32,000 nt of DNA, from assembly GCF_000406145.1 (NCBI RefSeq), contig NZ_CM001976.1, positions 717,260-749,259 of the forward strand, read 5' to 3'. A program made the position numbers and the translations under genes. Numbering within the stretch: the first letter of the stretch is position 1; every line of letters begins with the position of its first letter. The notes below the pieces were generated by a model, which saw only the letters and a program-made list of their open reading frames with translations, made no database searches and had not been told where the DNA came from. The DNA comes from Dickeya dadantii NCPPB 898. Lineage in GTDB: Bacteria; Pseudomonadota; Gammaproteobacteria; Enterobacterales; Enterobacteriaceae. Below are positions 1-32,000 of the stretch, in pieces.

Positions 1-1
1 G

Positions 2-376
2 GGGGTATTGGATTTTATTAATAACACCGTCAGCACCGAGTCCGGCACCATCGCGCTGAAGGCGCGCTTTAGCAACGCCGGTAATCTGCTGTGGCCGGGC
101 GCGTATCAGGCGGTCAACGTTGATGCTGGCACGGAAAACGTCGTCGTGCTGCCGCCGCAGGCGATTCAGAACGGCCCGGACGGGCATTTCGTCTATATCG
201 TCGATAAGCATAATCAGGCGGTGATGCAGCCGGTGAACCTGTTGCGTATCCAGCAGCAGATGGCCGTTGTGGACGGCATATCGCAGGGGACCAATGTGGT
301 GATAGAGGGCGCGAATAATCTGCGCCCCGGTATGAACGTCGCCGTGGCGAAAACCGATGCGGCAGGGCTGAACTGA
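2..376 (+). CDS. RND efflux periplasmic adaptor (membrane fusion protein), C-terminal fragment; the 5' end lies outside the window
   Basis: The frame is open to the window edge. The sequence ...FINNTVSTESGTIALKARFSN...VVLPPQAIQNGPDGHFVYIV... matches the conserved C-terminal barrel/membrane-proximal region of MdtA/AcrA-type adaptors. Its TGA stop (374-376) overlaps the ATG (376) of the RND permease. Confidence 0.8.
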   Translation, partial: GVLDFINNTVSTESGTIALKARFSNAGNLLWPGAYQAVNVDAGTENVVVLPPQAIQNGPDGHFVYIVDKHNQAVMQPVNLLRIQQQMAVVDGISQGTNVVIEGANNLRPGMNVAVAKTDAAGLN

Positions 377-3300
377 TGAAGCTCGCCGAACTTTGCCTGT
401 CTCGCCCGATTGCCGTGATGCTGCTATGGCTGTCGGTGATTGTCACCGGGGTCATCTGCTGGACGAAACTGCCCGTTGCGGCGTTGCCGTCGTTTGATAT
501 GCCCACCATCAGGGTGAGTGCGTCGCTGTCCGGCGCCAGCCCGGAAACCATGGCGTCGTCGGTCGCTACGCCGCTGGAGAAGAACCTGTCCACGATCCCC
601 GGTTTATCGATGTTGACCTCGACCAGCTTGCAGGGGGCGACCACTATCGTGCTGGAGTTCGACCCGTCGGTGAACATCGACGCGGCCGCCGTAGACGTGC
701 AGTCGGCGCTCTACCAGACGATGAAAAAGCTGCCGTCGCAGATGACGACGCCGCCCTCGTTTCGCAAGGTGAACCCTGCGGACGCGCCCATCGTGGCGAT
801 TGGCATCGACTCGCCATCGATGACGCTTTCCGATCTCAACCGTTTCACGGATAACCTGATTTCCCCCGCGCTATCGACCATTAAAGGCGTGGCGGAGGTG
901 AATGTGATCGGCCAGAAACGCTATGCGGTGCGGGTGGAAATCGACCCCGACAGGCTGGCGGCGACGGATATGACGCTGTCCGAAGTGCAGACGGCGCTGA
1001 AGGCCGCCAATGCGAATTCGCCCATCGGCGAGCTGGACGGCAAGCGTCAGATGATGGTGCTGCAAACCAGCGGCAATCTGATGAAGGCGGCGGACTTCGC
1101 CAATGTGATTATCGCCACGCGCAACGGGCAGCCGGTACGGCTTTCAGATGTCGCCAGCGTGCAGGACAGCATCGAAAACGCCCTAAGCTACAGCGCGGTC
1201 AACGGACATACCGCGATTGTACTGAGCATCAACCGCCAGCCGGGGGCGAATATCGTGGCGACGCTCGACGCCATCAACCGGCTGTTGCCCACATTGCAGG
1301 CGCAGATGCCGCCGTCGGTACAAGTGAAGCTGCTGAACGATCGTTCGCTCTCAATTCGTCAGGCGATCCATGATGTGAATATCACCCTGATGCTGACCAT
1401 CGCGCTGGTGGTGCTGGTGATTCTGCTGTTCCTGCGCCATTTTCGCGCTACGCTGATCCCGGCGCTCAGTGTGCCGGTGTCCCTGCTGGGCGCTTTTGCG
1501 CTGATGTATCTGCTCGGGATGAGCCTCGACAATATCTCGCTGATGGGGCTGACGATTGCCGTGGGGCTGGTGGTGGACGACGCCATTGTGGTGCTGGAAA
1601 ACATCATGCGTTACATGGAAGAGGGCGAGTCGCCCTGGCGGGCGGCGCTGCTGGGGGTAAGGGAAGTGGCGTTCACCGTGGTGTCGATTTCGCTGTCGCT
1701 GGTGGCGGTGTTTATCCCCATTTTCTTTATGCCCGGCACGTTGGGGCTGCTGTTTCATGAATTCGCCTGGGTGGTGTCGCTGGCGATACTGGTGTCGGCG
1801 GCGGCGTCGCTGACGGTGATTCCGCTGCTGGTGCCGATGTTGATCAAGCATCAGGCGCATCCGGCGCCGGAACCGGCCTGGAGCCAGCTATTTGAGCGCG
1901 GGTTTGAGTCCCTGCGCCGCGGGTATGGCCACGCGCTCGACTGGGCCATCGGGCATCGCTGGGTGATGGTGTCCACCGCGCTGGCGACGGTATTACTCAG
2001 CGTTTTACTGTACTGGAGTGCGCCCAAAGGCTTTTTCCCGCAGGAAGATCTCGGCCAGGTGACGGCGAATATCGATACGCCGCAGGACATGTCCTATGAG
2101 GGGCGGCTGAAGGTGGCGCAGCAGTTGGGCAATACGCTGTTGCAGGATCCCGCCGTCAGCGACATGGTCACCAAAGTGGACCATGACACCACGCAGCTGA
2201 TGCTGACGCTAAAAGACAGCGCGCAACGGCCGCCGATGGCGCAGGTGTTGCAGATAATGCGCGCCGAAACGCGCTATCTGCCGGGGATTACCGTGTTTTA
2301 CAGCCCGGTGCAAAACCTGAAGGTCGGCGGGCGCTCGTCAAAAAGCAACTACCAGTACACGCTACAGTCGGTGAACAGCGGCGATGGGCTATCGTTAAAT
2401 GACTGGGCGAATAAGCTGATGGACGGAATGAAAAAAACCGGCGTTTTCGTGGGCGTGAACAGCGACGCGCAACTGAACGGCTTGCAGGCGCAGTTGCAGA
2501 TTGACCGCAACAAAGCGTCGCTGATGGGTGTGGATATCGATCAGATCCGCAGCAACCTGTACGCCGCCTTCGGTACGCAGCAGGCATCGACTATCTACGC
2601 GCCGGAAGACAGCTATCAGGTCATCATGGAGGTGGACAGCGCCTTCCGGCAGAATGAAAGCGACCTGTCGAAAATCTATGTCCGCTCGTCGGCGAACACG
2701 TTGCTGCCGGTGACGACCTTTACCCATATCACGCGCGCCCAGGGGGTGACGGCGGTTAATCATCAGGGGCAGCTTCCGGCGATTACCGTGTCGTTCGATC
2801 TGGCGCCCGGGAAATCGCTGTCCGACGCCACCAATGCGATCGCGCAGGTGCAGCAGGCTATCCAGATGCCTAATTCGGTGATCGGCAGCTACGCGGGGCA
2901 GGCAGCGCTCTATCAGCAGTCCCAGACCAGCCAGATCTGGCTGATCGTGATGGCGCTGGCGGTGATTTACGTCATTCTGGGCGTACTGTATGAAAGTTGG
3001 ATCCATCCGCTGACTATCCTGCTGGGGCTGCCGTCCGCCGCGGTGGGGGCGCTGCTGGCGCTGCGGCTGCTGAATCTGGATCTGACGTTTATCGCCATGA
3101 TTGGCATTCTGTTGCTGATTGGCATCGTGAAAAGAACGCCATCATGATGATCGATTTCGCACTGGCCGCACAGCGTACGCAGGGGATGTCGCCCCATGAC
3201 GCCATTGTGCAGGCGTGCATGCAGCGCTTCCGGCCGATTATGATGACGACGCTGTGCGCCATGATGGGGGCGCTGCCTATCGCCTTTGGCTGGGGTGCCG

Positions 3301-3455
3301 GGGCTGAGCTGCGTCAGCCGATGGGCGTGGCGGTGGTGGGCGGGCTGCTGTTCTCGCAGCTGATTACGCTGTTTATTACCCCCGTGCTGTATCTGCTGTT
3401 TGATCGGCCTGAGGTTGGCATGACGACCATGGTGCATCGGGTGGAGGAACAATGA
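376..3455 (+). pseudogene. RND (HAE1-type, MdtB/MdtC-like) efflux permease, about 1026 codons, interrupted by a 1-nt frameshift in the A-run 3130-3133
   Basis: ORF 376..3147 (923 aa) aligns by eye with E. coli MdtC ([33 protein letters not shown] and others). It stops as GIVKRTPS*. The ORF in the next frame continues [15 protein letters not shown]...[18 protein letters not shown]...FDR up to 3455. One extra A would restore the family motif [17 protein letters not shown]. Confidence 0.85.
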
Positions 3456-4153
3456 GACTATTGCTGGTAGAAGACCAAACCATGGCGGCGGATTACATCT
3501 CCAAAGGGCTCAAGGAGAATGATTTCGTGGTCGATGTCGCCCACGATGGCGTGGATGGCCTGCATTATCTGCTGACCAACGATTATGATCTGGCGATCCT
3601 CGACGTCATGCTGCCCGGTATGAGCGGCTGGAAAATTCTGGAGCTGGCGCGTCAGGCCGGGAAACCGACCCCGGTCATGTTCCTGACGGCGCGCGACGAG
3701 GTAGAGGACCGGGTGCGTGGTCTGGAGCTGGGCGCGGAAGATTATCTGATCAAACCCTTTTCCTTTAGCGAACTGCTGGCGCGGGTGCGCGTGATTATGC
3801 GGCGGCAGGCGGTACATATGCCGGCGGTGGAAGAGTCCGTGCTGCAAATCAGCAACTTGCAGTTGGATTTCTTGAAACATCGCGTGTCGCGCGGCGGAAA
3901 ACGCATCGAGCTGACGCAAAAGGAATTTTTGCTGTTGAGCCTGTTGATGCGCCGCAGCGGCGAAGTGCTGTCGCGTACCGTACTGGCGGAGCAGGTCTGG
4001 GACATGAATTTTGACCCTGAAACGAACGTCATTGACGTGGCGATTCGCCGGCTGCGCAGCAAAATCGATGATGATTATGAGGTCAAACTGCTGCACACCA
4101 TCCGCGGCGCCGGATATGTCCTGGAAGTGAGAAATGATGCTGATACCGCGTAA
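3452..4153 (+). CDS. OmpR-family response regulator, CusR/CopR/SilR (heavy-metal) subfamily
   Basis: The receiver domain carries MRLLLVEDQ...[15 protein letters not shown]...LTARD...[19 protein letters not shown], followed by a winged-helix C-terminus ([15 protein letters not shown]...IRGAGYVL). An ATGA overlap joins it to the end of the RND gene. Confidence 0.9.
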
Positions 4154-5561
4154 TTTCCCGATCACCCTGAGGCTGACGCTTTATTTTTCCCTTGCCATGA
4201 GCCTGGTGCTTTACAGCGTTTCGGGGCTGCTGTACTCCACGATGCGCAACCAGCTTAGCCAGAAAGATGAAGATGAGCTGCGCAGTACGCTACGCTTTCA
4301 GCAGGAAATCGCCGCTACCATCAGCGAACGTCAGGGGCCGAAAGACCTTTGGCAGCAGGAGCTGTTCGAATTCGTCGCCCGTCAGGAGCGCCTTTCGCTC
4401 AGGATAATCAGCCCAGACGGCAAGGTCTGGGCGCAGTCGAAAAATATGCGCGTCCCGCAGCGGGATTTCCCTGCGCCATCCAGTGAATTTCGCTACAGCT
4501 CATGGCGTTACCGCGCGCACGAAGCCAGCGAAAAATACCTGATCGCCTCGACCGATTTCGTCCTCAAGGATAATCAGCCGTGGCTGGTGCAGGCGGCGCT
4601 AAACGTCTCAAAGAACAATGAAATCATTGAAGATTACTGGAAGCGCATGCAAATTGCCGCGGCGTTGTCCATCATCATTTTTTCCGCCATCGGCTACTGG
4701 TTGGCCCGCAAAGGGCTGCTGCCGCTGCGGACCATGAGCCGGGAAATCGAGCATATTCACGCGGAAGACTTGCACACCCGCCTGTCCACGCAGCGCTGGC
4801 CGTCGGAACTCAATACGCTGGCCGCCTCGTTCGACGGCATGATGACCCGTCTGGAAGCGTCGTTTAAACAGCTGAGCCGATTTTCATCGGATATCGCCCA
4901 TGAGCTGCGCGGCCCAATCAACAATTTGATTTCGGCGGCCAGCGTGACGCAAAGCAAGGCGCGCAGCCAGGAGGAGTACCGTGAAACGCTGGCGGCGATT
5001 GTAGAGGAAGGGGAACGGCTGTCGCGCATGATTTCATCCATGCTGTTTCTGGCCCGGGCGGATAACAGCCGCGAACCGCTCAATGTGGAACAACTGGACA
5101 GCGCAACCGAATTCGCCCGGCTGATCAATTTCTACGATATTCTCGCGGAAGAAAAAGATATCGAGCTGTCGAGCGAAGGCGACGCCGTGTTCTATGCCGA
5201 CCCCATTCATGTGCAACGCGCGCTCGCGAATCTGCTGTCCAACGCGCTGCGCCATACGCCGGCGGGCGGGAAAATCCTGCTGAGCGCGGCCAGCCACAAC
5301 GGCAAGGTCTGGCTGAGCGTGATTGATAACGGCGAAGGCATCAGCGCGGATCATTTGCCGCATATTTTCGACCGTTTCTATCGGGTGGACGACGCCCGCA
5401 GCAACGCGGAAAACACCGGTTTAGGGCTGGCGCTGGTGAAAACCATCGCCGAGATGCATGGCGGTAAAATCCAGGTGGCGAGCGAGGAAGGGAAGGGCAG
5501 TTGTTTTACGCTGGTGCTGCCGGCGCGCAAAGACGATATCGTCAACCTGACAAAATTGTAA
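4134..5561 (+). CDS. Sensor histidine kinase, CusS/CopS-like
   Basis: It has an N-terminal TM segment ([20 protein letters not shown]), a periplasmic segment and a second TM segment ([18 protein letters not shown]). The H-box is [12 protein letters not shown], the N-box [10 protein letters not shown] and the G-boxes DNGEGI / GLGLALV. It overlaps the response regulator gene by 20 nt. An ATG at 4137 is an equally possible start. Confidence 0.9.
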
Positions 5562-5636
5562 TTTATGCGTTGAGCCTGGGTCATCATGACAAACTGATAA
5601 TAGACCCTGTCGGCATACAGGAGGCTGGTTCAGACT

Positions 5637-6215
5637 ATGATTCAGAATAGGCAAAATAGCGCGTTGTCTCGTGCTCAACTGAAAAATTATTTTTCATATG
5701 TCCGGCAGTTTATTGCCGCGCCGCGCTCGGTAGGTTCGGTTATTCCGTCATCCGCCACGCTGTGCCGCGCGATGATGAATCAGGTGGACTGGTGCACTAA
5801 TCTTTCTATCGCCGAACTTGGCGCGGCGAACGGCGTATTGACCAACGGTATTCTTGAGCGGATGCGCGCCGACGCCGTGCTGGATGCGTATGAAATTAAT
5901 CCGAGATTCGTTAATCAGTTACAAAAGATTGAGGATAAACGGCTTAATGTCGTCGCGGCATCGGCAGAAACGCTCATTAATCATTATGATATCGTTTTTT
6001 CCTGCCTGCCGCTGTTGTCGATGCCGACCAGAATTAGCATGCGCATTCTGAATCAGATTCATAAACGCATGGCGCCGCACAGTACGTTTGTTCAGTTTCA
6101 ATATAGTCCGCTGTCGGAGAAATTATTGTCGCATTATTTTAACTGGCAACGGATTATCGTGGTGAAAAACGTTCCGCCCGCGCTGGTTTATGTCTGTACG
6201 CTGCCGGATGCATAA
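5637..6215 (+). CDS. Class I SAM-dependent methyltransferase of the COG3963 / PmtA-like (phospholipid N-methyltransferase-like) family
   Basis: The family pattern is visible: PRSVGSVIPSSATLCRAMM, motif I region IAELGAANG, SCLPLLSMPTRISMRIL, FVQFQYSP and NVPPALVYVC. This resembles my recollection of Rhodobacter-type PmtA. The gene lies in a visibly AT-rich stretch. Confidence 0.6.
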   Translation: MIQNRQNSALSRAQLKNYFSYVRQFIAAPRSVGSVIPSSATLCRAMMNQVDWCTNLSIAELGAANGVLTNGILERMRADAVLDAYEINPRFVNQLQKIEDKRLNVVAASAETLINHYDIVFSCLPLLSMPTRISMRILNQIHKRMAPHSTFVQFQYSPLSEKLLSHYFNWQRIIVVKNVPPALVYVCTLPDA

Positions 6216-6260
6216 GGCATTGATTGGCTATTTCCTTTATTTATATATAGAGAGTGCGGG

Positions 6261-6485
6261 ATGAAGATAAATATCTTATACATCATGCTGGCGGTGGTAT
6301 CGTTTTTTATGATTGAGCAAAGTTCCGCCGACGCGAGCGTTAATAAAGTGGGGAATACCTGGATACTTTCGCCGGCGGCCTGGTATCCCCATGCGGATGA
6401 GATACACGAGAATCACCCGTTAGATATGAATGAAAAGTCGACGAAAAATAATGATTTACTTCATCCGTTTTCCACCGATAAATAA
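6261..6485 (+). CDS. Hypothetical small secreted protein (74 aa)
   Basis: It has a signal-peptide-like N-terminus (MKINILYIMLAVVSFFMIEQSSA/DA) and sits in an AT-rich context. I recognise no family, so coding status is uncertain. Confidence 0.3.
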   Translation: MKINILYIMLAVVSFFMIEQSSADASVNKVGNTWILSPAAWYPHADEIHENHPLDMNEKSTKNNDLLHPFSTDK

Positions 6486-6633
6486 AGTGGAAAATAACCA
6501 TAATCCCCTTTTTTATTGCTAATCAATAACAGCAAAGAAATCCTTATTCCGGTGAAGTGATACTGACCGGTCAGGCGTTTTATCGTATTAAAAAAGCGGC
6601 TGATAGTACGCTAAAAAAAGAGATGTTCGCGTA

Positions 6634-7008
6634 ATGAAAAAACAACCGAAAATATTCCCCGGATTGGGGATTTGCCTGGCTGTATTATTGGTGGTGCCCG
6701 GTATCGCATGGATGACGGGCTGGCAGTGGAACCCGGATGCGCCATCCCGATTGCTGACCTTTTTTTATTTTCTGACGCAAACGGTGAGTAATCCGTTCGG
6801 TATTATCACGGCGCTGTTTTTACTGGGCGCGTTGCTATGGCGGCTAAAACCCGCGAAGACGCTCGTCTGGAGATGCGCGTTGTTGATCATTGCGCCCATT
6901 TTGCTGGGGCAGGTGTCGGTCGGCGTACTGAAGCGGGCTATCCATCAGATAGAACCGGTTCAGAACGATCGCCGCCGCGGCGTAACGGCGTGCACTCGAA
7001 TACGTTGA
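6634..7008 (+). pseudogene. Truncated PAP2 phosphatase, PgpB-like N-terminal remnant (about 105 of about 254 residues)
   Basis: IAWMTGWQWNPDAPSRLLTFFYFLTQTVSNPFGIITALFLLGALLW...ILLGQ...LKRAIHQIEP aligns by eye with E. coli PgpB VWISGWRWQPGEQSWLLKAAFWVTETVTQPWGVITHLILFGWFLW...ILVGQ..IKDKVQEPRP. Similarity ends at the first acid-phosphatase motif (KX6RP). The PSGH and SRX5HX3D motifs are absent in every frame downstream. Confidence 0.55.
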
Positions 7009-7144
7009 GCCGCCCGAACGCTGCTACCCATTATTAATGGTTTCAAAAATAAACTAACTCCCAAAAGGAAACAAAATGCAGTATGGTTATTCAGGTGTGA
7101 AATAGAAACTCATCAACGATAGCAGATGGAACAGAGGTGACGAG

Positions 7145-7522
7145 ATGCCTGAATTCAATGTCTACAGCAGAGGCTGTCCGGCGCGTATGGTGCTGGATCG
7201 CTTGTCGAATAAGTGGTCGCTGTTGATTCTGGATCGTCTGGCGTGCGAGCCGGTACGATTTAATCAATTGAGGCGTGACATTGACGGCGTATCGCAGAAG
7301 GTGCTGTCGCAGACGCTGAAGCATCTGGAGCGCGATGGCATGATCCGTCGTCAGGTGTTCGCTACGGTGCCGGTGACGGTGGAGTATTCGATTACCATGC
7401 TGGGTAAGACGCTGGTCAAAACCGTACATGAACTGACCCACTGGGCAGAGAGCAATATCGATGAGGTCATGCTCGCTCAGCAGCGCTACGATGAGCTTAA
7501 TTCGGCGTCCACGGCGGCGTAA
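7145..7522 (+). CDS. HxlR-family (MarR-like winged-helix) transcriptional regulator
   Basis: It carries the canonical HxlR signature CPARMVLDRLSNKWSLLILDRL...RFNQLRRDIDGVSQKVLSQTLKHLERDGMIRR...VEYSITMLGKTL. A GAGGTG SD lies upstream. Confidence 0.9.
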   Translation: MPEFNVYSRGCPARMVLDRLSNKWSLLILDRLACEPVRFNQLRRDIDGVSQKVLSQTLKHLERDGMIRRQVFATVPVTVEYSITMLGKTLVKTVHELTHWAESNIDEVMLAQQRYDELNSASTAA

Positions 7523-7630
7523 GTGTAGCCGCTCTGTTTTAGCGACGCGCTATCGGAAACAGGCCATCACAGAAACCTATGGGCGGGAGCGGGTAAAAAG
7601 CCACGGTATGTGGTCGGCTCCGTCCATTAA

Positions 7631-9526
7631 TCATACCCGTTGATGCTTATGCTCTTTATTATTCGTGATGGGGGTGTATCCCGTTGGCGCGTCCAGCAAT
7701 ATCTTCTTGATGTCGCCGACATCATAATCATGGCAACTCTTGTCGAGCTTTTGTAATAACCGCTCCATCTCCTGCCAGCTTAGCCGTTCTTCCTGCGCGG
7801 TCATGATTCTGGGGTGGCTGGTGCCTTCCACATTTTCGCCAATCAGTAACTCTTCGTAGAGCTTTTCTCCCGGACGTAAGCCCGTGAATTTAATAACGAT
7901 ATCGCCCTCTTCACCATAGCCTTCGATGTAGCCTTTCATCCCCATCAGGTTGATCATTCTGCGCGCTAAATCTAGGATTTTGACCGGTTCCCCCATATCC
8001 AGAACAAAAACCTGTCCGTTAATCCCCATGGCGCCTGCCTGTATCACGAGTTGCGCCGCTTCGGGTATCAGCATGAAGTAACGGGTAATGTCCGGATGGG
8101 TTACCGTAACCGGTCCTCCCAGGCGAATCTGTTTTTTAAACAGAGGAACGACAGAGCCCGATGAGCCTAATACGTTGCCGAAACGGACCATGGTGAAGGT
8201 CGTCTGGTTTTGCCGTTCCGCCAGCGCTTGCAGAATCAGTTCGGCCATCCGCTTGCTGGTCCCCATGATATTGGTGGGTCGTACCGCTTTGTCCGTCGAA
8301 ATCAGGGTGAAGTTGCGTACTCCTTCCTCTATCGCGGCTTCGGCGCAGGCCAGCGTGCCGAAGACGTTATTGCGGATACCTTCGATGACATTGTCTTCCA
8401 CCAGCGGCACATGCTTGTAAGCCGCGGCGTGATAAATGGTTTCTACCTGATAGGCCCGAATCAGTTTCTGTATCCGGTTTTGCTTTTGCACCGACCCCAG
8501 CGCGGCAACGATTTTGGTATCAAGCAGTAAACGCTTCTTGATGCCCTGAAGCTCCTGGTCGATGGTATAGAGGTTGTATTCATTCAGTTCAAACAGCACC
8601 AGCGTGCGGGGATGTTGCGTCAGAATCTGCCGACAGAGTTCTGAACCAATAGAGCCGCCCGCCCCGGTGACCATCACCGATTTGCCGGTAATGTTTTTAG
8701 ACATCAGCTGTTTGTCGGGACCTACCGCTTCACGCCCCAGCAAGTCCGCCACGTCCAAATCCCGTATTTCTGTCGCAGTCGCCTTCCCGGCGGCAATGTC
8801 TTCGACCGAGGGCACGGATTGCACTTCAATCGGCCAGTGCGACAGTTTTTCCAGCAATCTCAACCGCTGGCCTTTTTTGATGTTATTAATCGCCAGCAGC
8901 AATTTTACCGGTTGATATAACGGTTTCAGTTTTTCGAATTCACGACTGTGGTGCACCTTGATACCGCAGATGATTTGACCAATCTTTTTTTCGTCATCAT
9001 CAAGCACCACTACCGGATGAAACTCGTCTCCCTGGATCAGGGAATAGAGCAGGTCGCGCCCGGTTGCGCCCGCACCATAGATAAAGACATTGGGCTTTTG
9101 CCGTTTGTAATAGTGGTAATAAAACGTGCGGATGAGTACGCGAGGGCTGCCCAGCGCCAGCGTCGCCAGCCCGGCATAGATAAAAGGGACGCTGCGCGGC
9201 ACAAACGACTGAAAAAAGAAGCTACTCAGCGCCAGGCTGATAGCCGACAGAATCACCGACAGAAAAACATACCCCATCGCCGGCAGCATCATGTAACGCA
9301 GCACCGCCCGGTACATGCCGCAGCGAACAAATACCAGCAGGGTGATGGACAACGTGACCAGTACGCTGGCGATTTCAGCGTAACCTACGGGAAAATCCAG
9401 GGTGCCCAGACGAACGGCGACGGCCAGATAAAGTGAAACCACAATGGCGATCGCGTCATAGATCACCGTCATGATGCGTTTGTTTCTACGCTCAGCACTT
9501 AGCAAAATTGGAATGGGTTTAAACAT
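7631..9526 (-). CDS. Membrane-anchored UDP-HexNAc 4,6-dehydratase (WbpM / PglF / CapD family)
   Basis: Four N-terminal TM helices are followed by two Rossmann regions (IYGAGATGRDL and VMVTGAGGSIGSELCRQIL) plus YKHVPLVE and STDKAVRPTNIMGTSKR. I chose the start at M77 of the track ORF (ATG at 9526), because MFKPIPILLSAERRNKRIM... matches the usual WbpM-type N-terminus. The 76-codon upstream extension would overlap the divergent gene. Confidence 0.85.
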   Translation of the reverse strand: MFKPIPILLSAERRNKRIMTVIYDAIAIVVSLYLAVAVRLGTLDFPVGYAEIASVLVTLSITLLVFVRCGMYRAVLRYMMLPAMGYVFLSVILSAISLALSSFFFQSFVPRSVPFIYAGLATLALGSPRVLIRTFYYHYYKRQKPNVFIYGAGATGRDLLYSLIQGDEFHPVVVLDDDEKKIGQIICGIKVHHSREFEKLKPLYQPVKLLLAINNIKKGQRLRLLEKLSHWPIEVQSVPSVEDIAAGKATATEIRDLDVADLLGREAVGPDKQLMSKNITGKSVMVTGAGGSIGSELCRQILTQHPRTLVLFELNEYNLYTIDQELQGIKKRLLLDTKIVAALGSVQKQNRIQKLIRAYQVETIYHAAAYKHVPLVEDNVIEGIRNNVFGTLACAEAAIEEGVRNFTLISTDKAVRPTNIMGTSKRMAELILQALAERQNQTTFTMVRFGNVLGSSGSVVPLFKKQIRLGGPVTVTHPDITRYFMLIPEAAQLVIQAGAMGINGQVFVLDMGEPVKILDLARRMINLMGMKGYIEGYGEEGDIVIKFTGLRPGEKLYEELLIGENVEGTSHPRIMTAQEERLSWQEMERLLQKLDKSCHDYDVGDIKKILLDAPTGYTPITNNKEHKHQRV

Positions 9527-9680
9527 CTGGGGCCTGAATGTCTGTGTGAGACGGCAATTAGAGTAATTAGGCGGACATTTTAGTGGTCCGACAACGTCTT
9601 GACCAGCAGTGCGAATCTCAATTTCGAGGATCGCGGGTACCAAGGTATTATCAGGTATTTTCCTGCTGAAGGTAACCACA

Positions 9681-10655
9681 TTGAAAATCTTAGTAACGGG
9701 AAGCCGTGGGTTTATCGGGAGACGGCTGGTCGCGCTGGCGAGCGAGCAAGGCATCGCCTGTGTTCGGCATTGCAGCGCGCGCGGAGAGGCGTCCGATAGC
9801 CAGATGGTTCGCGCCGACCTGACCGCCGCGACAGACTGGATGCCGGCGCTGCAAGGCGTGGATGCGGTGGTGCACTGCGCCGCCAGAGTGCATCAGATGC
9901 AGGACGGCGGCGAAGCGCTGCAACTGTACCGGGAAACCAATGTGGCGGGAACGCTGCGACTGGCGCAGCAGGCCGCGCAAGCCGGCGTTAAACGGTTTGT
10001 CTTTCTGAGCTCCATCAAGGTGAATGGCGAAGCGACTCAGCCAGGCCGGCCTTTCCAGCCCGACGTGGCGGTGCCGCCCGCCGATCCTTACGGTTTGAGC
10101 AAATACGAGGCGGAGCAGGCGCTGCAGCGTCTGGCGCAGGAAACCGGTCTTGAGGTGGTGATTATTCGCCCGCCGCTGGTGTATGGGCCGGGCGTCAAAG
10201 CCAATTTCCGGGCGATGATGAACTGGGTCGGCAAAGGAGTGCCGCTGCCGCTGGCGGCGGTTCATAACCAGCGCAGCATGGTGTTTGTGGACAATCTGGC
10301 CGACCTGATTCTGCTGAGTCTGCGCCATCCGCAGGCGCCGGGGCGGGTGTGGCTGGCGTCGGACGACCACGATGTTTCCACCGCCGGTCTGCTGGCGGAT
10401 ATGGCGGCGGCGCTGGGGGTGAAAAACCGCTGTTGGCCGCTGCCGTCGTGGGTACTGAAAAGCGCGGCGGCCCTGCTGGGGAAATCCGCGGTGGCGGAGC
10501 GCCTGCTGGGTTCGCTGCAGGTGGATATCCGCGAAACCCGGCAACGGCTTGGCTGGCAGCCCGCCGTCCCTTATCATCAGGCGATTGCCATCACGGCGCA
10601 GGCGTTTCTGGCGGAAACGTCCGGCGTTCCCGAGTCCGAATCCAAACAAGGTTGA
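9681..10655 (+). CDS. Extended SDR NAD-dependent sugar epimerase/4-keto-reductase (WbpK/WbpV/WreQ-like)
   Basis: It has GSRGFIG (GxxGxxG) at the N-terminus and the catalytic YGLSKYEAE (YxxxK). I chose the in-frame TTG at 9681, preceded by GAAGGT, so that the protein begins (M)KILVTGSRGFIG as is typical. The upstream part of the track ORF looks non-coding. Confidence 0.8.
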   Translation: MKILVTGSRGFIGRRLVALASEQGIACVRHCSARGEASDSQMVRADLTAATDWMPALQGVDAVVHCAARVHQMQDGGEALQLYRETNVAGTLRLAQQAAQAGVKRFVFLSSIKVNGEATQPGRPFQPDVAVPPADPYGLSKYEAEQALQRLAQETGLEVVIIRPPLVYGPGVKANFRAMMNWVGKGVPLPLAAVHNQRSMVFVDNLADLILLSLRHPQAPGRVWLASDDHDVSTAGLLADMAAALGVKNRCWPLPSWVLKSAAALLGKSAVAERLLGSLQVDIRETRQRLGWQPAVPYHQAIAITAQAFLAETSGVPESESKQG

Positions 10656-10664
10656 CCGATTATT

Positions 10665-11213
10665 ATGCTGCGTGTTCTGGATATATTACTGGCGCTGATT
10701 GGCTTGCTGTGTCTGTGGCCGGTAATGCTGATTGTTTATGTGTTGGGGTTGTTTGATACCGGTTCGCCGGTTTTCATTCAGCAACGGGTAGGCCGGCATC
10801 AACGCCCGTTTAACCTGATCAAGTTCCGCACGATGGCGGTGACGACCGAGTCGGTAGCGACTCACCTCGCCAGCCGCAGTGCCGTGACGCGGTTAGGCGC
10901 GTTTTTGCGTAAAACCAAGCTGGATGAGTTGCCGCAGTTGATTAATGTCCTCAAAGGGGAGATGAGCCTGGTGGGGCCGCGTCCTTGTCTGTTTAATCAA
11001 CAGGAGTTGAGGGCCGAACGTCAGGCGCGCGGCGTATTTGACGTGTTGCCGGGCATTACCGGGCTGGCGCAGGTTAATGCTATCGACATGTCTACGCCGC
11101 AGAAACTGGCGGAGTGGGATCAGCGCATGATTCAGACCCTGTCGGTAAAACATTACTTCACTTATCTGGTGCAAACGGTGGTCGGCAAGGGTTCCGGCGA
11201 TCGGGTACGTTGA
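10665..11213 (+). CDS. Small monotopic phosphoglycosyl transferase (PglC / WreU / WbaP-C-terminal family; bacterial sugar transferase)
   Basis: It has a re-entrant helix ([23 protein letters not shown]) and the motifs [41 protein letters not shown] and PGITGLAQV. Confidence 0.9.
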
Positions 11214-11214
11214 T

Positions 11215-11243
11215 AAAAAACGATGCCGGTCAGGCCGGCATCG
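11215..11243 (-). terminator. Rho-independent terminator of the ugp-like/gpdQ operon
   Basis: The minus strand reads CGATGCCGG-cctga-CCGGCATCG followed by TTTTTT, 35 nt after the stop of the binding-protein gene. Confidence 0.65.
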
Positions 11244-11277
11244 TCATGGCGTTTCATGGTGTTAAGGGATTAAGAGA

Positions 11278-12600
11278 TTACTTCACCGGGGCCAGCGCCG
11301 TCTGATCCACGTAGGGTTTCATGATGGTGTCCGCTTCCTGCTGGGCGGCTTTGGCCGCCGCTTCCGGCGTGACCTTCTCGTCATTCACCACCGCAGCCAA
11401 CTGGTTTTCCATCGCTTTACGCACCGCGACGGTTTCATAGGTGGAGTACCACGGATGGGCGTACTTCAACTGTTCCAGCGCGGTGGCGGCGCGCGGGTCT
11501 TTTTCCAGATAGGCTTTCATTTCCGGCGTATCGTATGAGGCTTTACGCGGCGAGAAATAGCCGGTGAAGCGGCTCCAGGCGCCGTTGACCTGCGGGCTGA
11601 CCAGATAGCTCAGGAACTGGTAAGCGGCTTTTTTCTGCTCGTCGGAAATGCCTTTGAAGCTCACCAGGCTGGCGCCGCCGATCGGTACCGCGCGCTGCTC
11701 TTTGGCCGGCAGCATCGCCACACCCAGTTCAAAGTCTTTGGTGTTTTCACGCATAAAGCCCAGCGCGCCGGTGCTCAGCATCGCCATGCCGAGTTTGCCG
11801 GAGAAGAACGCGGCGCTGATCTGCTTAGAGTCCAGTACGCCGGACGGCATCACTTTGTCTTTGTAGACCAGGTTTTGCCAGAAGCGCAGCGCGCCGATAG
11901 TCGTCGGACTGTTGTAATAGACTTCGCCCGGATAGTCCTCGTTGAAGTAATTACCGCCGTTGGCGCGCACCAGCGAGGAGAAAATCCAGCCGCCGTAGTC
12001 GTCGTTGGTGGACGGCAGCATGATGCCCCACTGGCCTTTGCTCTGGTCGGTCAGCTTTTTGGCGTCTTCCAGCAGCGCCTGCCAGGTTTGCGGCGCCTGC
12101 GTGATGCCGGCTTTCTCGAACATAGTCTTGTTGTAATAGAGAATCGGCGTCGAGTTGTGGAACGGAATGGCGTAGGTCACGCCCATCACCTGCGCGTTCT
12201 TGTGCATGGCCGGCCAGAATTCGTTGGTCAAAAACGCCCCGGCTTTTTCGTTGCCGAATTTGAACAGTTCGTCCATCGGCAGGATTTCGTTTTTCAGCGC
12301 CAGATCGGTGGTGAAGTTGGCGGACATGATCACCAGCGCAGGCGGCTGGCCGGCTTTCTGCGCCGCTTCCGCTTTCATTTTGGTGGTGTCGTAGTTACCG
12401 GTGAAAATCCCCCGCACTTCCACATCCTGCTGAGAGCCGTTGAATTCTTTGATGATGCGGGTCATTTCCATCGTCAGTTTGCCGTCCACCGGGGCCGGAA
12501 ACATGAAGTCGATGTTCTGTTTGGCCAGCGCCGAACCGGCGAAGGCCAGCGTGATGCCGAGGGTGAGCGCCTGTAACCGCTGTTTCAGGGGCTTATGCAT
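11278..12600 (-). CDS. ABC transporter periplasmic substrate-binding protein (UgpB-like, family 1 SBP)
   Basis: I chose the start at the ATG at 12600 (MHKPLKQRLQALTLGITLAFAGSALA, a signal peptide) preceded by GGAG. The body resembles glycerophosphodiester/G3P-type binding proteins. It overlaps the ATPase gene by 8 nt. Confidence 0.85.
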   Translation of the reverse strand: MHKPLKQRLQALTLGITLAFAGSALAKQNIDFMFPAPVDGKLTMEMTRIIKEFNGSQQDVEVRGIFTGNYDTTKMKAEAAQKAGQPPALVIMSANFTTDLALKNEILPMDELFKFGNEKAGAFLTNEFWPAMHKNAQVMGVTYAIPFHNSTPILYYNKTMFEKAGITQAPQTWQALLEDAKKLTDQSKGQWGIMLPSTNDDYGGWIFSSLVRANGGNYFNEDYPGEVYYNSPTTIGALRFWQNLVYKDKVMPSGVLDSKQISAAFFSGKLGMAMLSTGALGFMRENTKDFELGVAMLPAKEQRAVPIGGASLVSFKGISDEQKKAAYQFLSYLVSPQVNGAWSRFTGYFSPRKASYDTPEMKAYLEKDPRAATALEQLKYAHPWYSTYETVAVRKAMENQLAAVVNDEKVTPEAAAKAAQQEADTIMKPYVDQTALAPVK

Positions 12601-13678
12601 GGGGGGTCTCCTGGTATACGTTCTGCTGTGTATCAGCATGAAAAAGATGAACATCAAAAGGTGAAAAGCCGAGGCTGACGGTATCGCCAACCATCGGGGC
12701 GTCGCCGCGGTTTTTGCGGCTGTAGCGTAGTTCGCCGATCGGCGTGCTGATGTGCAGCAGATAGTCCGCGCCCATCAATTCTCGTTGCGTCACGGTGCCG
12801 GGCAGGCGCAGCATGTGCGGTTCGGTTTCCGGGGCATCGGTCAGGTGTTCCGGACGGATGCCGAAAAACACCTGCCGGAGCTGGCTGGCGTGCGGCGGCA
12901 GAGGAAGCGCTTGCTCACCCACCTGCACCGCGCCGCCAGCGCAAGGCAGCGTAATGATGTTCATGGCCGGCGAGCCGATGAAACTCGCCACGAACCGGTT
13001 GGTCGGGAAGGCATACAACTGCTCCGGCGTGCCGACCTGCTGGACTTCGCCGTGGTTCATCACCACGATGCGATCCGCCATCGACATGGCTTCGGTCTGG
13101 TCGTGGGTGACGTAAACGGTGCTGGTTTTTAGCTGCCGGTGCAGCGTCATGATGCCGTCGCGCACTTCGGTGCGCAGCCGGGCGTCCAGATTGGACAGCG
13201 GTTCATCCATCAGAAACAGTTTGGGGTTGCGGACGATGGCGCGCGCCATCGCCACTCGCTGGCGCTGGCCGCCGGACAGCTTGCCCGGTTTGCGGTCCAG
13301 CAGTTCGTCCAGTTGCAGCAATTGCGCCACTTTCTCCAGCCGGGGTTGCCAGCTTGCTTTCGGCTCATGGCGAATCTGCATGCCGAAGGTGATGTTGTCT
13401 TTCACCGTCAGGTGCGGAAACAGCGCATAGTTCTGAAAGATCATCGCGAAGTTGCGCTCGCGCGGCGACCGGGCGGTGATGTCGTCGCCATCCAGCCAAA
13501 TCTCGCCGTCGCTTACCGTTTCCAGCCCGGCCAGCAGGCGCAGCAGGGTACTTTTGCCGCAGCCGGACGGCCCGACCAGTACCAGAAATTCGCCGTCGGC
13601 GATCTCCAGCGACAGCGAGCGCAGCGCCGGTTTGTCGTCAAATTGCTTGCTGACGTTGTGCAGTCGTAACATAGCCAT
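12593..13678 (-). CDS. ABC transporter ATP-binding protein (UgpC/MalK-like, with C-terminal TOBE-type regulatory domain)
   Basis: Walker A is GPSGCGKST, the signature LSGGQRQRVAMARA, Walker B LFLMDEPLSNLD and the H-loop YVTHDQ. Its ATG overlaps the gpdQ stop (TAATG). Confidence 0.9.
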   Translation of the reverse strand: MAMLRLHNVSKQFDDKPALRSLSLEIADGEFLVLVGPSGCGKSTLLRLLAGLETVSDGEIWLDGDDITARSPRERNFAMIFQNYALFPHLTVKDNITFGMQIRHEPKASWQPRLEKVAQLLQLDELLDRKPGKLSGGQRQRVAMARAIVRNPKLFLMDEPLSNLDARLRTEVRDGIMTLHRQLKTSTVYVTHDQTEAMSMADRIVVMNHGEVQQVGTPEQLYAFPTNRFVASFIGSPAMNIITLPCAGGAVQVGEQALPLPPHASQLRQVFFGIRPEHLTDAPETEPHMLRLPGTVTQRELMGADYLLHISTPIGELRYSRKNRGDAPMVGDTVSLGFSPFDVHLFHADTQQNVYQETPHA

Positions 13679-14499
13679 TAACGCTCATCCACCGGGCAAC
13701 TGATATTTTCGTCGTACAACCACGGGCCGGCGTAGTGCGACAGCGGATGCAGGTAACTGACCCACTGCTGGTCCACCTGACGGTGCATCAGGCAGGCGGG
13801 CGGCGACATGTCGTAGTAAGGGCGGGTGTCTTCGTGGTAGTAGGGTACCTGATGGACGGTACCCGGCACGGTGGCGATGACTGCCTGACGGTACTGCGTC
13901 ATGATCAGGCAGTGGTTGTGCCCGCAGAAAATACGCACCAGCGACGGGAAACGTTCCACCAGCTCCAGCAGGCGGTGGCCGTTCTCGCAGGCGATGCGGT
14001 CCATCTGGGCGGAGCCGAGCGCGAGCGGCGGATGGTGCATGAACACGGCGGTAGGTTTGTCGTCACGCATCAGTTGCGCTTCCAGCCAGGTCAGCGTCTC
14101 TTCCGTCAGCCAGCCTTTGGAGGTGCCGGCGCGGCTGGAGTCGATGAACAGCAACCGGGTGGCGAAATCGTCAATCGCGTAGCGCATATTCTGCGGATCG
14201 TTGCCCAGTTGCGGACACAGTGGTTGCAGGTATTCCAGCAAGTGGGTCTTGTCGTCGTGGTTGCCGGGGATGATGAACAGCGGGTAGGTCAGATTACCGA
14301 GAATCTGGCGGGCCACCTGATATTCCGCCGGGCGACCGCAGTTGACGATATCGCCGCTTATCACCACCGCATCCGGGCGTTCGGTCAGGGCGTTAAGTTG
14401 CGACACCACGTCGGCGTTGCCGGCGTTAATGTCGATGAAACCGTACAGTTTTTGCCCTGAGCTGCGAAAATGGGTGTCGGAAATTTGCGCTAACAGCAT
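13678..14499 (-). CDS. gpdQ: Glycerophosphodiester phosphodiesterase of the metallophosphoesterase family (GpdQ)
   Basis: It is near-collinear with my recollection of Enterobacter (Klebsiella) aerogenes GpdQ ([60 protein letters not shown]...GNHDDK...MHHPP...FCGHNH...[14 protein letters not shown]). The metallophosphoesterase motifs DxH, GDxxxxG, GNHD, HH and GHxH are all present. Confidence 0.85.
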
Positions 14500-14509
14500 G
14501 AAAAACTCC

Positions 14510-15397
14510 TTATTTTATCCCTGAGAAACCAAAGCTTCTCAGGAACTGTTTTTGGAAAACGATAAACGCCAGCATCAGCGGCAGACACACCATCAGCGTC
14601 CCGGCGCTGATCATCCCCCACTGGCCGCCGGATTCGGCGCCCATGGCGAACGACACCAGCCCGACGGTCAACACCTGTTTGTCCGGGTCGTTGAGCATCA
14701 TCAGCGGCCACAGATACTCGTTCCAGTGATAGGTAATGCTGACGGTGGCGAACGCCAGAATGGAGGGCCAGGACATCGGCAGCAGCACGCGAAATAGCAC
14801 CTGCCACCAGCGGCAACCCTCCATCAGCGCGGCTTCTTCAATCTCTTTGGGAATAGCCAGGAACGCCTGACGCATCAGAAATACGCCAAACGCCGAGGTG
14901 AAATAGGGCATCATCACGCCGGTCAGGGTATTGAGCAGACCGAATGCCTTCAGCGTCATCATGTTGGGCACCATCATCGCCACCGGCATGATCATCAACT
15001 GCACCAGAAACAGCAGGAAGAGCGTCTGCTTGCCGCGGAATTCGTGGCAGGCGAAGACATAACCGGCAGTGGTGATGGTCAGCAACTGGACGAAAAAGGT
15101 GCCGAAGGTAAAGAAAATGGTGTTGGCGTACAGGCTTATCCAGTCGGCGCTTTGCCAGGCGTCGCGGAAGTTATCCAGCGTCAGCGGCCAGCGCGGCAAC
15201 AGCGACGCCATGCCCGCGCCAAAGGTGGTGGCGCTGAACGCCGACGAGAGCATCCAGATAAACGGGCTTACCCACAGCAGCGCGGCGCAGATCATCAGCA
15301 GGCTCAGGGTCGCGCGGCGCGACTGGCGCCAGCGCAGCCATGCCGGCAAAGGCGCGCGGGTGGAACAGGCCACGGCGGGGGAGATTTCAACGCTCAT
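14510..15397 (-). CDS. ABC transporter permease (UgpE-like)
   Basis: It is a multi-TM protein of the MalG/UgpE type with the EAA loop ([26 protein letters not shown]). I chose the ATG at 15397 (MSVEISP...), preceded by GAGAAAGGGG. It overlaps the upstream permease gene by 11 nt. Confidence 0.85.
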
Positions 15398-16259
15398 AAT
15401 GCGCCCCTTTCTCAAGCACTTTCAGGTTAACCAGCGAGAAAACGAATAGCCCTGCCAGCGTCAGGAAGGTGGCGGCCGAGGCTTTGCCGAGGTCGTGGGT
15501 GTCCCAGGCCAGGTTCTGGATGTAATACAGCAACACCGTGGTAGCGTTGTCCGGCCCGCCGTGGGTCATCACCGCCACGTGGTCGATTTGGGTGATGGAG
15601 TAAATCAGCGCGGTAGTAATGACAAAGCTCAGCGTCGGGCGCAGCAGCGGTAGCGTGACCCGGAAAAACACCTGCGTCGACGAGGCGCCTTCCATAATCG
15701 CGGCTTCGCGGGTGGACGGCGGGATGCTTTGCAGGCCGGCCAGAAAGAACAGCATGTAGTAACCGGCGAATTTCCATACGCCAATCAGCGCCAGGGCGAG
15801 CAGGGCGCTGTTGCTGCGGCCCAGATAGTTGTTGTTCATCGGGCCGAACAGTTTGGTCAGATAATAATCCAGCAGGCCGATGCCGGGCATAAAGATAAAC
15901 AGCCACAGCGCGGCGGCGCTGACCATCGGGATGATCATCGGGAAAAAAAAGGCGGTACGCAGCCAGCGGTTGACCGCGTGGTTTTCCCACAGCGCCACCG
16001 CCAGCAGCAACGCCAGCACCACGCCGGGGATCACCGTCAACAGGATATAAACCAGATTATTGAGCAGCGCGCGCCAGAATACGGCGTCATTCAGCAGGCG
16101 AGCAACGTTTCCCAAACCGACAAACGATGCGCCCGCGCCCGCCATACGGGTATCGAACAGGCTGTCATAGACGGATCGCAATAGTGGAAAATAGGTGAAC
16201 AACAGCAGGAACAGCAAAGAAGGCGATAAAATCACCCAAGGGAGCCAGTTTTTTTGCAT
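15387..16259 (-). CDS. ABC transporter permease (UgpA-like)
   Basis: It is a MalF/UgpA-type permease with the EAA loop (IPPSTREAAIMEGASSTQVFFRVTLP). It is the first gene of the minus-strand operon. Confidence 0.85.
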   Translation of the reverse strand: MQKNWLPWVILSPSLLFLLLFTYFPLLRSVYDSLFDTRMAGAGASFVGLGNVARLLNDAVFWRALLNNLVYILLTVIPGVVLALLLAVALWENHAVNRWLRTAFFFPMIIPMVSAAALWLFIFMPGIGLLDYYLTKLFGPMNNNYLGRSNSALLALALIGVWKFAGYYMLFFLAGLQSIPPSTREAAIMEGASSTQVFFRVTLPLLRPTLSFVITTALIYSITQIDHVAVMTHGGPDNATTVLLYYIQNLAWDTHDLGKASAATFLTLAGLFVFSLVNLKVLEKGAHYER

Positions 16260-16342
16260 GGTGATGATTAATGCCAGTCAACGAGTTTCGTAAAACGGAA
16301 GGCATATGCTGCGCAGGGAATACTGCAAAGGCATGGCAGGTC

Positions 16343-16362
16343 GGTGACGATTTGGTGACGAT
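16343..16362 (-). promoter_or_regulatory. Candidate Pho box (PhoB site) upstream of the ugp-like/gpdQ operon
   Basis: The minus strand reads ATCGTCACC-AA-ATCGTCACC. This gives two TCGTCAC heptads 11 bp apart with an A-rich 4-nt spacer, compared with the Pho box CTGTCAT-AAAA-CTGTCAC. The site is 84-103 bp upstream of the ATG. The GTCA cores match but the flanks do not. Confidence 0.35.
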
Positions 16363-16410
16363 GGTTTCCATAAAATAAAACTGTTGCTGACGGCTTGTAC
16401 TGCGGCGGGA

Positions 16411-16441
16411 AAAAGCGGTTAATGAACCATTAACGGCTTTT
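16411..16441. promoter_or_regulatory. 31-bp near-perfect palindrome (candidate operator) in the divergent ugp-like / mop intergenic region
   Basis: The sequence AAAAGCGGTTAATG-AAC-CATTAACGGCTTTT has 13 of 14 arm positions complementary. It is centred at 16426, 48 bp upstream of the mop ATG. Confidence 0.4.
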
Positions 16442-16473
16442 ATGGTTATTTACCGATTTATCCAGGAGGTTTT

Positions 16474-16902
16474 ATGTCCGTTTCTGCAAGAAATCAGCTG
16501 AGTGGAACCGTAGCCCGCGTGGCGGAAGGCGCGGTCAACAGCGAAGTGGTGCTAACTCTGGAAAGCGGCGAACAGCTGACCACCGTGATTACCCGTAGCA
16601 GCGTGACGACGCTCGGGCTGGCGCCCGGTAAAGCGGCGCTGGCGCTGATCAAGGCACCGTGGGTGATTCTGGCCTCGGCCGATTGCGGCCTGAACTTCTC
16701 CGCCCGTAATCAGTTCAGCGGCGCGATTGACGACGTGGTCAAAGGCGCGGTGCACGCCACGGTGCATATCACCACCGCCAAAGGGCTGAAACTGACCGCC
16801 AGCGTCACCAACGAAAGCGTGGAAGAGATGGGATTGCAGGCCGGATCGGCGGTGATTGCCCTGATTAAGGCTTCCAGCGTCATTCTGGCGACCCGCGCCT
16901 AG
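16474..16902 (+). CDS. Tandem TOBE/Mop-domain molybdate-binding protein (di-Mop, ModG-like)
   Basis: It has two about 70-aa repeats, each starting SARNQ(L/F)SG and ending ...IKA(P/S)(W/S)VILA. This is the classic Mop signature. A strong SD (CCAGGAGG) lies upstream. Confidence 0.85.
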   Translation: MSVSARNQLSGTVARVAEGAVNSEVVLTLESGEQLTTVITRSSVTTLGLAPGKAALALIKAPWVILASADCGLNFSARNQFSGAIDDVVKGAVHATVHITTAKGLKLTASVTNESVEEMGLQAGSAVIALIKASSVILATRA

Positions 16903-17159
16903 ATGGCGCGCGGCAGCGACATCGTCGCCGCACACAATCTTTACACTCGAATCCCTCCTTTCTTTGGTGGATTTCGGGTAATCTGAGTCGCTTTTTAGCG
17001 GCAGAGAGGCGCGGTGATAACCGAGCTGTACTTTGCCGCACGTTTCTCCTCTTTTTTCACATTGACTGTGTTTTCCTCCGGGTTGCCTGGATAACGACAA
17101 TGTCGTGCATGGTTAGTTTGTTAAAACTGGCTGTCATGGCACTCAAGAAGATATTCATA

Positions 17160-18080
17160 ATGACTCAACAAACCTTTACCAGGGAATTGTTCCACCCCCG
17201 CTACTGGCTGCTGTGGTTCGGCCTTGCCGTGCTGTTTCTGCTGGTGCAATTGCCTTATCCGCTGCTGATGCGGTTGGGCAGTTGGCTGGGGCGCAGCTCC
17301 CGTCATTTTCTCAAACGTCGGGTGAGCATTGCCCGCCGTAATCTGGAGCTCTGCTTTCCCGATATGCCGGCATCACAGCGCGAAGCGATGCTGAAGGCGA
17401 ATTTCGCCTCGCTGGGGATGGCGCTGATGGAAACCGGCATGGCCTGGTTCTGGTCGGACAGGCGGGTCAGAGCGTGGTTCGAGGTATCCGGCTTCGAGAA
17501 CCTTCAGCAGGCTGCGCGCGAACAGCGCGGCGTGATGGTGATTGGCATTCATTTTATGTCGCTGGAACTGGGCGGCCGCGCCATGGGGCTGTGCCAGCCG
17601 ATGATGGCGATGTACCGGCGGCATAACAATAAGTTGATGGAACTGGTGCAGACCTGGGGACGCTCTCGCTCCAACAAGGCGATGATTGACCGCAAGGATC
17701 TGCGCGGCATGGTGCAGGCGCTAAAGAGCGGTGAAGCGGTATGGTTTGCGCCCGATCAGGATTACGGCCCGAAAGGCAGCGTGTTCGCGCCTTTCTTTGC
17801 GGTCGAGCAGGCGGCGACGACCTGCGGCACGTTCACCATTCATCGTCTGGCCAAACCGGCGATGATCACCACGGTGCTGATTCGCAAGCCGAATCGGCAA
17901 GGGTATCAACTGGTGATTGAGCCGGAACTGGAGGACTACCCGAGTCAGGATCAGCAGCAGGCGGCGCACTACATGAACCGGGTGATTGAGCGCGAGATCC
18001 TGCGTGCGCCGGAACAGTATTTGTGGCTGCACCGTCGCTTCAAAACTCGCCCGTACGGCGAGGCGTCACTGTATCGCTAA
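17160..18080 (+). CDS. lpxP: Lipid A secondary acyltransferase, LpxL/LpxP family (closest by eye to palmitoleoyl-ACP LpxP)
   Basis: The protein is 306 aa from the ATG at 17160 (MTQQTFTRELFHPRYWLLWFGL...). HFMSLELGGRAMGLCQPMMAMYRRHNNKLMELVQTWGRSRSNKAMI and GEAVWFAPDQDYGPKGSVFAPFFAVEQAATT match my recollection of E. coli LpxP better than LpxL. It ends ...WLHRRFKTRPYGEASLYR. Paralogue assignment is not certain. Confidence 0.75.
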   Translation: MTQQTFTRELFHPRYWLLWFGLAVLFLLVQLPYPLLMRLGSWLGRSSRHFLKRRVSIARRNLELCFPDMPASQREAMLKANFASLGMALMETGMAWFWSDRRVRAWFEVSGFENLQQAAREQRGVMVIGIHFMSLELGGRAMGLCQPMMAMYRRHNNKLMELVQTWGRSRSNKAMIDRKDLRGMVQALKSGEAVWFAPDQDYGPKGSVFAPFFAVEQAATTCGTFTIHRLAKPAMITTVLIRKPNRQGYQLVIEPELEDYPSQDQQQAAHYMNRVIEREILRAPEQYLWLHRRFKTRPYGEASLYR

Positions 18081-18090
18081 GGCCGGGCGC

Positions 18091-18120
18091 AAAAAAAAGT
18101 GGCTGCCCGAAGGCAGCCAC
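18091..18120 (-). terminator. Strong rho-independent terminator oriented for the minus strand
   Basis: The minus strand reads GTGGCTGCC-ttcg-GGCAGCCAC followed by TTTTTTTT. On the plus strand the hairpin is followed by ATAAAAGG, with no U-tract, so it is at best a weak lpxP terminator. Confidence 0.8.
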
Positions 18121-18144
18121 ATAAAAGGAGAGAATGACTGATGA

Positions 18145-18231
18145 TTAACGAAACAGCGCGTAGGGATTAACACCGCGGTAGGTTTTGCCCAGCGCTTTTA
18201 GGATTTGAGTGATTTGACGGACAATACTCAT
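18145..18231 (-). CDS. Candidate small protein B (28 aa): MSIVRQITQILKALGKTYRGVNPYALFR
   Basis: The ATG at 18231 is preceded by GGGGGGAA with a 6-nt spacing and the TAA stop is at 18145-18147. It lies 24 nt upstream of the terminator hairpin. It is below the ORF-track size cut-off, and I do not recognise the family. Confidence 0.4.
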   Translation of the reverse strand: MSIVRQITQILKALGKTYRGVNPYALFR

Positions 18232-18258
18232 GATGTTCCCCCCATACGCATAAAAGAA

Positions 18259-18330
18259 TTAGTGGTTGAAAGTACCGAAGTTGATGGTGAAGTTTTCAAA
18301 CATGGCGATAATTTTGTGCAGCAGTTTCAT
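18259..18330 (-). CDS. Candidate small protein A (23 aa): MKLLHKIIAMFENFTINFGTFNH
   Basis: The ATG at 18330 is preceded by AGAGGAA with a 7-nt spacing and the TAA stop is at 18259-18261. It lies downstream of a TTGACC-N17-TATCTT promoter. I do not recognise the family. Confidence 0.4.
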   Translation of the reverse strand: MKLLHKIIAMFENFTINFGTFNH

Positions 18331-18361
18331 TGTCGTATTCCTCTATGTGATTCATTATTTC

Positions 18362-18377
18362 TGTGATGTTGTTCACG
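18362..18377. promoter_or_regulatory. Second, near-consensus CRP-like site
   Basis: TGTGA-TGTTGT-TCACG has 9 of 10 core positions. It is centred 57 bp from the perfect site and overlaps the predicted TSS and leader of the small-peptide unit. Confidence 0.5.
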
Positions 18378-18383
18378 GTTTTA

Positions 18384-18412
18384 AAGATACACCCTGCTCA
18401 GGGAGTGGTCAA
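18384..18412 (-). promoter_or_regulatory. Candidate sigma70 promoter for the small-peptide unit
   Basis: On the minus strand TTGACC (18412-18407) is followed by a 17-nt spacer and TATCTT (18389-18384). The predicted TSS is near 18377, giving a leader of about 47 nt. Confidence 0.5.
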
Positions 18413-18418
18413 CTTTTT

Positions 18419-18434
18419 TGTGATGCACATCACA
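18419..18434. promoter_or_regulatory. Consensus CRP (cAMP receptor protein) binding site
   Basis: TGTGA-TGCACA-TCACA is a perfect palindrome matching TGTGA-N6-TCACA. It is flanked by TTTT on one side and AAAA on the other, as in the extended consensus. Confidence 0.7.
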
Positions 18435-18806
18435 AAAATATGAACATGTAGTCTGCTCTTCCTGAACCACGGTTTTATTTTCTTTCATACTCAAGATGTT
18501 GCTGTTCGAACGGTGGCGAGTGCTCGTTGGCTGACGATTGCGGCAACGGCATGCGGCGTTTGGTTGGCGTTATTTTCAGCGCGACTACGGCGTGAAAGCA
18601 GGGAATAGCAGTTGAAATGGATGTCCCGAAGGCAGGATAATCTGCCGCCTCAACAACAACTGGCAGGATTCAGCCGCTTTGTAACGCAACGGTTAATCGT
18701 TTGCGTGTCAGGCTGGAGTGGGAAAACGGCAGGCAGTCCGGCGTCTGGCAAGGGCGTCGAATTATACCGTTTTTACTGAATACTGGTCAGGTGCCGGTTA
18801 CGGCGC

Positions 18807-18870
18807 TTGATAGCCAGGATGTTTGATAACCATAACGTTTGATAGCTATAACGTTTAATAACAACGACAT
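18807..18870 (+). repeat. Four tandem 16-bp repeats (TTGATARCYATAACGT-like) abutting the ghxP start
   Basis: The copies are TTGATAGCCAGGATGT / TTGATAACCATAACGT / TTGATAGCTATAACGT / TTAATAACAACGACAT, head to tail. Copies 2 and 3 are 14/16 identical. TTGATA (18823-18828) and TATAAC (18847-18852) within the repeats form a plausible -35/-10 pair with an 18-nt spacer. Confidence 0.6.
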
Positions 18871-18885
18871 TTCAGGGGATACACC

Positions 18886-20253
18886 ATGTCCAATACCACT
18901 CGTCAGGCTGGCGATGCGGCCCGTCCCGCAGGCGCGCTTGATGCCTTTTTCAAGATTACGCAGCGCGGCAGCAGCGTTCGTCAGGAAGTACTGGCGGGCC
19001 TGACCACTTTTCTGGCGATGGTTTACTCGGTCATCGTCGTGCCGGGCATGCTGGGTAAAGCCGGTTTTCCGCCGGCGGCGGTGTTTGTGGCGACCTGTCT
19101 GGTGGCCGGGGTCGGTTCACTGCTGATGGGGCTGTGGGCCAACCTGCCGATGGCGATCGGTTGTGCGATTTCGCTGACCGCGTTTACCGCTTTCAGTCTG
19201 GTGCTGGGTCAGCATATCAGCGTGCCGGTCGCGCTGGGCGCCATTTTCATGATGGGCGTACTGTTTACCGCGATTTCCGCTACCGGTATTCGCTCCTGGA
19301 TCCTGCGCAATTTGCCGATGGGCGTGGCGCACGGCGCCGGTATTGGTATCGGGTTGTTCCTGCTGATTATTGCCGCCAACGGCATTGGTCTGGTGATTAA
19401 AAACCCGATCGACGGCTTGCCGGTAGCGCTGGGGCATTTCACCGCGTTTCCGGTGGTGATGTCGCTGATCGGTCTGGCCGCCACCATCGGTCTTGAAAAA
19501 CGCCGCGTACCGGGCGGGATCCTGCTGGTGATCGTCGCCATTTCGGTCATCGGCCTGATTTTTGACCCTAACGTGAAATATCAGGGGCTGTTCGCCCTGC
19601 CGAGCCTGACCGACGCTAACGGTCAGTCGCTGATTTTTAGTCTCGATATCAAGGGCGCGTTGCAGCCGGTGGTGCTGCCGAGCGTGCTGGCGCTGGTGAT
19701 GACGGCGGTGTTTGATGCCACCGGCACCATTCGCGCGGTAGCCGGGCAGGCCAACCTGCTGGACAAAGACGGCCAGATTATCAATGGCGGCCGTGCGCTG
19801 ACCGCCGACTCCGTCAGCAGCATTTTCTCCAGTCTGGTGGGAACATCGCCGGCGGCGGTCTACATTGAATCCGCCGCGGGTACGGCCGCAGGCGGCAGAA
19901 CCGGCCTGACCGCGACCGTGGTGGGTGTGCTGTTCCTGTTGATCCTGTTCCTGTCGCCGCTGTCCTATCTGGTGCCGGCCTATGCGACGGCGCCGGCGCT
20001 GATGTATGTCGGGCTGCTGATGCTGAGCAACGTGTCCAAACTGGATTTCAACGACTTTGTGGACGCCATGTCCGGTCTGGTGTGCGCGGTATTCATCGTG
20101 CTGACCTGTAACATCGTTACCGGCATCATGCTGGGCTTTGGCGCGCTGGTGTTGGGCCGCCTGTTCTCTGGCGAGTGGCGCAAGCTGAATGTCGGCACCG
20201 TGATTATCGCCGTGGCGCTGGTAGTGTTTTACGCTGGCGGCTGGGCGCTCTAA
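18886..20253 (+). CDS. ghxP: Guanine/hypoxanthine permease (NCS2/AzgA family)
   Basis: It is near-identical over long stretches to E. coli GhxP/YjcD ([45 protein letters not shown]...). Synteny with yjcE-actP-yjcH-acs supports the call. Confidence 0.9.
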
Positions 20254-20279
20254 GCCGTCCGCACCGCATCATGCTCTAA

Positions 20280-20304
20280 GGGGAACCGCGGTTCCCCTTT
20301 TTTA
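20280..20304 (+). terminator. Rho-independent terminator of ghxP
   Basis: GGGGAACC-GC-GGTTCCCC is followed by TTTTTTA. Confidence 0.8.
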
Positions 20305-20475
20305 TTCCTCTGTTATTTCTCTGTGCCGAAAACGCGGTTTTTTTTGTCTTCGATTCCTGTTCATTGCTTTGTATCTTGTTATTATTTCAACAGATCATCC
20401 ACCGGATGGTGCAGTCGGCGCCCGATGGCGGCTACCCGGCGTCCTTTCATGTAACGGCAAGCAACCAGGGAACAC

Positions 20476-22122
20476 ATGGAAATATTTTTCACCATTCTGA
20501 TTATGACGCTGATCGTCTCTCTTTCAGGCGTAGTGACGCGCATCCTGCCTTTCCAGATACCGCTGCCGCTGATGCAGATCGTGCTGGGCGCCATGCTGGC
20601 CTGGCCGCAATTCGGCCTGCATGTCGACTTCAATCCCGAATTGTTTATGGTGCTGTTTATTCCGCCGCTGCTGTTCGCCGACGGCTGGAAAACCTCGACC
20701 CGCGAGTTTCTGCACCATATGCGTGAAATTCTGGGGCTGGCGCTGGTACTGGTGGTGATTACCGTGGTGGGTATCGGTTACCTATTGCACTGGATGGTCC
20801 CGGAAATGCCGCTGGTGGCCGCCTTTGCGCTGGCTGCCGTCCTGTCTCCCACCGATGCGGTGGCCTTGTCCGGCATTGTCGGCGAAGACCGGATCCCGAA
20901 AAAACTGATGGGGATCCTACAGGGCGAGGCGTTAATGAACGACGCCTCGGCGCTGGTGTCGCTCAAGTTTGCGGTGGCGATCGCCATGGGAACCATGGTG
21001 TTTACGGTTTACGGCGCGACGCTGGCGTTTTTGCAGGTCGCGCTGGGCGGCCTGCTGGCCGGGATCGGCGTCACCTGGGTTTACAGTAAATCTCTGTCGT
21101 TGCTTGGTCATCAGAACGATGACGATGCCGCCACCCAAATCGTGTTACTGCTGCTGTTGCCGTTCGCTGCCTACCTGATCGCCGAACATTTCGGCGTATC
21201 GGGCATTCTGGCGGCGGTGGCGTCTGGGATGACTATCAGCCGAACCCAACTGCTGCGGCAGGCGCCGCTCAACATGCGACTGCGCGCCAACGGCGTGTGG
21301 AACATGCTGGAGTTTGTGTTCAACGGCATGGTGTTCCTGATGCTGGGGCTGCAACTGCCCGGCGTGATTGAAGAGTCGATTGTGCAGGCGGAGCTGGATC
21401 CGACCATCGAAACCTGGATGCTATTCGCCGACATCGCTCTGATCTATTGCGCTTTGCTGCTGTTGCGGTTTGCCTGGCTGTGGCTGATGAAACTCTACAG
21501 CCGTTATGTACAAAATAAGCGTCCGATGTTGTTTGCCGACTACACCTCGCGCGAGATCTGGATCAGCACCTTTGCCGGCGTACGGGGCGCCATCACGCTG
21601 GCGGGTGTGTTGTCCATCCCGCTGTTTCTGAGCAGCGGCGCACCGTTCCCGTCCCGCTATCAACTGGTGTTTATCGCTACCGGCGTGATCCTGTTTTCAC
21701 TGTTGTGCGGGGTGATAGCGTTACCGCTGCTGTTGAGGGGCATTACGCTGACCGACCACAGCGTGCAGAAAAAAGAGGAACGCATCGCACGGGTGACGAT
21801 GGCGCAGGTTGCGATCGATAGTCTGAAAAAAATGCAGGAACGGCTGGCGGCGGACCGGGAAGAAAATCTGGACGATCAGGTGCTGGCGGAGGTGAGCGCC
21901 CGCGTCATCGGTATGTTGCATCGCCGCGTGGCGGGCACCGACGAGCTGGAAAACAACATGGCGGTGGAAAATCTGGAACGGCGCTTTCGTCTGGCTGCCG
22001 TTAGTGCAGAGCGCGCCGAACTGTATCACCTGCGCGCCACGCAGCGTATCAGCAACGAAACGCTGCAGAAAATGCTGCGGGAACTGGATTTGCTGGAAGC
22101 GGTGTTAAGCGAGAAGGTGTAA
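20476..22122 (+). CDS. yjcE: CPA1-family Na+(K+)/H+ exchanger YjcE
   Basis: The N-terminus MEIFFTILIMTLIVSLSGVVTRILPFQIPLPLMQI...FIPPLLFADGWKT is essentially that of E. coli YjcE. The length (548 aa) and genomic position also agree. Confidence 0.9.
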   Translation: MEIFFTILIMTLIVSLSGVVTRILPFQIPLPLMQIVLGAMLAWPQFGLHVDFNPELFMVLFIPPLLFADGWKTSTREFLHHMREILGLALVLVVITVVGIGYLLHWMVPEMPLVAAFALAAVLSPTDAVALSGIVGEDRIPKKLMGILQGEALMNDASALVSLKFAVAIAMGTMVFTVYGATLAFLQVALGGLLAGIGVTWVYSKSLSLLGHQNDDDAATQIVLLLLLPFAAYLIAEHFGVSGILAAVASGMTISRTQLLRQAPLNMRLRANGVWNMLEFVFNGMVFLMLGLQLPGVIEESIVQAELDPTIETWMLFADIALIYCALLLLRFAWLWLMKLYSRYVQNKRPMLFADYTSREIWISTFAGVRGAITLAGVLSIPLFLSSGAPFPSRYQLVFIATGVILFSLLCGVIALPLLLRGITLTDHSVQKKEERIARVTMAQVAIDSLKKMQERLAADREENLDDQVLAEVSARVIGMLHRRVAGTDELENNMAVENLERRFRLAAVSAERAELYHLRATQRISNETLQKMLRELDLLEAVLSEKV

Positions 22123-22148
22123 AAAAAACCGGGGAGCAAGCTCCCCGG
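22121..22148. terminator. Shared terminator between the convergent yjcE and actP genes (best oriented for actP)
   Basis: AAAAAAAA-CCGGGGAGC-aa-GCTCCCCGG-TT. On the minus strand the hairpin is followed by T8. Confidence 0.75.
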
Positions 22149-22169
22149 TTGTCGTGAGTATCGCCTTTC

Positions 22170-23828
22170 TTAGTGAGATGACCCTTTGGATATGCCAAGG
22201 CCGGTTTGCGAACGGATAAACTGCGCTTTGAATTTACCGCGTTCTTCGACGGCGTTGGCTGAATTGTCGGTAATCGAGAAAAACCAGATACCGATAAAGG
22301 CCACCAGCATCGAGAACAGCGCCGGGTATTCATACGGGTAAATCGGGCTGGCATGACCGAGGATTTTCACCCAGATGGTCGGCCCCAGAATCATCAGAAT
22401 TATTGCCGTCAGCAGCCCGGCCCAGCCGCCGATCATGGCGCCGCGGCTGGTCAGCTTCGACCAGTACATCGACAGCAGGATTATCGGGAAGTTACAGCTG
22501 GCGGCAATCGAGAACGCCAGCCCGACCATAAAGGCGATGTTCTGGTTTTCGAACAGGATCCCCAGCAGGATAGCGATCACCCCCAGCGCCAGTACCGTGA
22601 GTTTCGACACTTTCAGCTCGTCGCGCTCGGTAGCCTGACCCTTCTTGATGACGTTCGAATACAGGTCATGAGACACGGCTGAGGCACCGGCCAGCGTCAG
22701 CCCGGCCACCACCGCCAAAATGGTGGCGAAGGCCACGGCGGAGATAAAGCCGAGGAAGAAGTTGCCGCCCACGGCGTTAGCCAGATGCACCGCCGCCATG
22801 TTGTTGCCGCCGATCAACGCGCCGGCGGCGTCTTTGAACGCCGGGTTGGCGCCCACCAGCAAGATCGCGCCGAAACCGATGATGAAGGTCAGGAAGTAGA
22901 AATACCCCATGAACCCGGTGGCGAAGAACACGCTTTTGCGCGCTTCACGGGCGTCACTGACGGTGAAGAAACGCATCAGTATATGCGGCAGGCCGGCGGT
23001 GCCGAACATCAGCCCCAGCCCGAGAGACAGCGCGGAAATCGGGTCGGACACCAGTCCGCCGGGTTTCATGATCGCGATACCTTTCGCGTGAACCTTGGTC
23101 GCTTCGGTGAACAGGCTATCGAAGCTGAAGTTAACCGTTTTCAGCACCATGATCGCCATGAAGGTGGCGCCGCACAGTAACAATACCGCTTTGATGATTT
23201 GTACCCAGGTGGTAGCCAGCATGCCGCCGAACAGTACGTACATCACCATCAGAATACCGACCAGCACCACCGCGATATGGTAGTTCAGCCCGAACAGCAA
23301 CTGAATCAGCTTACCGGCGCCCACCATCTGGGCAATCAGGTACAGCGCCACCACCACCAGCGAACCGCAGGCGGACAGGGTGCGGATCGGTTTTTGCTGT
23401 AACCGGTAAGACGCCACGTCAGCAAAGGTGTAGCGACCCAGATTGCGCAGCCGTTCCGCAATCAGGAACAGGATGATCGGCCAGCCGACCAGAAAGCCGA
23501 GCGAGTAGATCAGGCCGTCGAAGCCGGAGGTGTACACCAGCGCCGAAATGCCGAGGAACGAGGCCGCGGACATGTAGTCGCCGGCAATCGCCAGCCCGTT
23601 CTGAAAGCCGGTGATATTGCCGCCCGCGGTGTAGTAATCGCTGCGCGAACGGGTACGTTTGGACGCCCAGTAGGTGATGTAGAGCGTCGCCGCCACGAAC
23701 AGCACAAACAGTGCGATGGCCTGAATATTCAGCGGTTGCTTCTGGACATTGCCGGAAACAGCATCCGCCGCCTGCGCCCATATCGGTAGCCCCAACAACG
23801 CGGTCAACAGAAAAATGCGGCTTTTCAT
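22170..23828 (-). CDS. actP: Acetate/glycolate:cation symporter ActP (SSS family)
   Basis: It is strongly similar by eye to E. coli ActP ([35 protein letters not shown]...). An ATGA overlap joins it to yjcH. Confidence 0.95.
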
Positions 23829-24136
23829 TTTTGCACCTCGTCCAGCAATGCCTTGGTCAGGCGGTCAAATTCGCCATTGGCGCGGTAGACATAAATACCG
23901 GTAAGCACAAAGGAGATAACGATGAGCCCAATACCCAACGGGATGCCGCGGGTCGTCCCCGCGCCGGGTGCTATCGGCGTACCCAGCCAGCCCGGCGCAA
24001 AGGCGATCAACAGAATGAAACCGACGTACAACACCAGCATGATCAGCGAAAGAAAGGCGGCAAAACGCTGCCGTTTCTGGACCAGTTCTTTAAATAGCGG
24101 GTTATCCTCAATCCGTTGATAAATGAGATCATTCAT
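23825..24136 (-). CDS. yjcH: DUF485 inner-membrane protein YjcH
   Basis: [54 protein letters not shown] matches E. coli YjcH. A GGAG lies 7 nt upstream of the ATG at 24136. An ATG at 24139 is an alternative start. Confidence 0.85.
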
Positions 24137-24257
24137 CATAAATCTCCAGTCAGATAAGTCGCGTCGCCCTCGCGGGCGGCTGTTTTTCAGGTGCCACCAC
24201 ACACCAGACGGCGTAATACGATCTGGTGCGGGTGGCGCTGTTTTTATCGGATGACGT

Positions 24258-26219
24258 TTAAGACGATGTGTGGCTCATGGCTTGTTTTTCTTCCAGCAGT
24301 TTCTCTACCACGCCAGGATCGGCGAGGGTGGAGATATCCCCAAGATTGCTGGTATCCCCGGCTGCAATCTTGCGCAGAATACGCCGCATGATTTTGCCGG
24401 ATCGGGTTTTCGGTAGCGCATCGGTCCAGTGCAGGATATCCGGGGTGGCGATGGGGCCAATCTCTTTGCGCACCCAGTTGCGCACCTCGGTATACAGCTC
24501 GCTGGTAGGCTCTTCGCCGTGATTCAGCGTGATGTAGGCATAGATCGCCTGCCCCTTGAGGCTGTGCGGAATGCCGACCACCGCCGCTTCGGCGATTTTC
24601 GGGTGTGAAACCAGCGCCGATTCGATTTCCGCGGTGCCGAGGCGATGACCGGAGACGTTCAGCACATCGTCCACGCGGCCGGTGATCCAGTAATAGCCGT
24701 CTTCGTCGCGCCGCGCGCCGTCGCCGCTGAAATACATGCCTTTGAAGGTGGAGAAATAGGTCTGCTCAAAGCGCTCATGGTCGCCAAACAGCGTACGCGC
24801 CTGACCGGGCCAGGAGTCGGTAATCACCAGGTTGCCTTCGCAGGCGCCGTCCTGCGGGTTGCCGAGGTTGTCCACCAGTGCCGGTTGCACCCCGAAAAAC
24901 GGCAGCGTCGCCGAACCCGGTTTGGCTTCGATGGCGCCGGGCAACGGCGTGATCATGAATCCCCCGGTTTCCGTCTGCCACCAGGTGTCGACGATCGGGC
25001 AGCGGCTATTGCCGATTTTTTTGAAGTACCATTCCCAGGCTTCCGGGTTGATGGGTTCCCCCACCGAGCCCATGATTTTGAGCGACTGGCGCGAGGTGCC
25101 TTCAATCGCCTTGTCGCCGTCCGCCATCAGCGCGCGAATGGCGGTGGGCGCGGTATACAGGATATTGACCTGATGCTTGTCCACCACTTGCCCCATACGG
25201 CTGGCGGTAGGCCAGTTGGGCACGCCTTCAAACATCAGCGTGATGGCGCCGCAGGCCAGCGGGCCGTACAACAGGTAACTATGACCGGTTACCCAGCCGA
25301 CGTCGGCGGTACACCAGTAAACGTCGCCGGGGTGGTAGTCGAACACGTATTTAAAGGTAGCGGCGGCGTAAACCAGATAACCGCCGGTGGTGTGCAACAC
25401 GCCTTTCGGTTTACCGGTGGAGCCGGAGGTATACAGAATAAATAGCGGATCTTCAGCGTTCATTTCTTCCGGCGGGCAATGATCGTCCACCTGGGCGATC
25501 AACTCGTGCCACCACAGATCCCGGCCGTCCTGCCAGTTGCCGGGCTTGCCGGTACGCTGGAAAACGATCACATGGTTGACGCTGGTGACCGCCGGGTTGC
25601 GCAGGGCTTCGTCAATGTTCTTTTTCAGCGGAATGGCCCGTCCGGCGCGAATGCCTTCATCGGCGGTGACCACCAGTTTGGCGCTGGAGTCGACGATGCG
25701 CCCGGCGATGGATTCCGGGGAGAATCCGCCGAAGATCACCGAATGCACGGCGCCGACGCGGGCGCAGGCCAGCATCGCCACGGCGGCTTCCGGCACCATC
25801 GGCATATAAATAGCGACCACATCGCCTTTACGGATGCCTTTAGATTTCAGCACGTTGGCGAAACGGCAAACCGCCTGATGCAGCTCGCGGTAGGTGACTT
25901 TTTTGCTTTCCCCGGCGTCGTCGCCTTCCCAGATGATCGCGGTTTGATCGCCCAGTGTGTCGAGATGGCGATCGAGGCAGTTGGCCGCTACATTTAATGT
26001 ACCGTCCTCGAACCAGCGGATACGGACATGGCCCGGGTCAAAAGAGGTGTTTTTGACCTGGTTATAGGGTTTGATCCAATCAACGATCTTGCCTTGTTCC
26101 CGCCAGAAGGCATCAGGATCCTGCACAGATTCCTGATACATCTTTTTATATTGTTCGGCGGTGATTAAGGCGTTTTCCGCAATGGTGGCGGGTATAGGGT
26201 GTTTATTATATTGGCTCAT
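24258..26219 (-). CDS. acs: Acetyl-CoA synthetase
   Basis: The 653-aa protein is collinear with E. coli Acs (MSQ..KH.IPA.IA...[29 protein letters not shown], and the C-terminal [17 protein letters not shown]). Confidence 0.97.
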
Positions 26220-26298
26220 AGCGCTTCTCCTTAAACATTGTTAATATTATGTCAATCAATAGTTAATAACAGTGAGCCATTAACATTTGTTTCTTTTT

Positions 26299-26314
26299 TG
26301 CGCGATGGATCACG
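26299..26314. promoter_or_regulatory. CRP-like site upstream of acs
   Basis: TGCGC-GATGGA-TCACG is centred about 87 bp upstream of the acs ATG. In E. coli acs is CRP-activated. The match is only moderate. Confidence 0.35.
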
Positions 26315-26404
26315 CATTGCAGGAAAGAGCTGAGACGTTTGCTTTTAAGGATAGTCTTAGATTGGCGACAGCATGGGTGGAGGCGGCCAAAGCACACAAA
26401 TTTA

Positions 26405-26420
26405 TGAGATTTTGCTCACA
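26405..26420. promoter_or_regulatory. Second CRP-like site upstream of acs
   Basis: TGAGA-TTTTGC-TCACA is centred 106 bp (about 10 helical turns) from the first site. Confidence 0.3.
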
Positions 26421-26673
26421 TTTTTGTTACCTTTATGCCGTTCTTCGAATTCGTAAAGGGAATAGTTAATGAAAATGACTATTTCATCGACATTAACTAT
26501 CATTAATAAGAATTTGATCGGACGATATGATCAAACAAGCAAAAGATCGCCCTTATTTGAACGATCGACTTCCGGCGAAAGCGGATATAGTGCTAATGAT
26601 CCCTAAAAGGGTGACATTTAATGCCTCCGTTTCGTTACGAAATTGTTTTAATTGTAAACAAATTGCGGGCAAT

Positions 26674-26703
26674 AAATGGACTGATTATAAATGGACTGAT
26701 TAT
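26674..26703 (+). repeat. Perfect 15-bp tandem duplication (AAATGGACTGATTAT x2)
   Basis: This was read directly from the sequence in AT-rich non-coding DNA. Confidence 0.9.
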
Positions 26704-26989
26704 TGTGATAGATAATATCGACTTTCAGTCCGCCGGAAGACATGGGAATAATTTACCAAAGTATAATATCTATATTGTTTGGACTGCATAATAACGCAGG
26801 AAATTACATTCTTGCTCATAACGCCCTTTGTCCTGGTTGGTTGAATTCTAATTATATCAACGGTTTAATTATTGCATTTACCAGGTAATTTATCTGGTTG
26901 ACTTTAAAACTATCCCCGGACTCCCCGAGCCGTCCACATTAGGCAGCTTCAGGGGGGATAGATTTCACATAGCAAGAAGCAGAGGACAT

Positions 26990-27382
26990 ATGAGTCTGAT
27001 ATTTGGGCAGAATGAAATCATGAGCATGTTAAGCGCCCCTGTTCACAATGACAGACGCGCGATTGCAGTCATCGATGACAAATGCAAGATACTCTGCGCG
27101 AATTCCGCATTTAATGCACATTTTGGTTTGCGTACCGGCGCGACAGCGCCTGCTTCCATTGACGAAGTGCTCCCGGTTAATGTCCGGTTCGCGTATCAGG
27201 ATTTCATGACCAACAGCGATCTGCTCAGCACGCACGTCGCCTGGGATCTGCTGTCTGACGGGTTTGCCAAAAAGCCGCTCAGTACGCTCTCGTTTTCCAA
27301 GTTGAATGTGGAAGATCGGGTATTGTCGCTGTTAATCCTCAACCAGGATGAGGGTGACATCACCACCACCATGGCGTCATAA
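26990..27382 (+). CDS. Stand-alone PAS-domain protein (130 aa), no output domain
   Basis: A good SD (AGAGGA) is spaced 5 nt from the ATG. The PAS-like core is RRAIAVIDDKCKILCANSAFNAHFGL, with C-terminal strands ending ...VLSLLILNQDEGDITT (the frequent PAS-terminal DIT motif). The gene is flanked by 770 bp and 590 bp of AT-rich non-coding DNA. Confidence 0.55.
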   Translation: MSLIFGQNEIMSMLSAPVHNDRRAIAVIDDKCKILCANSAFNAHFGLRTGATAPASIDEVLPVNVRFAYQDFMTNSDLLSTHVAWDLLSDGFAKKPLSTLSFSKLNVEDRVLSLLILNQDEGDITTTMAS

Positions 27383-27974
27383 AACCGGATGCCCGGAAAT
27401 TAAACGCATACTTTATCAATTCATTTATTGATGTGATTTTTTGTGCTTTCAGGCTGACTTTTATCAATCATAGTTGACGATAGCGCTATTCTCTTTCTTT
27501 TTGTGTTGTTTTTATATCGATACGTTTCGATACCTCATTTCACGATCAAGCTAATAACAAATCCATATTTAAATACACTTCTTAGCATTAAGTGTCTTTT
27601 TTCTATATTTCATAATAAATTGGGCAACAGCAAAAGATTCCTTTTTTACGCACTTTTAATAATGGCGATATGACGCTGCGAGGCTAATTATTCGCGGCAG
27701 GCCCTGATTATTTTGTCGAATATCGCGGTGCTACGGGCGCGTTATTCCCATTTGTCGTGGCGCGGTTGCCTGTTGAATCAGCGGCCGCGCAGAAATTTTT
27801 TTGTTCGGCGGTTCCCTTTTGGCGTGGCGGGTTTGGCATAGCAATCAGGTGGTGCCTGGGACGTGATGCGGTCGTGTCCCTGAGCGATGCATGAGTGCGG
27901 TGAAACAGACACCGCCGACGGCGTAAAAGACCACATGATTGATGCCAAAAATTCGATACTGAAGGGGAATCACT

Positions 27975-30362
27975 ATGTTGACATATCGTACCCGCCTGCT
28001 TCGGGCCGGGGTGCTGGGGCTGGCTGTGTATGCGGCGTTACCCGTTGGGGTGAGCCAGGCGGCGTCGGCCAACTCCGTCACCCGGACTTACGCCGTTTCC
28101 GCCGGGCCGTTGCATCAGGCGCTGAACCAGTTTGCACAGCAATCCGGGGTGCTGCTTTCTTACGATCCGGCGTTGACTCAGGGGAAAACCAGTCAGGGCC
28201 TGCGTGGTTCCTTCAGTGTTGAGCAAGGTTTTCAGTCCATCCTGACCAACAGCGGTCTGCAGGCGCAAATTGGCGCGGATGGAACGGTTACGCTGGCGAA
28301 GCAGGCGCTGGAAACGCCGGCTGCCGCACCGGTGTCCCATTCCGCCAAAAGCGAGCAGATGGTGGTGACCGCGCCGCCAAACACCGCGCTAAAGCTGGAT
28401 ACGCCCTTGTCGGAAACGCCCCGCGCCGTCGCGGTGGTGAACGCACAGCAGATTGAAGAGCGCGGCGCCAGGAAGGTCGACCAGGCATTGCGTTACAGCG
28501 CAGGCGTGCTGGCGACGCCTTACGGGCCGGACAATAAAACCGAATGGCTGGTGATCCGCGGCTTCAGCGATCTCTCCCGCTTCCAGAATGGGCTGGCTAC
28601 GTTGAACGAAGACGGTTTTTATACCCAGCAGTTGGAACCGTTCGGCGTGGAACGCATTGAGGTACTGAAAGGCCCGGCATCGGTGCTGTACGGCCAGAAC
28701 CCGCCGGGCGGGCTGGTCAACGTAATCACCAAGCGCCCGACGCGCCTGCCGCAGGGGCAGGTGTCGGTGGAGTACGGCTCCAATGATTACCGCCAGGTGG
28801 CGGTGGACAGTTCCGGCCCGCTGAACGACGACGGTACGGTGCTGTACCGGGTGGTCGGCACCGCGCGCGATACCTCCGGCGAAGTGGATTTTGCCGACAG
28901 TAAACGCTTCTACCTCGCGCCCAGCCTGACTTTCCTGCTGGGCGACGATACCGAACTGACGCTGCTGAGCAGTTACATGGATACCCGTTCCGGCATGACC
29001 AATGGCTTCAAGACGCCATATGGCACTCTGCATGACACGCCCTACGGCAAAGTTGGCTACAAAACCTCGCTGGGGGAACCGGGCCTGAACCGGTTCGATA
29101 GCCGCCAACTGAGCCTCGGGTATGAGTTCACGCACCACCTGAACGATATCTGGACCTTCCACCAGAACACCAATTACACCTACCTGAACATGGATATGCG
29201 CGGGGTTTATGCCATGGGAATGGTGGATGATCGTACCGTTAATCGCGGGTTGACCTACCGCGACGGCTTTGCGCAAAACTGGTCGGTGGATAACCGCATG
29301 GTGGGTGAATGGCGCTGGGGGGATATCGACAATACCCTGTTGCTGGGCGTTGATTACCGTCGCGCCAATACCCAAAGCCGTGATGCGGATCTGTCGCCGT
29401 ACAACGCCTCGCTCTATCAGTTCAACAGCGTGCCGCTGGACATTTTCAGCCCGGTCTATGGCCGTTACACCCTGAGCGATAACCAGTTGTCCAATCACCG
29501 CTCCGGCCGTCATCAGAGCGGTTACTATGTGCAGAACCAGATCAAGTATGACGATCGCCTGATCCTGCTGCTGGGCGGCCGCTACGACGACGCCAAATCC
29601 TACACGCGCAACACGATCATGGGGATCGATTCCCGCACCAGCGACACCAAGTTCACCAAAACGGCGGGAGCGATGTACCTGTTTGATAACGGCATTTCAC
29701 CGTATGTCAGCTATGCCGAGTCGTTCCAGCCGCTGGCGGATTATGATGCCTATGGCAACCAGTACAAACCCACTATGGGCAAGCAGACGGAAGTGGGGGT
29801 GAAGTATACTCCGCAGGGCTTCAACGGTTATGCCTCGGCGGCGCTGTATAACCTGAGTCAGGAAAATATCCTGACCACCGACGCCAATAACCCGAGTCGT
29901 CAGGTGCAGTCGGGCGAAGCGCGTTCCCGCGGGATCGAGCTGGAACTGAGCGGTGAAGTGTATAAAGGCGTGACGTTAACCAGCAACTACACCTATAACA
30001 ATGTGGAAACTACCCAATCCGGCGTGGCGGGGGAAAACGGCAAGCGGCTGCCGGGGTTGCCGGAGCATATGTTCTCCACCTGGGTAAGCTACGCGTTCAG
30101 CGGCCCGCTGGAAGGGCTGACCGTCGGCAGCGGCGTGCGCTATATCGGCAGCTCGTATGGCGACCGTCTGGAAAGCGCCAGTCTGAAAGTGCCGGCGTAT
30201 ACGCTGTGGGATGCGATGATCGCTTACGACGTGACCAAAAACTGGCGCGTGCAGGTTAACGCGACCAATCTGGCGAATCATCACTATGTCAGCGCCTGTA
30301 ATTTCTGGTGTTACTACGGAGAAGGGCGTGATATTACCGCTAATGTGACGTATCGCTGGTAA
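27975..30362 (+). CDS. TonB-dependent siderophore receptor of the transducer class (N-terminal STN signalling domain)
   Basis: The signal peptide ends ...GVSQAAS. The STN domain is YAVSAGPLHQALNQFAQQSGVLLSYDPALTQGKTSQGLRGSFSVEQGFQSILTNSGLQAQI. The TonB-box region is EQMVVTA and the plug carries RIEVLKGPASVLYGQNPPGGLVNVITKRP. The barrel ends ...ANVTYRW, with an aromatic C-terminus. Confidence 0.9.
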   Translation: MLTYRTRLLRAGVLGLAVYAALPVGVSQAASANSVTRTYAVSAGPLHQALNQFAQQSGVLLSYDPALTQGKTSQGLRGSFSVEQGFQSILTNSGLQAQIGADGTVTLAKQALETPAAAPVSHSAKSEQMVVTAPPNTALKLDTPLSETPRAVAVVNAQQIEERGARKVDQALRYSAGVLATPYGPDNKTEWLVIRGFSDLSRFQNGLATLNEDGFYTQQLEPFGVERIEVLKGPASVLYGQNPPGGLVNVITKRPTRLPQGQVSVEYGSNDYRQVAVDSSGPLNDDGTVLYRVVGTARDTSGEVDFADSKRFYLAPSLTFLLGDDTELTLLSSYMDTRSGMTNGFKTPYGTLHDTPYGKVGYKTSLGEPGLNRFDSRQLSLGYEFTHHLNDIWTFHQNTNYTYLNMDMRGVYAMGMVDDRTVNRGLTYRDGFAQNWSVDNRMVGEWRWGDIDNTLLLGVDYRRANTQSRDADLSPYNASLYQFNSVPLDIFSPVYGRYTLSDNQLSNHRSGRHQSGYYVQNQIKYDDRLILLLGGRYDDAKSYTRNTIMGIDSRTSDTKFTKTAGAMYLFDNGISPYVSYAESFQPLADYDAYGNQYKPTMGKQTEVGVKYTPQGFNGYASAALYNLSQENILTTDANNPSRQVQSGEARSRGIELELSGEVYKGVTLTSNYTYNNVETTQSGVAGENGKRLPGLPEHMFSTWVSYAFSGPLEGLTVGSGVRYIGSSYGDRLESASLKVPAYTLWDAMIAYDVTKNWRVQVNATNLANHHYVSACNFWCYYGEGRDITANVTYRW

Positions 30363-30629
30363 TATACCCGTCATACTTCAAGTCGCAGATGCATTGGCTG
30401 CCTTGCTCACCCCAGTCACTTACTAATGTAAGTGACTGGGGATGAAATGAGAGACATCCTGTCTCTCACCGCAGGCCAGCCGCTGGCTGGTCAAATTCGT
30501 TCCCGACGAATTTGTCACTCGGTCGTCGCGTTACAAGACTCATTATGAGTATTGCCCTGAAGGGCCAATGCGTTGCGTTGTTCAAAACGCCACGCGTTTT
30601 GTCCTGCAATTCGAATTATTTTGGGTATA
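30363..30629. repeat. ERIC / IRU element, enlarged form (about 267 bp)
   Basis: The left end TATACCCGTCATACTTCAAGTCGCAGATGCATTGGCTGCCTTGCTCACCCCAGTCACTTACTAATGTAAGTGACTGGGGAT matches the ERIC consensus, including the complement of the ERIC2 primer region. The right end CCTGCAATTCGAATTATTTTGGGTATA matches the other ERIC terminus. About 140 bp of hairpin-rich sequence lies between them. Confidence 0.7.
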
Positions 30630-31293
30630 AGCTCGTAGCGGACGGTATCCCGTCATTGTTAATGGCGGGATACCGCGCCGGCATATTGTTTCCGCTATTT
30701 GATCTAACGGGCGTAAGGTTATTTATTCCCGCAGGTTGGTCGCCAATAAAAATAAACTGACTAAACAACGGCGTGTGCGTGAATCAACGCGGCACGTTGG
30801 TTATTCTCAAGGCGTTTATTCATCCGAGATATTCCCGTCGCAATAAACCGCAGTCCGCTCTAATCATATGAATTATCTATATTAATATCGGTTCTGCACC
30901 TACGCTATCGGCTGTTCTTGCCCACCTTTCTACGATGTGTTTTAGCTCGGTTTTACCCACTAAAATTATAAGGTTTTTATTTTCCCTAGTGATAATGCTC
31001 ACAAGGTTATGGGCGTTTGCCTAATTTTCCGTGTCATAATTTCATCATATGGGAGACATTGCCTAATGACTAAACGAAATACAGCCACAATAATTAAAAT
31101 AAAACGTGGTTTTCTTTTAATTAATACATGATTTCTTTTTTGTGATGTTGATCTCTTCGTCATAGGGCGGCGGGAAAATATATCTGCTTTTCGCTTGATA
31201 CAGATTTACGCCATATAACCGTGCATTTTCCGATACACACAGTTTATCACTGCAAATTTTGTAAATGAGTTAACTATCCAGGCAGGTAACAAC

Positions 31294-32000
31294 GTGAAAA
31301 TAGAATCGATTGATGTCACCGTCTTCACTTACCCCACTCGCCGCGTCTCCGACAGCGCCGGGCATTCACACCCTGGCGCCGAGCATCAGGCTAGCATGGC
31401 GTTACTGACGATCAGCACTGACGAAGGTCACAAAGGCTATGCGTTTGCGCCGCCGGAAGTGATCCGCCCGTATGTGGTGAACGGCTTTTTCCGCAAAGTG
31501 TTGATTGGGCAGGATCCGTTTGATCGTGAGCGGCTGTGGCAGGATCTGGTGCACTGGCAGCGCGGCAGCGCCAACCAACTGACCGACCGGGCGCTGGCGA
31601 TCGCCGAACAGGCGCTGTGGGATCTGGCCGGGCACGCGCTGAACCTGCCGGTGTATAAACTGCTGGGCGGCTACCGCGATAAAGTGCCGGCTTACGGCAG
31701 CACCATGTGCGGCGACGAGCTGCAAGGCGGCCTGTCCACGCCGGACGAGTACGGTCAGTTCGCCGAGATGCTGGTGAAGCGCGGCTACAAAGCCATCAAG
31801 CTGCATACCTGGATGCCGCCGGTGTCGTTCGCGCCCAGCCCGCAAATGGACGTCAAAGCCTGTGCGGCGGTGCGCGAAGCGGTGGGGCCGGATATCTGCC
31901 TGATGCTGGACGGCTACCACTGGTACAGCCGCAGCGAAGCGCTGTACATCGGTCGTGAATTGCAAAAACTGAACTTCACCTGGTTCGAAGAGCCGATGGA
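31294..32000 (+). CDS. Enolase-superfamily enzyme (mandelate racemase / muconate lactonizing enzyme family; acid-sugar dehydratase-like), 5' part; the 3' end lies outside the window
   Basis: It is absent from the ORF track because it has no stop in the window. The start is a GTG at 31294, after an in-frame stop at 31216 and a GGCAGG SD. The translation is VKIESIDVTVFTYPTRRV...DRALAIAEQALWDLAGHALNLPVYKLLGGYRDKVPAYGST...GYKAIKLH...VREAVGPDICLMLDGYHWYSRSEALYIGRELQKLNFTWFEEPM, which shows the typical capping domain and the start of the TIM barrel. Confidence 0.8.
   Translation, partial: MKIESIDVTVFTYPTRRVSDSAGHSHPGAEHQASMALLTISTDEGHKGYAFAPPEVIRPYVVNGFFRKVLIGQDPFDRERLWQDLVHWQRGSANQLTDRALAIAEQALWDLAGHALNLPVYKLLGGYRDKVPAYGSTMCGDELQGGLSTPDEYGQFAEMLVKRGYKAIKLHTWMPPVSFAPSPQMDVKACAAVREAVGPDICLMLDGYHWYSRSEALYIGRELQKLNFTWFEEPM

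Follow-up and report, generated by a model that had tools for sequence, protein, structure and literature searches.

Between lpxP and ghxP, the minus strand of the window analysed here (32,000 nucleotides of Dickeya dadantii NCPPB 898; all positions refer to this stretch) contains a unit of about 288 nt (18378 to 18091). With good confidence, we regard it as a sigma-70 transcription unit that encodes two genuine small proteins, P1 and P2, and that is the counterpart of the Yersinia RNA Ysr206 and a probable distant two-gene relative of AzuCR. The locus would give rise to a bicistronic mRNA for small proteins under repression by CRP, its expression and function in Dickeya being predicted from its relatives. 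The two genes are conserved and have been unannotated until now. An earlier note on this DNA had claimed a self-contained transcription unit with two small peptides; this claim is supported. Because the whole architecture is conserved in 32 species genomes of five genera, the unit is more than a chance arrangement.

If our reading is correct, a related CRP-controlled small-protein module is shared by Dickeya, Pectobacterium, and Brenneria, which cause soft rot of plants, by the insect symbionts Symbiopectobacterium, and by Yersinia, among them Y. pestis. Moreover, Ysr206, which is among the most strongly CRP-repressed transcripts, would code for a small protein, either as a plain mRNA or as a dual-function RNA. 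That two conserved genes were missed by every annotation and by a collection of 15 billion sequences would exemplify the blind spot for ORFs of less than 30 codons.

Anatomy and distribution of the unit

The elements listed in the earlier note were all found on the minus strand at the positions given there. The promoter-like sequence TTGACC-17-TATCTT (18412 to 18384) matches at 9 of 12 positions. Its -35 hexamer TTGACC (18407 to 18412) is invariant in the alignment of relatives and in Yersinia; the -10 hexamer (18384 to 18389), separated from it by a spacer of 17 nt, reads TATCTT, TATTCT or TAACTT in relatives. The putative transcription start, 18378, is the sixth nucleotide past the -10 hexamer; it was placed there because it aligns with the first position of Ysr206 in Rfam, a model that stems from Yersinia RNA-seq. 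The Shine-Dalgarno (SD) sequence of ORF1, AGAGGAA (18338 to 18344), lies 7 nt ahead of the ATG; a purine-rich SD1 occurs at the same distance in all genera despite changing flanks. ORF1 (23 residues, MKLLHKIIAMFENFTINFGTFNH) extends from the ATG at 18330 to a stop at 18259, and is conserved in the manner of a coding sequence. It is followed by an inter-ORF spacer of 27 nt (18232 to 18258), which contains SD2, GGGGGG (18238 to 18243). ORF2 (28 residues, MSIVRQITQILKALGKTYRGVNPYALFR), which shows a coding signature and similarity to AzuC, extends from the ATG at 18231 to a stop at 18145; for both ORFs, the coordinates include the stop codon. The unit ends with an intrinsic terminator (18120 to 18091), GTGGCTGCC-ttcg-GGCAGCCAC-T8, which consists of a G+C-rich stem of 9 pairs (7 of them G-C), a UUCG loop and a U8 tail. 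In other genera, the terminator hairpin is retained through wholly different stem sequences.

Two further candidates were rejected: a second promoter-like site on the minus strand (18790 to 18761) belongs to sequence peculiar to Dickeya and lacks conservation, and an antisense plus-strand ORF of 52 residues is interrupted in Brenneria roseae and Y. pestis.

ORF1, with a length of 23 or 24 residues, was found in at least 32 species genomes of Dickeya, Pectobacterium, Brenneria, Symbiopectobacterium, and Yersinia; in at least 23 of these genomes, ORF2 is present as well, together with the corresponding promoter, SD sequences, and terminator. This taxonomic range is a lower bound, because the pattern used for the genome scan, MKxxx[KR]xxAMF[ED], is strict: it detects neither the more divergent relatives of ORF1 nor any gene of the AzuC type. 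None of the peptides is contained in the protein collection of 15 billion sequences; a protein search with a Pectobacterium ORF of 51 residues, extended out of frame, yielded a single 'hypothetical protein'. Neither Pfam nor NCBIfam assigned the peptides to a family, and Rfam at gathering thresholds had no match in the whole window. A tblastn search of 72,556 plasmids gave no match, which argues against a mobile plasmid cassette. Likewise, a blastn search of 5,426 E. coli genomes gave no match; at the DNA level, the relationship to azuC is invisible. In a metagenome scan with a pattern common to AzuC and ORF2, 112 of the 120 matches listed were E. coli azuC, and among these listed matches there was nearly no new diversity.

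Probable control by CRP and a putative SD2 stem

The consensus CRP site mentioned in the earlier note is a perfect TGTGA-N6-TCACA at positions 18419 to 18434. It is centred at -48.5 with respect to the putative transcription start, and 6 nt separate it from the -35 hexamer downstream. A second site, which had been overlooked in that note, lies at 18362 to 18377 (CGTGAACAACATCACA; 9 of 10 positions, one mismatch), spans +2 to +17, and is centred at +9.5. The window contains four CRP sites with at most one mismatch, compared to 0.71 expected; none of 100 shuffled sequences contained four. In all 12 ORF1-type promoters tabulated, site 1 has a score of 10/10. Its distance to the -35 hexamer is 6 nt in every Pectobacteriaceae promoter tabulated and 7 nt in Yersinia. 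Sites 1 and 2 are 57 bp apart (58 bp in Yersinia) in 11 of the 12 loci; in the twelfth, which belongs to Symbiopectobacterium endolongispinus, a half-site of site 2 is degenerate (TCATA). The location of the two sites at -48.5 and +9.5 points, in combination with the data on homologues, to repression: from the identical site geometry we infer for this unit the repression by CRP that has been demonstrated for the homologues Ysr206 and azuC. Occupation of both sites by cAMP-CRP would close the promoter, so that the RNA would be produced at low cAMP, i.e. when glucose is plentiful.

A second level of control may be exerted by the RNA itself. The spacer segment containing SD2 (18232 to 18250, minus strand) can pair as a 5' arm with ORF2 codons 20-25; the 3' arm, GGUGUUAAUCCCUACGCGCU, is located at 18155 to 18174 in codons 20-26. 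The predicted energy of this duplex is -20 kcal/mol in the window, compared to -11.4 +/- 3.1 kcal/mol for shuffled spacers. Across loci, duplexes of spacer and ORF2 tail have values of -14 to -24 kcal/mol and were better than those of shuffled spacers in 10 of 13 cases. There is one covarying pair, which involves the Tyr/His codon 24: UAC is accompanied by A in the spacer, CAC by G. Brenneria izbisi and Pectobacterium B1J-3 have a weak stem or none, and RNAalifold favoured another, invariant stem of codons 13-15 with codons 23-25, with no covariation either way. An SD-sequestering stem was also considered for the AzuC loci and rejected, as it was not significant in six of them; the z-score of -3.1 computed for the minimum free energy of the whole transcript is uninformative, since it is dominated by the terminator. 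In the proposed mechanism, SD2 would be locked in the long-range stem and freed by ribosomes that terminate translation of ORF1 9 nt upstream. Given the pairing energy and the covarying pair, translation of ORF2 is probably coupled to that of ORF1 through this sequestration.

Coding character and products of the two ORFs

From the pattern of substitutions we infer that both ORFs encode genuine small proteins, translated from two SD-ATG starts. A test of all six frames identified for each ORF the annotated frame as the only one without internal stops. These frames also had the highest synonymous fraction of the six (0.43 for ORF1, 0.39 for ORF2), and the mean BLOSUM62 score of replacements was +0.8 and +0.9, respectively, compared to at most +0.20 (mostly negative values) in the other frames. 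For ORF1, the substitutions are distributed over the three codon positions in the ratio 13/5/28. The dN/dS values are about 0.1-0.5 for both ORFs (0.1-0.3 for ORF1), and the comparison of ORF1 from Y. massiliensis and Y. proxima gave a dN of 0 and a dS of 1.29. Two checks suggested in the earlier note, which concerned frame-preserving substitutions and indels, were carried out: the frames are kept with a bias to synonymous or conservative changes in both ORFs, and indels of a length not divisible by three occur only in the inter-ORF spacer. The length of this spacer is 25, 27, 28, 29 or 30 nt in different species, with ORF lengths being constant; the stop codons change their identity across relatives and keep their position.

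The properties of the two peptides differ. The amphipathic character claimed before is strong for ORF2 (muH 0.74, p ~0.001) and modest for ORF1 (muH 0.46, p ~0.03). Across its family, ORF2 has muH values of 0.74-0.82 and a charge of +5 to +7 (+5 for the copy in the window); ORF1, with its 23 residues, has a charge of +1. Mean hydrophobicity is 0.28 for ORF1 and 0.03 for ORF2, and there is no hydrophobic transmembrane stretch. P2 would consist of a cationic amphipathic helix and a proline-containing tail ending with FR, and P1 would be a shorter, less amphipathic peptide. By analogy to AzuC, the products are probably membrane-peripheral; P1 and P2 may act at the cytoplasmic face of the inner membrane on an enzyme bound there peripherally, in the way that AzuC modulates GlpD. 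The hydrophobic residues that the peptides were said to share at positions 3, 4, 7, 10, 11, 14, 18, and 21, as well as Asn22, are correctly assigned. The conclusion drawn from them, that the ORFs are tandem paralogues, could not be upheld in the sense of direct paralogy: a permutation test gave p ~0.015, and a comparison of the two families with hhalign gave no match. Since each peptide resembles a different half of AzuC, we regard paralogy as suggested and not as established.

These data allow for an assessment of alternative functions. That the unit is a purely non-coding sRNA with incidental ORFs might be concluded from the annotation of Ysr206 as an sRNA, from the very short ORFs, and from the absence of the peptides from protein databases; it is nevertheless highly improbable in view of the six-frame test, the codon-position bias, the conservative replacements, and ORFs of fixed length around a spacer of variable length, with SD sequences retained and stops fixed in position though not in identity. 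We give even less credence to a type I toxin-antitoxin or membrane-toxin cassette, or to a leader-peptide attenuator, to which the small peptides and the strong terminator would fit. The hydrophobicity and charge values given above and the lack of a transmembrane stretch speak against a toxin and bear out the earlier statement that the peptides are too polar for the Hok/TisB/Ibs type; no Hok/TisB/Ibs/Ldr-like character was found. In addition, the antisense ORF is unconserved, no antisense promoter has been proposed, and there is nothing to attenuate, because the next gene downstream, lpxP, is convergent. A role as base-pairing riboregulator deserves more attention: the RNA might act mainly or additionally by pairing, as a dual-function RNA like AzuCR, with the ORFs being secondary or competing with pairing. 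We consider this rather doubtful. Ysr206 is listed among the trans-acting sRNAs, AzuCR uses its coding region for pairing with cadA and galE, and Hfq or ProQ typically take hold of an RNA at a Rho-independent terminator with a U tail like the U8 found here. Furthermore, ORF2 codons 12-20 are almost invariant at the nucleotide level, and dS, determined in comparisons with the window sequence, is 0.18-0.49 for ORF1 and 0.28-0.74 for ORF2, compared to 0.57-1.33 for the adjacent ghxP in the same genome pairs; this low synonymous divergence is a weak hint that the RNA might also base-pair. However, low dS values are noisy in ORFs of 23-28 codons (about 20 synonymous sites per ORF) and could also result from constraints on the start region, codon bias or the SD2 stem. 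Only the ORFs and the promoter are conserved, the spacer and the 3' UTR diverge freely, and no target is known or predicted here. A common non-coding seed outside ORF1 does not exist, because Yersinia has unrelated sequence in place of ORF2. Spot 42/SpfP and SgrS/SgrT are further CRP-linked dual-function RNAs with a role in carbon-source sensing, which also encode a peptide of 15-43 residues; their base-pairing seeds are well defined and lie outside the ORF, and each encodes a single peptide. To our knowledge, they share no sequence similarity with the unit.

Relationship to Ysr206 and AzuC

The earlier note had recognized no named small-protein family. This is correct with respect to the empty Pfam and NCBIfam scans, but the unit has named relatives: Ysr206 at the RNA level and AzuC at the peptide level. 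Judged by sequence, the unit is the Pectobacteriaceae counterpart of Ysr206 (Rfam RF02852), which contains ORF1 but not ORF2. The window aligns to RF02852 from model position 1 with 29.9 bits (E=2.9e-5) and misses the gathering score of 124; the corresponding scores are 30.3 bits for Dickeya undicola, 40.2 bits for Pectobacterium, and 128-351 bits for the Yersinia loci. Common to both are a homologous promoter with both CRP sites, a 5' UTR of about 47 nt, and ORF1, which is located at +47 in the Yersinia loci and encodes MKLINKVIAMFEKMSVSFGTING there, compared to MKLLHKIIAMFENFTINFGTFNH in the window. The difference lies downstream: Yersinia has a structured non-coding 3' region of about 190 nt, whereas ORF2 fills this space here; no remnant of ORF2 and no similarity to it were found in the Yersinia 3' region. 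Ysr206 is a trans-encoded sRNA of Y. pseudotuberculosis and Y. pestis that was seen by RNA-seq and validated by Northern blotting. It was seen almost exclusively in crp mutants, with log2 changes of +7.5 and +5.7, and CRP binds cooperatively to its promoter. It has been described as non-coding and limited to Y. pseudotuberculosis and Y. pestis; in the literature, we found no report of a peptide in Ysr206 and no paper connecting AzuC with Yersinia or Ysr206.

AzuC/AzuCR of E. coli (b4663/b4434; NCBIfam NF033642, Pfam PF28150; sequence confirmed from E. coli K-12) is CRP-repressed, and the peptide is amphipathic, membrane-bound, and binds GlpD (PMC8915982). The coding region of AzuCR base-pairs with cadA and galE, the small protein is regulated by sugar, and the AzuC family has been thought to be narrowly distributed. 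AzuC comprises 27-29 residues with a muH of 0.60 and a charge of +6; ORF2, with 28 residues, a muH of 0.74 and a charge of +5, is similar, and ORF1 matches weakly. ORF2 shares with AzuC the length and the C-terminal motif KT[FY][KR]xVxPxx[LM]FR, ORF1 the N-terminal motif MKLxKIxxxMFxN[FY]xxxF. Set against the AzuC core SMF(E/N)NYCKTFKDVPPG(A/N)MF(R), ORF1 has AMFENFxxxF and ORF2 has GKTYRGVxPxA(L/I)FR; Cys15 and the PP pair of AzuC are absent. For AzuC, which had been chosen before testing by an informal search over known small proteins, hhalign gave P=4.1e-5 (probability 70%, columns 11-28) in comparison with the ORF2 family and P=8.3e-4 (probability 24%, columns 1-18) in comparison with the ORF1 family, in register in both cases. 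Both values improved after adding six more divergent AzuC orthologues, in which MFEN and A25 appear. In a Met-anchored ungapped permutation test of the ORF2 family against AzuC, none of 200,000 shuffles reached the observed score; a chimera of ORF1(1-15) and ORF2(16-28) gave z=5.8, and again none of 200,000 shuffles scored as high. The curated model NF033642 (cutoff 30 bits; 75.9 bits for E. coli AzuC) gave no match at E<=10 for four ORF1 and ORF2 peptides, and our own HMM, derived from nine AzuC orthologues, assigned 0.9-7.7 bits to ORF1 and ORF2 peptides, and 5-8 bits with an empirical p of ~0.001 to P1 and P2 each. As neither peptide reaches the curated model, we classify the unit as a variant and not as a member of the AzuC family.

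The two groups are also similar in the design of the transcription unit, a short RNA of monocistron size with a strong terminator soon after the ORF. In the six AzuC loci tabulated, a sigma-70 promoter is combined with a CRP site centred at -48.5, with a gap of 6 nt to TTGAnn. Both groups have a second CRP site over the core promoter. This second site is centred at about -18.5 in E. coli and at +9.5 here, and AzuC has one ORF instead of two. The genomic context is likewise different: the unit is flanked by ghxP and lpxP and not by yecJ and yecR as in E. coli; yecJ is the neighbour of azuC in seven genera of Enterobacteriaceae, and rssB that of the Yersinia loci.

Taken together, the pair of ORF1 and ORF2 is probably a distant two-gene relative of AzuC/AzuCR, and AzuC resembles a fusion in which ORF1 supplies the N-terminal and ORF2 the C-terminal half. 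Real peptides in a Ysr206 homologue could also be unrelated to AzuC and owe their similarity to convergence and to a recurring design of CRP-repressed promoters. Short cationic amphipathic peptides can indeed become similar by convergence, the curated HMM gave no match, our own HMM gave low scores, the hhalign probabilities of 70% and 24% are not decisive, synteny is absent, and the position of the second CRP site differs. We nevertheless consider such a coincidence unlikely: two independent peptides of one unit match AzuC in register and in complementary halves, the ORF1 match starts at Met1, and the ORF2 match extends to the C-terminal FR-stop. Moreover, KT[FY][KR]xVxPxA[LM]FR is no amphipathic-helix pattern, the fit rises when divergent AzuC orthologues are added, and site 1 is found at -48.5 with the 6-nt gap in both groups.

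Starting from a common ancestry with AzuC, it is tempting to go one step further, though only tentatively and with the odds against it: AzuC and the ORF1-ORF2 pair may be two states of one module. Either AzuC is an in-register recombinant, to which the ORF1 half would have contributed promoter and 5' UTR and the ORF2 half its terminator, or the pair is a duplicated AzuC, the copies of which kept complementary halves. If so, the membrane-binding helix and the KT[FY][KR]xVxPxx[LM]FR tail would be functional modules that can be taken apart. In Pectobacteriaceae, they would reside on two peptides, with the SD-sequestering stem coupling the production of one to that of the other, and Yersinia would retain the first peptide alone, within an RNA so far treated as non-coding. 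AzuC and the unit described here would then offer a natural comparison of a one-gene and a two-gene version for dissecting the parts of a regulator of 28 residues.

Anatomy and neighbourhood of the unit

The minus-strand interval 18434-18091 carries all elements that the earlier note had listed. A perfect TGTGA-N6-TCACA, rightly described as a consensus CRP site (site 1, 18419-18434), is followed by the promoter-like sequence TTGACC-17-TATCTT (18412-18384, minus strand) and by a second CRP site with one mismatch (site 2, 18362-18377). ORF1 (18330-18259, minus strand; 23 aa) starts with an ATG, 7 nt ahead of which lies AGAGGAA; a 27-nt spacer containing GGGGGG precedes ORF2 (18231-18145, minus strand; 28 aa), and a terminator (18120-18091, minus strand) with a 9-bp hairpin, a UUCG loop and a U8 tail closes the unit, all as had been claimed. 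In the window, four near-consensus CRP sites were observed versus 0.71 expected, and none of 100 shuffles contained four. The promoter's 17-nt spacer harbours an inverted repeat, CCCTG-AG-CAGGG (18390-18407, minus strand), which a scan flagged as terminator-like; the promoter spacers of other genera differ in sequence, yet contain inverted repeats of 3-4 bp too. This repeat is probably due to chance in G+C-rich DNA.

The unit is convergent to lpxP (17160-18080, plus strand; NF005952, 593 bits). Its divergent neighbour is a gene of the Xan_ur_permease family, termed ghxP-like, past which lie a Na+/H+ antiporter gene, actP, and acs. The proteins flanking the unit share 93-98% identity with their counterparts from Dickeya oryzae and D. 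undicola. TTGAAA-18-GATAAT (18612-18641, plus strand), the likely promoter of ghxP, is kept in Dickeya, Pectobacterium, Brenneria, and Symbiopectobacterium. Past it, at a distance of about 55 nt, a conserved block, TAATCGTTTGCGT within ACGCAACGGTTAATCGTTTGCGT (18694-18706, plus strand), resembles a PurR-type half operator. Promoter and block imply a 5' leader of ~240 nt for this purine permease gene. Two more CRP-like sites, with one mismatch each, are located at 26405-26420 and 30988-31003. The acs promoter of E. coli is CRP-activated, and the former site (TGAGATTTTGCTCACA), which precedes the acs start (26219) by about 190 bp, is consistent with a promoter of this type.

Conservation and coding evidence

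For the survey, one genome per species was scanned with a degenerate pattern for the N-terminus of ORF1. Of 37 loci returned, 32 were real; these belong to Yersinia, Pectobacterium, Dickeya, Brenneria, Symbiopectobacterium, and one record labelled Serratia marcescens. As the pattern was strict and a metagenome scan was saturated by E. coli, these taxa represent a minimum range. ORF1 comprises 23-24 aa in 32/32 loci and ORF2 27-28 aa in all 23 non-Yersinia loci. The spacer measures 25, 27, 28, 29 or 30 nt, and 225 nt in Symbiopectobacterium purcellii; as its length varies while those of the ORFs are constant, the two frames slide relative to each other. In S. purcellii, the region of SD2, the Shine-Dalgarno sequence of ORF2, is separated from the ORF2 start by a MITE-like insertion of 189 bp (L007 5721-5909), placed exactly between the two; its terminal inverted repeats are 20 bp long (GGCTTTGTTGAATAATTTAA / TTAAATTATTCAACAAAGCC), and a 9-bp target sequence (AATAAGAAG) is duplicated. 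ORF2 is intact despite the insertion, and the original upstream stem arm is displaced by ~200 nt. The record labelled S. marcescens (L004, JADMXW010000003.1) has an ORF1/ORF2 unit, ghxP, and antiporter of the Symbiopectobacterium type, an ORF2 shorter by one codon, and AT-rich flanks on the downstream side of the unit; possible explanations are a mislabelled or contaminated assembly and a transfer of the region.

The earlier note had proposed frame preservation and synonymous bias as checks, and both were borne out: indels within the ORFs are limited to one whole codon per ORF, and ORF1 substitutions are distributed 13/5/28 over the codon positions, with a dN/dS of 0.1-0.3. In a comparison of two Yersinia species, dN of ORF1 is 0 and dS is 1.29. 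For ORF2, dN/dS is about 0.15-0.5 in most genome pairs; it is near or above 1 in a few Symbiopectobacterium pairs, where dS is very low. Among the six frames, only the annotated one is free of internal stops, both for ORF1 and for ORF2. The annotated frames also have the highest synonymous share of codon differences (0.43 and 0.39, respectively), and replacements in them have a mean BLOSUM62 value of +0.83 and +0.91, compared with at most +0.20, and mostly negative values, in other frames. Across genera, the alignment shows conservation of the promoter, both CRP sites, ORF1, and ORF2; the SD sequences persist, the spacer and the 3' UTR diverge, and the terminator hairpin is kept, though its stem sequences are wholly different. 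These alignments show a conserved unit whose two ORFs code for protein and are under purifying selection.

None of nine peptide variants is present in a collection of 15 billion proteins, which contains the CRP-repressed small protein AzuC of E. coli, and the lone match in a protein database search was a mis-extended "hypothetical protein". Scans of the peptides with NCBIfam and a Pfam set without PF28150 matched no family; E. coli AzuC itself had no match in this Pfam set. The gene tables of five compared loci (L160, L161, L164, L166, L169) cite Pfam PF28150 "AzuC".

The RNA and its Yersinia homologue Ysr206

The last stretch of the spacer (18250-18232), which contains SD2 and extends to the AUG, is complementary to codons 20-26 of ORF2 (18174-18155). 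The duplexes reach -14 to -24 kcal/mol and are better than those of shuffled spacers (p<=0.03) in 10/13 loci, although the spacer sequence is otherwise unconserved. The stem begins 9 nt past the ORF1 stop codon. The first base of codon 24 is opposite a spacer A where the codon is UAC (Tyr; Dickeya, Symbiopectobacterium, L004), and opposite a spacer G in the loci with CAC (His; Pectobacterium, Brenneria roseae). RNAalifold instead proposed an invariant stem, without covariation, of codons 13-15 with codons 23-25, through which the 3' arm named above could have a second partner. With the window sequence as reference, dS amounts to 0.18-0.49 (ORF1) and 0.28-0.74 (ORF2), compared with 0.57-1.33 for ghxP in the same genome pairs; the lower values, which are based on small numbers, are compatible with extra RNA constraints.

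The single Rfam match in the region of the unit was sub-threshold: RF02852 (Ysr206; 29.9 bits, E=2.9e-5), from model position 1. The Yersinia loci found via ORF1 score 128-351 bits, exceeding the RF02852 gathering score of 124, and are therefore Ysr206 itself, with ORF1 at about +47. Ysr206 is a Northern-validated, 310-nt "trans-encoded sRNA" between rssB and YPK_2079 (Nuss et al. 2015, PMC4376681); its conservation was listed as Y. pseudotuberculosis and Y. pestis only, its detection was essentially limited to the crp mutant (log2 +7.5 and +5.7), and its promoter binds CRP cooperatively, with more than one site predicted (PMC4376681). No link of Ysr206 to a peptide or to AzuC was found in the searchable literature. 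Transferring the Yersinia 5' end to the window suggests a transcription start site (TSS) at 18378, with CRP sites 1 and 2 then falling at -48.5 and +9.5, respectively. In the Yersinia loci, neither ORF2 nor a remnant of it was found, and small ORFs in the 3' domain are not conserved between Yersinia species. Within the 3' 190 nt (L029 2039-2230, L032, L036), complementary motifs are kept in several Yersinia species, AATATTCTG near the ORF1 stop and CAGAATATT/CTGAATATT ahead of the terminator; they imply a long conserved hairpin in ORF2's place.

Comparison with AzuC

This comparison was prompted by the likeness of a CRP-repressed short RNA with a 28-aa ORF to E. coli AzuC, and every step was then tested. 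AzuC of E. coli K-12 is MKLRKILKSMFNNYCKTFKDVPPGNMFR (AzuR start at record position 1988001). ORF2 is of equal length and shares K16, T17, V21, P23, F27, R28, and the hydrophobic register; ORF1 shares MKL, M10, F11, N13, and F18. When AzuC residues 2-28 were shuffled with Met fixed and one ungapped register was scored, p was 4.5e-5 for the window's ORF2 and about 1e-3 for ORF1; the ORF2 family score was reached by 0/200,000 shuffles. Orthologues retrieved via the neighbour gene yecJ gave variants such as MKQRLRNILKSMFENYCKTFKDVPPSNMF in Enterobacter, Kosakonia, Leclercia, Kluyvera, Shimwellia, and Pluralibacter, and these variants shift toward ORF1 (MFEN) and toward ORF2 (A25). After adding them, the hhalign P-value of ORF2 fell from 1.9e-4 to 4.1e-5 (probability 70%) and that of ORF1 from 1.3e-3 to 8.3e-4 (probability 24%); both alignments are in register from fixed ends. 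ORF1 and ORF2 have no detectable mutual similarity. Column scores of the N-terminal half of AzuC are 22.3 with ORF1 and 3.4 with ORF2, those of the C-terminal half -4.8 and 26.4. The best chimera, ORF1(1-15)+ORF2(16-28), scores 49.4 (z=5.8), a value reached by 0/200,000 shuffles with the breakpoint optimised in each.

AzuC lies beside yecJ in Escherichia and the six genera contributing variants, whereas the ~1 kb preceding yecJ, searched on the same strand, contained no AzuC-like ORF of 16-41 codons in the loci of Salmonella, Citrobacter, Yokenella, Buttiauxella, and Cedecea (L159, L165, L168, L162, L163); the family is therefore patchy within Enterobacteriaceae. The literature describes AzuC as narrowly conserved. 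The hydrophobic moment of ORF2 is 0.74-0.82 over residues 2-19 (p about 0.001; charge +5 to +7), that of ORF1 0.45-0.51 (p about 0.02-0.07; charge +1 to +2), and that of AzuC 0.60 (charge +6). AzuC, an amphipathic, membrane-bound protein under CRP repression, binds GlpD and stimulates it; its RNA also base-pairs with cadA and galE (PMC8915982).

The complete promoter-to-terminator unit with two coding ORFs, a conserved pair of CRP sites, and the SD2 stem follow directly from the window sequence and its comparison with relatives. Other features have been demonstrated in homologues only: in Yersinia, a transcript of about 300 nt, its strong repression by CRP, and direct cooperative CRP binding; for E. 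coli AzuC, CRP repression, membrane association, and GlpD activation. In the mechanism we propose, cAMP-CRP on +9.5 together with -48.5 would repress the promoter, so that the unit would be expressed on preferred sugars. ORF1 and ORF2 would both be translated, translation of ORF2 would be coupled to ORF1 termination via opening of the stem, and the peptides may act at the membrane periphery on a metabolic enzyme.

An additional riboregulatory role of the RNA is possible. An RNA that is mainly or additionally riboregulatory is compatible with the main reading and seems rather doubtful; the view that the peptides are convergent and unrelated to AzuC is slightly less plausible still. A purely non-coding RNA is highly improbable, and a toxin or leader peptide even more so.

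We prefer a relationship to AzuC, for which the promoters provide further material. AzuC loci (E. coli and five other genera) and all tabulated Pectobacteriaceae promoters have in common a strong CRP site, exactly 6 nt, and TTGAnn; in Yersinia, this gap is 7 nt. The centre of CRP site 1 is at -48.5 both in E. coli azuC, the sole AzuC locus with an annotated TSS, and in the window. The distance from the start of this site to the ATG is 96-112 nt for AzuC loci and 100-106 nt for ORF1 units. At the sequence level, this likeness is an agreement with AzuC independent of the peptides. The peptides fall short of the 30-bit cutoff of the curated AzuC model; our own AzuC HMM scored them at 5-8 bits (empirical p about 0.001 for either one). 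The window unit has two genes, AzuC one; CRP site 2 lies at +9.5 in the former and between the -35 and -10 hexamers in the latter, and the genomic contexts differ. An SD2-type stem was not found in six AzuC loci. Because of the missed curated model, the two genes, the position of CRP site 2, and the context, the peptides are not filed as AzuC; they probably constitute a distant variant of the AzuC module.
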